Shown here piece after piece: positions 1 through 60,241 of a stretch of DNA of 60,241 bases. The notes below the pieces were generated by a model. The model made no database searches. It was given only the letters and a program-made list of their open reading frames with translations, and was not told the origin of the DNA. Origin of the DNA: an uncultured Candidatus Saccharibacteria bacterium (GTDB lineage Bacteria > Patescibacteriota > Doudnabacteria > UBA920); NCBI GenBank assembly GCA_964642585.1, contig CAZXPB010000002.1, positions 1 to 60,241 of the forward strand, written 5' to 3'. Within the stretch, counting starts at the first letter, position 1. The number at the start of each line of letters is the position of its first letter. Made by a program: the position numbers and the translations under genes.

Positions 1-2479
1 AACCGTCGGTAAGCTGGTTTCCTAAGGTACTCGGCGTAACAGAGTTAGAAGCTGAAGATGCAACAGAAGTACCTACAGAGTTTGTTGCGGTGACTGTAAA
101 AGTATAACCAGTGCCATTTGTTAAACCTGTAACAGTTAATGGTGATGAAGCGCCTGAAGCCGTAAAGTTTCCTGGCGATGAAGTCACCGTGTAACTGGTA
201 ATAGAAGCGCCACCATTATCTACTGGGGCAGTGAATGTGATTGTTGCTTGAGTATTCCCTTCTACCGCAATCACACCAGTTGGCGCATCAGGCGCTGTGG
301 GTGGACCCGGAGTTTTTGTTACAGTACTGCTTACTACACTTGTACCAATTGCATTTACAGCTTTCACTCTAAAATCATAGCTCAACCCGTTTGTTAAACC
401 GGTTACAGTTGCAGTCGTTGAAGTCGAAGTGCCATCTGCAAAAGTTGTCCAAGTGGTTGGTTCAGAAGCTAATTTATACTCTACGATATAGTCAGTAATA
501 GCAGAACCACCATCGTCAGGTGCTGTCCAACTTAGCGATATTTGAGTATTACCTTTAGATGCGCCAAGAGCAGTCGGTGCATCTGGCGCACTTGGCCCAG
601 TGACAGCGATCCCCCATTTTACAGAAAGATAATTTTCAATTTGAGCACGTTGAGTGTTAGTCAAAGTTGTACTGTAAGCAATAACCTCGGCAATATCTCC
701 ATCCCAATAACGAGGACCACCATTGATCATTCCAATTGCAGATGTTGTGTTGGTCATCCCAGAAGAAAGTTCAAAAGTTCCAATCCAAAATTCATTTAAA
801 GGAGCGAAGCTATGTCCTCCGGAACCAGAAATTGAGGTGCCGTTCCTATATGCCGATGCGTAGTTACTTGTTGCTGATGCAATTTTTGTTGTTGCATCCA
901 CACCATTAACAACATGACCATTACCTGGTGAAGTTCCAGTGAAATCACCCACAATACCTGCGTAAGTTCCAAAAGTTGTGTTATCGTATTTTGCAACTAC
1001 AAACACAGTTCGGTAAGCAATAGAGCTATTGATATTTAAATAGTCATCACTGCCATCAAAGCGCATTACAGAGCGGCCATTTTGTACACTTGAAACGAGA
1101 GTTGGGCGAACAGAGCCAGTTGCTGTTCCATTTTTACCATTACCACTCTTGTCATTGACCTGAGAAATAATTCCAGATGATTCAGTAATAGTTGCAGCAT
1201 CCGATCCATCAAGCCACAAAGACATGTTTGAAATTGTCAAAGGAGTTTCAACGCCAGGAGTTGCATTAGCTGTGCTACTCGGTGAGCTAGTACCGATTGC
1301 GTTAATTGTGCTCACTCTAAAGTTGTAAACTAAATCATTAGTTAAGCCTGTGACTGTCGCAGAAGTAGCAGTAGAAGTTCCATCGGAAAAAGTTGTCCAA
1401 GTTGTTGGCTCAGAGTTTAATTTATACTCTACTAGATAATCGGTAATGGCTGATCCTCCGTTGCTTGCCGGTGCTGTCCATGACAAGCTGACTTGGGTAT
1501 TTCCTGCCACACCAGAAAGCCCAGTTGGCGCACCTGGGACTGTTGGGGCAGAAGGAGTTGCATTGGCAGTACTGCTTGGCGTACTCGTTCCTATGGCATT
1601 TATAGCGCTTACTCTAAAATTATAGAGAGAGCCATTACTCAAACTGGTTACTGTAGCAGAAGTAGCAGTAGAAGTTCCATCGGAAAAAGTTGTCCAAGTT
1701 GTTGGCTCAGAGTTTAATTTATACTCTACTAGATAATCGGTAATGGCTGATCCTCCGTTGCTTGCCGGTGCTGTCCATGACAAGCTGACTTGGGTATTTC
1801 CTGCTGTGGCCCCAAGCCCTGTAGGAGCTCCAGGAGCAGTTGGAGCAGCAGGGGTACCTATCACCAAAACATCATCAAAGGTGCTAGCTGCTGCGGAGGA
1901 TTGTAAATACACTGGTTTATCAGTAAAAGTAACTGCGGTGGTCATAGTCCCTTTAAGCACATCGTTTGCATAAACCTCAAAGCCACCAGAAATAATTTTC
2001 ATTTTATAGGTAGCACCGCTAATGTTTGCCCCGCAACTAAGAGCAGATACATTGGTGTTATCCCAAACCAGCATTAAACATCCCCCAGAAGATAGGTCTA
2101 TAATATATGATTTAGCCCCAGCTCCTTGAAAATTAAAATCTCCATAACCCAGTAGCTGATCCGAACCCCTAGTCAGTACGGCTGAAATCTCTAAATTAGT
2201 AGATGAAAAAGTGTCCACCGAATACAAACCAGTCTGTGCCCATACAGACGAATAACTGTTGGCAATAGAGGCAGTACCATTTTGTTGGACATTCCCAGAG
2301 CTACCACCACTCCCAGAAGCATCTACCTCAACCCACTTTGCAGTATTAATTGTGGTACCAGTAAAATCATCTGTCAGCAAAGTCGCAGCTGTGGCAAAAT
2401 GATTAACAAAAGATATTGAAACAACTGCAATTACAGCTAAGCCAACCAGAATACTTGAATATCTCTTTAGTCTATCCAT
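1..2479 (-). CDS. Large secreted or cell-surface protein, start in window and 3' end cut by the window edge. It has an N-terminal signal/anchor, then ConA/LamG-like lectin domains alternating with fibronectin type III repeats.
   Basis: Absent from the ORF track because it runs off the edge. My translation from ATG at 2479 gives MDRLKRYSSILVGLAVIAVVSISF... and stays open to position 1. There are repeated Fn3-type blocks (GNTQVSLSWTAPASNGGSAITDYLVEYK) and a LamG-like block (LWLDGSD...NGRSVMRFDGSDDYL). Confidence 0.8.
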   Translation of the reverse strand, partial: MDRLKRYSSILVGLAVIAVVSISFVNHFATAATLLTDDFTGTTINTAKWVEVDASGSGGSSGNVQQNGTASIANSYSSVWAQTGLYSVDTFSSTNLEISAVLTRGSDQLLGYGDFNFQGAGAKSYIIDLSSGGCLMLVWDNTNVSALSCGANISGATYKMKIISGGFEVYANDVLKGTMTTAVTFTDKPVYLQSSAAASTFDDVLVIGTPAAPTAPGAPTGLGATAGNTQVSLSWTAPASNGGSAITDYLVEYKLNSEPTTWTTFSDGTSTATSATVTSLSNGSLYNFRVSAINAIGTSTPSSTANATPSAPTVPGAPTGLSGVAGNTQVSLSWTAPASNGGSAITDYLVEYKLNSEPTTWTTFSDGTSTATSATVTGLTNDLVYNFRVSTINAIGTSSPSSTANATPGVETPLTISNMSLWLDGSDAATITESSGIISQVNDKSGNGKNGTATGSVRPTLVSSVQNGRSVMRFDGSDDYLNINSSIAYRTVFVVAKYDNTTFGTYAGIVGDFTGTSPGNGHVVNGVDATTKIASATSNYASAYRNGTSISGSGGHSFAPLNEFWIGTFELSSGMTNTTSAIGMINGGPRYWDGDIAEVIAYSTTLTNTQRAQIENYLSVKWGIAVTGPSAPDAPTALGASKGNTQISLSWTAPDDGGSAITDYIVEYKLASEPTTWTTFADGTSTSTTATVTGLTNGLSYDFRVKAVNAIGTSVVSSTVTKTPGPPTAPDAPTGVIAVEGNTQATITFTAPVDNGGASITSYTVTSSPGNFTASGASSPLTVTGLTNGTGYTFTVTATNSVGTSVASSASNSVTPSTLGNQLTDG
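1359..1804 (-). repeat. Tandem in-frame repeat, period 297 bp (99 codons, one Fn3 unit). It has two 149-bp perfectly identical copies, at 1359-1507 and 1656-1804.
   Basis: Direct comparison of the two stretches. They are identical from GCAGAAGTAGCAGTAG to TTCCTGC, while the flanking halves of each unit are diverged. More diverged copies lie near 60-300 and 400-560. Confidence 0.9.
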
Positions 2480-2692
2480 TTTACTTTTTTCTATTTATTT
2501 CTATTATTTCCAAGGTCTTTAAAATAATTGTACCATATTCCCTCAAGAACTCAACAGATTAAATCATTATAGCCTGATTTAACAAGTATTTAGCCATTGC
2601 AAAATATTCAATATTTAGCTATACTTTTCTAGTATTTAGTTAGTAATCATTTTGAGAGCGAAAGCTTAGGAATATGGTTATCTGAAAATTTA

Positions 2693-2769
2693 CGGGAACT
2701 GGCTCAATTGGCTAGAGCACTCGGTTTGGGACCGAGAGGTTCCGGGTTCGAGTCCCGGGTTCCCGACCA
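2693..2769 (+). tRNA. tRNA-Pro (anticodon UGG), CCA encoded
   Basis: Hand-folded cloverleaf. Acceptor CGGGAAC/GTTCCCG, D stem GCTC/GAGC, anticodon stem CTCGG/CCGAG with loop TTTGGGA, T arm CCGGG-TTCGAGT-CCCGG, discriminator A plus CCA. Confidence 0.9.
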
Positions 2770-2795
2770 CCAAGTTGGCGGGCGTGCCCGCTCAC

Positions 2796-2870
2796 GCGGG
2801 TATCGTATAATGGTTATTATCTCAGTTTTCCAAACTGATGACAGGGGTTCGATTCCCCTTACCCGCTCCA
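2796..2870 (+). tRNA. tRNA-Gly (anticodon UCC), CCA encoded
   Basis: Acceptor GCGGGTA/TACCCGC, anticodon stem TCAGT/ACTGA with loop TTTCCAA, T arm AGGGG-TTCGATT-CCCCT, then T plus CCA. The D stem is weak. The layout resembles Bacillus tRNA-Gly(UCC). Confidence 0.85.
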
Positions 2871-2900
2871 AGAAAATTTCAAGAATAAATATACAGTTTA

Positions 2901-2925
2901 AAAAACCGCCCAGATGGGCGGTTTT
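2901..2925. terminator. Bidirectional intrinsic terminator between the tRNA pair and hup
   Basis: AAAAACCGCCC-AGAT-GGGCGGTTTT hairpin, with an A-run on one side and a T-run on the other. Confidence 0.8.
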
Positions 2926-2944
2926 AGAATACGAGAAAATGTGT

Positions 2945-3238
2945 CTAGTTGTTGCGGAGTTTGACAGCGTCTTTGAATGCTTCACCGGCTTTAAACTTTG
3001 GAGTGTTTAATTCTGGAATCTGAATCTTCTGAGATGGATTACGGGGGTTCACACCAATGCGAGGTTCTCTGTGAGATACGCTAAATTGACCAAAACCGCT
3101 AATGTTTACTTTGTCGCCACTGCGAAGAGTTTCATACACTAGATTAATGAATGTATTTAACATTTTTTCTGCTTCTGTATATGTCACCGACATACGAGCA
3201 GCCAATTGTTCAATTAAATCTGATTTATTTAAACTCAT
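2945..3238 (-). CDS. hup: DNA-binding protein HU
   Basis: 97 aa. MSLNKSDLIEQLA...GFGQFSVSHREPRIGVNPRNPSQKIQIP...KFKAG is a typical HU/IHF fold signature. Confidence 0.9.
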   Translation of the reverse strand: MSLNKSDLIEQLAARMSVTYTEAEKMLNTFINLVYETLRSGDKVNISGFGQFSVSHREPRIGVNPRNPSQKIQIPELNTPKFKAGEAFKDAVKLRNN

Positions 3239-3378
3239 ATGGTTATTATAGCACGGATTACTTTATGAATAATTTGCCGATACCATTGATTAATGAAGCA
3301 ATACCGAATTCAACTAACTTCCAAGTTTTTTCTGTGTGTTTTTTAAGCTTTTCCATGCTTTGATTATAGCATATTTTA

Positions 3379-5214
3379 CTACTCAACTCCAGCACTCAAA
3401 ACAAATTTATAGAGCGCGATAACTCCTGCCGCCACTGCTGCTGCTCCCATCGCAATAATTTTACCCAATGAGTTGTTTTGAGGCTTTTTTGTGCTTTCTC
3501 CAAGTACTTGTGGGTTTGCAGCTTCACTTTGATTAGTTTTTGGAGCTGCTACAGAAGTTGCTTTCGCTGTTGTCTTTGAAGCTGATTTTGTTGCAGTTTT
3601 TGTTGCCGTTTTAGCGCTACTTTTTGAGTTGGTTTTTGTGGTTGTTTTTTCAGCAACTTTACTAACTTCTTCTTTTATGACCTGCGGTAAAACTAAAATA
3701 TTAGTTTCCCCTGCAGTTAGCTTTGTGGTCCACAAAAACCCATCTTCAAAACTAGCGTAACTAGATCCTTTTACTGCTTTGGGGTAGTTAAGAGAATCTA
3801 AAGTTTCTGAGCCATCTTTTAGAGCTAAAGTCTGTCCAGAATTGCGCAGCTGTGCTGGAAGTTGATCTTGAGTGACAACGAAAAACTCCCCACTTTCCAA
3901 TTCCCCTTCCGGCAACAGTTTATGTTTAGTGCCAACATATAACTCTACTTCAGAAAGTTCGGCTGTTTCTTCTCCGGTGTTTTGAATTTCTAAAAATTCT
4001 TTGTCACCTGAATTCGGATCGGCATAGATTTCACTTATTACCAATCCGGAATTATCGTGTCTGGGTTCTGTGTCAGTGTCATCGTCTGAGTCGTCTTCTG
4101 AATCATCTTCTGGCTGTGGCTCAGGAGCTAAACCGTTTGCCTCTCCCAAAGTTTGTGGTGCCCATGCCCACGCGCTACTAAAGTAACTCCACGACATATT
4201 TTCCGGAGTGGTCTCTTCGTAGAACGCTGAATCTAGCGGTAGAAATTGTTTATTAAACAAAGTTACAACATCACCCCCAGAGTTGTTTAGCGCAAACTTC
4301 CCTGCTGGAATTGTGATCGCTAGATATTCATCGGAAGTAATTTGTAAGTCTAAGATTTCATAGGCGTTTGTAGACACTTCGTCTGTTGCTGCGATGTCAT
4401 CTAAAATAAAGCCATTAAGATTTACAGTTTGACTGCCAAGATTATGGATTTCTATTTTTTCAAAACCAGCATCCTCTCCAGCAGGGTTTGGGAGTAGCTC
4501 AGTTATTTTTAACAGCACAGGTGTTGGTTCAGGAACGGGCTCGGGGTCAGGGTCTGGAACAGGAATCGGTGCCGGGTCTGGCTCTGGGTCAGGTTCTGGT
4601 TCTGGCAGCGGTTCTGGTAGAACTTCATCTGAAGAATTTCTTGGACTACTTAATGCCATAATGAAACTAGCTTGCTCACTAAATAAATCCTCTCTTAGCA
4701 GCGAGGTGTTTGCAGTAGGATTTGTACTGGAAACTGTAGGAAAACCATTGGCAGTGCTACCCCAAGCTACTGCATCTATAATATCCCCTAAGTTCTCTTC
4801 TCCAAATCTTAGTGCCACACCATTATTGTCTGCCAATGTCCCAGTAGATGTGGCATCTGGCGTTTTTGAAATTGTAGTAAAACTTGAGTTTGCCCAAAGA
4901 TAGAACCTGTGAGGAAGTACAATCGTTGGCTCAATCCACGCTTTTAGTAGAGTGTCTGATGTGCCGGCGGCAGTGCGCTTTACTAACCTATGGCCATTGA
5001 GGTCAAAAGGTAAATCTGAGGGATTGTACAACTCAATGAAATCTTCTTGAGTATGCCCAGTACCTCCCGTAATTTGGATGGCAGAGATAATTAAATTTGG
5101 ATCTTCGTTGGCCAATGCCACGCGCGCTGGCATTAAAAGCAAACTTAAATTTCCAAGCAATACTGTGGTAACAAAAGTTTGCCGAAAAAACGTAACTAGT
5201 TTTTGCATTCGCAT
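3379..5214 (-). CDS. Surface protein with three lamin-tail-like (LTD) domains, acidic Pro/Glu/Asp linkers and a C-terminal TM anchor
   Basis: 611 aa with an N-terminal signal-like segment. Three LTD-type motifs are present: IQITGGTGHTQEDFIELYNPS, ITELLPNPAGEDAGFEKIEIHN and ISEIYADPNSGDKEFLEIQN. There are PEPEPDPEP and DDSEDDSDDD linkers, a KT-rich tail, then IIAMGAAAVAAGVIALY. Confidence 0.75.
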   Translation of the reverse strand: MRMQKLVTFFRQTFVTTVLLGNLSLLLMPARVALANEDPNLIISAIQITGGTGHTQEDFIELYNPSDLPFDLNGHRLVKRTAAGTSDTLLKAWIEPTIVLPHRFYLWANSSFTTISKTPDATSTGTLADNNGVALRFGEENLGDIIDAVAWGSTANGFPTVSSTNPTANTSLLREDLFSEQASFIMALSSPRNSSDEVLPEPLPEPEPDPEPDPAPIPVPDPDPEPVPEPTPVLLKITELLPNPAGEDAGFEKIEIHNLGSQTVNLNGFILDDIAATDEVSTNAYEILDLQITSDEYLAITIPAGKFALNNSGGDVVTLFNKQFLPLDSAFYEETTPENMSWSYFSSAWAWAPQTLGEANGLAPEPQPEDDSEDDSDDDTDTEPRHDNSGLVISEIYADPNSGDKEFLEIQNTGEETAELSEVELYVGTKHKLLPEGELESGEFFVVTQDQLPAQLRNSGQTLALKDGSETLDSLNYPKAVKGSSYASFEDGFLWTTKLTAGETNILVLPQVIKEEVSKVAEKTTTKTNSKSSAKTATKTATKSASKTTAKATSVAAPKTNQSEAANPQVLGESTKKPQNNSLGKIIAMGAAAVAAGVIALYKFVLSAGVE

Positions 5215-5392
5215 ATGTTTTTTAGTTAATGATTACTAAATTCATTATGCAAAATGTGCGATAAAGTCCTGATTAAGAAAAACCAAAATCCAGATAAAAC
5301 AAAAGCCGCCCATTAAAGGACGGCCTTTGATTCGAGCCATAGGTGGCTTCAGAATAACGTTGACGTGTACATCATACTATACACATGAACCT

Positions 5393-5809
5393 TTATTCAA
5401 TAGCGATCTTTTTATACAAAGTTCCCAAAACCCCATTTACAAATTTTCCACTAGACTCTCCTCCGAAGCGCTTACCCATTTCAACCGATTCGTTGATTGC
5501 CACTTTAGGTGGAATCTTTTTTGAAAACATCAACTCAAAAATTCCTAAGCGTAAAACATTTCTATCTATAGTTGTAATTTGAGCGATTGGCCACTCTGGA
5601 GCAGTTTCAACAATTATCTTATCAATCTCTTCTATATTATCCACCACACCGGTGACAAGCTCTCTAGCAAAGTCAGAATCATCTGCGCCTGCTGCGAATT
5701 CTTCGATGGCGCGATCTAAAATCACTGGCAGTTCTAACTGCTTGTCGTTAAAATCCCATTCAAATAATGCTTGAAGCGCAACAGTGCGCAAAAGGTGTCG
5801 GTTTGCCAT
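5393..5809 (-). CDS. nusB: Transcription antitermination factor NusB
   Basis: 138 aa. It has the [14 protein letters not shown]-terminus, and [13 protein letters not shown]...[13 protein letters not shown] is a typical NusB pattern. Confidence 0.85.
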
Positions 5810-5837
5810 ACTTTTAAAATAAAAAACGCAATGTAGC

Positions 5838-6005
5838 TTAAACTACTTTGCGTCCTTTTAGGTTACCACAGTTTGGACATGGCTTGTGAGGCATTGTAGC
5901 ACTGCCACAATTTTTGCAAGTAGCAAAGCTTTGTGCTGATAGTGCGTGATGACTACGGCGTTGGTCGCGACCACTGCGGGTTTTATGCTTCTTTGGAACT
6001 CCCAT
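5838..6005 (-). CDS. rpmF: 50S ribosomal protein L32
   Basis: Below the ORF-track length cutoff. My translation is [55 protein letters not shown] (55 aa). It has the L32 N-terminal motif and a CxxC...CxxC knuckle. Confidence 0.9.
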
Positions 6006-6065
6006 AGGATTATTTTAAAGTGATAATTAATTGATACTCAGCTTGCTGTTTCAGCCAATGCGATA

Positions 6066-6094
6066 ATTATAGCTAAAAAGGCGTTGTTCGTCAA
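6066..6094 (-). promoter_or_regulatory. Sigma70-type promoter for rpmF-nusB (TTGACG-17-TATAAT on the minus strand)
   Basis: Plus-strand ATTATA at 6066-6071 and CGTCAA at 6089-6094, separated by 17 bp. Confidence 0.6.
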
Positions 6095-6207
6095 GGCTGG
6101 GTTTTGATACCAGAATTTAGACAAAAAGAAAGGGTTAGACGCGATTGCGACTAACCCTACCCCACTTTTCAAGCGCGACTCTTCCCAGAAACGCTCAAAG
6201 TGAGATT

Positions 6208-6885
6208 TTAGCTACTTGGTGATCCTTTGTAGCAATTGCCGTACTTTAGTACATTCACATCCGTAGTTTCCCGACCAATATGATCACGAATTATTTCCAC
6301 CAACTCCATAGGGTCGGTTTCTTTCATCGGATCTTTTTCCATAGCGATTAGCTTAGGCATAATGGTCAGTTTTTTCGGACGAAGTGATCGAACAATTTTC
6401 TCAGCGAATTTTACATCCGCTGGTCTTGTGAAATCGGCTTGCTCTACACTTGCAACATCAAAAGGAATATATTGTCCGTTTTCCTGAAGAACCAATACCG
6501 GCCCACCATTTTCCACTTTCACAAATGTAGGTGAAAAATAAATAATACTTTCTGTGGTGACCCACAAAAATTTATTTTCCGAGCAACGAATACTGATCAT
6601 CATTTGAGACTTTGTGCTAGGCACAAAATTTGATGATGGGGGGAAAAACGGAAGTTTGTCTGCAGAAAATACTGCCGGCGGAATTCGCACAACAGGAGAA
6701 ACCGCAGAGTCTTTCTTTGGAACCCTTTTCACAGCTTTTGTAACACTAGCAGTTTTTTTCAACGGTGCCTTTTTAACTTTCCGGACAACAGGTTTCTTTT
6801 TTGACTTCGGACCTTGCGCCGTGATACTTTGTGCTGGAAGCAAAAATAATGCTGCCAAAAAAACATACAAAATAGCTTTCATCAT
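6208..6885 (-). CDS. Hypothetical secreted protein (signal peptide, Lys-rich N-terminal region)
   Basis: 225 aa. It starts MMKAILYVFLAALFLLPAQSITAQG, followed by KKKPVVRKVKKAPLKK. It has its own terminator hairpin at about 6133-6165. I recognised no family. Confidence 0.6.
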   Translation of the reverse strand: MMKAILYVFLAALFLLPAQSITAQGPKSKKKPVVRKVKKAPLKKTASVTKAVKRVPKKDSAVSPVVRIPPAVFSADKLPFFPPSSNFVPSTKSQMMISIRCSENKFLWVTTESIIYFSPTFVKVENGGPVLVLQENGQYIPFDVASVEQADFTRPADVKFAEKIVRSLRPKKLTIMPKLIAMEKDPMKETDPMELVEIIRDHIGRETTDVNVLKYGNCYKGSPSS

Positions 6886-7117
6886 CTTTACCTCCTAAAG
6901 GATGTTCTTGTTTGCGCTTCTGAGCTGGAAATTCAGCTTTTCTCTATTATACTCTATAATGCTTGAAAACAATAAAAAATCCAAGAAAACAATATTTCTT
7001 GGATTTTTTATTGTGCCCCTAATCCGAGTAACCGAAATCAGGAGCCCGTACATAATATCGTATTTTCGATGAATTGTCAAGATTGCCTTTATTCCAGGCA
7101 AATACCGTACATTGAAT

Positions 7118-8794
7118 TTAGAATCCCATTCCGCCCATACCGCCCATACCTCCGCCCATTGGAGCAGACTCTGTTTTCGGCTCTGGTTTATCTACAATAA
7201 TAGTTTCGGTTGTGACCAATGTAGAGGCAATAGACACTGCGTTTTCAAGCGCAAGGCGAGTAACTTTTACAGGGTCAACAATTCCAGCTTGAATCATATC
7301 TTCTTTTTTGCCTGCTTCACTGCGGAGTTCATCGTAGTTTGAGAAGTCATACCCTGCGTGACCACCAGCTTTTTGTACAAAGTTGATAATACCGCTTGCC
7401 TCGGCTCCCGCATTTTCTGCAATCTGACGCATTGGCGCTTCTAAAGATTTGCGGACAATCATGGCGCCACGCTTTTCGTTTTCTTGGAAATAATCGCCAC
7501 TAGTAATCGCTTGTTCAAGGGTAGGTGCGATTTTTGCTAAAGCGGCGCCGCCTCCTGCAACAATACCCTCTTCAACTGCAGCGCGGGTTGCGTTGAGCGC
7601 ATCTTCAATTTTAAACTTCTTGGCTTTCATTTCTGTTTCAGTAAATGCCCCTACTTTAATGACGCCAATTCCGCCAGCAAGTCTAGCGATTCGTTCAGTC
7701 AACTTGTCTTTGTCAAAATCAGATGTTGACTCTTTAATTGCCACGCGCATCTGGGCAACACGAGAATCTATTGCCGCTTTGTCTCCTGCACCATCTACAA
7801 TTGTAGTGTGTTCTTTAGTTGCAATCACTTTGCGTGATTTTCCTAAGTGCTCAACTTCTGTTTTATCTAATGCTAAACCAAGTTCAGATGTTATTACAGA
7901 CCCACCAGTTAGAACAGCAATATCTTCTAGCTGTTCTTTACGGCGATCACCAAATCCTGGTGCTTTTACTGCAAGCACCGAGAAAGTGCCACGAAGTTTG
8001 TTTAGAACAAAGGTGGTTAGAGCTTCCCCTTCTACATCATCAGCAATAATCACTAATTCTTTTTTGCCAGTTTGGGCAATTTTTTCTAACAAAGGCAACA
8101 CTTCTTGCACACTGGAAATCTTTTTGTCGGTAATTAAAATATATGGATCATCCCACACTGCTTCCATACGTTCAGTATTGGTAACCATATAAGAAGAAAC
8201 AAAACCGCGATCAAAACGCATCCCTTTCACCACTTCTTTTTCAATCCCAATACTTTGCCCCTCTTCCACAGTAATAACACCATCATTGCCAACTTCTTGC
8301 ATTGCTTCGGCAATGAGCTTTCCCACTTCTTCATCTAAAGAAGAGATGGTAGCAACTTGTTGAATTCCTTCTTGAGTAGAAACTACTTTTTTTACTTTAT
8401 TCAATTCTTCCACAACAAATCGCACAGCCTTATCCATTCCGCGCTTCAAGTCATTTGCTTTAAAAGTATTTCGTTCAAGTTCTAAGAATGCTTCTTCAAT
8501 CATTTTTTGAGCTAAGACAGTTGCCGTGGTAGTACCGTCTCCGGCATCATCATTTGTCTTACTAGCAACTTCTTTAATCAAAGAGACTCCAATATTTTGG
8601 AACTTATCTTCTAGCTCAATCTCTTTGGCAACAGTTACGCCGTCATCGGAAATTGTGGGACTGCCATAACCACGATCTAAGATTACCGCTTTCCCAGTTG
8701 GTCCCAGCGTTACTTTAATGGCATTTGCCGCAATGTCTACCCCTTCTTTAATTGATTTTTTGGCTTCAAAGCCAGTTTTGATTATTTTACTCAT
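7118..8794 (-). CDS. groL: Chaperonin GroEL
   Basis: 558 aa with [12 protein letters not shown], the GGGAALAK motif and a C-terminal [11 protein letters not shown] tail. Confidence 0.97.
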
Positions 8795-8809
8795 TGGATT
8801 TCCTTTCTA

Positions 8810-9127
8810 TTAACTTTCTATAATTGCTACGGCCTGTGAATCTTCGTCGTCAGCGATATATACAATTTTGTACTTTTCTTTTGGAGCACCGACTGCATCT
8901 GTCTCAGCCAGTTCTACTTCGGCAATTCCATATCCATTAAAAACGATAGTGTCACCTATCTTGATCCCGTATTCTTCAATTAGTTTGCCATTACCGAGCG
9001 CTTTCACAACTCCTTGATTTGGTTTTTCGCGTTCGGAACTAGCTGGTAATACTATCCCGCTAGCCGTAACTTCTTCAACTGAAAGTTGCTTAACCAAAAC
9101 GCGATTTCCGAGTGGTCTAATATTCAT
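8810..9127 (-). CDS. groS: Co-chaperonin GroES
   Basis: 105 aa. It starts MNIRPLGNRVLVK...GIVLP and lies directly upstream of groEL. Confidence 0.93.
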   Translation of the reverse strand: MNIRPLGNRVLVKQLSVEEVTASGIVLPASSEREKPNQGVVKALGNGKLIEEYGIKIGDTIVFNGYGIAEVELAETDAVGAPKEKYKIVYIADDEDSQAVAIIES

Positions 9128-9219
9128 AACTCTCCTTCTCCCAAATGGGAACTTAATTATTAAAATTATTGTTCATAAAAGCTCCTAATTGGAGCTTGGC
9201 TAACAAAAATAAAAGCCTG

Positions 9220-9246
9220 TTAGCAATCTCATTGTAAGAGTGCTAA
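9220..9246 (-). promoter_or_regulatory. CIRCE operator (HrcA binding site) upstream of groES
   Basis: TTAGCAATC-N9-GAGTGCTAA, compared with the consensus TTAGCACTC-N9-GAGTGCTAA. hrcA is present in the window. Confidence 0.85.
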
Positions 9247-9259
9247 CAAGCTTTGTCAA
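9231..9259 (-). promoter_or_regulatory. groES promoter, TTGACA-17-TACAAT on the minus strand, with the -10 inside the CIRCE spacer
   Basis: Plus-strand ATTGTA at 9231-9236 and TGTCAA at 9254-9259, with a 17-bp spacer. Confidence 0.7.
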
Positions 9260-9270
9260 GAACGGTTGAA

Positions 9271-9729
9271 TCAATATTCCATCCGTTGCCATTTAGCCTG
9301 GTCAACCAGCGATTTTTTCGGCAAAAGCAACTGTTCTTCAAGACTACTCAGCTGATTTAGCGAAGCTTCACTGGCGTAGACTTTTGTGCTTTCAATCAAA
9401 CCCACTGAAATGGATTGGCTCGCAAAATCCTTTTCAATTATTTTCTCTGGGAAAATTTGTCGGAACCTCGTAGTCAAGCTTTCAAAGTCCTCTTGAGAAA
9501 TTTCCGACTGACAAGCATACTGATCTACCACACGACATTCAAAAGTCATCGTGCCGTCGAACAAGATATCTTCTTTGTCACCACTAATGAATGTATGACC
9601 ATCGGTAATTCGTAGGTGCAAAAAAGTGTCAGCATCATTCTCAGTTTTTTTAAAGACCTGACTACTTTTAACGAATGAGTTTCCTCCCTCGGGGACCGCG
9701 ATTGCCAATCGGAATAGTCCTTTAGACAT
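9271..9729 (-). CDS. Hypothetical protein
   Basis: 152-aa ORF with compact spacing to its neighbours. I recognised no motif. Confidence 0.5.
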   Translation of the reverse strand: MSKGLFRLAIAVPEGGNSFVKSSQVFKKTENDADTFLHLRITDGHTFISGDKEDILFDGTMTFECRVVDQYACQSEISQEDFESLTTRFRQIFPEKIIEKDFASQSISVGLIESTKVYASEASLNQLSSLEEQLLLPKKSLVDQAKWQRMEY

Positions 9730-9810
9730 AAAAATAAATCCTCCTAAACTTTCATACGGGACTTTATCTTAGCAGTTTTAGCGAATCTGTCAAAGTGTTA
9801 TACTGCATAC

Positions 9811-10605
9811 ATGATTGAAGAAACAAGCTACCAAGATAGCTCTGTAGCCAAAGAGTATTTAGAATTTACTAATTCTGAAAATGGCAAAATCCAACAGGAA
9901 GTAATTTTTGATGCCATTGCTGGTACTTTTTCCAGCAGTAAACTTTTGCAAGAAAAATCCTCTCTCACAATTTTAGATGCCGGTTGTGGCGGTGGTTGGT
10001 TAACCGCAAAATTATCTGAAACACTTGATGGTAATTCAAAAATAATAGGTTGTGATTTTTCAAAAGATTTAATTTCGTATGCCAAAGAAACTTACCCGCA
10101 AACTAAATTTCCAAATACAAAGTTTGAAGTCACTGATATCACTTCCCCGCTCCCATACACTGAAGATCAATTTGATGTTGTCATTTTCAACATGGCCGGC
10201 CACGATGTAAGCGACTTACCGGCGACTATGCAAAATTTGTCTAGGGTTTGTAAACCCAATGGAAAACTGTTAGTCACTATTGCAAACCCATACTATGCAT
10301 TCCCAGTTGGGGTCTGGAAACGCAGTCTACTAAGTGTGCTATTAAAACGAATGCCGAAATTAATACTAAGACCATATTTTGAATTTACTCGCGCAGAATC
10401 CAGAAAATTCCTATGGAATCAGTCCTTTCCCTCTTATTTCTATACAGTGCCTGAATATATCAATACAGCCAAACAAGCGAAGTTTTCTTTAGAAGAAATG
10501 CGGGATTTAGAAACAAAAAACAGTAGCGAGAATTTTGATCTTCGCTACCGCCTATTCCATTTTCCGATGCTTCTGTTCATGGTCTTCAAAAAAACTTTGG
10601 AATAG
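9811..10605 (+). CDS. Class I SAM-dependent methyltransferase
   Basis: 264 aa. Motif I is ILDAGCGGGWLTAKL. An acidic loop (GCDFS) and a post-I/II pattern (DVVIFNMAGHDV, GKLLVTI) are also present. Confidence 0.8.
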   Translation: MIEETSYQDSSVAKEYLEFTNSENGKIQQEVIFDAIAGTFSSSKLLQEKSSLTILDAGCGGGWLTAKLSETLDGNSKIIGCDFSKDLISYAKETYPQTKFPNTKFEVTDITSPLPYTEDQFDVVIFNMAGHDVSDLPATMQNLSRVCKPNGKLLVTIANPYYAFPVGVWKRSLLSVLLKRMPKLILRPYFEFTRAESRKFLWNQSFPSYFYTVPEYINTAKQAKFSLEEMRDLETKNSSENFDLRYRLFHFPMLLFMVFKKTLE

Positions 10606-11493
10606 TTTTTGTTTTCTATTATTAGGGTGGAAAGATAACTCGGAGTGGCTGTGAATAGTAAATTCACTTTGCTCTATTCTTGCTAGCTGAGCAGAAATCA
10701 CTTTACTTTCAAGCCAAAGCCCGATTTTATTCTTCAATAACTTTTCTAAAAAAATCTGTAAAGATGAGTGTTGCTCATCTTTTAATTTTGGCAAAGTAGC
10801 ATTTGGGAAGAATAATAAGATCCAGTCGTTATTTTCTAAAAATTCAGAATAGTTTTGAGGATAGATTAATGAACGAAACTTTAAATACTCAAAAGCAGTG
10901 TACAAGTTTCTATCATGTTTTAGAGAAATTGAGCCAGCTAAATAGTGATTCAGACAAAACCGATTAGCCACCTTGATTCCATGTCTACGGATGCCTAAAA
11001 TCTGAAAATATGTGGTTAGAAAAAACCTTGCTAAACCAATAAATTTTGGATCAGTGATCACAAACAGGTCAATGTCCGAGCTAGGTTTTTGTTGTCCTAA
11101 CGCCTGCGATCCGAGCAAAGCAATACTACGCACAAAAGGAATGTGGCGTGTAGGTTTGGCAAATCTACGGATTAACCGCTCTCTTTTTAAAGAGACAAAA
11201 TAACTTTTTGCGCGTTCTGCAATCAATGGTTCTCTGCCTACCAAAGTGTAAAAACCATTGTTTTGGAAAATTCTCCCTTCACGAGACAAAATATGCAACT
11301 GAGTTATGATGGTGTCAAAATGTACTTGAGGAGAAGTGACATCAAGTTTTTTTATTAATTCAAAATTAGAATCCAATTTAGTCTTTAAATTTAATGGGTC
11401 ACTGACTAAATATTTATGGACTTCTGTTGCTGTCGCTGGGATATTTTGTAAATCGAAAAACCGAATTGTAGCAAGAATACGATTAGCAAGCAT
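10552..11493 (-). CDS. Nucleotidyltransferase-domain protein (Pol-beta superfamily) with an N-terminal wHTH-like segment
   Basis: It has an ALLGSQALGQQKPSSDIDLFVITD NTase motif. I moved the start to ATG 11493 (MLANRILATIRFFD), which overlaps the upstream stop as TAATG. The track start at 11529 is probably an over-extension. Confidence 0.7.
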   Translation of the reverse strand: MLANRILATIRFFDLQNIPATATEVHKYLVSDPLNLKTKLDSNFELIKKLDVTSPQVHFDTIITQLHILSREGRIFQNNGFYTLVGREPLIAERAKSYFVSLKRERLIRRFAKPTRHIPFVRSIALLGSQALGQQKPSSDIDLFVITDPKFIGLARFFLTTYFQILGIRRHGIKVANRFCLNHYLAGSISLKHDRNLYTAFEYLKFRSLIYPQNYSEFLENNDWILLFFPNATLPKLKDEQHSSLQIFLEKLLKNKIGLWLESKVISAQLARIEQSEFTIHSHSELSFHPNNRKQKLFQSFFEDHEQKHRKME

Positions 11494-11840
11494 TATAGCC
11501 CCAAACTTTCCGCACGCACCTCTTCCCAATCACCGTAATCATTTTCTTTGTAAACACGAACTTTATGAGAAAACTCTGTATCTGATAATACATATTCGGT
11601 GCGGGCAGTATCACCTTGTCTGTGCGAATAATGCTGTTTTTTATCTAGCACGGCTGGCTTGTTTTCACGCACCACTTTATACATTTCGCCAGTGCCTGGC
11701 ATTTTGAACTCTACAACATTTCGAGTTCCATCTTCTACTAGAAAACCTTGTTTGTCTTCTAGCTTCTCAAGACTGATTCCGACATCTTCAAATCGGCCTT
11801 GAGCAGTCTCTACAAATTGTTCCCAACGTTCATCTGTCAT
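11493..11840 (-). CDS. Hypothetical protein (115 aa), translationally coupled to the NTase gene
   Basis: The ORF starts MTDERWEQFVETAQGRF. It lies 11 nt downstream of mutM, and its stop overlaps the next start. No motif recognised. Confidence 0.6.
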   Translation of the reverse strand: MTDERWEQFVETAQGRFEDVGISLEKLEDKQGFLVEDGTRNVVEFKMPGTGEMYKVVRENKPAVLDKKQHYSHRQGDTARTEYVLSDTEFSHKVRVYKENDYGDWEEVRAESLGL

Positions 11841-11851
11841 GGGTTTCTAAG

Positions 11852-12778
11852 TTAATGTTGCTCTTTTGGGCAGAAACTGGAAGTTCTTCCACCCATCTTC
11901 ATACTTTCAATTATTGTACCACAACCTAGGCAGGGCTGCTTTTTGCGACCGTAAACGAAATGGTGCTTACCCATACTTCCCCACCTCCCATCTGGCCTGA
12001 CGAAATCACCGACACTTGAACCTTTGTATTTAATCCCCATTTGTAAAACCGGTTTAATTTGCGCAAATACCGCTTTCAATTCTTTAGTGCTCAAACTATC
12101 TACCTGCCTATCTGGCAGGACGCGCGCATGATACAAAATTTCATCACTATAAATGTTTCCAATTCCCACAACAATTTTTGTGTCCATGAGCGCTAACTTG
12201 ATCGGAATTTTTTTACGGTTAGTAAGAGAATTTTTAAACACTTCAAAAGTAAAACTTTTCTCTAGCGGCTCTGGGCCGTAGTCTTTAAACTCTTTTACTT
12301 TATCCAGGTCTTCATCTTTCACAATTCGTAGATAACCAAACTGGCGCATGTCGTTGTAATACAAAGTTGAACCATCTGTAAAATGGAAAACTACATGGGT
12401 GAACTTGCAAGGTAGCTTTACCAGAGGCGCAGTGATCTTGTTTAGAATGCGGTATTTGCTGCCAGTTTTTTTCGCTTGAATTTTATCTTCAAAAATAAAC
12501 TGCCCTGTCATTTTTAAATGTGCCAATAGGGACAGTGGTCCATCTACATCAAAAATTAGCATTTTGCCTCGGCGGCGCACCGACAAAAACTTACGACCTT
12601 CTAAGAGACGCGCAAATTCGCCCACTGTTTTTTGATTTGTATTGCGGATGTTGCTCACAGTTTGAGGACCAATACTAATGATCTTACCCATGTTTACAAC
12701 TACGCGCTTAATTTTCCTATTTTTTAATTTTAGATTTAACGCAGACACAACGGTCTGTACCTCTGGAAGTTCTGGCAT
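11852..12778 (-). CDS. mutM: Formamidopyrimidine-DNA glycosylase (Fpg/MutM family)
   Basis: The start was reset to MPELPEVQTV at 12778 (the catalytic N-terminal Pro2/Glu3 motif). It has an H2TH region and a C-terminal zinc finger CLGC-x16-CPKEQH. Confidence 0.85.
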   Translation of the reverse strand: MPELPEVQTVVSALNLKLKNRKIKRVVVNMGKIISIGPQTVSNIRNTNQKTVGEFARLLEGRKFLSVRRRGKMLIFDVDGPLSLLAHLKMTGQFIFEDKIQAKKTGSKYRILNKITAPLVKLPCKFTHVVFHFTDGSTLYYNDMRQFGYLRIVKDEDLDKVKEFKDYGPEPLEKSFTFEVFKNSLTNRKKIPIKLALMDTKIVVGIGNIYSDEILYHARVLPDRQVDSLSTKELKAVFAQIKPVLQMGIKYKGSSVGDFVRPDGRWGSMGKHHFVYGRKKQPCLGCGTIIESMKMGGRTSSFCPKEQH

Positions 12779-12844
12779 ATTTTCAGTATGGCTGATTTCT
12801 AACCACCAAGCAAGCTCATAAATAGATAGTGTTATACTTAATAT

Positions 12845-14365
12845 ATGTCGGACTTCTTTAAATCCATCCCCCATAACTTTAATGCGAAAGACAAAGCTAT
12901 AATTGAGAAAGCTTTAGAGTTTGCCACAATTGCTCACAAAGATCAAAAGCGAAAAAGTGGCGAACCTTTTGTAATGCACCCAATTTCAGCAGCTATTATT
13001 TTGGGTCAAATATTTCCAGATACGGCGACAATTTGCGGTACCTTGCTGCACGATATTACTGAAGACACCAATACCACCGATGAAAATTTGAAACTGGAGT
13101 TTGGTGATGAAATCGCGAGTTTGGTAGATGGAGTTACAAAACTAGGTAAAGTCAGGCTTCGCAACAGCAAAGATGAATACTATGTAGAAAACTTGCGTAA
13201 AATGTTTATGGCAGTCAGTAAAGATGTCAGAGTTATGCTTATCAAACTTGCTGATAGATTGCATAACATGAGGACTATAAGTTCCCTTCCCAAAGATAAA
13301 CAGCTTAAAATTGCTACCGAGACTTTAGAGATGTATGCCCCAATTGCAGGCAGACTTGGAATTGGTGCATGGAAAGATGAGCTAGAAGATCTATCATTTA
13401 AAATTGTGGATCCTGAAAGTTACCGAGCAACAGCAGATTTACTAGAAGAGCGCCTTGCTGCAAGACAAAAAGGAACTAAGCAGATGCAAAAAGAGTTGGC
13501 CAGTATTTTGCGAATGGAAGGGATTAAGTTTCAAGACATCACAGGACGCACTAAACGGATTTATTCACTATATAAAAAATTACAGCGCTACGACAACGAC
13601 ATTAGTAAAATTTACGATAAAGTGGCGATGCGAATTATTACTAAATCTACTGCCGACTGTTACGCTGCTTTAGGTATTATCCATAAACATTTTAATCCCC
13701 TTCCCGGAAGAGTGAAAGATTTCATTGCGACCCCTAAACCAAATGGATATGAAAGTTTGCACACCACAGTGTTTGATAATGAAGGACGCACTTTTGAAGT
13801 GCAGATTCGTACCGACTTAATGCACGAAACTGCCGAGAGAGGAATTGCCGCGCATTGGTTTTACGAAGAACAAGGAAAAACTGACAAAATCCGCCGCGGA
13901 GCAAATTGGTTTAAGGAACTGCACGCTTGGCAAGAAGAAATGGCCAACAACCCAGATGAATTTTTAGAAGGGTTAAAAATTGATTTCTTTAAAGATAGAA
14001 TTTTCGTCCTTACCCCAAAAGGCGATGTGAAAGATTTACCAATTGGCGCTTCTATTATAGACTTTGCATTTTCGGTTCACTCAGATTTGGGATACCAGAT
14101 GTTAGGTGCAAAAATAAATGGAAAAATGGCTAAAATTACAGATGAGCTCAAGCAAGGAGATGTAGTGGAAGTGCTGAAGTCAAAAAAAGCTGCCACCCCA
14201 TCCAGAGATTGGTTGGCGGCTGCTAAAACTAGTAACGCGCGTGCACATATTCGTAAGTACCTTGCTGAGCATGACAAAGGTCTTTTCCAAAGAGTTCGTG
14301 AACTGAAACTTCAAGATTTTTCATCTCGCCTTCCAGGTCTTCCAACTTTCTTTAGAAAGAAATAA
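12845..14365 (+). CDS. rel: RelA/SpoT-homolog (p)ppGpp hydrolase/synthetase, ending shortly after the TGS domain
   Basis: 506 aa. The HD motif is HPISAAIIL...LHDITEDT. The synthetase motifs are YSLYKKL, GYESLHTTV and EVQIRTDLMH. The TGS motif is IFVLTPKGDVKDLPIGASIIDFAF. Confidence 0.9.
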   Translation: MSDFFKSIPHNFNAKDKAIIEKALEFATIAHKDQKRKSGEPFVMHPISAAIILGQIFPDTATICGTLLHDITEDTNTTDENLKLEFGDEIASLVDGVTKLGKVRLRNSKDEYYVENLRKMFMAVSKDVRVMLIKLADRLHNMRTISSLPKDKQLKIATETLEMYAPIAGRLGIGAWKDELEDLSFKIVDPESYRATADLLEERLAARQKGTKQMQKELASILRMEGIKFQDITGRTKRIYSLYKKLQRYDNDISKIYDKVAMRIITKSTADCYAALGIIHKHFNPLPGRVKDFIATPKPNGYESLHTTVFDNEGRTFEVQIRTDLMHETAERGIAAHWFYEEQGKTDKIRRGANWFKELHAWQEEMANNPDEFLEGLKIDFFKDRIFVLTPKGDVKDLPIGASIIDFAFSVHSDLGYQMLGAKINGKMAKITDELKQGDVVEVLKSKKAATPSRDWLAAAKTSNARAHIRKYLAEHDKGLFQRVRELKLQDFSSRLPGLPTFFRKK

Positions 14366-14418
14366 TTTCTGCATAACTTTAAGTTTTCTTGAACACACTT
14401 ATGCAATAATTTTGGAAT

Positions 14419-14490
14419 GGGCCGGGTTCCGGTGACTAGTGCTGCATTGACATCAGCGCTTTGGGGGTTCAACTCCCCTCCGGTCCACCA
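14419..14490 (+). ncRNA. Non-canonical tRNA-like RNA resembling a tmRNA tRNA-like domain (7-bp acceptor with G3-U70, T arm, ACCA end, no D stem, no anticodon arm)
   Basis: Hand fold: GGGCCGG/CCGGTCC acceptor, GGGGG-TTCAACT-CCCCT T arm, and a 7-bp stem with a 9-nt loop in place of the anticodon arm. An extended -10 TGCAATAAT lies at 14402-14410. Confidence 0.55.
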
Positions 14491-14494
14491 TGAC

Positions 14495-14523
14495 TTGACA
14501 TGGTTCTAAATATTTAATATCAT
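14495..14523 (+). promoter_or_regulatory. Near-consensus promoter TTGACA-17-TATCAT, 5 nt after the CCA of the tRNA-like RNA
   Basis: TTGACA at 14495-14500, a 17-bp spacer, TATCAT at 14518-14523. Confidence 0.6.
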
Positions 14524-14529
14524 TTGATT

Positions 14530-14597
14530 GTCAATGCAGCGCTTGCAGAATTAACTGCACAAAGCACTCAACCAAAAACCGCCTAACGGCGGTTTTT
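14530..14597 (+). ncRNA. Candidate ~70-nt small RNA whose 5' end is complementary to the tRNA-like RNA. It ends at the terminator shared with ndk.
   Basis: It is defined by the promoter at 14495-14523 and the hairpin AAAAACCGCC-TAAC-GGCGGTTTTT at 14574-14597. 14529-14543 pairs 15/15 with 14438-14452. Confidence 0.35.
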
Positions 14598-14610
14598 GGT
14601 TTTGAAGAAA

Positions 14611-15117
14611 CTATTTATTCAAAGTATGTTTTGTGTAAGAAGGTTCGTGCTGAACTAATTCTTCAGGGGTAAACCAAACCGCAATTTCTGTCTTAGCTTC
14701 TTCAACAGTTGCAGAACCATGAATTAAGTTGTAAAGCTTATTACTTTCACTACTATCTACATGTTTGAAAGAAACATGAGCGTAGTCGCCGCGAATAGTT
14801 CCTGGCGCAGATGATTTTGGCTCAGTACCACCAATCATTTTACGCACTAATTCTACAGCCTCAATCCCCTCAAGGACAATTGCAACTACCGGGCCAGAAG
14901 TAAGAATGTCGATCATTGCGTTACGAACATGTTCGCCGCGACGAATTGCCAAATCTTCGGTGTAATGCTTTGAGGCATGACCTTCTGTTGGTTGAAGTAA
15001 CTTCATTCCAACAATTTTTAAACCGACACGTTCGAAGCGTTGTAGGATCTCCCCTACCAATCCGCGTTCAAGTGCATCTGGTTTAAGTAGCACTAAACTT
15101 TGTTCTATTGTTTCCAT
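14611..15117 (-). CDS. ndk: Nucleoside diphosphate kinase
   Basis: 168 aa with LVLLKPDALERGLVGEI and NLIHGSA (active-site His) motifs. Confidence 0.9.
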   Translation of the reverse strand: METIEQSLVLLKPDALERGLVGEILQRFERVGLKIVGMKLLQPTEGHASKHYTEDLAIRRGEHVRNAMIDILTSGPVVAIVLEGIEAVELVRKMIGGTEPKSSAPGTIRGDYAHVSFKHVDSSESNKLYNLIHGSATVEEAKTEIAVWFTPEELVQHEPSYTKHTLNK

Positions 15118-15153
15118 AAAATATATTTAATATTTTAGTTAATTAAATTGAAA

Positions 15154-15906
15154 TTATTTATCAGATACAGTTGCTTTGGAAATGATGATCTTTGTTACCG
15201 GAGTTCCGTCTGTTGGACCCATTTGAGGAGTAATTTCCGCTGCTCCAATTTTGTCTACTACTTCAATTCCAGAAATCACTTTTCCAAAAATTGTGTAGTT
15301 GTGTGGTAATTGATTGTCAGCAAGCATTATGAAGAATTGGCTAGTGTTTGTGTTTGGACCACGGTTTGCCATTGCTAGCACACCTTTTTTGTAGCCAGCT
15401 TTAGCGCTTGGGGTGTTTGGATCTAATTCATCTGCAAATTCACCACCAAATGCACTCTCGCCACCACTACCAGTACCAGTTGGATCTCCACCTTGAATAA
15501 CAAAGCCTTTTGCAATACGGTGGAAAGTTAGACAATCATAATAACCGCTTTTGGAAAGCCTTAGGAAGTTTTCAACTGTTTTTGGTGCGTCTTTGTCGTA
15601 TAACTCTACTTTAATATCTCCGTGGCCTTCAACATTTAAAGTAACAACTTTATTTTTAATATCGATTGATTCTTGCATAAGTGTTTTATTTACTGATCTT
15701 GTACAAGACCCATCGGCCTTGTCTTTTGCTGTAGCCATTTCTTCTTGTGGTTTTGAATCTGCTGAGTCTGTGGAAGTTGATTCTGTTTTCGATTCGGAAT
15801 TTGTTTCTGACTTTACATCAGAGCCATTATTTTTGCTGATCCAAAAAATTAATCCCGCTCCTGCTAATACAACTAGTGCAACGATTACCCAATGTGATGT
15901 TTTCAT
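15154..15906 (-). CDS. Cyclophilin-type peptidyl-prolyl isomerase with an N-terminal membrane anchor
   Basis: Motifs are FHRIAKGFVIQGGDP, GVLAMANRGPNTNTSQFFI and HNYTIFGKV. The start was reset to MKTSHWVIVALV at 15906. Confidence 0.88.
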   Translation of the reverse strand: MKTSHWVIVALVVLAGAGLIFWISKNNGSDVKSETNSESKTESTSTDSADSKPQEEMATAKDKADGSCTRSVNKTLMQESIDIKNKVVTLNVEGHGDIKVELYDKDAPKTVENFLRLSKSGYYDCLTFHRIAKGFVIQGGDPTGTGSGGESAFGGEFADELDPNTPSAKAGYKKGVLAMANRGPNTNTSQFFIMLADNQLPHNYTIFGKVISGIEVVDKIGAAEITPQMGPTDGTPVTKIIISKATVSDK

Positions 15907-15937
15907 AGTGTTAAAATTATTTTTACTCAATGATTTT

Positions 15938-17392
15938 CTATATTTTATCATCAATTTTTACTTTTGGCAATTGATGATTTATTTTGATTTGTATATACCA
16001 AATTGCAACAATGTAGTACCCGATCCAAATCCACATTGGTAATTGCACACCAATGCTAGCAAATGGAATTTGTGAAAACTTTTCTGCAGCATAAATTACA
16101 AAAGAAGTGATGAGTGTTGTTGGGAACACAAAAACTTCTCCAAATACCGGAAGTAGTGACAGTGCACCAAAAAGCATGATCCAAGAAACAAATGGCAGTA
16201 CCACTAAATTTGCGACAGGGGCAATAACACTAAATGTATGAAAATGAATTGCAATAATAGGTGAGGTGAAAAAAATTGCACCGAGAGTTGGCCTCATTGT
16301 TTCTCCTAAAAAAGTTTGTTTTCTATCTGGATCTTCTAGAACGGAGGCATCGCGAAGTTTAAATGCAATTAATACTCCAAAAGTTGCAGACGCGCTCAAC
16401 TGAAAACCGATATCCCATATTACTATTCGTGGATTTTGAAAAACCATAATTGCACACACGATTAACAGCGCATGTAAACTTGCGTATTGCCTACCAAGTA
16501 GTTGCGCAGTAACCATAAGAACCGCCATCACCGCCGCGCGAACGACAGCCGCAGTCGCTCCCGTCACTACGACAAAAGCAAAAATCACGATTAGAGTGAG
16601 GACATTGGTCGCGCGGCGGCCAAAGTGCCATACTAGCGTTCCTAAAGCTGTAACAATAATCGTCATATTAAAGCCTGAAACAGCCACGATATGCGTCAGC
16701 CCTGTGGTTTTAAAAGCGTTACTTACCTCTTCGGGGATATTTTGTCTTTGTCCAATTAGCATTCCGACAATTAAGCTCCCCTCTTTTTCTGGAAATACCT
16801 TAGCCCTTTGTGAGATCATCTTTCTCAGACCCAATAAAGGTGCGCGCCACGAAAATCCCGCGCGCTGCAGGACTATCACTTTCGGTTTTTTTAAAACCCC
16901 ATAGACTTCATAGCGCTGTAAGTAGCCAATGTAATCAAATTCGCTGAAATTTTCTGGAAGCTGCACCTCACCGCGAATCCATACTCTATCTCCTTTGGAA
17001 ACATCTGGGATTGCAGTGTAAAGTCGGGCGCGTAAATTTTGTGTATAGCCGTCTGGCAGTAAAGTCAGTTGTTGCCCTCTGCCATTGGCACCGCTACCAT
17101 TAACTGGGTCTTGGGCAACAATTCCTTCTACATTAATCTCTGTTCCGATTGCATCCTCAAACTCGTTTCCTGAAAATGAAACATCAACATACCAATATCC
17201 AAAACCAATACCAAAGAATATAGAAAGTATTACCAATCCAACATCTACTTTCCAAAATAGAAGTAAAACAAAACCAACTAAACAACAAACTACAACCGTC
17301 AGTAAAACTGAAGTAGGAACTACTACCAAAGATCCAAGTCCTACTCCAAAAATGAAGCAACATAAAAAAATAGAGATATACTTTGGATTCAT
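15938..17392 (-). CDS. comEC: ComEC/Rec2-family DNA internalisation channel (no metallo-beta-lactamase domain)
   Basis: 484-aa polytopic protein with a TGLTHIVAVSGFNMTII motif. Confidence 0.8.
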   Translation of the reverse strand: MNPKYISIFLCCFIFGVGLGSLVVVPTSVLLTVVVCCLVGFVLLLFWKVDVGLVILSIFFGIGFGYWYVDVSFSGNEFEDAIGTEINVEGIVAQDPVNGSGANGRGQQLTLLPDGYTQNLRARLYTAIPDVSKGDRVWIRGEVQLPENFSEFDYIGYLQRYEVYGVLKKPKVIVLQRAGFSWRAPLLGLRKMISQRAKVFPEKEGSLIVGMLIGQRQNIPEEVSNAFKTTGLTHIVAVSGFNMTIIVTALGTLVWHFGRRATNVLTLIVIFAFVVVTGATAAVVRAAVMAVLMVTAQLLGRQYASLHALLIVCAIMVFQNPRIVIWDIGFQLSASATFGVLIAFKLRDASVLEDPDRKQTFLGETMRPTLGAIFFTSPIIAIHFHTFSVIAPVANLVVLPFVSWIMLFGALSLLPVFGEVFVFPTTLITSFVIYAAEKFSQIPFASIGVQLPMWIWIGYYIVAIWYIQIKINHQLPKVKIDDKI

Positions 17393-17442
17393 TCCATCAG
17401 TATATCTCTATGCGCCTCAAGAAAACTTAAAGTTTTTATGTG

Positions 17443-19425
17443 TTATTTTTTGTATGTTCCTTTGATAATTTCAAAACCTAAAGTATCTTTTTCCTTAAGT
17501 TGCATTTCAGCAACAGTTTCAAACTCAATTTCTGATTCCTTTGCCAAACTTTCTAGTAAATCTTTATTGCCCAAGTCTTCAGAAAACCCTAGTAGTATTT
17601 CCCCATTCACTTTTAAAAGTTCTCTCGCTTCTTTTAAAAACTTACGAGTTGCTCGATAACCTGGGTCAAATAGCTGCATCTCATGCAAATTAATTTTTAC
17701 ACCAGGGTCTAAATAACCAAAAGGTAACGCCCAAAAAATAGTATCAAATTTCACACCCTTCGGGATTCCATCAAATACATCGCCTTCCACTACTATTATT
17801 CTGTGGTTTAATCCATTTTTATCTATGTTTAACTTAGTTGTTTCGACAGCAAAGGGATTAATATCAGTAGCTACAACTTTTAGATATGGGTTTGATCTCG
17901 CCACTAAGCAACTAATAACACCAGTACCACATCCGACTTCACAAAAACTTTCTTTGCCATTTAAATATTCTTCAAGATAAGTTGAAAACCATTTTGTAGA
18001 CGGAAATGGCTCAGGATTAAATACTGCAGGATGAACTACGAACTCACAATCTTCAATTTTCACTGTAATCCAATCCGAAATCTGGTTTTGCTGTAGAAAT
18101 GTCCTAGATTGTTCAACCCCAGCTTCATTCGGATCGTCAAACCTAAGTAGTTGATTTAAATAAATTTTAGTTTTACCTATATCTATTTCTCCATTTGTCT
18201 TTAACTTAGTTTCTGCATCAATTGAAAAATTGATTTTATAATGTCTACGAAGCTCAAAATAGGTATCTAAATCATCAGGTCCAAATCCACCAAAAATTGC
18301 GATATCATTTAATCCATACTCTATCAAAGAATCAATCTTTTTCATCAAACTCTCTTTTGACTCTCTAATACCGTTCCCCTTGCTATTATCTAATAATAAA
18401 AAGGCTTTTTGATTTTGAATTAGTGTTCTAAAATTTTTATCGTTTACTAAATCAAAATTCTCATCGCAAAGAGGAATATCTGCCAAGAAATTCTTGCAAG
18501 CATATTCTATGACATTAAAATTATTTATCTCTAAATCGTTTATTTGTATGTATGAAACAAAAGGCAATGCTTTTTTTACTGCTTTCAAGTCAGCCAAAGG
18601 ATCTTTTGATTTTGAGAAAGTGAAATGCAAAATTGGAACAAAATTTTCATAGTATTCACAAGTTTGAAAAATAGAGCGCACTTTTTCTACATAGTTATCA
18701 TCTTCAAACTTAGTATGATCAAAAGATACACCTATACAAATTTTCAATAAAGGGTCACGCTTATTCTCTTTCAGGAAGTCGCCGATAATTTGGACTTGCT
18801 CTGGAGTCTCAGCGTGGAATTGATAGAAATAATAACTTACTTCTTTATTAAAGAAATGCTTGAACTTATCTTTTTTAGCATCAAAATATTTTTGATTAAA
18901 AATATTACTCTTAACCACAATCGGGATACGTTCAGTTACCTTAAAGCCAAGCTTAGCTAATTCAGAAACTTTTGATGGATTATTTGTTATCAAACGAACA
19001 TCTGTAATACCTAAATCATTCAAAGCAATTTTTGCCCATTCATAATTCCGTTCATCTGGCTTATGGCCTAAAATTACATTTGCTTCGAAAGTATCATATC
19101 CCTTTCTTTGTAATTCATAACTTTTTATTTTCTCAAATAAACCAATTCCTCTACCCTCTTGTCTTAAATATACTAACACCCCGTTCCCATCTTTGGATAT
19201 TTTTTTCAGAGATAGATGAAGCTGCTCTCCACAATCACATCTCAAACTTCCAAATGTATCTCCGGTAATACACTCACTATGGATTCTAACCAAAACTGGC
19301 TTAGAAGCCCCCAAATTTTTTGTTCGAAGGACTATAGTTTCTTTACCAAAAGTATCAGCATAAACACGGATAAAAAAATCGCCATAGTCCGTCTCCAGTT
19401 CAGTTTCTATGTAGCGATTTTCCAT
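17443..19425 (-). CDS. Three-domain fusion protein: GTP cyclohydrolase II (RibA-like), a TrpF-like (beta/alpha)8 barrel, and a class I SAM methyltransferase
   Basis: 660 aa. The N-terminus has RIHSECITGDTFGSLRCDCGEQL, YLRQEGRGIGL and RLITNNPSK. The middle has LLKICIG, LLLDNSKGNGI, IFGGFGPDDL and FSIDAETKL. The C-terminus has EVGCGTGVISCLVA, DINPFAV and FWALPFGY. Confidence 0.75.
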   Translation of the reverse strand: MENRYIETELETDYGDFFIRVYADTFGKETIVLRTKNLGASKPVLVRIHSECITGDTFGSLRCDCGEQLHLSLKKISKDGNGVLVYLRQEGRGIGLFEKIKSYELQRKGYDTFEANVILGHKPDERNYEWAKIALNDLGITDVRLITNNPSKVSELAKLGFKVTERIPIVVKSNIFNQKYFDAKKDKFKHFFNKEVSYYFYQFHAETPEQVQIIGDFLKENKRDPLLKICIGVSFDHTKFEDDNYVEKVRSIFQTCEYYENFVPILHFTFSKSKDPLADLKAVKKALPFVSYIQINDLEINNFNVIEYACKNFLADIPLCDENFDLVNDKNFRTLIQNQKAFLLLDNSKGNGIRESKESLMKKIDSLIEYGLNDIAIFGGFGPDDLDTYFELRRHYKINFSIDAETKLKTNGEIDIGKTKIYLNQLLRFDDPNEAGVEQSRTFLQQNQISDWITVKIEDCEFVVHPAVFNPEPFPSTKWFSTYLEEYLNGKESFCEVGCGTGVISCLVARSNPYLKVVATDINPFAVETTKLNIDKNGLNHRIIVVEGDVFDGIPKGVKFDTIFWALPFGYLDPGVKINLHEMQLFDPGYRATRKFLKEARELLKVNGEILLGFSEDLGNKDLLESLAKESEIEFETVAEMQLKEKDTLGFEIIKGTYKK

Positions 19426-19429
19426 TTTT

Positions 19430-20656
19430 CTATTTAAGCTTTAGTGCTAAGTCTCCGACTGGAATTGTCTCCTGCTCACGGGTTGCAAGATTTTTTAATT
19501 GTACAGTACCATCTTTTACTTCTGTCTCACCAACAATAATTGCAAACGGAATCCCTTTGCTTTCTGCGTATTTAAATTGCTTGTCTAATTTTGCCGCAGA
19601 GTAGTAAAACTCAACGTTGATCCCCTCAGCGCGAAGGTTAGTGGCAATCTTTAAATAGCTTTCAACCAAAGCTTCATTTTGATTTAAAACTAAAGCGCGA
19701 ATCGGCTGAACTGACTGCATTTGCCCCATTTCAGTAAGCGCTGCAATTAATCTATCTATTCCAATACTACCGCCAACAGCTGGCAGGGATTGTGAGGAAA
19801 ATTGATCAACCAAGCCATCGTAACGACCACCAGCGCAGATTGCACCAAATTCTGGCTTATCTATGAGGATAATTTCAAACACAGTCCCGGTATAATAATC
19901 TATCCCACGCGCAATTGTTGGATCAAATTCCACCTGACCTGCAAGAGAGTACTGTTCTAACTGCTTAATCAGGTCAGCAGTATTTTCTGGTACAGTCCTA
20001 GCCCCGGCAGAAACAAGACTTTTTGCCTTTTCAATTTCTTCTTTACTCACACCATTCTCTTCCATTTCTTTCACAATCCCCTCAATACCGATCTTGTCTA
20101 GTTTATCTATAGCGCGAATTGTTTGTACAGAAAATTCTTTCAAAGTAGCTCTATCATTTAAGCGCACTTTGTAATTCTTTACACCAACTGCTTCTAAAGC
20201 CATACACAAACAAGCAATTACTTCAGCATCTGCTAAGTTTGAGTCTGTTCCGACTGCATCTACATCACATTGATAGAATTCACGCAATCTCCCTTTCTGG
20301 GGATTGTCTGCTCGCCATACTGGCGCAATTTGATATCGCTTAAACGGAAGAACTAACTGTCCTTGATTCTGAGCAACGAAGCGTGCTAATGGCACGGTTA
20401 GATCATAACGCATTGCAACATCGCGATCACCATTATCTTTAAAAGAGTAAACTAATTTTTCATCTTCTCCATATTTACCCATTAGGATTTCTTTGTACTC
20501 TAGTACTGGAGTAGACAACGGTAAAAAACCAAACCGTTCAAAAACGCTCTGGATTTTAGAAAACATTTGCTGCCGCGCAAGTTGCTCTGAAGGCGCGTAA
20601 TCGCGGAAACCTTTGAGCAAGCGTGGTTCAATTTTTTGTTTGTCTGTTTTTGACAT
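19430..20656 (-). CDS. hisS: Histidine--tRNA ligase (catalytically intact copy)
   Basis: 408 aa. Motif 2 is FKRYQIAPVWRADNPQKGRLREFYQCDVD. It also has RGIDYYTGTVFE and GGRYDGL, plus a C-terminal anticodon-binding domain. Confidence 0.9.
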   Translation of the reverse strand: MSKTDKQKIEPRLLKGFRDYAPSEQLARQQMFSKIQSVFERFGFLPLSTPVLEYKEILMGKYGEDEKLVYSFKDNGDRDVAMRYDLTVPLARFVAQNQGQLVLPFKRYQIAPVWRADNPQKGRLREFYQCDVDAVGTDSNLADAEVIACLCMALEAVGVKNYKVRLNDRATLKEFSVQTIRAIDKLDKIGIEGIVKEMEENGVSKEEIEKAKSLVSAGARTVPENTADLIKQLEQYSLAGQVEFDPTIARGIDYYTGTVFEIILIDKPEFGAICAGGRYDGLVDQFSSQSLPAVGGSIGIDRLIAALTEMGQMQSVQPIRALVLNQNEALVESYLKIATNLRAEGINVEFYYSAAKLDKQFKYAESKGIPFAIIVGETEVKDGTVQLKNLATREQETIPVGDLALKLK

Positions 20657-20680
20657 AGCTATAGTATACCAAACAGCTGA

Positions 20681-20908
20681 CTACTCAGCCAGTTGGAAAA
20701 TTTTTATCTTACCTGTGTGCCCCCGTTTAAGTGTAAGCAAAGATGGTGCGACATCTAGATACCCAGCCAGTTCTTTTAAAATTACAGCGTTTGCTTTACC
20801 ATCTTGAGGACTCTCAGAAACATAGATATCAAAAACCCCTGGACCTTTTTCTATAATCCGGGGCTGTTTGCTATTTGGGTGAGCATGTACTGTGTATTGC
20901 ATGTTCAA
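20681..20908 (-). CDS. DUF167 (YggU-like) protein
   Basis: 75 aa. The pattern is HAHPNSKQPRI...DIYVSESPQDGKANAVILKELAGYL...KRGHTGKIKIF. Confidence 0.7.
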   Translation of the reverse strand: MNMQYTVHAHPNSKQPRIIEKGPGVFDIYVSESPQDGKANAVILKELAGYLDVAPSLLTLKRGHTGKIKIFQLAE

Positions 20909-20910
20909 AT

Positions 20911-21282
20911 TTACTTACGGCCAACGATGAGTCCTAATGCACTCCCCCAGAATCCGCGGGACTTTTTAATTTTCTTTACTCTACTTAAAGTCTCTCCTTT
21001 AACTTTAAGCAAGATGGTATCTATTTTTCTAAATCGGTTATAACCATAAATAACTAACATTCCCCCAACAAGGATGAAAGCCCAGCCTAGAGCTTGAGTA
21101 ATTGCGTCAGTACCAAAGACTTTTATTAAAGTTGCTCCCGCCGCCACAAGTGTGAGCGATGTCCGAATGTACGACATAAGAGAGGTCTCATTGGTCATCA
21201 TGGTACGATCAACTGCCAAATAATCACGAAGGATCATTTGTTCATGGTCTTTTTCGTAAGGAATATATGGATCTTCTGACAT
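20911..21282 (-). CDS. DUF202 (YidH-like) small membrane protein
   Basis: RDYLAVDRTMMTNETSLMSYIRTSL followed by two TM segments. The start was reset to MSEDPY at 21282, because the track extension runs into a long palindrome. Confidence 0.65.
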   Translation of the reverse strand: MSEDPYIPYEKDHEQMILRDYLAVDRTMMTNETSLMSYIRTSLTLVAAGATLIKVFGTDAITQALGWAFILVGGMLVIYGYNRFRKIDTILLKVKGETLSRVKKIKKSRGFWGSALGLIVGRK

Positions 21283-21349
21283 AAATTTTATTTTTGTTTC
21301 AAATTCTCTAATTGATACATATATTATAACACAATTTTGAATCACAAAC

Positions 21350-21445
21350 AAAAATCCCCAGGGATACATCTTCAAACGAATGCGAGCTAAGGCCCGAGCG
21401 GCCGCAAGCGAGTCTTAGTGAGAGGATGTGTCTCTGGGGATTTTA
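21350..21445 (-). terminator. Unusually long (~95 nt) imperfect palindrome with a GC-rich core just after the ftsZ stop. It is a probable terminator with U-tracts on both sides.
   Basis: AAAAATCCCCAG (21350-21362) pairs with CTGGGGATTTT (21434-21444). GATACATCTTC pairs with GAGGATGTGTC. The core contains GCGGCCGC. Confidence 0.6.
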
Positions 21446-21466
21446 TTATTTATATTCTAAAAGTTG

Positions 21467-22681
21467 TTATTTCATCTTCTTGCGAATAAACGCAGGAATA
21501 TCTAATTCATCGTCATCTGCATCATCGTTACTCATTGGAGTAACAGGATCGACAGGACGAGGGCTAAACAATGGCTTTCGAACTTCTGGTCTTGCTGGCG
21601 CATCTTCTGTTTCTATTTCCACTTGGGGTGTGGATGTTGGAATATGCGCTTGAGTAATAAATGGTTTTGGAGCTTCATCGGAAACTGGAGCAAAGTTTAT
21701 TGAGCTTGGGCGACGATTATGTTCATCAAAACCTGTAGCAATAACCGTGATACGGATTTCATCACCCATAGTTTCGTCAATGACTGTACCAAACTTCACA
21801 CGCGCTTCAGGATCTACATTCTTAGTAATAACGCGAGCTGCTTCATCGATTTCAAACATTCCAATATCTGAGCCACCAGTAATGTTAAATAGAACGCCTT
21901 GCGCACCGTCGATGGTCATATCTAGCAATGGAGAGTTAATAGCAGCCTTAGCAGCGATTTCAGCGCGGCCTTCACCACTAGCACGGCCGATACCCATCAT
22001 AGCTGTTCCAGCATCTTGCATAATAGTGCGGATGTCAGCAAAGTCAGCATTAACTACACCATGAGTGGTAATTAAATCCGAAATACCAGCAATCCCCTGA
22101 CGAAGCACTTCATCTACAGTTTTGAACGCGTCTATTAAAGAAGTTTTCTTGTCGATGATTTGTAAAATACGATCGTTTTGGATAGAGATGATTGCATCTA
22201 CTTTATCTTTCAAATTTTCGTAACCTGCTTCAGCAATTTCCTTACGCTTGCTTCCTTCAAAAGTAAATGGTTTTGTAACAACTGCTATAGTCAAAATGTC
22301 TCGGTTCTTACAAAGTTCTGCAACAATCGGAGCAGCACCAGTGCCAGTACCACCACCAAGACCACAAGTGATGAACACCATGTCTGCATTTGAGATAACT
22401 TCTTCGATTTCTTCTTGGCTCTCTTCTGCTGCTTGGCGACCAAGTTCTGGATTCATGCCTGAACCTAGACCTTTTGTGATAGATTTTCCAATATGGACTT
22501 TTTTGTCAGCTGTGTTGTTGTGAAGAGCCTGCGCATCTGTATTTACAGCGATGAACTCAACGCCCTTAATTCCCAGTTCGGCCATACGGCTTACTGCAGT
22601 GGTTCCAGAGCCTCCCACACCCATAACTTTGATGCGAGCAAATGTTTCAATTTTTGGTTTAACTTCCATAGGTTTTTTCAT
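21467..22681 (-). CDS. ftsZ: Cell division protein FtsZ
   Basis: 404 aa with GVGGSGTTAV and GGGTGTGAAPIVAE tubulin signature motifs. Confidence 0.97.
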   Translation of the reverse strand: MKKPMEVKPKIETFARIKVMGVGGSGTTAVSRMAELGIKGVEFIAVNTDAQALHNNTADKKVHIGKSITKGLGSGMNPELGRQAAEESQEEIEEVISNADMVFITCGLGGGTGTGAAPIVAELCKNRDILTIAVVTKPFTFEGSKRKEIAEAGYENLKDKVDAIISIQNDRILQIIDKKTSLIDAFKTVDEVLRQGIAGISDLITTHGVVNADFADIRTIMQDAGTAMMGIGRASGEGRAEIAAKAAINSPLLDMTIDGAQGVLFNITGGSDIGMFEIDEAARVITKNVDPEARVKFGTVIDETMGDEIRITVIATGFDEHNRRPSSINFAPVSDEAPKPFITQAHIPTSTPQVEIETEDAPARPEVRKPLFSPRPVDPVTPMSNDDADDDELDIPAFIRKKMK

Positions 22682-22698
22682 GCTAATTCTATATTAAA

Positions 22699-22758
22699 GA
22701 AAAAAACGTAAAATAACAACTCAAATAGCGAGATCTTCTTTCAATTGTTATTTTGCGT
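22699..22758 (-). terminator. Strong hairpin plus U7 between ftsA and ftsZ (terminator or attenuator)
   Basis: On the minus strand, ACGCAAAATAACAA ... TTGTTATTTTACGT (14 bp, one mismatch) is followed by TTTTTTT. Confidence 0.55.
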
Positions 22759-22800
22759 TTTATTTTTACTGGCTTTTTTAATTATTCAAAGGCTCAGCCT

Positions 22801-24051
22801 TTATGGCATAATCGCTTTGAACCATTTCTTCAATTTTACCACATTTTCATTTTCTAACAAGCCTTTAAATGGCTTTGCTATATTGAAGCCACCAAAGCCC
22901 CCAGAAGTGAAATTACTTCCCCACAAAGCAAGACCAACAACAGTTGCAAACGACGGGTCTACAACTTGGTCAATAATTGTGTCAGTTTCACTTGGCACAC
23001 CAATACTAACTGGCAAACGCAAATAGTGTTTAGCAAATTCAACAGTTCCAGGTAGCATTGCGCCACCGCCTGTTAAAACAATCCCTGCAGGTAGTTTGCC
23101 GTCACGATCAATTCGTTTTAATTCAGCAGTAACGCGATCAAAAATTTCTTCTAATCGTGCTTCAATAATTTCTGCAACTAAACTTTGTAAGACGCGAGTT
23201 TCTTCTTCTGGATCAATCTTAGACATATCTACTTCTGCAAGTTTATCTACAAGAGCAGGACTTGCATGACCATACAAAGTTTTTACTTTCTCAGCTGTAT
23301 CGATAGTACAACGAAGACCAATAGCGATGTCGTTAGTAATGTGCATTGAGCCAACTGGAATAATTGCAGTATGGATAAGATTATTTTCTTCGTAGACAGC
23401 CAAACTAGTTGTGCCAGCACCTAAGTCAATGAGCGCTACACCCAGTTCTTTTTGACGCTTATTTAAGACAGATTGAGCAGCAGCCAAAGGCGAAAGCACT
23501 GTTTGGTCAATTTCAAGACCAGCTTGAGTAATGGCTTTGCTTAAATTCTTTAAGAACGGTAGTGCGCCATGAATGATGATAGTTTCCACTTCAAGACGAA
23601 TTCCGGTCATCCCGATCGGATCTTTAATCCCCGCCTGACCATCTAGTGTGAAAGTTTTTGGAATGACATGGATCACTTCACGGTTTGGCGGAATTGAAAC
23701 TGCCTGAGATGCATCAATGACGCGAATGACATCGTTTTCAGAAATTTCTCCATCGGCACGCGACACAGCGATTACACCTTTACTATCCATACAAGTAATA
23801 TGATTACCACCCACGGAAACATTGGCATGTGTCACTGGCACACCTGTCATGCGTTCAACTTTTTCTAAAACTGCAGAGATTGATGAGACTGCTTCATCTA
23901 TGTCAACTATTACACCTTTGCGCATTCCATTGGCAACAACCGAACTCGCACCAATTATATTGATACGACCAGTTTCTTCTAGTTTGCCTTGCACTACTCT
24001 AATATTTTGTGTGCCGACATCTAGACCAACAATGTATTGTTCTTTTGCCAT
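22801..24051 (-). CDS. ftsA: Cell division protein FtsA
   Basis: 416 aa. The actin-like ATPase motifs are VGLDVGTQNIRV, IDLGAGTTSLAV and LTGGGAMLPG. Confidence 0.93.
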   Translation of the reverse strand: MAKEQYIVGLDVGTQNIRVVQGKLEETGRINIIGASSVVANGMRKGVIVDIDEAVSSISAVLEKVERMTGVPVTHANVSVGGNHITCMDSKGVIAVSRADGEISENDVIRVIDASQAVSIPPNREVIHVIPKTFTLDGQAGIKDPIGMTGIRLEVETIIIHGALPFLKNLSKAITQAGLEIDQTVLSPLAAAQSVLNKRQKELGVALIDLGAGTTSLAVYEENNLIHTAIIPVGSMHITNDIAIGLRCTIDTAEKVKTLYGHASPALVDKLAEVDMSKIDPEEETRVLQSLVAEIIEARLEEIFDRVTAELKRIDRDGKLPAGIVLTGGGAMLPGTVEFAKHYLRLPVSIGVPSETDTIIDQVVDPSFATVVGLALWGSNFTSGGFGGFNIAKPFKGLLENENVVKLKKWFKAIMP

Positions 24052-24077
24052 TGGAATTTTTGTTTAGAATTTGAAAT

Positions 24078-24518
24078 TTACTGTAATTTTTCTTTGACTA
24101 GTTTTGCAACCAGTGCACCATCTGCTGTGTTGCCAAAGTGACCCTTTAACTGCCCCATTGCTGATCCAAAGTCTTTCACTGTCCAACCGTTTTCAGCGAT
24201 TTTCGCTTCTATTACTTTGACAATTTCTTCTTCAGACACTTGTTCCGGTAAGAATTGCGCTAGAACAGCTAATTCTGCTTCTTCTTTATCTGCTGCTTCC
24301 ACTCTCCCAGCATCCCTAAATGCAGCTGCCGCTTCTTTACGACGTTTTGCTTCGGACTGCACCAAAGACAAAATCTCCGCTTCAGTTAAATCTGAACCTT
24401 TGGAGATTTTATCGTTTTGGATTCTGGTTTTAAGCGCACGAAGAGTATCTGCCGCAATTTGATTGCGATCTTTCAAAGCTGATTTCAATGCGTCTTCTAC
24501 TTCAGATAAATTGATCAT
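24078..24518 (-). CDS. GatB/YqeY-domain protein
   Basis: 146 aa. The pattern is ALKSALKDRN...LRALKTRIQN...EAKRRKEAAAAFRDAGR...EEAELAVL. Confidence 0.75.
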   Translation of the reverse strand: MINLSEVEDALKSALKDRNQIAADTLRALKTRIQNDKISKGSDLTEAEILSLVQSEAKRRKEAAAAFRDAGRVEAADKEEAELAVLAQFLPEQVSEEEIVKVIEAKIAENGWTVKDFGSAMGQLKGHFGNTADGALVAKLVKEKLQ

Positions 24519-24544
24519 TAATTTTGCTGTTTGTTTATGAGAGA

Positions 24545-24784
24545 TTAGTACTTACGGCCGCGAGAAGGCTTCATAGGTTTGCCCAAGCGCTTTTGTTCTT
24601 CACGAACTTCACGCATTTCAGAACGTCGTTGTGCGTCGGTGCGTTGTAAGTTACGACTTTTCGCCGGAGAGAAAAAGCGTGTCTTACGTGCACGGATTAA
24701 AACACCGCTTTGTTGTATCTTGCGATTAAAACGGCGTAGTAGGTTATCAAAATTTTCGTTATCTTTACGTTTAACTTCTACCAA
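24545..24784 (-). CDS. rpsU: 30S ribosomal protein S21 (TTG start)
   Basis: VEVKRKDNENFDNLLRRFNRKIQQSGVL... GAGGTG lies 7 nt upstream of the TTG. Confidence 0.85.
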   Translation of the reverse strand: MVEVKRKDNENFDNLLRRFNRKIQQSGVLIRARKTRFFSPAKSRNLQRTDAQRRSEMREVREEQKRLGKPMKPSRGRKY

Positions 24785-24882
24785 AAAAATTCACCTCTTT
24801 CCTAAAGATTATTCTAGATAATCTTAATGCTTCTGCAATTATACTATATTTAAGCATCACAGTCAAATCTCGACAACTTCTC

Positions 24883-25224
24883 CTATTCTTCCAGTTGTTT
24901 ACCACCTAAGAGGTGCATATGTAAGTGAGGGATAATTTGTCCACCCTGCTTACCGTTGTTCAACACCAATTTGTACCCAGACTCTGAAACTCCCGCTGTG
25001 GCTGCATAGTTCTTTGCCGCTAATACTAATTCTGCAATCATGGCGCTGTCTGATTCTTCAAGACCATTCACAGAAACGATATGGCGTTTTGGCATAACTA
25101 AAACATGCACAGGTGCTTTTGGCATAATGTCTTGCAAGATCATTATGTCATCAGTTTCATACAAAATATTTGAAGCAATTTTTTTCGCTGCAATATTACA
25201 AAAAACACACTCTAAAATATCCAT
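24883..25224 (-). CDS. HIT-family (histidine triad) nucleotide hydrolase/transferase
   Basis: 113 aa. It has a CVFCNI N-terminus and the HLHMHLLGG triad. Confidence 0.88.
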   Translation of the reverse strand: MDILECVFCNIAAKKIASNILYETDDIMILQDIMPKAPVHVLVMPKRHIVSVNGLEESDSAMIAELVLAAKNYAATAGVSESGYKLVLNNGKQGGQIIPHLHMHLLGGKQLEE

Positions 25225-25258
25225 TTATATATTTAATTAATTTTGGTTTCAAAACGAG

Positions 25259-26563
25259 CTAGCGCTCAAGTCTTTTTTTAACTTCTATGATTATTTTATC
25301 ATAAGAAAACACTTCTTGCATCCCGCTTTTTACATCCCGCAAGATCACCATATCATCCATAGCTTCCTTTTGACCCATAATCAGTGCAATTGGGGCTTTG
25401 CTTTCTTCGGCTTGCTTGAGTTGGTTTTTTACACCCATTGTCCCGAAGTGATCGTGGACATGAATATTTTCAGCAATCAAATCTCTGAACAAGCGAAGAC
25501 TTCGTTTAGAAGCTAACTCCCCTAGTGGTACCAAGAACACTTCATTTTTATTGACCGCGGCAGTTTCAACTTCAGAAAGTTCTAATGCGCGTGACAACCC
25601 AGCAACACTACCCACAAAACCAAACGCAGGACTAGCTTTACCAATAATATTTTTTACCAGCAAGTCATGGTGTGCCGCTTCTCCAATGACAATTGTCTGA
25701 TTCCCTTTTTTATATTTCACAACTAAGTTAGTGCCGGTAGTTCCCTCGGTGCCAACATACAGTTGATTTAACTGATATGGTAAACCAAGTTCGTCTAAAG
25801 CCTCAAGGATGTCTGTAAATTGTTTGCGCGCATTTGTATCTAGAAAATCTACAATGGCTGGTGCTTCGGCAGTAGTAAGCTGACAATCTAAATTTTCACA
25901 TCGCAAAACATTTAAAACACGGCCGCGAATATGATTATTACAATTTTCGCATAATTCAAACTCTTTGCCTTTTAGAAAATCCTTGAGAACGTTGGCATAG
26001 GCATTTTGCACTGATGGGTCACCTGAAGTATTTATATCTAACTGCACAGATTCTTCGTTCAATCCTAATCGCAACACCAAATCCCAAACCGCACTAATTA
26101 CTTGAGCTTCTGACAAATGATTGAATGTGCCAAGCACTTCATAGCCAAATTGATAATTAAACCTAACGGAGGAACTGCCTTCTGACTCAGCTACATTACC
26201 AATATACATCCATTTGGACATTGGTTCGCTTTCTACTATTTTTGATTGGGCATAATGCCTAAGAACTGACGGAAGTAACTGAGAACGCACACCATACGAC
26301 TTGCCTCCAAACTCAGATACCAAAATTCTTTCTAGTTCTTCCGGCTGATTTTTGAAATATTCAGAATAAATTTTATGTTCTTCTAAAATTGAGGTTTCCA
26401 CTGGAGCGAAACCATACAGTGAACCGACAGTTCTGACCTGTTCTAAAACAACACTCCAATATTGATGGGATTGAGTAGCAATATCTCTCAAACCTGTAAG
26501 CGCACCGGTCTTTGCCAGTTTCTTAATTATTTTTGGAGTAGCGGTTTTTTGCAATTCAGTCAT
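25259..26563 (-). CDS. HisRS-like paralog with degenerate catalytic motifs (HisZ-like) and a 4-Cys insertion
   Basis: 434 aa with the overall HisRS architecture and anticodon-binding domain. Motif 2 is reduced to VRFNYQFGYEVLG, RGLDYYTG to NQLYVGTEGTTGT, and GGRYD to GEAAHHD. The insertion is CENCNNHIRGRVLNVLRCENLDC. Confidence 0.7.
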   Translation of the reverse strand: MTELQKTATPKIIKKLAKTGALTGLRDIATQSHQYWSVVLEQVRTVGSLYGFAPVETSILEEHKIYSEYFKNQPEELERILVSEFGGKSYGVRSQLLPSVLRHYAQSKIVESEPMSKWMYIGNVAESEGSSSVRFNYQFGYEVLGTFNHLSEAQVISAVWDLVLRLGLNEESVQLDINTSGDPSVQNAYANVLKDFLKGKEFELCENCNNHIRGRVLNVLRCENLDCQLTTAEAPAIVDFLDTNARKQFTDILEALDELGLPYQLNQLYVGTEGTTGTNLVVKYKKGNQTIVIGEAAHHDLLVKNIIGKASPAFGFVGSVAGLSRALELSEVETAAVNKNEVFLVPLGELASKRSLRLFRDLIAENIHVHDHFGTMGVKNQLKQAEESKAPIALIMGQKEAMDDMVILRDVKSGMQEVFSYDKIIIEVKKRLER

Positions 26564-26572
26564 TGTAAATAT

Positions 26573-27184
26573 TTAGTTAAAGATCGCTTCAGGGAACTTT
26601 GTGATTCCAAAGGTGTTAAGCGGGAAAACCCGAAGCCAAGCTGTGCCAATTATATCTTTCTTCGGTAATACCCCCCAAACTCTGGAATCACTTGAGGCAA
26701 GTCTGTTATCCCCAAGCACGAAATACTCTTCACTCCCCAAAGTAACTGTCTGATTATTCCCAAAGGTGATGTCTTGATTGGAAAGGTATGGCTCTGTCAA
26801 AGCGCTACCATCTGGATGTTCATTATTGTACACGTAGACTTTACCATTTTCAACTTTTATCTTTTCGCCTGGTAGACCGATGATTCTCTTAATGAAATAT
26901 TGGGTTGTATCTTTTGGATAACGGAACACAATCACATCACCGCGCTTTGGTTCATCAAATCTGTAAGTCATTTTATTAACCACTAAGTACTCTCTGTTGT
27001 GATAGTTGGGAACCATTGAGGAACCAGAGACAATAAATGGTTCAGCTACAAAAAACCGGAAGCCGATCATCACAATAAAAGCGATTACAATGATACGAGC
27101 TAGCTCCCAAAGGAATGAACCAACTGATGGTTTTTGTTCAGCTGGATCTTTTGGGTCAATTTCTTGGATGATTTCTTCAGACAT
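26573..27184 (-). CDS. lepB: Signal peptidase I
   Basis: 203 aa with an N-terminal TM segment, SGSSMVPNY (catalytic Ser), GDVIVF and GDNRLASSDSR. Confidence 0.9.
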   Translation of the reverse strand: MSEEIIQEIDPKDPAEQKPSVGSFLWELARIIVIAFIVMIGFRFFVAEPFIVSGSSMVPNYHNREYLVVNKMTYRFDEPKRGDVIVFRYPKDTTQYFIKRIIGLPGEKIKVENGKVYVYNNEHPDGSALTEPYLSNQDITFGNNQTVTLGSEEYFVLGDNRLASSDSRVWGVLPKKDIIGTAWLRVFPLNTFGITKFPEAIFN

Positions 27185-27280
27185 ATTTTATTTCAATTTA
27201 AGTAAATAACATATGAACTATAACACTGGAAAGCAGTCGGTGCAAGGTCTGGCTTTATGTGTAAATTCAGGGTATAATGA

Positions 27281-28681
27281 ATGAGCACTTATATGACTTC
27301 ACCAGAAATTTACACTAAAAATATAGGCAGTCCAGAACCACTTCCACCAAAGAAACCAAAGGGAAGAAATCTCCTAAAATGGCTAGTAATATTTATTGCC
27401 ATTTTAATTTTAGGACTTGGTGGTTTTTTACTAGTTCGTGCGACAGGAATTGCCAATAAAATTTTTGTCGGCCAAGAATCAAGTCTGTACACAAGAATTT
27501 CAGATTTAATTTCTAGTCAAACTGGCGGGAGTAAACTTGATGGCGAAAACGAAGGTCAAATAAATGTTTTATTACTTGGTATTGGTGGTGAAGGTCACGA
27601 TGGCCCTTACTTGTCTGACACAATTATTGTGGCGCAGATTAGACCCTCCGAGAAAAAAGCAACTATGATTTCGATCCCCCGAGATTACTTGGTAAACACT
27701 AAGGAAATTGGGCAAAGAAAAATCAACGCTGTGTTTGCAGAAAGTTTCCAAGCCAGTGGTGATTGGGATAAAGCCGGAGCTAGTATTAGAGATGTGGTGT
27801 CCAAAATGACTGGACTAGATATTCCCTACTTTGCAGTTTTGGATTTCAAAGGGTTTGAAAAAACCATTGACCTGCTTGGTGGAGTGGATGTACATGTGGA
27901 CCGCACCTTTACCGACTACACATATCCAGACACAAGAAATGGATACTTACCAGCTGTAACTTTTAAAGAAGGTCCTGAAAACATGGATGGCAAACGTGCG
28001 CTAATTTTTGCTCGCTCTCGGCATGCAGCCGGTGAAGAAGGAACAGACTTTGCCCGCAGTGCTCGTCAACAAAAAATTATTCAAGCAGCCAAAGAAAAAG
28101 TAGTCGCACTAAATATTGTTACCGACAGTAAAAAGATTAACGAATTGTTCTCTATCATTGGTGATCATTTCCATACCAATATGAGCCCTGGCCAGATCAT
28201 TCGTGCCTACGGCTTAACAAAAGATTTCGGAAAAGAGAATATAATAAGTCTAAGTCTTGACCCTGAAGGCGGCATCATTTGCCCACAAGTACTAGAAGAA
28301 AGTGGCGCGTGGGTCTTAACACTCTGTAGCGGTAAAACTACTAACGACCTAAAAGATTATTTTAAAAACAGTTTTTCAACTGGGCAACTCACAGCTGAAA
28401 AAGCCACCGTTTGGCTTGCCGACAGCAGTACTACTGGCCTACTCTACAAAAAAGCTGAAAAAGAACTAACCAACGCCGGCCTAACTGTTTACAAAGTGGT
28501 GTACTCAGGAAAGCCTCTCAGTCAAACAGTTGTTTACAGTGTGAATCACAAACCATCAACCTCAGAGTTCATAACTAATAAATTAAATGGTAGCCCAGTT
28601 TCACTACCTCCCCCAGGAATTAAAATTGATCCATCTAAAGTTGATGTAATAGTCATTTTAGGAACTCAGGAAACTCAGTAA
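27281..28681 (+). CDS. LytR-CpsA-Psr (LCP) family protein
   Basis: 466 aa with a TM anchor, NVLLLGIGGEG...SDTIIVAQI...ISIPRDY and FARSRH motifs. Confidence 0.85.
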   Translation: MSTYMTSPEIYTKNIGSPEPLPPKKPKGRNLLKWLVIFIAILILGLGGFLLVRATGIANKIFVGQESSLYTRISDLISSQTGGSKLDGENEGQINVLLLGIGGEGHDGPYLSDTIIVAQIRPSEKKATMISIPRDYLVNTKEIGQRKINAVFAESFQASGDWDKAGASIRDVVSKMTGLDIPYFAVLDFKGFEKTIDLLGGVDVHVDRTFTDYTYPDTRNGYLPAVTFKEGPENMDGKRALIFARSRHAAGEEGTDFARSARQQKIIQAAKEKVVALNIVTDSKKINELFSIIGDHFHTNMSPGQIIRAYGLTKDFGKENIISLSLDPEGGIICPQVLEESGAWVLTLCSGKTTNDLKDYFKNSFSTGQLTAEKATVWLADSSTTGLLYKKAEKELTNAGLTVYKVVYSGKPLSQTVVYSVNHKPSTSEFITNKLNGSPVSLPPPGIKIDPSKVDVIVILGTQETQ

Positions 28682-28688
28682 GAAATAT

Positions 28689-30005
28689 ATGAAGCAACTC
28701 CCAATCCTCGCAATTGTTGGTGAGCCAAATGTTGGCAAATCTACATTGATGAACAAAATTTATGGCAAGCGAATTGCAGTGACCTCTGTGGTAGCTGGCA
28801 CTACTCGTGACCGTCAGTATTTAGACACCAATTGGAATGGGGTTGATTTTACAATGGTAGACACAGCAGGAATTACTTTCGGCAACAAGCAAGAGTTAGA
28901 ACTGGAACTAGCAGAACAAATTGATGTAGCTACCTCCGAAGCGACTATGTTACTTCTAGTTGTAGATGGTAAAAGTCCAGTTGATGTAATAGATCGTAAA
29001 GCGATCTTAAAATTTCGCAAGATGAAAAAGCCAATTGTGGTCGCGGTAAATAAACTTGATTCTCCTAAAAACTTAGAAGAACTTACAGCGCCATTTTTAA
29101 AACTAGGAATTAAACATGTCTTCCCTACTTCAGCTGTCACGGGCCGGGGAATTGGTGATCTACTAGACCAAGTGGCTTTAGAACTAAAGAAATTTACTGT
29201 ACCCAAGTCAAATGTGCCAGTGGGAATTTCGGTAAGTATTGTCGGGAAGCCGAATGTTGGTAAATCTAGTATTTTAAATAAGATTTTAAATGAGCAGCGC
29301 GTGATCGTTTCCCCTATTCCAGGTACAACTCGCACCGCAATAGATACTCACGCAAAAATTGATAAGCAAGATTACACTTTCATTGACACTGCAGGGCTAA
29401 AGCGTAAAGATCACAGGCAAAAACAACCAGATGTTTTTTCTGGCTTCCAAACTTTTAAATCTATCCGTAGAAGCGATGTAGTTTTGTTTGTAATTGACGG
29501 TACTGAAACTATTACCAAACAAGACCAAGTTATTGCCGGTGATATTTTTGATATGGCAAAAGGTGTAATCATTGTGGCAAATAAAATGGATAAATTTGAA
29601 GGCAAAGAAAAAGAGCTTAACGACTACATTTCTCTTCACTTCCCATTCCTATGGTTCTCCCCTGTCTTTTTGGTGTCCGCTAAGAGCGGTAAAGGGATTA
29701 AAGAGGCCATTGATGCTATCAAACCAATTTACGAAAATCGCCAAAGACATATTGATGACGATAAACTCCAAATGGTTTTAGAACAAACCCTAAAAACCAA
29801 CCCTCCAAAGCGCTTGCGTGATCAACGCGAACCAAAAATCTATTCAATGACCCAAATTGCAGACAATCCACCAAACTTCCAACTATTAGTAAACCGCTCT
29901 GGGGCAATCTCTACTCAATACCGTCGATTCCTGCTAAAGCATTTAATCAAACGATTGGATCTTTACGGAACCCCTATCAAGCTCAGCTTGAAACAAAGAG
30001 AATAG
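28689..30005 (+). CDS. der: Ribosome-associated GTPase Der/EngA (tandem G domains plus KH-like domain)
   Basis: 438 aa with two P-loops, GEPNVGKST and GKPNVGKSS, and DTAG motifs. Confidence 0.93.
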   Translation: MKQLPILAIVGEPNVGKSTLMNKIYGKRIAVTSVVAGTTRDRQYLDTNWNGVDFTMVDTAGITFGNKQELELELAEQIDVATSEATMLLLVVDGKSPVDVIDRKAILKFRKMKKPIVVAVNKLDSPKNLEELTAPFLKLGIKHVFPTSAVTGRGIGDLLDQVALELKKFTVPKSNVPVGISVSIVGKPNVGKSSILNKILNEQRVIVSPIPGTTRTAIDTHAKIDKQDYTFIDTAGLKRKDHRQKQPDVFSGFQTFKSIRRSDVVLFVIDGTETITKQDQVIAGDIFDMAKGVIIVANKMDKFEGKEKELNDYISLHFPFLWFSPVFLVSAKSGKGIKEAIDAIKPIYENRQRHIDDDKLQMVLEQTLKTNPPKRLRDQREPKIYSMTQIADNPPNFQLLVNRSGAISTQYRRFLLKHLIKRLDLYGTPIKLSLKQRE

Positions 30006-30023
30006 TTACGATATAATACCCCC

Positions 30024-30575
30024 ATGAAACTAATCGTTGGACTTGGAAATCCTGGAACACAATACGAAAAGACCCGCCATAACGCCGGGTTTTTAAGCCT
30101 AGATTTCTTTCTGAAAGACCATCAGACAATTTCTTGCCAAGGAAAATTCAAGGCTCAAATTTGTGAAATGCATATTCAAAAAGAAGGCAGTTTGGAAAAA
30201 GTTTTTTTTGTGAAACCTCAAAGCTTTATGAACCTTAGTGGTGAAGTAGTAAATGAGATCGCGAACTTCTATAAAGTAGACATTACCAAGGATCTTTTAG
30301 TTCTCCACGATGAAAAAGATTTAAATTTTGGGATTGTTAAGGAAGCGAATGATTCTAGCAGCGCTGGCCACAATGGTGTGCAAAATATAATAGATGAATT
30401 GGGTACAAAAGATTTTTCTAGAGTGCGCATTGGCGTTGAATCTCGCGAAGAGGGCTCACCTCTTCCTACCGATGTCTTTGTCCTCCAACCTTTTACTACT
30501 GAGGAACTGAAAACTCTAAATGAAAAAGTATTTCCCGAAACAAATAAACTGATAGAAAAGTTTTTAGAAATTTAA
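30024..30575 (+). CDS. pth: Peptidyl-tRNA hydrolase
   Basis: 183 aa with LIVGLGNPGTQYEKTRHNAGF and GHNGV motifs. Confidence 0.92.
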   Translation: MKLIVGLGNPGTQYEKTRHNAGFLSLDFFLKDHQTISCQGKFKAQICEMHIQKEGSLEKVFFVKPQSFMNLSGEVVNEIANFYKVDITKDLLVLHDEKDLNFGIVKEANDSSSAGHNGVQNIIDELGTKDFSRVRIGVESREEGSPLPTDVFVLQPFTTEELKTLNEKVFPETNKLIEKFLEI

Positions 30576-30580
30576 CTTAA

Positions 30581-30785
30581 ACAAAATGACCGCCCTAAGA
30601 CAAGAGCGGTCATTTTTTTATAGTGCTTTATCTATAGAACCCCACCCACAAGTGAGAACCAGCAGGCATACGCCCACAAAGCTCTACTTAACCGCTAGAA
30701 ACATTGAATAGGAGGGATGATCAATGTCTTCGCGACTTGCAAGTGAGATACTACAGACAAACTCAAATGATTCGATTTCAAATAC
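30581..30785 (-). ncRNA. Candidate ~200-nt non-coding RNA, family unknown
   Basis: It is bounded by a minus-strand promoter (30792-30820) and the terminator at 30586-30619. The core is 32/60 GC at 30641-30700, against about 22-26/60 in coding lines. There is no credible ORF on that strand. Confidence 0.4.
30586..30619. terminator. Intrinsic terminator after pth, usable from both strands
   Basis: ATGACCGC-(12 nt)-GCGGTCAT followed by T7. On the other strand it is followed by TTTTGT. Confidence 0.8.
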
Positions 30786-30791
30786 TTCAGT

Positions 30792-30820
30792 AGTATACAC
30801 TAAATCGTGCTGTTTGTCAA
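30792..30820 (-). promoter_or_regulatory. Consensus-like promoter TTGACA-17-TATACT on the minus strand
   Basis: Plus-strand AGTATA at 30792-30797 and TGTCAA at 30815-30820, with a 17-bp spacer. Confidence 0.6.
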
Positions 30821-30900
30821 GGTAGGGGGAAATGAAGTTTTTATCTGGATTTTGGCTTTTCTTTAACGAATCTTGAAAGTGGTTTTGTTATGGTAACGGT

Positions 30901-32022
30901 ATGGAAAACGAACAAAACCCCAATTTTGAGCACCTCTATCTATATATACTATCCCTGCTCCCCGTACGGACTCTTTCAACCTACGAAAACTGGCGGGTCA
31001 AAGCTGGCTCGTTTGAAAAAATCTACTATGCCACCGAGAAAGAGCTGAACGAATTTGGCATTGGTCAAGAATTAATTTTAAAACTGCGCAACTTAAAAGC
31101 GGAATGGTCAGTAGAAAAGTTAGCGAGATCACTAGAGCAATCCGAAGTACAAACTCTCCCCTACACAGACGCTAGGTATCCGAACATTTTAAAAGAAATT
31201 TTTGATGCACCGCCACTATTATTCTTCCGCGGGAAATTGGCGGAGCAATCTGAGAATTGTATCGCTATTGTAGGCAGTAGAAAAATGTCTGAGTACGGCT
31301 CTCTTGTAGTACCGCGAATAACTAAACCACTACTAGACGTGGGGATTACTTTGGTATCCGGACTTGCTTACGGAATAGACTCAGCTGCACATGCAGAAAG
31401 TGTAAAACGCGGGGCAAGAACAATTGCTGTATTAGGCTCGGGCATTGACCCTGCCACGGTGTATCCGCGAGGACACTTTAGGCTCTCTGAAGAAATCCTT
31501 GAACATGGCGGCCTGTTACTTTCTGAGCAACCTCCACAAACTCCAGGGTTTAAACAAAACTTCATCGCGCGGAATAGAATCATTGCTGGCCTATCTTTGG
31601 GTGTAGTGGTAGTTGAAGCAAAGAAAAAAAGTGGCGCGCTTCTTACTGCTGACTTTGCTCTCGATTTTAATCGCTCCCTGTATGCTGTTCCCGGTCCAAT
31701 TTACTCTTCTTTAAGTGATGGACCAAACGCTCTCATCAAATCTGGGGCAAATTTAATTACAAGCGGTGAAGATATTCTAACGGATCTAGAAATTGCCCTA
31801 CCTAACCTGACTGCAGAATTTCAAGAGTTTAAAACAAGCACATTCTCAGATATAGAACAGCTTGTGCTAAAATGTATTCAAGGAAAAGTTTTAAGTTTCG
31901 CAAGTCTAGCAAGTCTGACCAAACTTGATGCACCAGAGCTGCTCTCAGCACTCACTACTTTGGAAATGAACGGAGAAATTAAAAACTTAGGCACTGGTAA
32001 TTTCACAACCCACAAACCATGA
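30901..32022 (+). CDS. dprA: DNA processing protein DprA
   Basis: 373 aa with IAIVGSRKMSEYG, SGLAYGIDSAAH and a C-terminal wHTH. Confidence 0.9.
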   Translation: MENEQNPNFEHLYLYILSLLPVRTLSTYENWRVKAGSFEKIYYATEKELNEFGIGQELILKLRNLKAEWSVEKLARSLEQSEVQTLPYTDARYPNILKEIFDAPPLLFFRGKLAEQSENCIAIVGSRKMSEYGSLVVPRITKPLLDVGITLVSGLAYGIDSAAHAESVKRGARTIAVLGSGIDPATVYPRGHFRLSEEILEHGGLLLSEQPPQTPGFKQNFIARNRIIAGLSLGVVVVEAKKKSGALLTADFALDFNRSLYAVPGPIYSSLSDGPNALIKSGANLITSGEDILTDLEIALPNLTAEFQEFKTSTFSDIEQLVLKCIQGKVLSFASLASLTKLDAPELLSALTTLEMNGEIKNLGTGNFTTHKP

Positions 32023-33188
32023 AGTTAAAATATTTAATTATATTGGTATCTTTTTTAGGACTTGTACTTTTAGCAAGTAGTGTTTTCGTTTGGCAAAATT
32101 ACAGGACTCAGGAAGCAATCCAAAAACAAGATTCCAACAAAGAAAGCTTTGAGGATTATTACCAAACTGCAAAAGATCTAAAAAACGCAGACAAAAAAAC
32201 TACTGAAATTTCCTTTCTTGCTGTCGGAGACATAATGCTTTCTCGCAATGTAGCTGGCACAATGGCCAAAAATGGCAAAGATGCTTACTTACCTTTCCGA
32301 GGCCTGGAAGATTTACTACACGAAACAGATTTTAACTTTGGCAATCTTGAATCCCCTTTTTCTGGTACAGACTCATTTAACCCAACTGGCTCTCTAGTTT
32401 TCAACGCCCCAACTTGGACACTACCTGGACTAGTGCAATACAATTTTAAAGTTTTAAATCTTGCCAACAACCACGCGCTTGACCAAGGCAAAGAAGGAAT
32501 TCTCTACACAAAAAAATTACTCACCGATAATGGATTAGTTCCATTAGGAGTTGGAAAAGATTTAACTGAAGCGTGGCAAGGCGGAGTTTACAATGCAAAA
32601 GGAGTTCGCGTGGGTTTTGTTGGTGCGTCCTATTCTTCTGTAAATGATGGCGGTAGTACCACCAATCCATATGTTGCTCGGATAGAAGATGTTGCCAAAC
32701 TAAAACTCGCGATTCAAGATTTAAAAACCAAGAGTGATTTTGTAGTCGTCACAATGCACGCCGGAACAGAATATGTGCGGTCGCCTAACCCTAGTCAAAC
32801 AGCTTTTGCGCGGGCGGCAGTAGATGCTGGCGCTGACATGGTAATTGGCGCGCATCCTCACTGGGCACAGACTTTTGAAAAATACAAAGATAAATACATT
32901 TTCTACTCACTCGGTAATTTTGTGTTTGACCAAATGTGGAGCCAAGATACAAAAGAAGGGTTAACTTTAAAAATTACTTTAAGTAAAAATGGTTCTTGTA
33001 CTCCAACTGCAGGTAGTGGTGCTTGCGCAAGTGATGTACAGGGCGGGACAACAGCCGCAACTTTAAAACAAATTGAACTGATTCCAGTGATAATTGAAAA
33101 CTACAGCACTCCTCGATTGGCTAACGAAACAGAGAAACAAATAATCTTGAAAAAAATCGGCGCAACTACTGATATAATTAATCCATAG
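32019..33188 (+). CDS. CapA-family metallophosphoesterase-like protein
   Basis: 389 aa with FLAVGDIMLSR, GNLESP, NLANNHALD, TMHAGTEY, GAHPHW and SLGNFVFDQ. There is a 4-nt ATGA overlap with dprA. Confidence 0.85.
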   Translation: MKLKYLIILVSFLGLVLLASSVFVWQNYRTQEAIQKQDSNKESFEDYYQTAKDLKNADKKTTEISFLAVGDIMLSRNVAGTMAKNGKDAYLPFRGLEDLLHETDFNFGNLESPFSGTDSFNPTGSLVFNAPTWTLPGLVQYNFKVLNLANNHALDQGKEGILYTKKLLTDNGLVPLGVGKDLTEAWQGGVYNAKGVRVGFVGASYSSVNDGGSTTNPYVARIEDVAKLKLAIQDLKTKSDFVVVTMHAGTEYVRSPNPSQTAFARAAVDAGADMVIGAHPHWAQTFEKYKDKYIFYSLGNFVFDQMWSQDTKEGLTLKITLSKNGSCTPTAGSGACASDVQGGTTAATLKQIELIPVIIENYSTPRLANETEKQIILKKIGATTDIINP

Positions 33189-33266
33189 ATTTGACAACCC
33201 AGCTACCAGTCAGCTAAACTCCCCTTTGTACTTACAAAAAGCATCATTCAATTCTTTAAACAACAC

Positions 33267-35534
33267 ATGGCCAAACAACTTATCATTGTAGAATCTCCTA
33301 CAAAAGCAAAAACAATTTCAAAATTTTTAGGACCTGACTTCCTTGTGGAAGCCAGTTTTGGTCATGTCCGAGATTTACCGAAATCCCGCCTTTCTATAGA
33401 CGTTGAGCACGACTTTGCTCCAAAATATGCCATTGCCCCAAAAGCTAAGGAAGTCATTGAAAAGCTCAAGAAGATGTCAAAAACCGCTTCCTCTATTATA
33501 TTAGCAACTGATGAAGATCGTGAAGGAGAAGCGATTTCATGGCACTTAGTAGAGGCTTTAGGGATGAAGTACTCAGACAAAAAGCTAAAACGCATCGTTT
33601 TCCATGAAATCACCAAGCCTGCCATTGAGCACGCTTTAGAAAATCCTCGTGAGATAGATTTAAACTTAGTTGATGCGCAACAAGCGCGCCGTGTTCTTGA
33701 TCGACTTGTCGGCTATGAACTGTCTCCATTCTTGTGGCGTAAAATTCGCTATGGTCTTTCTGCTGGCCGTGTGCAATCTGTTGCTGTTCGTTTAGTGGTA
33801 GAACGAGAACGCGAGATTAAAGCGTTTGTACCAGAAGAATATTGGAGCATTGAAGCAAGTCTTTCAAAACAAAAAGATGATTTTAAATTTACTGCCAAAC
33901 TTTCCAAAATTGAAGACAAAACTGTTGGCAAAATGGGAATCAACAACGGAGAACTTGCCAAACAAATTTCTTCTGATCTTGAAGGAGCTGCATATAAAGT
34001 TCTTGAAATTACCAAGAAAGAAGTGAAGCGTAATCCATCCCCTCCTTTCACCACCTCCACCTTACAACAAGAAGCAGCTCGCAAACTTGGTTTCAGCGCC
34101 AAGCAAACCATGGCCATTGCACAAAATCTTTACGAAAACGGTTACATCACATACATGCGTACCGATAGTTTAAATTTAGCTAAGTCAGCTCTAGAGCAAG
34201 CACAGGAAATCATTGCCAGTGAATTTGGCAAAGAATATGGCTTGAGTGAACCTCGAACTTTCGCGAACAAAAGCAAAGGCGCGCAAGAAGCTCACGAAGC
34301 CATTCGTCCAACAGATCTTTCCCTGCTTCCAGACCACATGAAGGCCAAGACAGAAGCCCGCGCTGTCAGACTATACGACCTCATCTGGAAGCGCACCATT
34401 GCCTGCCAAATGCAACAAGCCATTTTTGATCAAACCGGGGTAGACATTACCGCTGGACCAAGTGCAACCCCGAGCAAATACACTTTCCGGGCCAATGGCC
34501 AAGTTGTGAAGTTTGATGGCTTCATTCGCGCTTACACTGAAGGTACAGATGAAACTTCTGAGGACGAAATTGAAGGTGCACTTCCAAGTTTAACTGAAGC
34601 TGAGATTTTGGATCTACATGAGCTCTCTCCTTTGCAACATTTCACAGAGCCCCCTGCTCGCTATACAGATGCTAGTCTAGTGAAGACTCTAGAAGCTGCT
34701 GGGGTTGGTCGCCCTTCAACCTACGCACCTACTCTAACAACAATTCAAGAACGTGGTTATGTCACTAAAGAAGATAAAAAGTATGCACCAACAGACGAAG
34801 GTTACTTAGTAACAGACATGCTCGTTGAACATTTCCCAGAAATTGTAGATATTAACTTCACCTCAAAGATTGAAGAACAGTTCGATGAGATTGCTGAAGG
34901 CAAACTACAATGGGTTCCGGTAATTCGTGATTTCTACGGACCATTTAAAACTCACTTAAAAGAAAAAGAAGCGAGTGTTGAAAAAGAAATTGAAGTATCC
35001 ACTACTCCTTGTCCACACTGTTCTCAAATGATGCTCATTAAGTATGGCCGAATGGGTAAATTCTTAGCTTGTCCTGAAGAAGGCAGTAAAGTCACTCTCC
35101 CGATGCCAGAAGAAGCTGCTCAGATTAAAGCTTTGGAAGAAAAAACTAAAGATGAGAAATGTCCAATTTGCGATGGACCGATGAATGTAAAACGCGGCCG
35201 ATTTGGATTCTTCCTTGGGTGTGCTAACTACCCAACCTGTAAAGGAATCTCCAAAATCTGGAACAAGACCGGATTTAAATGTCCTGCCTGTTTAGAAACT
35301 GAAGAACGCAAAATTAAACCAGGAGATGTTGTAGAGAAAAAAGGGCGTGGGCGTGGCAAACCTTTCTGGGCTTGTACTCGTTGGCCAGATTGTACTCTAA
35401 TTTTAAATGCAAAACCAGAAACCGAAGTACAGTTGCTAGAACTATACGAAGAGTCTAAAAAACCAAAACCAGCCAAATCCAAAACTTCTAAAACTAAGGC
35501 AAAGAAGAAAACTACGAAGAAAAAGACTGAGTAA
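33267..35534 (+). CDS. topA: DNA topoisomerase I with C-terminal zinc ribbons and a Lys-rich tail
   Basis: 755 aa. TOPRIM motif LIIVESPTKAKTI, DEDREGEAISWH, active-site region YITYMRTDS, several CxxC...CxxC modules, and a KSKTSKTKAKKKTTKKK tail. Confidence 0.96.
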   Translation: MAKQLIIVESPTKAKTISKFLGPDFLVEASFGHVRDLPKSRLSIDVEHDFAPKYAIAPKAKEVIEKLKKMSKTASSIILATDEDREGEAISWHLVEALGMKYSDKKLKRIVFHEITKPAIEHALENPREIDLNLVDAQQARRVLDRLVGYELSPFLWRKIRYGLSAGRVQSVAVRLVVEREREIKAFVPEEYWSIEASLSKQKDDFKFTAKLSKIEDKTVGKMGINNGELAKQISSDLEGAAYKVLEITKKEVKRNPSPPFTTSTLQQEAARKLGFSAKQTMAIAQNLYENGYITYMRTDSLNLAKSALEQAQEIIASEFGKEYGLSEPRTFANKSKGAQEAHEAIRPTDLSLLPDHMKAKTEARAVRLYDLIWKRTIACQMQQAIFDQTGVDITAGPSATPSKYTFRANGQVVKFDGFIRAYTEGTDETSEDEIEGALPSLTEAEILDLHELSPLQHFTEPPARYTDASLVKTLEAAGVGRPSTYAPTLTTIQERGYVTKEDKKYAPTDEGYLVTDMLVEHFPEIVDINFTSKIEEQFDEIAEGKLQWVPVIRDFYGPFKTHLKEKEASVEKEIEVSTTPCPHCSQMMLIKYGRMGKFLACPEEGSKVTLPMPEEAAQIKALEEKTKDEKCPICDGPMNVKRGRFGFFLGCANYPTCKGISKIWNKTGFKCPACLETEERKIKPGDVVEKKGRGRGKPFWACTRWPDCTLILNAKPETEVQLLELYEESKKPKPAKSKTSKTKAKKKTTKKKTE

Positions 35535-35625
35535 CTTCAGGTACTTGAAAAAATCTCATAAATGTAGTAAAATATCAAAGTTATCGTTTATCTAAGTTTA
35601 TTTAAACGCTTTGATTTACTACTAT

Positions 35626-35701
35626 GGGTCTGTAGCTCAGTTGGTAGAGCAGTGGCCTTTTAAGCCATTTGTCGCGGGTTCGAATCCCGCCGGACCCACC
35701 A
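35626..35701 (+). tRNA. tRNA-Lys (anticodon UUU), CCA encoded
   Basis: Acceptor GGGTCTG/CGGACCC, D arm GCTC-AGTTGGT-AGAGC, anticodon stem GTGGC/GCCAT with loop CTTTTAA, T arm GCGGG-TTCGAAT-CCCGC, then ACCA. Confidence 0.92.
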
Positions 35702-35703
35702 TT

Positions 35704-35725
35704 AAAACCGCATCAATGCGGTTTT
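35704..35725 (+). terminator. Intrinsic terminator after tRNA-Lys
   Basis: AAAACCGCA-TCAA-TGCGGTTTT. Confidence 0.75.
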
Positions 35726-35751
35726 AAATTTTATGTTAATATAACTGTATA

Positions 35752-36645
35752 ATGCAATTAGAAACTTTTGAACAATTTTTAGATTACGAACTACTTGATT
35801 CAGGTGATGGCGCGCGTCTTGAACAATGGGGAAACATTCGTCTTAAGCGTCCTGATCCACAAGTTATCTGGGAACCAAGCTTACCTTTGAAAGAATGGGA
35901 TTTAGCTAACGCAGAATTCATCGGCAGTGGTGAACGCGGAAAATGGCAAAAAAAATCTATAGTGCCGGAAAAATGGGAAGTATACTTTAGACCAGACATC
36001 AAACTGGTCGCCAAACTCACTCCGTTTAAACATACAGGGATTTTTGCTGAGCAAGCTGCAAACTGGGAATGGATGACAGAAATCGCCGGTCTTTCCAGTG
36101 GCAGCACCACTGGTCCATTAAATATTCTTAATCTATTTGCCTACACTGGTGGTGCTAGCATGGTGTTAACTCGTCTCGGTCACAAAGTAACTCATGTAGA
36201 CGCCAGTAAACCAGCAATCGCATGGGCAAAAGAAAATCAGCACGCAAACCGATTTGACCCTGAAAGCATCCGTTGGATTTTAGATGATGCCGCAAAGTTT
36301 GTGCAACGAGAACTAAATCGTGGCGCTACTTACGATGGAATTATTATGGATCCCCCTGCTTTTGGTCACTCCCCTACAGGCAAAACTTGGAAGTTTAATC
36401 GCGACTTACCTTCACTTCTGGAAAACTGTGTTGGACTACTTTCACCCAATGCCAAGTTCCTGTTAATCAATGGCTACGCAACTAATTCTTCTGCAATTTC
36501 TTTGGGAAATATTTTAGAAGATGCAATGGCTAAGCGCTCGGATTTGAACAACCCAGATAGTAAAATTGAATTTGGAGAACTTTGCTTACAACAAAAAACC
36601 GGTCGAAAGATTTCAACCGGCATTTTTGCTAGATGGCACAGATAA
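35752..36645 (+). CDS. Class I SAM-dependent methyltransferase (RlmI/YwbD-like rRNA MTase type)
   Basis: 297 aa with LNLFAYTGGASM (motif I), THVDASK and IIMDPPAFG (DPPxF motif IV). Confidence 0.7.
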   Translation: MQLETFEQFLDYELLDSGDGARLEQWGNIRLKRPDPQVIWEPSLPLKEWDLANAEFIGSGERGKWQKKSIVPEKWEVYFRPDIKLVAKLTPFKHTGIFAEQAANWEWMTEIAGLSSGSTTGPLNILNLFAYTGGASMVLTRLGHKVTHVDASKPAIAWAKENQHANRFDPESIRWILDDAAKFVQRELNRGATYDGIIMDPPAFGHSPTGKTWKFNRDLPSLLENCVGLLSPNAKFLLINGYATNSSAISLGNILEDAMAKRSDLNNPDSKIEFGELCLQQKTGRKISTGIFARWHR

Positions 36646-36665
36646 CCTAACAAGCCAAGAAAGTT

Positions 36666-39600
36666 CTAAATAAGGTTTTCGCTTTGTGATCTAGGTTCAT
36701 CACTCGGGATGTTTAGCTCATCATTTAAGAACTGCTCTGTAGGAATTGAGAGTTGTTGTTGATTTGGATCAATCATTTCATAATCTGCTACCGCATCAGG
36801 TTCATCAGTTTTTTTCCTACGAGTTAACCAAGAATACAACACTGGAGTGGTAAACAAAGATAGAATCCCTGAACTTAAAATTCCAAAGATTACTACGATT
36901 GAAAGACCACGCCAAAATGGTGAGAACACTGCAAGTGGCAGCAAACCTGCCAAAGCAGTTACTTTAGTTAACATAACTGGGCGGAAACGAATTCCTGAAG
37001 CCAAAGCAATGGCTTCTTTTTTGTTCATACCTTCAGCCACTTTGCGGTTGGCATAGTCAATGAGGAAAATACCAACGTTTTCGGCAATACCAATCACCAT
37101 CAGAATTCCAATGACTTCAAGGAAACCAAATTGTCCCCCAGCAAAGAAGGCTAACGCTGGAAACACTCCAATGAAAATTAGAGGTACAGCAAACAAAACA
37201 ATTAGTGGTTGCAAAAAAGATTTAAAGAACACAACGAAGACCACATAGGTGACTAAAATTGCCAATGCAATCGCTAAGAATAATTCTTGGAAAGATTTTT
37301 CGAATTCATTAACACCTACCCTATCTTCAAATGCTCTGTCGGAAACTTCTAACTGAGCAGTATTTGCTTTTGCCCAATCGGAAATTTTACGCTGAATATT
37401 AATCGCATCACGCGCATCTTTCACGCGGGCACTAACTTGGGCGTATCTATCCCCTTGCGCGCGGCGGATTGATCCTGGTACATCTGACTCCACGATAGTG
37501 GCAACATCAGAAACTTTCACTGGTCCATTTTGACCATAGATTTGAATGGCGCCAAGAGCAGCAACTGTATTTGGCTTTGTATCTTCGGAAATTCTCAACA
37601 CTACGTCTAGCTCACCAACTCGATAAAGAGTTTTTTCACCAAGTAGCCCTGCAATCTGACCATACACCTGCGCTGCACTAATACCGCTCGCAGCAATCTT
37701 TTCTGGATTTACAGCAACAACAAGTTCTTTACTGGTAGTGTCATTATCTGTAATAACATTGGCCACTTCTTCGTATGAGCGAAGTTCATTGGCAATTTTG
37801 CTACTTGCATTTTGGAGTTTAGCGGAATCATTTTCAAAGATTTTCACGGTGACTGGGTAGGCTTCACTTGGTGGACCTGCTCCGCTTTCAGAAGCAAGCG
37901 CACGTTCACCAAATTTAGCTTGCAGTTCTTTTTGAAGAGCTTCTGCGATTTCCGGACTCTTTACATCACGATCTACTGATGGTTTCAAATGTACTAACAA
38001 ACTAATGTTTTGACTAGATCCATTACCGCTAGCATCACGATAGAAAAATACACTAATTTCTTTCAAATGATTTTTCAAAATATTTTCAATTGTAGAAATC
38101 TGAGTTTGAAGTTGACCGTCAGTTTGGTTAGCTGGCTTTGGCACTGTTAGTTGAATAAACTCTACATCATCTGGACTAGCAAATTGGACCTGACGAACTT
38201 GATTAGTTGCAAACAACGCTCCTGAAATCCCAATTGGAATAACCAGTCCGAGAACAATCACAGCAATTTGTAGCCAAAGGTGTTTTAACACATATCTATT
38301 AGCGCGGATTAACCACTGAGCGACTGGCCAAAGAGTATGCACATCATCTTCATCATGAAGATTGCCAGTTGCATCTGCTTTCAGAAACTTAGCTGCAAGC
38401 CAAGTAAGAAATACTAAAGGTACAAAATAAGACGCAATAAGTGCTGGGAAAACTGTCAGTGGAATGTACTTAATGATTTGTCCAAAAGTTCCGGAAACAA
38501 CGCTAAATGGAATAAACACAATCAAAGAAGTAAGTACGGCGATGAACAAACCAAGGCCGATTACATCCATTGAGCGCAGTACAGCGTTTTGACCTTTGAA
38601 TCCAATTTCCATGTATCGTTTAATTGATTCAAGTACCACAATCGCAGGATCGACAATCAATCCGAGCACCAAGATAAATGAGAACAACACTAAGGTATTC
38701 ATCTGAATTCCAAGTACAGCGAGCACAATGAAAGTAAACAAGAATGACAATGGAATAGATAGCGCTGAGATTAAAGCACTACGCCAATCTAAGAACAAAA
38801 GCATCCCAATAATTAGTAGCCAAATACCACCGAAGATAAAACCTAGATAACCAAATGGGCCATCTAATTCCCATTTACTACCAACTGCAGCTTCAACAAT
38901 TTCATCAACTTGGTTTTGCGCATCTTGAGCTTGGTTAAAGACGAGTGCATAATCACTCTTTCCATCTGGGGCTTTAGTTTCTTCAACAACTTTTTCTACT
39001 TCTTTACCAACACTCAACAGATCTGCGCCTGCTTCAAGACGAACTTCAAAAAGCAGCGCTGGTTGAATTTTAAATTTATTCTCTGCTTTATCTAAATAAC
39101 CAACCCGATGAACACCTTTACCTGTGTCTAAAGCTGAATACACGGAAGCGATATCTGACAGCTTCACTGTTCGCGCTGGAATTTCTGGAGTTGCAGGTAA
39201 GTTAACAGGGATATTTCGTACATCTTCTAGACTCTTCAAGCTTGCTTCACCTGAGATTGGAATTTTCTTTCCATCAATAACACTCTCCCCTAACGGGAAA
39301 CCAATGTTAGCTGCGGTTAACTGTGCGATTACATCTGGGAACTGAAATTGTGGTGGCAGTTCAATGAAAATCTTTTTATGCCATCAATAGCCAATAACTT
39401 TTCTTTAATAAAATCAGTTTGAGTATTTAAATCTAAGAGGCTTTTTGGACCAGATACTGCCACGAAAAAAGGAGCACTACCAGTTTCTGGTACGAAGATG
39501 TTTGGATCACTTATTCCTTCTGGAAGTGTGACTGTAGTAAGTTTAGTTCTCGCTTCTTGAATTGCCATATTTACATCAACCCCATCGGAAAAAGACAACA

Positions 39601-39964
39601 CGACAGTAGAAACACTGTCTTGTGATGTAGAGCTAATTTCTTTCACACCTTTCAAGTCGCGAAGAGAGTTTTCAATCGGAGCGGTAATGGTATCATTTAC
39701 AGTTTCAGGACCAGCGCCAGGCGCAATAGTAGAAACAATGGCAATCGGTACTTGAATCTCAGGAAATCCTTGCACACTTAATTGAAAATAACTTCCAGCA
39801 CCAACAAGGACGATAATTGCTAAAAGCATTGCAGTTAACTGTTTTTGTTTTAGGAAAAATTGAACAATTTTCCCATTCAAGCCCAATTTGCTAGGCATAT
39901 TACTATTTGAAAGATTATCCATGGTGAAATTTTGATTAAAAATTAAATATAAAAAGACCCTCAA
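36666..39964 (-). pseudogene. RND (AcrB-like) efflux permease split by a -1 frameshift at an A5 run. The fragments are 39329-39964 and 36666-39239.
   Basis: Track ORFs of 211 aa and 857 aa are the N-terminal and remaining parts of one RND protein. Reading GGC ATA AAA then slipping -1 gives K-IFIELPPQFQFPDVIAQLTAANIGFPLGESVIDGKKIPISGEASLKSLEDV, which continues in the frame of the second ORF. The run is plus-strand T5 at 39373-39377. The true start is uncertain (ATG 39922 or 39898 is more likely than 39964). Confidence 0.7.
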
Positions 39965-40008
39965 TTATAGCTATTTGAGGGTCTTTTGTCAAGTATGAAA
40001 CTTTGCGA

Positions 40009-40557
40009 TTAGGAGTCTGTATTGTCTGCCAGGAACCGTCCTGTGAAAATTAGGAACACCACTGGAAGCAGTAACCAGACAAATCCTGCGTTTGGGTGCA
40101 AGAATAAAAATTGAATTAAAGGCGACAAGCTATTTTGCACATGCTCAGGAATGTAACTCATGATGACATTTATCAACAAGCCTACCTGAAGCACAGAAAA
40201 AATTAGAGCAAATGGCAGTGTGTAAATTTGACGACCATCTACTGAAGTACGGAACGCATACCTATTTAAAAAGATAAAGAATACTAAAAACAGCACCACA
40301 AAAGCTACAAGCTGTGAGATGCTGGTCATTCCGACATTTAGTTTGTCTGCTACTAAATTACTAAAGAACGGGGCTTTGATTACTAAAAGCTGGGACATGT
40401 ATGTGCTTACCAAAATAGTAAGCATGCGACCCCTGCCAGCGGAGAAAGCAAACAACACACTCGCAACAATCCAAAACAGCAAAATAAACAAATCCCAAGA
40501 TGGCGAATGCCAGTTGAATGTACTGATTAAAAATTGGATTTCACTGAAGTTACTCAT
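40009..40557 (-). CDS. Polytopic membrane protein (tentatively CvpA-like)
   Basis: 182 aa with 4-5 predicted TM segments. The family call is a weak impression only. Confidence 0.5.
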   Translation of the reverse strand: MSNFSEIQFLISTFNWHSPSWDLFILLFWIVASVLFAFSAGRGRMLTILVSTYMSQLLVIKAPFFSNLVADKLNVGMTSISQLVAFVVLFLVFFIFLNRYAFRTSVDGRQIYTLPFALIFSVLQVGLLINVIMSYIPEHVQNSLSPLIQFLFLHPNAGFVWLLLPVVFLIFTGRFLADNTDS

Positions 40558-40578
40558 TAACTATATTATACCACAGTC

Positions 40579-41742
40579 TTATTCAAAACTATCCTTGATA
40601 TTATCCCAGAAGCTTTTGTGGACCTCTGAGGTTTCACCATTCAGCTTGGCAACTTCTTGGAGGAGTTCAGTTTCTTTTTTGGTTAACTTACTTGGTACAA
40701 CCACGCGCGTGGTGATTAACAAGTCGCCACGCTTAGTACTGTTAATATGTGGCACCCCTTTACCACCTACTCTAAACACTTTCCCTGGCTGTGTGCCTGA
40801 AGGAATTTTTAATTCTATATCCCCATCAAGTGTCGGAACTACTATTTTTGTACCAAGGGCTGCTTGAGTAAAACTAATCGGCACTTCCAGCTTCAAAGTG
40901 GTACCATCACGCACGAATTCTTTGTGCTTCTTCACGCGAACATTTAGATACAAATCACCTGCTGCGCTTCCGCGATAACCAACTTCCCCTTCACCATTGA
41001 TACGAATTCGCTGGTTATCGTCTATCCCTGCTGGAATTTGCACTTCAAGAGTTTTTTCCTGACGCAAGATCCCCTCACCTTTACATTCCTTACATGGTTT
41101 TTCTGGGACCTTACCAGTGCCATCACATTTTTCACAAGCTACACTAGAATTAATCACGCCAAAAATAGTGCGTTGTTGTTGCTTAATTTGACCTTGGCCG
41201 TGACATACTGAACAAGTTTCAATCTTACTTCCAGGCTCACCGCCAGAACCACTACAAGTTGAACACTTATCTTTTTTCTCTAAAGTAATAGTGCGTTTTA
41301 CACCGAACACAGCTTCTTCAAAAGAAACTGTAACTTGCATCTCAAGATCTATCCCCCTCTGTCTTCGTGATTGGGCTCGACCGCCGCTACGACCACCAAA
41401 CAAGTCACCAAAAATATCTCCGATATCAAATTCAACGCCATCACCAAAGCCGCCGCCAAATGGATTACCGCCACCAAAACCGCCGAAACCGCCAGCACCA
41501 TAACCTGGGCCGCCGCCATTTCTTTGGGCATCTTCAAAAGTTTGTCCGTACTGATCGTACTGACCTCTTTTTTCAGAGTCAGATAAAACTTGATAAGCTT
41601 CGTTTACTTCTTTAAACTTCGCATCATTTCCCTGACCTTTATCTGGATGGTACTTATGCGCCAATTTTCGGTAAGCTTTTTTTATCTCATCATCTGAAGC
41701 TGATTTCGCAACCCCAAGAGTTTCATAATAGTTTTGTGCCAT
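40579..41742 (-). CDS. dnaJ: Chaperone DnaJ
   Basis: 387 aa with a J domain (YYETLGV...HPDK), a G/F-rich region and four CxxCxGxG repeats. Confidence 0.96.
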
Positions 41743-41816
41743 TTGTTTAGTTTTCCACAGTTGGACGCTTGACGCGAATATTGTTTAGTTAGTGTGTTTG
41801 GGATTATAATTTAAGT

Positions 41817-42192
41817 GGAGGTTGTAGTATGATGGTAAACGGAAATTCAAAGCCTCGAGATGTACTGTGCATCTTCCTCACGAGCGAACCACCCTTGAAC
41901 GGCGGTAGTATTCCTCAAACAGGAATCCGCTAAGGAGAGTGATCCGAACATCTAACAGTTGGGCTAACCCCCCGACAATCTAATCCAGGAGGAGCTATTA
42001 TCGAAACGAAGACTTTAACTGACGGAAGTAGATCATGTGGGTGCATACTGTCCCCGAGTTAACACTCCACTTATTGTTAACTTTAAGTTAACTCAACAAA
42101 TCTGCTATACGGGGATTACGCATGTTATCCTACAGTTAGCCACTATTTCTCTTCACCGAGAGCGCCGCAAATCCGCGACGCTCTTTCTTTTT
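41817..42192 (+). ncRNA. Candidate ~375-nt plus-strand RNA inside the dnaK-dnaJ spacer, antisense to the operon, family unknown
   Basis: TTGTTT-18-TATAAT (41781-41810). An intrinsic terminator at 42158-42192 has its T-tract only on the plus strand. GC is 32/60 and 29/60 at 41881-42000. A clear hairpin lies at 41902-41930. The longest plus ORF is 34 codons. Confidence 0.4.
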
Positions 42193-42194
42193 AT

Positions 42195-44105
42195 CTATTT
42201 AGTTTCTTCTTTGTCATCTTTATCATCTTTTGATACTTCGGTATATTCTGCATCAACAGGCTTTTCTTCACCTGGAATTTCTTTTTCAGTTGGATCTACA
42301 GTACCTGCATCGCCAGGTTGTTGAGCACCTTGTTCATACATTGCCGCTCCAACTTTTTGGACAGCATCAGATAAAGCTTGGATCTTCTTTTGCAGTTCAT
42401 CTACATCTTCTTTATCTTTCACTTCTTTCAGTTCTGTGATTGCAGTTTCTACAGCAGTCTTGTCCTCTGCTTTAGCTTTATCGCCAGCATCTTTCAAAGT
42501 TTTTTCTGAAATTGAAATTAGAGTGTCGGCTTCGTTGCGCTTGTCCACTAATTCACGACGCTTACGGTCATCAGACGCATGTGCTTCTGCTTCTTGCTTC
42601 ATGCGTTCCACATCTTCTTTAGAAAGAGAGGAGGAGCCTTGGATGGTAATATGTGCATCTTTACCAGATGCTTTGTCTTTTGCAGAAACTTTCAAGATTC
42701 CACTCGCATCAATGTCAAAAGTAACTTCCACTTGCGGCACGCCGCGGGGTGCTGGAGGAATTCCCTCCAAAGTAAAGGTTCCTAGTGATTTATTATCCGC
42801 TGCAAATTCACGTTCCCCTTGCAGTACATGCACTTGCACTGAAGTTTGGTTGTCTGCCGCTGTTGAGAACACTTGTGATTTAGAGGTTGGAATAGTGGTG
42901 TTTCTGTCAATTAAAGCAGTACGAACACCGCCAAGAGTTTCTAAACCAAGGGTCAAAGGAGTTACATCTAGAAGTAAAATTTCTTTATCTTGAACTTCAC
43001 CACCTAGAACGCCGGCTTGAACAGCAGCACCCTTTGCTACTGCTTCCATTGGGTCTACACCACGTTCTACTTGCTTACCGATGTAATCTTCAACGAACTT
43101 AATGACTACTGGCATACGAGTTGGACCACCAATCATAATGATCTTATCAATTTGCTGTGGACTTAAACCTGCATCTTTAATAGCTTGTTCAACTGGAGTG
43201 CGCATCTTTGCCACAATTGGCTTAATTAGATCTTCCAATTTTGCTCGAGTTAGTTTTAACTCTAAGTTTTGAGAGCCATTTTCATTTTGAGCGATGAAAG
43301 GCAAAATTATTTCAGTCTCTAGAGTTGTAGAAAGTTCAATCTTTGCTTTTTCTGCAGCTTCACGAACACGGTTCATTGCCATCTTATCGGAAGTGATATC
43401 TATTCCAGATTGAGTTTTGAATTCGTTTGTTAAAAAGTCAATTAAGGCTGCATCCATGTCTTTTCCACCAAGAGTGGTATCACCAGATGTAGACTTCACT
43501 TCAAAAGTTGCTTGAGTCTTACCATCTTCTTCAACTTCAGAGAATTCCATGATGGTGACATCAAGAGTTCCCCCACCAAGGTCAAACACTAAAATCTTTT
43601 GATCATGCGCACCAGACTTATCAATACCGTAGGCAAAAGCTGCTGCGGTTGGTTCGTTAATAACGCGGACTACTTCTAGCCCTGCAATTTCACCAGCTTG
43701 TTTAGTCGCTTGGCGCTGGGCATCATCAAAGTAAGCAGGCACTGTAATCACAGCTTTCTCTACTTTATCTCCAAGATAACTTTCAGCATCGCGCTTAATT
43801 TTTTGCAAGATGAAAGCGCTGATTTGTTCTGGTGAATATTCTTTATCGTTAATTTTATAACGGAAAGATGTTCCCATCTTGCGCTTTGCTTCGAACACTG
43901 TTCCTTCTGGGTTTGTAACGGCTTGTCTGCGAGCTGGTTCGCCAACAAGAAGTTGACCATCTTTTGTAAAAGCTACATAAGATGGAAACGCTTTTCCACC
44001 AAGTGAGTTTCCTTCTGCTGAAGGAATAATCACTGGCTTACCACCTTCTAGCGCAGCTGCTGCTGAGTTAGAGGTTCCAAGGTCGATTCCAATAATTTTT
44101 GACAT
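42195..44105 (-). CDS. dnaK: Chaperone DnaK (Hsp70)
   Basis: 636 aa with [19 protein letters not shown] and an acidic C-terminal tail. Confidence 0.97.
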
Positions 44106-44108
44106 AGT

Positions 44109-44411
44109 TTAGTTCTCCTTACTTTCTTCTGTGGTAGTAAATCCGAAAGTTTTTTTCTCGGCTTTACTTACTTCTGGAAGTTGAGTGATTAATTCTCCAA
44201 ATTTTTTCTCGTAATCTTTAATTGTATTAGTGAGCAGTAATAGAAGTCGTTTAGCATGTTTTGGAGTCATGCTATATTGCCGCATCTGACTACCTGTCAT
44301 GGTCTGAATAATAAATTCTTCCTCACCAGGGATGACCCTAACGCCACTCATCGCATAAATGTTCGGATCAAGATTCATAGGGATGCGTTGTTGTGAATTG
44401 TTTTCTGACAT
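44109..44411 (-). CDS. DUF3467-like small protein embedded between grpE and dnaK
   Basis: 100 aa. The pattern is NIYAMSGVRVIPGEEEFIIQ...MTPKHAKRLLLLLTNTIKDYEKKFGEL. Confidence 0.65.
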   Translation of the reverse strand: MSENNSQQRIPMNLDPNIYAMSGVRVIPGEEEFIIQTMTGSQMRQYSMTPKHAKRLLLLLTNTIKDYEKKFGELITQLPEVSKAEKKTFGFTTTEESKEN

Positions 44412-44412
44412 A

Positions 44413-44946
44413 TTATCCTTTCTTACTAATTACCACTTGGCTTGGGCGGATGACTTTACCGTTTATCTCATAACCGATTTGTAAATCTTCAAGGATTGTT
44501 CCATCGGGCTTGCCAGCCTCTGTTTCTTCCACCATGCGAACTGCTTCATGGAAATTAGGGTCAAACTGCTTGCCGACTGCATCAATTTTCCTGACTCCCA
44601 TTTCTTCTAGGGTTTTATCTAACTTTTGTAGAGTTCCCTCTATTCCTTTCAGCCAGTTTTCATCTACTCCCGGTGGGGCGTGACGCAAACCCTGTTCCAG
44701 TGCATCTAAAATTGGTAAGAGTTTTACAATTGTCACTTCTTTGGCAAATTCTAAAATGTCTTTTTGTTTTGCTTCCTCGCGCTTCTTATAGTTTTCGAAG
44801 TCTGCTTGAGTGCGTTGCCATCCTGCTAAGTTAGTTTTAGCTTCCTCTTTAGCTTCTTCAATCGCTCGAACGGTTTCCGAAACATTTTCTACTGTTTCTT
44901 CGTTAACTTCTTCGTTAATGTTTTCGTCTTGTGTATTTTCTTCCAT
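44413..44946 (-). CDS. grpE: Nucleotide exchange factor GrpE
   Basis: RTQADFENYKKR, LLPILDALE and FDPNFHEAV motifs. The start was reset to MEENTQ at 44946, 4 nt after the hrcA stop. Confidence 0.9.
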   Translation of the reverse strand: MEENTQDENINEEVNEETVENVSETVRAIEEAKEEAKTNLAGWQRTQADFENYKKREEAKQKDILEFAKEVTIVKLLPILDALEQGLRHAPPGVDENWLKGIEGTLQKLDKTLEEMGVRKIDAVGKQFDPNFHEAVRMVEETEAGKPDGTILEDLQIGYEINGKVIRPSQVVISKKG

Positions 44947-44950
44947 AGAA

Positions 44951-45718
44951 TTATTTAGTAATGATAAATAGAGCGATGGTCGCTGCACCGCCGCCGATGA
45001 GTTTTGAAATATATTCCATCAGCGTAATATTTTTCGGATACTGCATTGACTTAGGGCCTATTAAACCAATGACTCCCTTTTTCCCTGACGGTAATTTCAG
45101 TCCAGAAACAATCATTGAATAATCTGAGCGAGTAGAGAGTTTTAATTCTTTACCAATGAACGCTTGAGGATCTTTGTCAGCATAGTCGGCAATCATATCA
45201 TCAGCGTAATCTTCTAGGTTATCAAAGAATTCAGCAATCTCTTTCGCATCTTCTGGAGGCAGGTTGTGATTATCCAAAATGTTGGATATCCCCACCGATG
45301 ACACTTCTTGCGGAAACATCGCAAACGATGCTTGAGCTGTGTGCGCTGTTAAGATCTTTGTTAACCGTCGACCGATTTCTGCGTTCACTGCTTGCAGTTT
45401 GATAATTTCGGTCTTTAACAATTCTTGTTCGCGCATTGTTAGTTTCACGCGATCCATTAATTGATTAACGAAGTATCTAAACCCTTCATCAGTTGGAACT
45501 CGCCCAGCACTAGTATGCGGTTGGCGAATATACCCCATCTTTTCTAGGGTTGCCATCTCGTTTCGGATGCTAGCAGAGCTAAGACCAAAATCAAATTTAT
45601 CAACAAGGTCTCGACTAGCTACTGGTTCGCCTCCCTCACAATTGAGCTTTACGATAGCAGCCAAAATTTTGGCTTGTCTTTGAGAAATTTCAGCAGGAAC
45701 CTGGATCTCTTTACTCAT
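44951..45718 (-). CDS. hrcA: Heat-inducible transcription repressor HrcA (short form, 255 aa)
   Basis: N-terminal wHTH LSQRQAKILAAIV...ASRDLV...SSASIRNEMATLEKMGYIRQPHTSAGRVPT. It is the first gene of the grpE-dnaK operon and is preceded by CIRCE. Confidence 0.88.
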   Translation of the reverse strand: MSKEIQVPAEISQRQAKILAAIVKLNCEGGEPVASRDLVDKFDFGLSSASIRNEMATLEKMGYIRQPHTSAGRVPTDEGFRYFVNQLMDRVKLTMREQELLKTEIIKLQAVNAEIGRRLTKILTAHTAQASFAMFPQEVSSVGISNILDNHNLPPEDAKEIAEFFDNLEDYADDMIADYADKDPQAFIGKELKLSTRSDYSMIVSGLKLPSGKKGVIGLIGPKSMQYPKNITLMEYISKLIGGGAATIALFIITK

Positions 45719-45747
45719 GGAATTTTACATTTATTAACACTAAATTG

Positions 45748-45776
45748 AGTGTATAAAAAAATTAGCACTCTGTCAA
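45748..45776 (-). promoter_or_regulatory. hrcA operon promoter, TTGACA-17-TACACT on the minus strand, with the -35 inside the CIRCE spacer
   Basis: Plus-strand AGTGTA at 45748-45753 and TGTCAA at 45771-45776, with a 17-bp spacer. Confidence 0.7.
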
Positions 45777-45788
45777 GTCGAGTGCTAA
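45762..45788 (-). promoter_or_regulatory. CIRCE operator, perfect consensus
   Basis: TTAGCACTC-TGTCAAGTC-GAGTGCTAA. Confidence 0.92.
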
Positions 45789-45827
45789 CTTGCCACAAAC
45801 CCTATCTCCTATATACTTAATTTACAT

Positions 45828-46883
45828 ATGAATAAAAAATATCGCATTATCATTTTAATAACCCTTTTCACTTCAGGCGCGGTTACCTATTTTGTTTTTA
45901 CAAAAAATAGTTCTGATCCTGTTCATATCCCATTCATCACTAATAATGATAGTGAAAAATCTTCTGCGAACACTGAAGACTCAAAGCCAAAAAAACTTTT
46001 TCAAAACTATGGGGCTGCACCTGAATTTACTGGTATTACAAAATGGCTCAATGGTGATGAAGTCAAAATGGCTGGTCTGCGAGGTAAAGCTGTCCTTGTT
46101 TTCTTTTGGACCTATTCAGACATTTACTCAGTTAATACCATCCCCTACTTAGCCAAATGGGAAGAGACTTACAAAGACCAAGGACTAGTAATAGTGGGTG
46201 TGCACACCCCAGAGTTTGCTTTTGAAAAAGTTACTGGTAATTTGGAAAATGCAATCAAAACCCAAAAAATTAATTTTTCAATTGCCCAAGACAACGATTA
46301 CAAAACTTGGACTGCCTACAAAAATCAGTTTTGGCCAGCAAGCTACTTAATAGATAAAGATGGGGTCATAGTTTATACCCATTTTGGCGAAGGTGATTAC
46401 GAAACTACCGAGAAAGCACTGAGAACCGTGTTGGGTTTGGAGGGGCAATACACCACACCAACTCAAAATGAATTTCAAGCGACAGCTTCACCGGAATTGC
46501 ATCTTGGAATTGCCCGCATGAATGGTTTTGGAAATACTGAAAAACCAACTACAGATGAACAAATCTATTCTTTTCCAAAAAAATTAGATGGCAACAAGTT
46601 CGCGCTTGAAGGTAGTTGGAAATTTAACCAAGAAGGTGTGGTGCACAGTAAAAGATTTGGTCGAATCAAATTAAATTTTGAAGCAGCGAAAGTATATTTA
46701 GTAGCCCAAAGCAAAATACCAACTACAATTCGTGTTTTTGTAGATGGTACTTTAATAAAAGGGGTTGTTGTTAGCGACTCTGGTCTGTACGAACTATACG
46801 ATTCAATGGTTCCTGGGCAGCACACAATGGAAATTGAAGTTCCTGACGAAGGTTTTGAAGCCACGACTTTCACTTTTAAGTAA
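45828..46883 (+). CDS. Redoxin/thioredoxin-fold protein (DipZ C-terminal-like) lacking the CxxC cysteines, with a C-terminal beta-rich domain
   Basis: 351 aa with a TM anchor. GKAVLVFFWTYSDIYSVNTIPYL...GVHTPEFAFEK matches the FWTYSCINC...GVHTPEF type pattern, but with D and S in place of the two Cys. Confidence 0.7.
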   Translation: MNKKYRIIILITLFTSGAVTYFVFTKNSSDPVHIPFITNNDSEKSSANTEDSKPKKLFQNYGAAPEFTGITKWLNGDEVKMAGLRGKAVLVFFWTYSDIYSVNTIPYLAKWEETYKDQGLVIVGVHTPEFAFEKVTGNLENAIKTQKINFSIAQDNDYKTWTAYKNQFWPASYLIDKDGVIVYTHFGEGDYETTEKALRTVLGLEGQYTTPTQNEFQATASPELHLGIARMNGFGNTEKPTTDEQIYSFPKKLDGNKFALEGSWKFNQEGVVHSKRFGRIKLNFEAAKVYLVAQSKIPTTIRVFVDGTLIKGVVVSDSGLYELYDSMVPGQHTMEIEVPDEGFEATTFTFK

Positions 46884-46886
46884 TTT

Positions 46887-46909
46887 AAAACCGCTCGATG
46901 AGCGGTTTT
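46887..46909. terminator. Bidirectional terminator between the redoxin-like gene and uvrA
   Basis: AAAACCGCTC-GAT-GAGCGGTTTT. Confidence 0.8.
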
Positions 46910-46923
46910 AAATTTATAGATGA

Positions 46924-49857
46924 CTATTTCAGCATCGATTTTAAATACTGTCCTGTATAACTGGCTTTAATCTTTACTACTTCTTCAGGGGTACCTGCAG
47001 CAATTAGTTTTCCACCTTTATCTCCGCCTTCAGGGCCAAGGTCAATAATCCAGTCAGCAGTTTTGATCATATCTAAGTTATGTTCAATGACCACAACTGT
47101 ATTTCCTTTTTCAACAAGTTGATTCAAAACATAAATTAGACGCTTTACATCAGCAAAGTGCAGACCAGTAGTTGGTTCATCTAAAATATACAAAGTGCGA
47201 CCTGTTGATGCGCGAGATAGTTCAGTTGCTAATTTAATACGCTGAGCTTCTCCACCACTCAAAGTCGTTGCATTTTGACCAAGGTGCATGTAACCCAAAC
47301 CAACTTCGGAAAGGGTATCAAGTTTACGCTTCACTGGAGGAACATTGGCGTAGAAAACCTTAGCTTCATCGACAGTCATCTCTAAAACATCGGAAATGGT
47401 TTTACCGTTGTAATGAATTTCCAAAGCTTCGCGGTTGTATCGTTTCCCATTACATTCTTCACAAGTAATGTACACATCGGGTAAGAAATTCATTTCTACT
47501 TTAATCACCCCGTCACCCTGACACTTTTCACAGCGACCACCTTTAACATTGAAGCTAAATCGCCCAGCTTTGTAGCCTTTCATTTTTGCTTCGCGGGTCT
47601 CAGCAAACAAGTCGCGGATGTAAGTGAAAATTCCGGTATAGGTTGCAGGGTTACTTCGTGGAGTACGACCAATTGGAGATTGATCAATGTTAATCATCTT
47701 ATCAATATGCTCAATACCTACCAGTTTCTTGTGTTCGCCTGGTTCATCTTTACTATTCCAGAAATGTTTTGACAATGCCTTAGCAACAATATCATTAAGC
47801 AAAGTAGACTTTCCGCTACCAGAAACACCTGTCAAAGCGACAAACTTGCCAAGAGGAATATCAACGTTCACATTTTGAAGATTAAATTCAGACGCACCAA
47901 CAACTGAAATCTTTTTACCATTTCCAGCGCGACGACGTTTTGGAATATCAATTTGTTCTGTGCCAGACAAAAAGTGTCCTGTAACTGAATCTTTATTTTT
48001 TTCAACTTGACTTGGTGTTCCTTCAGCAACTAACTTACCACCGTGTTTCCCTGCTCCAGGACCAATGTCTACCACCCAGTCTGACTCACGAATCGTTTCT
48101 TCATCGTGTTCAACTACAATAACAGTATTACCGAGATCGCGAAGTTCTTTTAAAGTTTGAAGGAGCCGTGTATTGTCGCGTTGATGAAGACCAATAGAAG
48201 GTTCGTCTAAAATATAAAGCACTCCGGTTAAGCCTGAGCCAATTTGAGTCGCAAGACGAATACGTTGCGCTTCCCCACCACTAAGCGTGTCTGCACCACG
48301 ATCCAGTGACAAATACGACAGTCCTACATTAAGCAAGAAACTAATGCGTGATGAAATTTCTTTCAGAATTAAATTAGCAATTGCCATTTCTTTCGCATTA
48401 AGCTTCTTTGGAAGTTGGCCAAAAAATACAGAAGCATCTTCAATGGAAAGTTGAGAAACATCAACGATGCCCTGACCGTCAACAGTAACTGCTAGCACTT
48501 CTGGTTTTAAGCGTTTTCCATCACAAGTCGGACATTTACGAATCCGCATGTAATTTTCGATTTCACTGCGCATGTATTCTGAATCGGTTTCTTTGTATTT
48601 TCGTTCTAAATTGTGAACTACGCCTTCAAAAGGAGCTTCGTAACCACCACCAAAACGACCATCTGCAGGCATACGAATCTTTTTACCGTTTGTTCCGTAT
48701 AAAATAATATCCAAAAACTTCTTTGGTAAATCTTTTACAGGAGTAGACACAGAAAAACCGTATTCCTTACCAACTGTTTCTAACACTCGGGAATACCAAG
48801 ACAGACGTGAAGTAGTTTTACTCCATGGTCGTACAGCTCCTTCTGCTAAAGTTAAACGTTGATTTGGAATTACTAAATCTGGTTCAATAGTAAGTTTAGT
48901 CCCAAGCCCTTTACATTCAGGACAAGCCCCATGAGGACTGTTAAAAGAAAATTCGCGTGGGTCCAGTTCTGTTAATGCCACTGAGTGTCCATTTGGACAA
49001 GCAAACTTTTGTGAAAATGGAATTTCTTGTTTAATTTTATCTCCATCCATTACAACTACATTGGCTAACTGGTCGCCAAGATCTAAAGTTTTTTCTAGGC
49101 TTTCTGAAATTCTGCCACGATCCTCTTGAGTTACCGCGATACGGTCTACAATCACATCAACGCTATGTTTTTTCTGTTTATCTAGATTCAAGCGCTGCGC
49201 TTCATCTATATCCATAATAGTCCCGTCCACACGCACGCGAGCAAATCCAGATTTTTTGATCTGTTCAAAAACTAATCGATGCTCCCCTTTTTGATCTTTA
49301 ATAAATGGCGCAAGCAACATTACGCGTGTACCTTCTGGCATTTGTAAAAGTGTATCTACCATAGCTTGCAAAGTTTGACCCATGACGCGCTGTCCACATT
49401 CTGGACAATGAGGAATTCCAATTCGCGCGTAAAGCAAACGAAGGTAATCATAAATTTCAGTCACAGTCCCAACAGTAGAACGAGGGTTATGACTTGCAGA
49501 TTTTTGATCAATGGAAATAGCAGGAGACAGCCCTTCAATTTTATCAACATCTGGCTTATCCATTAAACCAATAAACTGGCGAGCATACGCAGACAAAGAT
49601 TCTACATAGCGGCGTTGGCCTTCTGCATAAATAGTATCGAACGCAAGAGATGACTTTCCGCTTCCAGACAGGCCGGTAATAGTAATCAGTTTGTTTCGGG
49701 GTAAATCTAAATCCACACCTTTTAAGTTGTGTTGGCGGGCACCGCGAATAACGATTTTTCCTGCATCAAAAGTTGAAGGACTCTTAGAGATAGATGCGCT
49801 AATCGCTTTTTTAACGATCGTTTTTTTATCAGTCTTAGTTGTAGGTTTTTTAGCCAT
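46924..49857 (-). CDS. uvrA: Excinuclease ABC subunit A
   Basis: 977 aa with two ABC modules (GLSGSGKSS and GVSGSGKST), LSGGEAQR signatures and zinc modules. Confidence 0.97.
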
Positions 49858-49974
49858 AAAAAGTTTAGAAAAAGTTTATAATTAACTTTATTAACCCTAG
49901 CAGAAAAACTGACAAAAAACAAGAGCCAAGACCTAAGTCTTTGACTCTTAATATTTTTACTACGAATTCTGTAA

Positions 49975-50406
49975 CTATGATCGAGAAGCAAAGTTCACAA
50001 TCATGAACTTTTCAAATTTTCCTTCCCTCGTTGGTGTCTCCTGATCTGACAACCAAACCGCAAAGGCTTCTGGGGTTGGAATCATAGCACCAGCGCTTCC
50101 ATTGGCGTAAGAGATTTCACACCAGGATTCCGTACTACTATAACCTTTAAATTCAAGGCAGTCAGACAATTTATTAATCTGGTCGCCAAAAACATCTGCG
50201 CCATCATAAAAAATCTTCTGACAGGTAAGGGTTCCAAAAATCTTGTTTTTAAAAGATGTTTTATCAACTGCTAGATTGTTCCACGTCTTTATAAAATGCA
50301 AAAATTGATTTGAAACATCCCCTCCTAGGAATGCTGCGCTTAAGATAATTATTTCGAAAGCGCTACCAGAACCTAGCTGGATTTTATCGTAGAATTCTCT
50401 ACTCAT
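49975..50406 (-). CDS. Hypothetical protein
   Basis: 143-aa ORF between uvrA and uvrC. No motif recognised. Confidence 0.5.
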   Translation of the reverse strand: MSREFYDKIQLGSGSAFEIIILSAAFLGGDVSNQFLHFIKTWNNLAVDKTSFKNKIFGTLTCQKIFYDGADVFGDQINKLSDCLEFKGYSSTESWCEISYANGSAGAMIPTPEAFAVWLSDQETPTREGKFEKFMIVNFASRS

Positions 50407-50465
50407 GATTTTTCCTCCAATTCTATTTCATTTTCCTCAAAACCCAAAGTGTATATAATATAGTT

Positions 50466-52301
50466 ATGCTGAAAGATAAAGTCAATGGGATTCCTCACAA
50501 GCCAGGTGTCTACAAATTCCTCAATCAAGATGGGGTTGTTTTGTATGTGGGTAAAGCAAAAGACTTACGCAGTCGTGTGGCCCAGTACTTCGGCACAGGT
50601 GATAATCGCGCTCAGCTCCCCTTTCTGTTAGCTGAAGCAGTAGATATTGAATATATTGTAGTGAACTCTGAGCTAGAAAGTTTATTTTTAGAAAACACAC
50701 TCATCAAGGAGTACATGCCTTCATACAACATCAAACTTCGTGATGATAAAAATTACGCTTTCATCAAAATTGATTATTCAACTAAAATCCCTCAAATTGG
50801 TTATGCTCGAAAAATTGAAGAAAACAAAACTCCTGATGTATTAAAAACCAAATACTTCGGACCGTATTCCTCAACTGCCAAAATTCGTCAGACTCTAGAT
50901 TTTGTCAGAAAAGTTTTTCCATACTGTGCTAACAAGGAGGTCGGGAAAAGACCTTGTTTCTATTACCACTTGCACCGCTGTCCTGGCGTATGTGTTGGGG
51001 CCATTACACAAAAAGAATATGAGCAACAACTAGAAAAAATTGCCTTGTTTTTGTCTGGAAAAACTATGGAAATTAAAAAGCAGCTCGGAAAAGAAATGCG
51101 CCGTGCGGCCAAATGGAAACATTTTGAAACTGCGGCGCGCCTCCGAGACCAACTACGAGCCATCGAAGTTTTAAGCGAACGCCAATCTATGCTATTTGCC
51201 CAAAAAGTTTCTTGGGATTTTGTATCTATATATATAGATAGTATTTCTGCGTGTGTGAATTTATTTAAAGTTCGCGAAGGCAAACTAATAGACAAGGAAA
51301 ATTTCGTTTACGATAATATTTTATATATCCCTAAGGAAATGCGGGAGGCTACTATTATGCAAACCTTTTGCGAAATGTACTATGCCACCACAACGACCCT
51401 CCCAAATGAAATATTTTTGGAAAATTCTCTATTAAATGAATCTTTATTACAAAACTTACTTGCATCGCGCGTAGCTGCTGAGAAAAAAGCTAAGAGAGTA
51501 AAGTTTTCTATCCCAACAAGAGGCCAAAAAGCTAACCTAATTAAGTTAGGGAAAACGAATGCCCAAGAATTCTTGCAAAAATGGCAACGCACTCAAGCTA
51601 GTAACATCCAAGCAAACACTGAAGCCCTTGAAAAACTGCAAAAAATTCTTAAACTCCCTACCCTTCCCCGCCGTATTGAAGGATACGATATTAGTAATAC
51701 GCAAGGAACCAACCCTGTCGGCAGTATGGTAGTGACAAAAGATGGCCAGCCAGCAAAATCAGAATACCGAAAATTTAAAATCACTGGGAAACAAACTCCT
51801 GACGACTTTTCAATGATGCGCGAAATGCTCACACGAAGACTTTCCAGAGTCAACCCAAAAAACAATTTAGATAAATGGCCAATCCCTGACTTAATAGTCA
51901 TAGATGGTGGCAAAGGTCAATTGAGTGTAGTAGTTGAGGTGCTTAAAAAAGCAAATGTAAAAATCCCAGTCATTGGTTTGGCTAAAAGGATTGAAGAAAT
52001 TTTCCAACCTCACAAATCTAAACCAATTATTTTAAGCCACAAAGACCCTAGTCTACAACTTCTACAAAGACTGCGAGACGAAGCTCATAGATTTGGTATT
52101 ACTTTCCACAAAAGCCTGCGTAGCAAGCAAGCTATAAAATCTGAGTTAGATTCCATCCCTGGCATTGGCCCAAAAACTAAAAAATTGTTAAAGCAAAAAG
52201 TTGGCACTGTTGAGAAAATTAAGAATACCTCCGCTGAAGAATTAGCAAACATTATTGGGCAGGCTAAAGCCAAGCAGCTAATTGACTACTTTAAAAATTG
52301 A
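50466..52301 (+). CDS. uvrC: Excinuclease ABC subunit C
   Basis: 611 aa with a GIY-YIG N-terminus (GVYKFLNQDGVVLYVGKA), a UVR domain, an endonuclease V-like domain and C-terminal HhH (IPGIGPKT). Confidence 0.95.
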   Translation: MLKDKVNGIPHKPGVYKFLNQDGVVLYVGKAKDLRSRVAQYFGTGDNRAQLPFLLAEAVDIEYIVVNSELESLFLENTLIKEYMPSYNIKLRDDKNYAFIKIDYSTKIPQIGYARKIEENKTPDVLKTKYFGPYSSTAKIRQTLDFVRKVFPYCANKEVGKRPCFYYHLHRCPGVCVGAITQKEYEQQLEKIALFLSGKTMEIKKQLGKEMRRAAKWKHFETAARLRDQLRAIEVLSERQSMLFAQKVSWDFVSIYIDSISACVNLFKVREGKLIDKENFVYDNILYIPKEMREATIMQTFCEMYYATTTTLPNEIFLENSLLNESLLQNLLASRVAAEKKAKRVKFSIPTRGQKANLIKLGKTNAQEFLQKWQRTQASNIQANTEALEKLQKILKLPTLPRRIEGYDISNTQGTNPVGSMVVTKDGQPAKSEYRKFKITGKQTPDDFSMMREMLTRRLSRVNPKNNLDKWPIPDLIVIDGGKGQLSVVVEVLKKANVKIPVIGLAKRIEEIFQPHKSKPIILSHKDPSLQLLQRLRDEAHRFGITFHKSLRSKQAIKSELDSIPGIGPKTKKLLKQKVGTVEKIKNTSAEELANIIGQAKAKQLIDYFKN

Positions 52302-52326
52302 CAAGAATTAATATATTTCTTATACT
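52298..52326 (+). promoter_or_regulatory. Consensus-like promoter TTGACA-17-TATACT overlapping the uvrC stop codon
   Basis: TTGACA at 52298-52303, a 17-bp spacer, TATACT at 52321-52326. Confidence 0.6.
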
Positions 52327-52402
52327 TCGCATAAGATTCGTTTCGAGGCAGTTTTTGCTCGAAACAGATCTTGTTTCCTAAAACGATACGGAGGTAGTGG
52401 GA

Positions 52403-52786
52403 ATGAGAGAATCGCTGTCTTTTTTGATCACTGCTTTTGTAGGAGTACTATTCACTTTTCCAGGTTTCAGTCTTATGACTGATCAAAGACCTTCAACTGT
52501 GAACAGCGCTCAGACAGAAGTTGTCCGATCGTCCGATTTGTCTCCGCCGGCCATAAGGCACGTCAGTGCAAATAGGTCGCTTAAAACTGTAACAGAAACA
52601 GCAACAACGAATACGATCGTAACACCGGTCCCGGCCGCAATGACCTTGGCGTTCGTCGTTCGAACTTCGCCGCAGGCCATTAAGCAGAACTGGTCGGCAA
52701 CATCAGTGGCCACCTCAATACAAAGCTGTGAGGGATTGGACTTGCAGACTACCGAAAACCTCGGCGTCTACAGTCCGTTTACCTGA
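52403..52786 (+). CDS. Possible 127-aa secreted Thr/Ser/Val-rich protein inside a GC-rich orphan transcription unit. Its coding status is uncertain.
   Basis: GGAGG lies 8 nt upstream of ATG 52403. The N-terminal hydrophobic segment is SLSFLITAFVGVLFTFPGFSL. Codon usage is atypical for the window (many CCG, TCG, CGA, AGG), and a 67-codon ORF is open on the opposite strand. Confidence 0.35.
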   Translation: MRESLSFLITAFVGVLFTFPGFSLMTDQRPSTVNSAQTEVVRSSDLSPPAIRHVSANRSLKTVTETATTNTIVTPVPAAMTLAFVVRTSPQAIKQNWSATSVATSIQSCEGLDLQTTENLGVYSPFT

Positions 52787-52878
52787 CTGAGGTTTGGCTG
52801 TCACAGACATGTGAAACACTTAAACACCAACGTTAGCTCAGATCTCGAGGATCTGTAAGCAACGTTTCCGGCTGCACT

Positions 52879-52912
52879 GGCGCGAGAATTTATTCTCGCG
52901 CCGCTATTTTTT
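52879..52912 (+). terminator. Strong intrinsic terminator ending the orphan unit
   Basis: GGCGCGAGAA-TTTA-TTCTCGCGCC, followed by GCTATTTTTT. Confidence 0.8.
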
Positions 52913-52921
52913 CCACTTAAC

Positions 52922-52950
52922 TTGACATTCCCTTATTAAATTACTACAAT
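52922..52950 (+). promoter_or_regulatory. secG promoter TTGACA-17-TACAAT
   Basis: TTGACA at 52922-52927, TACAAT at 52945-52950. Confidence 0.7.
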
Positions 52951-52981
52951 AAATAAGCTTTTTGTACACTTAAATACTCTC

Positions 52982-53218
52982 ATGAAAAACATTGCTTATA
53001 TCCTTACAATCGTAGACATGGTCATTATGGTGGCCTTAATCATCACCATTGCTCTTCAGAACAAATCTGCTGGCCTTTCCAATGTTTTTGGTGGTGGCGG
53101 TGGAGTAGTTTCAACTCGAAGAGGTTCAGAAAAATACCTTTTCTACACAACAATTGTTCTTGGAGTTTTATTCGCAGGAATTAGCTTAGCTATTGTTTTA
53201 CTTTCCAAAAATGGCTAA
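52982..53218 (+). CDS. secG: Preprotein translocase subunit SecG
   Basis: 78 aa with two TM segments flanking a GLSNVFGGGGG loop. Confidence 0.8.
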   Translation: MKNIAYILTIVDMVIMVALIITIALQNKSAGLSNVFGGGGGVVSTRRGSEKYLFYTTIVLGVLFAGISLAIVLLSKNG

Positions 53219-53243
53219 GTAAAGTTTATCATTAAACAGCTCT

Positions 53244-54971
53244 ATGCCCCCTGTAACTTCATTTTTTCAAAACTTAAAACTCATCCCTCACATCCGCCTT
53301 TCCGTGCTACGGAAGGTTTTTTCATTAATGGGGCAAGGAGAAAAAATGTTTTTCCTTGCGATGATTTTTCTGGCTTTAATTTCTGGAATTTTTTCTATTA
53401 CAAAACTTTATTCTACATACACCACTAATGCTCCCGCTCAAGGAGGTAATTACAGAGAAGGTATTATAGGGCAACCAAGATTCATCAATCCTCTGCTAGC
53501 AACAACAGACACTGACCGAGCTATTGTGAAATTAGTTTTCTCGGGGCTCTATAAGCTTGATTCTACTGGTAGCGTGGTACCTGATTTAGCAGAAAATATG
53601 CCAACAGTTTCTGAAGACAAACAACTGTACACTGTGAAATTGAAGCAAAATGCCAAATGGCACAATGGCACCCCAGTAAAAGCTGATGATGTGGTTTTTA
53701 CAATCCAAACTCTACAAAACGCCCAATACAATAGCCCGCAAAGAAGTGAGTGGCAATCTACAACAATTGAAAAAATTGATGACTACACAGTCAGTTTCAA
53801 ATTAAACTCACCTTCTGCTCCTTTTTTAAATAACTTAACCCTACCTATTATTAGTAAAGAAATCTGGCAAAATATTTCACCAGCAGATTTTGTGCTTTCT
53901 GAAAGTAACATCAAAGCAGTTGGAAGTGGTCCATACGTAATTAAAGAGGTTAGCAAACTCGCGCAAGGCACAGTGCAAAGTATTTCTTTGCAGTCGTTTT
54001 CTGACTACCACAATCGCCGCGCTTACCTAGACAATGTAAAGCTATCTTTCTATGAAAATATTGAGGGCGTGCTCACTGCAATTCATGGAAAGCAAATTGA
54101 TGGGTTTGGATTCAGTCCTTTTGATCAAAGTGTTCGATTAGATGAATCTAATAATGAATTCAAAATTACCCAACTCAACCTACCACAGTATCAGGCTGTA
54201 TTTTTCAATACTAGCACAAAACTATTTAGCGATGTAAAAGTTCGCAATGCGTTTAATTTAGGAACTGATATTCAAACTATTATTGACTCCATATACAATG
54301 GGCAAGGTTCTGCCATCAATGGGCCAATTCTAAGACAGCATGTGTCTGGTCTTGAAGATCCAAAAATAAACTACAACCTAGAAAGCGCCAAAGGGTTATT
54401 AGATTCTGCTGGCTGGAAACTAGACCCAAGCACAAACCTTCGTAAAAAAAATGGGGTAGAACTTTCTTTTACTCTCTCTACAAATAACTTCGCTCTAAAC
54501 ACAAAAACCGCAGAACTACTTGCTGGCCAGTGGGCAAAGCTTGGTGCGAAAGTAACTTTAAATATTCAACCTACCAAAGAGTTAACAGAAAATGCTATTC
54601 GCCCCCGCAAATATGACGCTCTCCTTTTTGCTCAGAAGCTTGGAGCAGACCCTGATCCATTCCCTTTTTGGCATTCAAGCCAAGTTCGAAACCCAGGTTT
54701 GAACTTGTCTATGTATGCTAATAATACTGCTGATAAATTAATCTCTGAGGCCCGCACTGCCGCGGACAAAAAAATTCGCGATGAAAAATATCGTCAATTT
54801 CAAACCGTTATTACTGCAGATGCTCCAGCGATTTTCTTAGTACAAAATGTATTCTCCTACGCAATGACCGAAGATATCCGCGGGATGTCCTTAAATAATC
54901 TTTCCGACACTACTGCCCGGTTCTATGATTTACCAAATTGGTACACTAGTACCAAGCGTGTCTTTAAATAA
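53244..54971 (+). CDS. ABC transporter substrate-binding protein, family 5 (peptide/nickel type), membrane anchored
   Basis: 575 aa with an N-terminal TM segment and SBP_bac_5-like blocks (YREGIIGQPRFINPLLA, WHNGTPVKADDVVFT, PFPFWHSSQ). The start codon is not certain. Confidence 0.8.
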   Translation: MPPVTSFFQNLKLIPHIRLSVLRKVFSLMGQGEKMFFLAMIFLALISGIFSITKLYSTYTTNAPAQGGNYREGIIGQPRFINPLLATTDTDRAIVKLVFSGLYKLDSTGSVVPDLAENMPTVSEDKQLYTVKLKQNAKWHNGTPVKADDVVFTIQTLQNAQYNSPQRSEWQSTTIEKIDDYTVSFKLNSPSAPFLNNLTLPIISKEIWQNISPADFVLSESNIKAVGSGPYVIKEVSKLAQGTVQSISLQSFSDYHNRRAYLDNVKLSFYENIEGVLTAIHGKQIDGFGFSPFDQSVRLDESNNEFKITQLNLPQYQAVFFNTSTKLFSDVKVRNAFNLGTDIQTIIDSIYNGQGSAINGPILRQHVSGLEDPKINYNLESAKGLLDSAGWKLDPSTNLRKKNGVELSFTLSTNNFALNTKTAELLAGQWAKLGAKVTLNIQPTKELTENAIRPRKYDALLFAQKLGADPDPFPFWHSSQVRNPGLNLSMYANNTADKLISEARTAADKKIRDEKYRQFQTVITADAPAIFLVQNVFSYAMTEDIRGMSLNNLSDTTARFYDLPNWYTSTKRVFK

Positions 54972-55027
54972 GGCGCAGTATAGCAGCGAATTTATCGCTT
55001 ATTTACAAGCTTTTTTTACCACCTAGT

Positions 55028-55056
55028 TTGACAGAATTGACCAGCTCTGCTATAAT
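55028..55056 (+). promoter_or_regulatory. Perfect consensus promoter TTGACA-17-TATAAT, about 265 nt upstream of rnj
   Basis: TTGACA at 55028-55033, a 17-bp spacer, TATAAT at 55051-55056. Confidence 0.7.
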
Positions 55057-55327
55057 ACTTTCACAAATTAATCGGCAGTTCCTAAATGGAAGTTTGTGTG
55101 GCTCTCCTTACAAGGCAGAGAAAACAACATAAGTTCCCATTTGGTAATTGCATATAGCCTTAATCGGCAATGCTGAAGTTTTTAAAAGGCGGCCCCGGAA
55201 GCCACTTTTAAGACTACAAAAGATATAAAAATTAATTTTAAAAAGATTTTTTGTATCCTGATTTTCATCTGTTTTTTCAGTTGATTCGGGTTCCGGAACT
55301 CCTTACAGAAAATCTTGAAAGCAACAT

Positions 55328-57157
55328 ATGATCAGAAAAACAACTGGTGATAGCACTGAAAATTTTAAGCGTCGTGTTCCTACACGTACCGCTAGCCCAA
55401 GACCATCTGCTCCAGCAGCAGCTGCTCCGCGTGCTACCCAAACCCCACGTGCAACTCTTGCCCCAACCGGCAACTCACGCGCTACCCTATCTCGCACTAC
55501 TCTTCGTGTCATTCCACTAGGTGGACTTGAGGAAGTCGGTGCAAACATGATGGCCTACGAATATGGTGATGATATTATCATCGTAGATGCAGGTTTCGCA
55601 TTCCCAGATGAAACAACTCCGGGAATCGACTACATCATTCCAGAAACTAAGTACCTTGAAGATCGCAAGAAAAATATTCGGGCTCTTTTCGTTACTCACG
55701 GACACATGGACCACATTGGTGCTATTCCCTATCTTCTAGCGAAACTAGGTGACCCACCAATTTACACCATGCCTTTGTCTGCTGGGATGATCAAAAAACG
55801 TCTTGAAGAATTTAATCTTCAAGGGCGCGTTAAACTTAATCCATTAACTTTAGACGACACTGTACCTGTGGGAAATTTCCAAGTGAAATTCTTTGCGGTA
55901 AACCACAACATCCCAGATGCAGTTGGTCTGTCTATTAACACTCCAATCGGTCAAATCATTCACACTGGTGACTGGAAGTTTGACCACACTCCAATTAATG
56001 AAAAAATTACCGAGTTCCATAAGATTGCTACCTTCGGGGGCAACGGTGTGCTCGCTCTAATGTCTGACTCAACTAACGCGTTAAAGCCTGGTTACTGTCT
56101 TTCTGAAAAAGAAATTGGTGTGAGTATTGAACGAATTTTCTCTGAAGCAAAGGGTCGAATTATTTTCGCATCCTTCTCTTCTTTGATCTCTCGTATGCAA
56201 CAAGTTCTAGACTTCTCAGCAAAACATAACCGCAAGGTGATTGTTACTGGACGATCTATGGTAAACACTTTAGAAACTGCCATTTCTATGGGCTACTTAA
56301 AAGTACTACCAAAGCTCATCATTAAGTCTGAACAAGCTGCTAAGTATCCAGATAATCAAATTACAGTGCTAACCACTGGGGCACAAGGCGAAGAAGCTTC
56401 ACAGCTAGCGCGTATGTCCCGAGGTGAACACCGTTCAATTAAGATTAAGAAAGATGATACAGTCATCATCTCCTCTTCCCCTATTCCGGGGAATGAACGC
56501 TCTATCGTTGCAGTTCTAGATAACTTAACCCGCCAAGGCGCAACAGTTATTTACAACAAGATGCTAGACATTCACACATCTGGACACGCTCAACAAGAAG
56601 AGTTGAAGTTAATGATGCAATTAACCAAGCCAAAATATTTCGTACCAATTCACGGTGAACATCACATGTTAGTGGGACACTCTAAATTAGCCCAGAGCAT
56701 TGGTATTCCCGAAAGTAATTGTTTCGTCTTAGAAAATGGATCTGTTCTAGAATTCAATGGTAATGGCGAGGGCAAAGTCCTTCCGACCAAAGTTGATTCT
56801 GGATATGTATTTGTAGATGGACTTGGTGTCGGTGATGTTGGCGAAGTGGTAATCCGTGACCGTCAACTCATGGCTCAAGATGGAATGTTTGTAATAATCT
56901 CAACAGTGGTTCGCAGCACCGGTAAATTAACCGCACCCCCTGAAATTCTCTCACGTGGTTTCGTGTATATGAAAAACAATGATGAACTCATTCGTGAAGT
57001 AAAACATGAAATTAGAAAGATGATTGAAAGTAAAGGCGGAACTGGCGAAGCCAACTATACAGACTTACGACAAGAAATCCGAGACACTATTGGAGAATAT
57101 TTATTTCAAAAGACTCAACGACGCCCAATGATCTTACCAGTGATCATTGAAGTGTAA
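55328..57157 (+). CDS. rnj: Ribonuclease J with an N-terminal ~55-aa basic Arg/Ala/Thr/Pro-rich extension
   Basis: 609 aa with a metallo-beta-lactamase HGHMDHIG motif, beta-CASP and a C-terminal domain. The extension reads KRRVPTRTASPRPSAPAAAAPRATQTPRATLAPTGNSRATL. Confidence 0.93.
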   Translation: MIRKTTGDSTENFKRRVPTRTASPRPSAPAAAAPRATQTPRATLAPTGNSRATLSRTTLRVIPLGGLEEVGANMMAYEYGDDIIIVDAGFAFPDETTPGIDYIIPETKYLEDRKKNIRALFVTHGHMDHIGAIPYLLAKLGDPPIYTMPLSAGMIKKRLEEFNLQGRVKLNPLTLDDTVPVGNFQVKFFAVNHNIPDAVGLSINTPIGQIIHTGDWKFDHTPINEKITEFHKIATFGGNGVLALMSDSTNALKPGYCLSEKEIGVSIERIFSEAKGRIIFASFSSLISRMQQVLDFSAKHNRKVIVTGRSMVNTLETAISMGYLKVLPKLIIKSEQAAKYPDNQITVLTTGAQGEEASQLARMSRGEHRSIKIKKDDTVIISSSPIPGNERSIVAVLDNLTRQGATVIYNKMLDIHTSGHAQQEELKLMMQLTKPKYFVPIHGEHHMLVGHSKLAQSIGIPESNCFVLENGSVLEFNGNGEGKVLPTKVDSGYVFVDGLGVGDVGEVVIRDRQLMAQDGMFVIISTVVRSTGKLTAPPEILSRGFVYMKNNDELIREVKHEIRKMIESKGGTGEANYTDLRQEIRDTIGEYLFQKTQRRPMILPVIIEV

Positions 57158-57160
57158 GTA

Positions 57161-57206
57161 AAAAGAGCGGCCGGCAACACAATGTGTGTTGTACCGGCCG
57201 CTTTTG
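57161..57206. terminator. Bidirectional terminator after rnj and after the small minus-strand gene
   Basis: AAAAGAGCGGCCGG ... CCGGCCGCTTTT long hairpin. Confidence 0.8.
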
Positions 57207-57243
57207 ATTTGCGCGAAATTCAGTCAAAGGCTGAATTCTCTGC

Positions 57244-57414
57244 TCAGCCCTGGACATATCTGAAATGAATTTTATCATCCAATTTTTCTGCTTCTCTGGG
57301 AGAATAGCCTGCCCCTGGGCAAGGCTTACCTGTCGTATTTTTATGGAAGAGGAACTTGCCATACAAAGACAGTTCACAAACTCGCTTACACTTCGGACAT
57401 TTTGCTGTTGCCAT
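57244..57414 (-). CDS. Small Cys-containing protein, 56 aa, below the ORF-track cutoff
   Basis: AGGAGG lies 6 nt upstream of ATG 57414. My translation is MATAKCPKCKRVCELSLYGKFLFHKNTTGKPCPGAGYSPREAEKLDDKIHFRYVQG. It is followed by two hairpins. The overlapping track ORF 57144-57377 is in another frame and lacks an RBS. Confidence 0.6.
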   Translation of the reverse strand: MATAKCPKCKRVCELSLYGKFLFHKNTTGKPCPGAGYSPREAEKLDDKIHFRYVQG

Positions 57415-57511
57415 TATTGCCTCCTATATTTTAACCAATACCCACCAAACTACCTATATTATCTACTTTTATGTTAAAATGTCAATATATAGATAAAAGA
57501 GAATCAATTTT

Positions 57512-58489
57512 ATGAAACAAGACATTATCCTTTCGGGGATTCGAGCCACTAGCAAACTCCATATTGGAAATTACTTAGGGGCTTTAAAACAATATGTTGA
57601 CCTGCAAAACGAAAGCAATGCAAATTGCTATTTTTTCATTGCTGACCTTCATGCAATCACAACCCCGTTTGAACCAAAAAAACTTCGCGAAAATACTTTA
57701 AATGTCGTTGCTGACTATCTTGCAGCTGGAATTGATCCGAAAAAATCTACCATTTTTATTCAAAGCCAAATTTTAGAACACGCTGAACTCGCTTGGATTT
57801 TTAACTGTATCACTCAACTTTCAGAACTTGAACGAATGACTCAGTACAAAGACAAAGCAAAAGAGCATAAAGAAAATATCAATGTGGGACTACTCGCCTA
57901 CCCTACTCTAATGGCGGCAGATATTCTACTATACAAACCAAGTATGGTACCTGTGGGAGACGATCAAACACAACACCTTGAACTGGCTCGTGACATTGCA
58001 CGGAAATTCAACAAAAAGTTTGGCAAAACTTTCCCTGAACCAAAAAACTTTTTACTAAAGCCTCTGCGAATTAAAAGTATCAAGAATCCAGAAAAGAAAA
58101 TGAGCAAAACTGGTGATGATCCAATTTATCTTGATGACAGTCCTGCAGAAATTCATGCAAAATTAAAGAAAGCTGTCACTGCTACATCTAATGAGGGTAG
58201 TCCTGGCGTAGATAATTTGTTTTTCTTGCTAGAACAATTTAACTCGGATGCTCAGGTTGTCGGAAGATTCCGTGCAGCGCAAAAAGATGGCACTATTAAG
58301 TATAGTGAGCTCAAAACTGTACTTGCAGATTCAATTGCAGATTACTTTGCCGATTTTCGCAAAAAGAAAAAAGAACTTCTTGCTGACAAACAGTTCCTTG
58401 CTCAAGTGTTAGCAGATGGTGCTGGCAAAGCACGCAGCATTGCTCACGAAACCCTGACTGAAGTTAAAGAAAAAATCGGATTACTTTAA
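57512..58489 (+). CDS. trpS: Tryptophan--tRNA ligase
   Basis: 325 aa. The class I HIGH-type motif is KLHIGNYLG and the KMSKS motif is KMSKT. Confidence 0.95.
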   Translation: MKQDIILSGIRATSKLHIGNYLGALKQYVDLQNESNANCYFFIADLHAITTPFEPKKLRENTLNVVADYLAAGIDPKKSTIFIQSQILEHAELAWIFNCITQLSELERMTQYKDKAKEHKENINVGLLAYPTLMAADILLYKPSMVPVGDDQTQHLELARDIARKFNKKFGKTFPEPKNFLLKPLRIKSIKNPEKKMSKTGDDPIYLDDSPAEIHAKLKKAVTATSNEGSPGVDNLFFLLEQFNSDAQVVGRFRAAQKDGTIKYSELKTVLADSIADYFADFRKKKKELLADKQFLAQVLADGAGKARSIAHETLTEVKEKIGLL

Positions 58490-58491
58490 AT

Positions 58492-58522
58492 AAAAAAACT
58501 GGCCAAACAAGGCCAGTTTTTT
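58492..58522. terminator. Bidirectional terminator between trpS and the HAD gene
   Basis: AAAAAACTGGCC-AAACAA-GGCCAGTTTTTT. Confidence 0.8.
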
Positions 58523-59318
58523 ATTTCTTTAAAACCTCGCGAATAACTTTCTTTGTTCCCTCGGGGTCTGTAACAGGAACATAATCAATCGGGGTTTTAG
58601 TAACAGCGTAATCATTCCCTCCTGGAAATATCGCGTCACCGACAAAAATCATATCCTTAATTTTTATCTTCAGATATTTTTCAATCTGTTTTAATCCGTA
58701 AGCTTTATCTATTCCTTTCTTTGTGACATCAACAGAAGTATGACCAGCCGCGCGAATTTCTAAATTAGGGAGATATTTAGACATTAATTTTGCGATCTCC
58801 ATTTTTGTAGCCGTGTGTTTATCACGCCATTCATCTTTCATCTTCAAACCTTTTTTACCTAACATCGCAACAACCTCTTGGCCTAAAGCAGAAAATGTCA
58901 CTTGGGTACCTCTATCTTCAATAACCTTGCCATAGGTTTTCTTTGGATGTTTATAACCAATTTCTTTAAAAACTTTTGCGAATGTTTTTTTAATGAGCGC
59001 TCGCTCTTCTTTAGTCAATTGATGTGAGTAAACATTTTTCCAACCACTATTATATCGATAGAATGCTGTAGCAGTTGTAGGAAATAGAAATAAATTTTTA
59101 TACAATTCTTTTGGTAGTTTCAACTGGCTCATCATTTGAGATTTAAAGAGCCCATACTTGCCCCCACCGATGACTGCTACTTTTTTGTGAGTGAGGAGCT
59201 GGGTTAATAATTGCACCATTTCTGCATCAATGACACTTTTAGATTTAGCCAATGTACCATCTAGATCGAACACTACTAATTTCTTCGGAGTCAGTTTTTT
59301 GAGATTTGTAATTTTCAT
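58521..59318 (-). CDS. HAD-IIB family hydrolase (phosphomannomutase-like fold)
   Basis: VVFDLDGTLAKSK motif I, VAVIGGG, FVGDAIFPGGNDY. The start was reset to MKITNLKK at 59318. A TGGTATAAT extended -10 lies upstream. Confidence 0.75.
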   Translation of the reverse strand: MKITNLKKLTPKKLVVFDLDGTLAKSKSVIDAEMVQLLTQLLTHKKVAVIGGGKYGLFKSQMMSQLKLPKELYKNLFLFPTTATAFYRYNSGWKNVYSHQLTKEERALIKKTFAKVFKEIGYKHPKKTYGKVIEDRGTQVTFSALGQEVVAMLGKKGLKMKDEWRDKHTATKMEIAKLMSKYLPNLEIRAAGHTSVDVTKKGIDKAYGLKQIEKYLKIKIKDMIFVGDAIFPGGNDYAVTKTPIDYVPVTDPEGTKKVIREVLKK

Positions 59319-59362
59319 AAATAAAGTTAATTCTGAATCTTTTAGGACAACTTCATTATACC

Positions 59363-59397
59363 AAAAAAAGAAGAGCCGGCGAATCAATTCGCCGGCT
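59363..59397 (-). terminator. Intrinsic terminator of the small gene at 59424-59726
   Basis: On the minus strand, AGCCGGCGAA-TTGA-TTCGCCGGCT is followed by CTTCTTTTTTT. Confidence 0.8.
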
Positions 59398-59423
59398 GGT
59401 TTGTTTACTAATCGCGAAGCAGG

Positions 59424-59726
59424 TTAAACCCCACAGATTTCGCGAAGGGACTGTTTGTCGTGATGGCCAGAGTAACCGCTGTTGGAGACGATCATGATCG
59501 CTCCTTGTTCCGGTGGTTGAGATTTGTTGAATCGCCGGCTTCGTGCCAATCTCGCATGAAGCTTGAACAAAGAATCGCCGGGGTCGAAATTACCGAGAAC
59601 GCGAACGAGATCTTTTTTGTCCTTTCCGGACAAACATTCCCGCGATTTACAAACCGCAAATTTAGGTTTTGCTATCATACCTAAATCAGTTCCAGGGTCC
59701 TTGAAAAATCCTTTCCTTCTTGCCAT
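59424..59726 (-). CDS. Hypothetical basic protein (100 aa from ATG 59726) in a GC-shifted cassette
   Basis: GC is about 28/60 and 32/60 at 59401-59520. Its own promoter is TTGACT-17-TATGAT (59785-59813). That -10 covers the track start codons at 59789/59786, so a downstream start is required. It has its own terminator. Confidence 0.5.
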   Translation of the reverse strand: MARRKGFFKDPGTDLGMIAKPKFAVCKSRECLSGKDKKDLVRVLGNFDPGDSLFKLHARLARSRRFNKSQPPEQGAIMIVSNSGYSGHHDKQSLREICGV

Positions 59727-59821
59727 AAAGTATTTTTGTTCCTCTTTTGTTGTGATGCAACCACGACAGATGGTTGAGATATACATCATAAACTAAAGTG
59801 TTTTTCCAGTCAATTTTAAAC

Positions 59822-59857
59822 AAACAAAAAGACCTCTCAAAACAGCTGAGAAGTCTC
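59822..59857 (-). terminator. Intrinsic terminator of the small gene at 59877-60065
   Basis: On the minus strand, AGACTTCTCA-GCTGTT-TTGAGAGGTCT is followed by TTTTTGTTTG. Confidence 0.7.
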
Positions 59858-59876
59858 TTTAGACCTAGTCCTGAGC

Positions 59877-60065
59877 CTATTTTTTTATGGGCGGCGATCC
59901 GGTGTTATGAATATCTGAGCGGTTCATGAAATCGTCTCGAAGCGATTGAAAACGATTCACGTTTTGTGCTCGACCTATTCGTCGATTCAAAAACCTTTCA
60001 GGAACCCTACGCACGATAACCAAATCATCCTGTTTAGACGAAACAGGTTTACTGTCGTTTGCCAT
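59877..60065 (-). CDS. Hypothetical 62-aa basic protein in a GC-shifted cassette
   Basis: The ORF starts MANDSKPVSSKQDDLVIVRRVPERFLNRRIGRAQN... and is followed by its own terminator. The SD-like AAGGAG is 16 nt from the ATG, so the start is not well supported. Confidence 0.4.
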   Translation of the reverse strand: MANDSKPVSSKQDDLVIVRRVPERFLNRRIGRAQNVNRFQSLRDDFMNRSDIHNTGSPPIKK

Positions 60066-60241
60066 ATAAGTTTTAAATGCACTCCTTTTTGTTGTAGAAG
60101 ACTAACTTGAACAGACTCAAAATATACCAAATTGATGGCAAGTTGTCTAGTGGATTTCTCATATCTTGTTTTAACGTCAAGATTCAAGTACAATATAGAC
60201 TATGTCATTTCAAATTGGTATGGAGCGAACACAACCAGACA

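Follow-up and report, generated by a model that had tools for sequence, protein, structure and literature searches.

A TLD-only tmRNA-like RNA and a co-evolving, separately promoted partner RNA in Patescibacteria

Introduction

tmRNA-like genes that consist of the TLD only are already known: mycobacteriophage DS6A carries one of ~83 nt (tmRNA Website ID 11587; JN698994, 28478-28560; PMC4131195), and in the literature searched none has been reported together with a partner RNA. According to the account of Mao et al. 2009 given in PMC4131195, a similar TLD-only molecule strongly inhibited tmRNA, perhaps by titrating SmpB. CDS-less forms are also listed in the 2025 tmRNA database: mitochondrial forms; a form of ~65 bp in the plastids of Mallomonadaceae; and the 'Standard NoCDS' type with three Patescibacteria entries, 9FT-COMBO-53-11 sp001772805 included. 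By their description these entries are treated as the organism's own tmRNA, and no partner RNA is described for them. The same database counts 0.78 standard tmRNA genes per Patescibacteria genome. TLD-only genes have so far been curiosities, found in one phage and a few organelles and with no known regulation. Two chains base-paired around a tRNA-like domain are known from the permuted tmRNA (RF04321) of Alphaproteobacteria, Betaproteobacteria, and Cyanobacteria, in which the acceptor stem is intermolecular and a single precursor is cut in two, and which has a tag frame as well as pseudoknots.

Pairing between small RNAs is familiar from antisense control pairs and RNA-RNA (type VIII) toxin-antitoxin systems, as exemplified by hok/sok, CopA/CopT, and RNAI/RNAII, and by SdsR/RyeA and CreT/CreA. 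In classical antisense targets, a YUNR-type U-turn loop is attacked by a single-stranded end of the sRNA and the duplex is then extended. The Escherichia coli sponge 3'ETS-leuZ, finally, is a spacer fragment from a real tRNA operon that binds conserved multi-target sRNAs.

Here we describe a module of two RNAs, a tRNA-like RNA (RNA-1) and a partner RNA (RNA-2), the like of which we did not find in the databases and literature searched. In this module, a TLD-like RNA is kept by compensatory evolution on Patescibacteria chromosomes and is wired to a private antisense RNA.

The locus and the comparison set

The window (the whole stretch of DNA analysed, 60,241 nucleotides) holds the module in a 245-nt spacer, with rel upstream and ndk convergent with the module. 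All sequence features of the initial annotation are present where it had placed them, as read from the window sequence. The full module occurs in four lineages, namely the window, L085, L013, and L080/L076 (L-numbers denote comparison loci), and in two unrelated contexts: rel-ndk and, in L080, rseP-pheS. In both contexts the upstream gene lies on the same strand as the module. The carrier genomes have GC contents of 37-40% and of 64%, the 64% GC genome harbouring the module at an unrelated locus.

A helix of at least 15 bp (Watson-Crick plus GU) appeared in 5 of 1000 mononucleotide shuffles of the spacer. The 72-nt RNA-1 fold alone is energetically ordinary (z = -1.3), and the 185-nt unit, with its long helix, folds at -76.6 kcal/mol (z = -6.6). 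The decisive support for the module is comparative and does not come from such single-sequence statistics. From the comparison we built two covariance models, R1 for RNA-1 and R2 for RNA-2.

RNA-1, a tRNA-like RNA

The elements of RNA-1 are the following:

14402-14410, plus strand: extended -10 element TGCAATAAT, 8 nt upstream of G1; putative promoter element of RNA-1, from sequence and conservation
14419-14490, plus strand: RNA-1, 72 nt, tRNA-like or tmRNA-TLD-like, with an encoded ACCA end (14487-14490); from the R1 model and covariation
14419-14425, plus strand: acceptor stem 5' strand GGGCCGG, pairing with CCGGTCC at 14480-14486 (7 bp, third pair G.U)
14426-14437, plus strand: single-stranded linker GUUCCGGUGACU of 12 nt in place of the D arm, with an invariant GGU
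14438-14460, plus strand: 7-bp hairpin AGTGCTG (14438-14444) / CAGCGCT (14454-14460), equivalent to P2a and target of RNA-2
14463-14479, plus strand: T arm GGGGG-TTCAACT-CCCCT, 100% paired in the four lineages, with one compensatory pair
14480-14490, plus strand: acceptor 3' strand CCGGTCC, discriminator A, and encoded CCA, with invariant GTCCACCA

The initial annotation had proposed a 72-nt RNA of tmRNA-TLD topology without a message, and this proposal holds: sequence and fold lack a D stem, a usable anticodon arm, and a message domain, and the alanine identity set (G1-C72, G2-C71, G3.U70, A73, and CCA) is invariant in four lineages. Beside the invariant G3.U70, the acceptor pairs 5:68 (CG/AU) and 6:67 (GC/AU/UA) covary. 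The linker, which had been likened to the tmRNA D-analogue, measures 11-13 nt across the lineages, with G14, G15, and T16 invariant (alignments A4 and A5); its GG lies 4-6 nt after the acceptor stem and matches the tmRNA consensus. The hairpin has a 7-bp stem and a 9-nt loop in all lineages. In the window this loop is CATTGACAT, i.e. CA-TTGACA-T; the lineage consensus is NN-UUGACA-Y, the hexamer TTGACA is invariant in the alignments, and the loop contains a YUNR-type U-turn sequence. A junction of 1-2 nt leads to the T arm, the loop of which has the consensus TTCRANN. A TGN plus -10-like hexamer lies at the same spacing in L085 (TGTAACAAT) and L013 (TGCCATACT).

The R1 model gives true members 78-88 bits and genuine tRNAs at most 42 bits. 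RNA-1 has a GC content of 62%, compared with 40% for the window. Neither ARAGORN nor Rfam at gathering thresholds makes a call at the module locus, and ARAGORN at relaxed settings still makes no tmRNA call for it. In the Rfam part of this check, which the initial annotation had suggested, the best tRNA-clan match is tmRNA (RF00023), end to end in three lineages, at 13.0-13.9 bits against a gathering threshold of 47. The likeness to RF00023 lies in G3.U70/A73/CCA, the missing D stem, the GG linker, and a P2a placed 1-2 nt before a T arm of 5 bp and 7 nt; the difference is that RNA-1 has neither an mRNA-like domain nor pseudoknots, a 9-nt loop standing in their place. RNA-1 appears tmRNA-like by layout, a score of 13-14 bits being compatible also with convergence from a tRNA.

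RNA-1 has in common with the DS6A gene the G3.U70 pair of the acceptor stem, a D-analogue that contains GG, a P2a hairpin that is closed, a T arm, and the lack of a message, and it has the TLD-only layout (acceptor, D-analogue, closed P2a, T arm, about 65-85 nt) set out in PMC4131195 and PMC11915505. In contrast to the phage-borne DS6A gene, RNA-1 is chromosomal and has a conserved 9-nt UUGACA loop and a dedicated antisense gene; inspection by eye of the sequence adjoining the DS6A gene detected no complementary RNA or promoter. DS6A scores 34.7 bits with RF00023 versus the 13-14 bits of RNA-1, and only 23 bits with R1. The CDS-less tmRNA forms resemble RNA-1 in having no tag frame in the tmRNA-like RNA; since three of the entries come from Patescibacteria, RNA-1 may already be catalogued there. 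The R1 and R2 models could serve to re-examine these entries for overlooked partner RNAs and to annotate across metagenomes a module that escapes ARAGORN and the Rfam gathering thresholds.

A canonical or D-armless tRNA was considered as well. A cloverleaf with D arm, 5-bp anticodon stem, 7-nt loop, and consistent anticodon (RF00005) is not found, and ARAGORN in relaxed and mitochondrial modes returns inconsistent anticodons (Ser, Val, Gln, Leu) among the homologues. The three genuine tRNA genes of the window likewise encode their CCA end. It counts against the reading favoured below that tRNA-Val(GAC) has the same sequence, TTGACAT, as its anticodon loop.

RNA-2, a separately promoted partner

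RNA-2 extends over about 14529-14603 (~75 nt), with these elements:

14495-14523, plus strand: RNA-2 promoter TTGACA-17-TATCAT, 11 of 12 consensus positions, four bases 3' of the CCA
14529-14543, plus strand: 5' pairing region TGTCAATGCAGCGCT, inverted repeat with 14438-14452 (15 nt, one G.U)
14544-14559, plus strand: internal stem-loop TGCAG-AATTAA-CTGCA, with compensatory changes
14570-14603, plus strand: intrinsic terminator with a 14-bp stem, loop TAAC, and a T run, from the inverted repeat at 14570-14601 and folding

A strong -35/-10 pair occupies the same position at six loci (the window, L085, L083, L012, L013, and L080) and is kept even where RNA-1 is deleted; such conservation supports independent promoters for the two putative transcripts. 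The second RNA with its own promoter and complementary 5' end, as described in the initial annotation, is thereby borne out: the promoter is conserved and the 5' end covaries with RNA-1. The internal stem reads CTGAG/CTCAG in L085 and L083, and CTCAA/TTGAG in L013. RNA-1 has no terminator of its own, that of RNA-2 being the sole one downstream of RNA-1 and rel; the terminator scan lists it on the minus strand, and it faces the convergent ndk. In the predicted RNA-2 folds of four AT-rich lineages, about 9-12 nt at the 5' end (UGUCAA...) form a free tail, and the 3' half of the pairing region lengthens the internal stem; the predicted fold of L080 RNA-2 has no free tail.

Co-evolution of the two RNAs

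The initial annotation had proposed to look for compensatory changes in relatives, and had named a lack of conservation or covariation as speaking against it. Such changes are clearly present, in each of the three helices of RNA-1 and in the intermolecular duplex. Across the four lineages, 98.7% of the alignment cells of the tRNA-like fold are paired and 9 of its 19 pairs are changed on both sides, while the structure made of acceptor stem, T stem, and RNA-1:RNA-2 duplex has 98.1% of cells paired; these pair counts come from a small sample for covariation and from an alignment hand-curated around the proposed structure, and are therefore biased towards it. Changes on both sides are seen in 6 of the 7 pairs of the hairpin stem and in 9 of the 15 pairs of the duplex. 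Among these duplex pairs are the two loop positions, whose covariation only the RNA-1:RNA-2 duplex can account for. None of 500 shuffles matched the observed pairing and covariation values, and controls with the partner slid along gave 46-64% paired. The predicted structures of both RNAs and their co-evolving complementarity are thus established by sequence comparison.

Predicted duplex energies run from -21 to -32 kcal/mol for cognate pairs versus -10 to -20 for non-cognate ones. Apart from UGUCAA, the RNA-2 seed differs by lineage and follows its own RNA-1, and the 60-kb window contains no further site complementary to the seed beyond chance. From this allele-specific pairing, together with the lack of another target in the window, RNA-2 appears to be dedicated to RNA-1. 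The alternative offered in the initial annotation, a tRNA-Ala mimic accompanied by a dedicated antisense partner, fits both the promoter conservation and the covariation.

Compared with antisense and toxin-antitoxin pairs, the module is alike in the predicted attack of a single-stranded sRNA end on a YUNR-containing loop, its allele-diversified pairing, its sporadic distribution, and a putative neutralising partner left as an orphan; the cognate, co-evolving complementarity with a strongly promoted small RNA that marks toxin-antitoxin-like pairs is found here too. It differs in that the target is tRNA-like and not an mRNA or replication primer, and in that the genes stand in tandem on the same strand and do not overlap. 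Like 3'ETS-leuZ, it involves a stable RNA of tRNA-locus type that pairs with an sRNA, whereas here the tRNA-like body itself pairs and the sRNA seed is lineage-specific. Permuted tmRNA resembles the module in its two paired chains; in the module, however, RNA-1 forms its acceptor stem by itself, RNA-2 is preceded by a promoter of its own, and no frame is conserved, and RF04321 scores 11-16 bits against a gathering threshold of 47, matching only the T arm and 3' end.

Distribution and losses

The distribution of the module is sporadic: it is absent from the loci of about 30 Rel relatives and from those of 4 PheS relatives at 80-91% identity. RNA-1 was lost independently three times with RNA-2 retained: in 4 of 10 contigs of one species, where its 5' end lacks 30 nt (the L002-type haplotype), in L083/L084, where the deletion is near-total, and in L012, where it is absent. 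RNA-1 without RNA-2 was never found among the loci examined. Three losses that all start with RNA-1 are weak statistics (about 1 in 8 by chance). Scans of the window and of about 50 Patescibacteria loci with R1 and R2 turned up no extra copies.

As to mobile origins, no integrase or mobile genes lie near the module, and blastn against phage (50,697 records) and plasmid sequences (72,556 records) gave no match. An exact-pattern search of IMG/VR returned zero matches; a looser architecture pattern gave at least 120 chance matches in viral data, and none of the 80 listed loci that were scanned scored with R1. No aminoacyl-transferase, smpB, or alaS gene is linked to the module nearby, and the 60-kb window contains no canonical ssrA, smpB, or alaS.

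Discussion

With slightly more confidence than doubt, we favour the reading that RNA-1 is a TLD-only tmRNA or tRNA-Ala mimic controlled by a dedicated antisense RNA, the two possibly forming an accessory, selfish or defensive RNA-RNA pair of toxin-antitoxin-like character. The alanylation of RNA-1, the direction of control, and the biological role are what we infer from sequence. RNA-1 would correspond to the half of a tRNA that consists of acceptor stem and T arm, complete with all alanine identity elements and with its CCA encoded, probably matured by tRNA-processing enzymes and charged by AlaRS, yet unable to decode or to template a tag. A strong promoter of its own would drive RNA-2, the unpaired UGUCAA tail of which would, in the AT-rich lineages, nucleate on the invariant UUGACA of the RNA-1 loop. 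Pairing would then spread to a duplex of 14-15 bp, opening the P2a-like hairpin and bringing the body of RNA-2 against the tRNA-like core, so that RNA-1 is inactivated or destabilised. Against this speaks the length of the duplex, 14-15 bp being short for RNase III. Transcripts from the RNA-1 promoter, or upstream read-through, would also carry RNA-2 in cis, RNA-1 having no terminator. Unpaired RNA-1 would titrate SmpB, AlaRS, or EF-Tu and so disturb trans-translation or alanylation, and RNA-2 would restrain it. Because Patescibacteria have 0.78 standard tmRNA genes per genome (a phylum-level statistic), RNA-1 would be an 'extra' TLD. Provided that the pair does control or sabotage trans-translation or alanylation, ribosome rescue would have a new mode of regulation, and minimal-genome organisms a new class of RNA-RNA element for addiction or defence.

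It is conceivable, though we consider it unlikely, that the module is an all-RNA toxin-antitoxin or abortive-infection system, with a chargeable tmRNA-TLD decoy as the 'toxin' and a labile, strongly transcribed antisense RNA as the 'antitoxin'. Transcription shut-off, for instance by a phage, would then set the stable tRNA-like decoy free. RNA toxins that mimic a tRNA would then have their first example here, and ultra-small Patescibacteria would possess an addiction or defence system built from RNA alone. A type I toxin peptide was rejected: the spacer ORFs of 20-53 aa are not conserved in L085, L013, and L080.

A regulated housekeeping role strikes us as doubtful. RNA-1 would then be a useful charged Ala-RNA, for rescuing ribosomes without a tag, a function proposed for the CDS-less tmRNAs of organelles, or for donating alanine to a non-ribosomal acceptor, for example cell wall or lipid, and RNA-2 would only tune its level. 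The long-term maintenance of the RNA-1 structure and alanine identity set would suit such a helper, as would the CDS-less tmRNA forms of mitochondria, plastids, and possibly one Patescibacteria genus. It sits less well with the absence of the module from most close relatives, with its polymorphism inside one species, in which 4 of 10 contigs have a knocked-out RNA-1, and with the lack of a linked aminoacyl-transferase, smpB, or alaS; the fast-diversifying, allele-specific pairing is moreover typical rather of selfish or incompatibility systems.

The roles might also be reversed, RNA-2 being a regulatory sRNA with mRNA targets elsewhere and RNA-1 its stable tRNA-like sponge. RNA-2 does persist without RNA-1 in L012, L083/L084, and the L002-type haplotype, and its layout (5' seed, stem-loop, terminator) is that of a classical sRNA. 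However, the seed of a trans-acting sRNA should be conserved, and that of RNA-2 is lineage-specific apart from UGUCAA; additional complementary sites in the 60 kb do not exceed chance, and invariant alanine identity elements are unexplained for a mere sponge. We regard this reading as improbable.

Distinctly improbable, too, is a single cis-acting transcript, i.e. a 185-nt 3'-UTR or processing element that switches between the tRNA-like fold and the long-range helix, with RNA-2 not a separate RNA. At six loci a near-consensus, correctly spaced -35/-10 separates the two parts, and it persists where RNA-1 has been deleted; this speaks against a single transcript, as do the unrelated upstream genes (rel and rseP) and the encoded ACCA with tRNA-type ends, which suggest that a discrete RNA is released. 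In its favour are the missing terminator between RNA-1 and RNA-2, the stability of the 185-nt fold (-76.6 kcal/mol, z = -6.6), and the same-strand gene upstream in both contexts.

The initial annotation had raised a minimal or split tmRNA-like system. We consider very unlikely a message-bearing split tmRNA, in which RNA-2 provides the 3' strand of P2 in trans together with a tag frame (AELTAQSTQPKTA). The duplex does sit where P2 of tmRNA begins, the window frame (GCA...TAA, 14545-14586) starts with Ala and ends with a stop codon in the terminator loop, and a 3-nt insertion in L004 and L007 leaves it intact. Outside the window lineage, the frame is not conserved: inspection by eye of L085, L013, L012, and L080 shows neither a shared frame nor a shared alanine resume codon or hydrophobic ending, and they do not share the stop position, a stop codon inside the terminator loop being confined to the window lineage. 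In the remnant at L083/L084 that loop contains a UGA in frame, but a UAA in the same frame lies upstream. Alleles also differ by 2 nt in the length of the hairpin loop, and this shifts and therefore breaks the tag frame. Since RNA-2 of the six loci has no shared frame, a message-bearing split tmRNA is rejected. In addition, pseudoknots are absent, RNA-2 exits the duplex on the side next to the TLD (the reverse of tmRNA topology), RNA-1 is dispensable in nature, and a standard tmRNA is normal in Patescibacteria.

An origin as debris (the pseudogene of a decayed tRNA or ssrA, or what is left of an integrase att site) with fortuitous complementarity, to which the lack of an ARAGORN or Rfam call at gathering thresholds, the resemblance of the 5'-deleted haplotype to a 45-nt att fragment of a tRNA 3' half, and the frequency of tRNA-Val(GAC) fragments in viral contigs might point, is effectively refuted by the compensatory changes in all helices and the duplex in four lineages, and is opposed also by the conserved promoters, the lack of integrase or mobile genes nearby, and the absence of any tRNA or tmRNA (ARAGORN) from the site in 36 related loci, which likewise speaks against a decayed ssrA at an ancestral site.

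The neighbouring rel gene

An association of the module with the short Rel protein, pointed out in the initial annotation, did not survive comparison. The rseP-pheS context in L080, together with the about 30 Rel relatives that have no module, leads us to reject a functional link to rel, and the neighbourhood of rel and the module is incidental. The short Rel (HD, RelA_SpoT, and TGS only) is a clade-wide trait.

Anatomy of the RNA-1/RNA-2 locus

The spacer between rel and ndk houses every feature that the initial annotation had described, and covariation in four lineages confirms the observation. The locus comprises RNA-1, a tRNA-like RNA resembling the tRNA-like domain (TLD) of tmRNA, and RNA-2, its predicted antisense partner of about 75 nt; together they are called the module.

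Features of the locus, read from the sequence (window coordinates)
14366-14610: rel-ndk spacer
8 nt upstream of RNA-1: predicted RNA-1 promoter, extended -10 element TGCAATAAT
14419-14490: RNA-1, 72 nt
RNA-1 acceptor stem: 7 bp, GGGCCGG/CCGGTCC, pair 3 being G.U
RNA-1 linker: 12 nt after the acceptor strand, without a D stem
RNA-1 hairpin: 7 bp, AGTGCTG/CAGCGCT, with 9-nt loop CATTGACAT
RNA-1 T arm: GGGGG-TTCAACT-CCCCT, 2 nt past the hairpin
RNA-1 3' end: discriminator A and encoded CCA
Starting four nt past the CCA: predicted RNA-2 promoter, TTGACA-17-TATCAT, 11 of 12 consensus positions
From about 14529: RNA-2 pairing region TGTCAATGCAGCGCT, complementary to 14438-14452 (15 nt including one G.U)
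14544-14559: internal stem-loop of RNA-2, 5 bp
14570-14603: intrinsic terminator of RNA-2, 14-bp stem, AAAAACCGCC..GGCGGTTTTTGGTTTT

The GC content of RNA-1 is 62% against 40% for the window, and an encoded CCA is also present in the window's three genuine tRNA genes. ARAGORN reports three ordinary tRNAs in the window, all away from the RNA-1 locus, and Rfam at gathering thresholds gives no match at the RNA-1/RNA-2 locus. The check proposed in the initial annotation thus returned no call at normal thresholds, but in a permissive Rfam search the top tRNA-clan match of RNA-1 was tmRNA (RF00023; 13 bits versus a gathering score of 47), aligned end to end, yet via the acceptor stem and T arm only. 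The folding energy of the 72-nt RNA-1 alone is unexceptional (z = -1.3); that of the 185-nt unit has z = -6.6, and shuffling the spacer produces a helix of 15 bp or more in 0.5% of cases.

All six RNA-2 alleles carry a strong -35/-10 pair with a spacing of 16-17 nt, from whose position the predicted start is (U/A)GUCAA. In predicted folds of the four AT-rich lineages RNA-2 has a free 5' tail of about 9-12 nt, which is absent from the predicted fold of L080 (a GC-rich groundwater lineage); the 3' half of the pairing region lies inside an extended stem with a conserved CAAAGC segment, and the terminator stands at the end. Compensatory changes maintain the internal stem (TGCAG/CTGCA, CTGAG/CTCAG, CTCAA/TTGAG). 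The terminator is closely like the plain one found directly after rel in two module-less relatives (L014, L022), so RNA-2 may use the resident bidirectional rel/ndk terminator. The invariant loop hexamer of RNA-1, UUGACA, includes a YUNR sequence (UUGA); in antisense systems YUNR forms a U-turn that accelerates nucleation between loop and tail, and by analogy UUGA may act as the nucleation motif here.

Distribution and polymorphism

Exact matching of the Rel protein and a scan of GTDB genomes assign the window to the Patescibacteria (CPR), the related MAGs being labelled Saccharibacteria or Doudnabacteria. Across about 27 GTDB species with Rel identities of 62-85%, the sole full module downstream of rel is that of L013 (Rel 84%); L012 (Rel 83%) has only the second RNA and its promoter, and in the remaining species rel is followed by a plain terminator or some other sequence. 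Among further Rel homologues, L085 (Rel 89%) carries a full module with a pairing sequence different from that of the window, L083/L084 (Rel 96%) retain an intact RNA-2 with RNA-1 cut to its final 8 nt (GTCCACCA), and L086-L090 have no module downstream of rel. A degenerate pattern scan of JGI metagenomes yielded the fourth lineage, L076/L080 (identical in the module region), from Hainich groundwater, with a genome of 64% GC and PheS relatives that are again Patescibacteria. Its module sits between an M50/RseP protease gene and pheST, a site where it is missing in four species with 80-91% identical PheS. The linkage to rel suggested by the initial annotation is therefore incidental, most Rel relatives being without the module.

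The module is also polymorphic within one species. Four of ten window-species contigs (identical Rel, different samples) have a 30-nt deletion that takes out the 5' acceptor strand, linker and 5' hairpin strand of RNA-1, and is accompanied by a C-to-T change in the 3' acceptor strand. In L007 G1 of RNA-1 is changed to T, and L004 and L007 share a 3-nt CAA insertion in the RNA-2 linker before the terminator (equivalent to window ~14572). With our covariance model of RNA-1 (R1), true members score 78-88 bits, the 5'-deleted haplotype 44 and real tRNAs no more than 42; the model finds no additional RNA-1 copy in the window or about 80 loci. R2, built on the promoter and RNA-2, matches known loci only (full modules, L012, L083, the deleted haplotype), so RNA-2 is confined to modules and their remnants; RNA-1 without RNA-2 was never seen among the loci searched with both models.

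Covariation and pairing specificity

RNA-1 and the first 15 nt of RNA-2 were aligned from the four full lineages and curated; because the proposed structure guided this manual alignment, and because it comprises only four lineages, the counts are strong yet do not amount to a formal probability. In the tRNA-like fold 98.7% of cells are paired and both sides change in 9 of 19 pairs, values matched in none of 500 column shuffles; controls with slid partners reach 49-64%. Pairs G1-C72, G2-C71, G3.U70 and C4-G69 are invariant, while 5:68 varies as CG/AU, 6:67 as GC/AU/UA, one T-stem pair as GC/AU, and six of the seven hairpin pairs covary. When the RNA-1:RNA-2 duplex replaces the hairpin, the share of paired cells over acceptor, T stem and duplex is 98.1% (slid controls 46-54%), with both sides changing in 9 of 15 duplex pairs. 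The two loop nucleotides before TTGACA read CA, TC, AG and CC, and their RNA-2 partners TG, GA, CT and GG; these positions are unpaired in the hairpin, so their covariation can only reflect the duplex. Cognate duplexes have calculated energies of -21 to -32 kcal/mol, non-cognate ones of -10 to -20.

At the sequence level, these comparisons show that RNA-1 and RNA-2 are conserved, with separate predicted promoters; that RNA-1 is predicted to fold like a tRNA and keeps its alanine identity set unchanged; and that the complementarity co-evolves, is allele-specific and is aimed at a P2a-like hairpin and its loop. Compensatory changes thus uphold the acceptor stem, T stem, 7-bp hairpin and 15-nt duplex alike, and of the two earlier proposals, the tRNA-Ala/TLD mimic with an antisense partner is supported by the G3.U70 set and the co-evolving duplex.

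Comparison with known systems

The layout of RNA-1 is that of the tmRNA TLD (RF00023 consensus), not of a tRNA: the acceptor stem encloses, in order, a GG-containing single strand of 11-13 nt, a helix, a 1-2-nt junction and the T arm. Phage DS6A has a TLD-only tmRNA-like gene (JN698994, 28478-28560; RF00023 34.7 bits), beside which inspection of the flanks revealed no complementary partner, unlike RNA-1 with its RNA-2. The 2025 tmRNA database (PMC11915505) lists CDS-less forms in mitochondria and plastids and nine 'Standard, no CDS' sequences, three of them in Patescibacteria, mentioning genus 9FT-COMBO-53-11; its table gives 5252 standard tmRNAs in 6765 Patescibacteria genomes, so a conventional ssrA is normally present in this phylum. 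A similar TLD-only molecule is reported to inhibit tmRNA strongly, perhaps via SmpB titration (Mao et al. 2009, cited in PMC4131195). As far as we found in PMC11915505, PMC4131195 and other literature searched, no TLD-like RNA is described as having an antisense RNA dedicated to it: TLD-only tmRNA-like RNAs are already known, and one with a co-evolving private antisense RNA appears to be new.

Two other tRNA-related arrangements were encountered. Fragments of 45 nt corresponding to the 3' half of tRNA-Val(GAC), which start at the anticodon loop TTGACAT and run to CCA, are found repeatedly in IMG/VR viral contigs (L047-L057), often close to contig ends; they probably are integrase attachment sites. 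Metagenome contig L060 (1606-1649 (-) and downstream) has an apparent circularly permuted tmRNA gene: a T arm and CCA piece, then GGGGCAGATCGGGATCGACAGG about 60 nt later.

Proposed mechanism and alternatives

RNA-1 would mature like a tRNA and be charged with alanine. RNA-2 would nucleate on its loop via UGUCAA/UUGACA and extend to 14-15 bp, opening the hairpin; strand polarity puts the RNA-2 body at the duplex end nearest the TLD, and from there it might block protein partners or trigger decay. Since RNA-1 has no terminator of its own, read-through transcripts would carry RNA-2 in cis, and they are predicted to fold with the long helix. Least certain is the role: the two RNAs may form an accessory, selfish or defensive pair whose RNA-1 does harm when free, for instance by acting as a decoy of SmpB, AlaRS or EF-Tu. 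This role fits a distribution that is sporadic and polymorphic, the insertion of the module in two unrelated contexts, pairing specificities that diversify rapidly, and three independent decays with RNA-1 removed first each time, although this last pattern is weak evidence, expected about 1 in 8 times by chance. A beneficial, regulated Ala-RNA function is a less likely alternative.

The other earlier proposal, a split tmRNA encoding a tag, fails: the frame AELTAQSTQPKTA occurs in the window lineage alone, a 2-nt loop indel shifts it in L085 and L083, and neither a comparable frame nor a stop at a comparable position exists in L013, L012 or L080. That a stop codon lies in the terminator loop is a consequence of the local terminator sequence, which is similar to the plain rel/ndk terminator of module-less relatives. 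Relaxed ARAGORN anticodons are inconsistent, against a canonical or mitochondrial-type tRNA; a decayed ssrA at its ancestral position is contradicted by 36 related loci with no tRNA/tmRNA at the site, and a type I toxin locus by the lack of a conserved small ORF. Nor was a phage or plasmid origin detected: blastn found no match in 50,697 phage or 72,556 plasmid records, and an IMG/VR search no exact-pattern match to the module.

Genomic context

The window is a core chromosomal region (groES/EL, nusB, rel, ndk, PPIase, comEC, hisS, ftsZ/A, lepB, der, pth, dprA, topA, dnaK/J/grpE/hrcA, uvrA/C, RNase J) from which smpB, alaS and any integrase or other mobile-element genes are absent. Rel (12845-14365 (+); HD, RelA_SpoT and TGS domains; about 500-517 aa) does lack the C-terminal regulatory domains, as first noted, but so do its 120 closest homologues (P0001-P0120), all of which terminate after TGS; the loss is therefore a clade trait and no local truncation.

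Elsewhere in the window, two genes separated by about 5 kb encode HisRS-like proteins: 19430-20656 (-) is a clear HisRS with anticodon-binding domain, and 25259-26563 (-) has far weaker matches to those Pfam families, perhaps as a HisZ-like or divergent paralogue. An AcrB/RND-type transporter is seemingly split across neighbouring ORFs, 36666-39239 (-) and 39329-39964 (-), the 211-aa ORF matching the family profile in its N-terminal portion and the 857-aa ORF in the remainder; a frameshift, a pseudogene or a gene that is truly split might explain this. The 611-aa product of 3379-5214 (-) has three lamin-tail-domain repeats, a surface-type protein unusual for this small genome. In relatives, GC-rich palindromic repeat units (…CCCCGGC…GCCGGGG…) occur in the same intergenic hot spots as the module sites, downstream of rel in L016, L017 and L020 and in the rseP-pheS spacer of L213, L214 and L216, where L213 and L216 have them on both sides of a small GIY-YIG ORF; they look like MITE-like or homing-type insertions.
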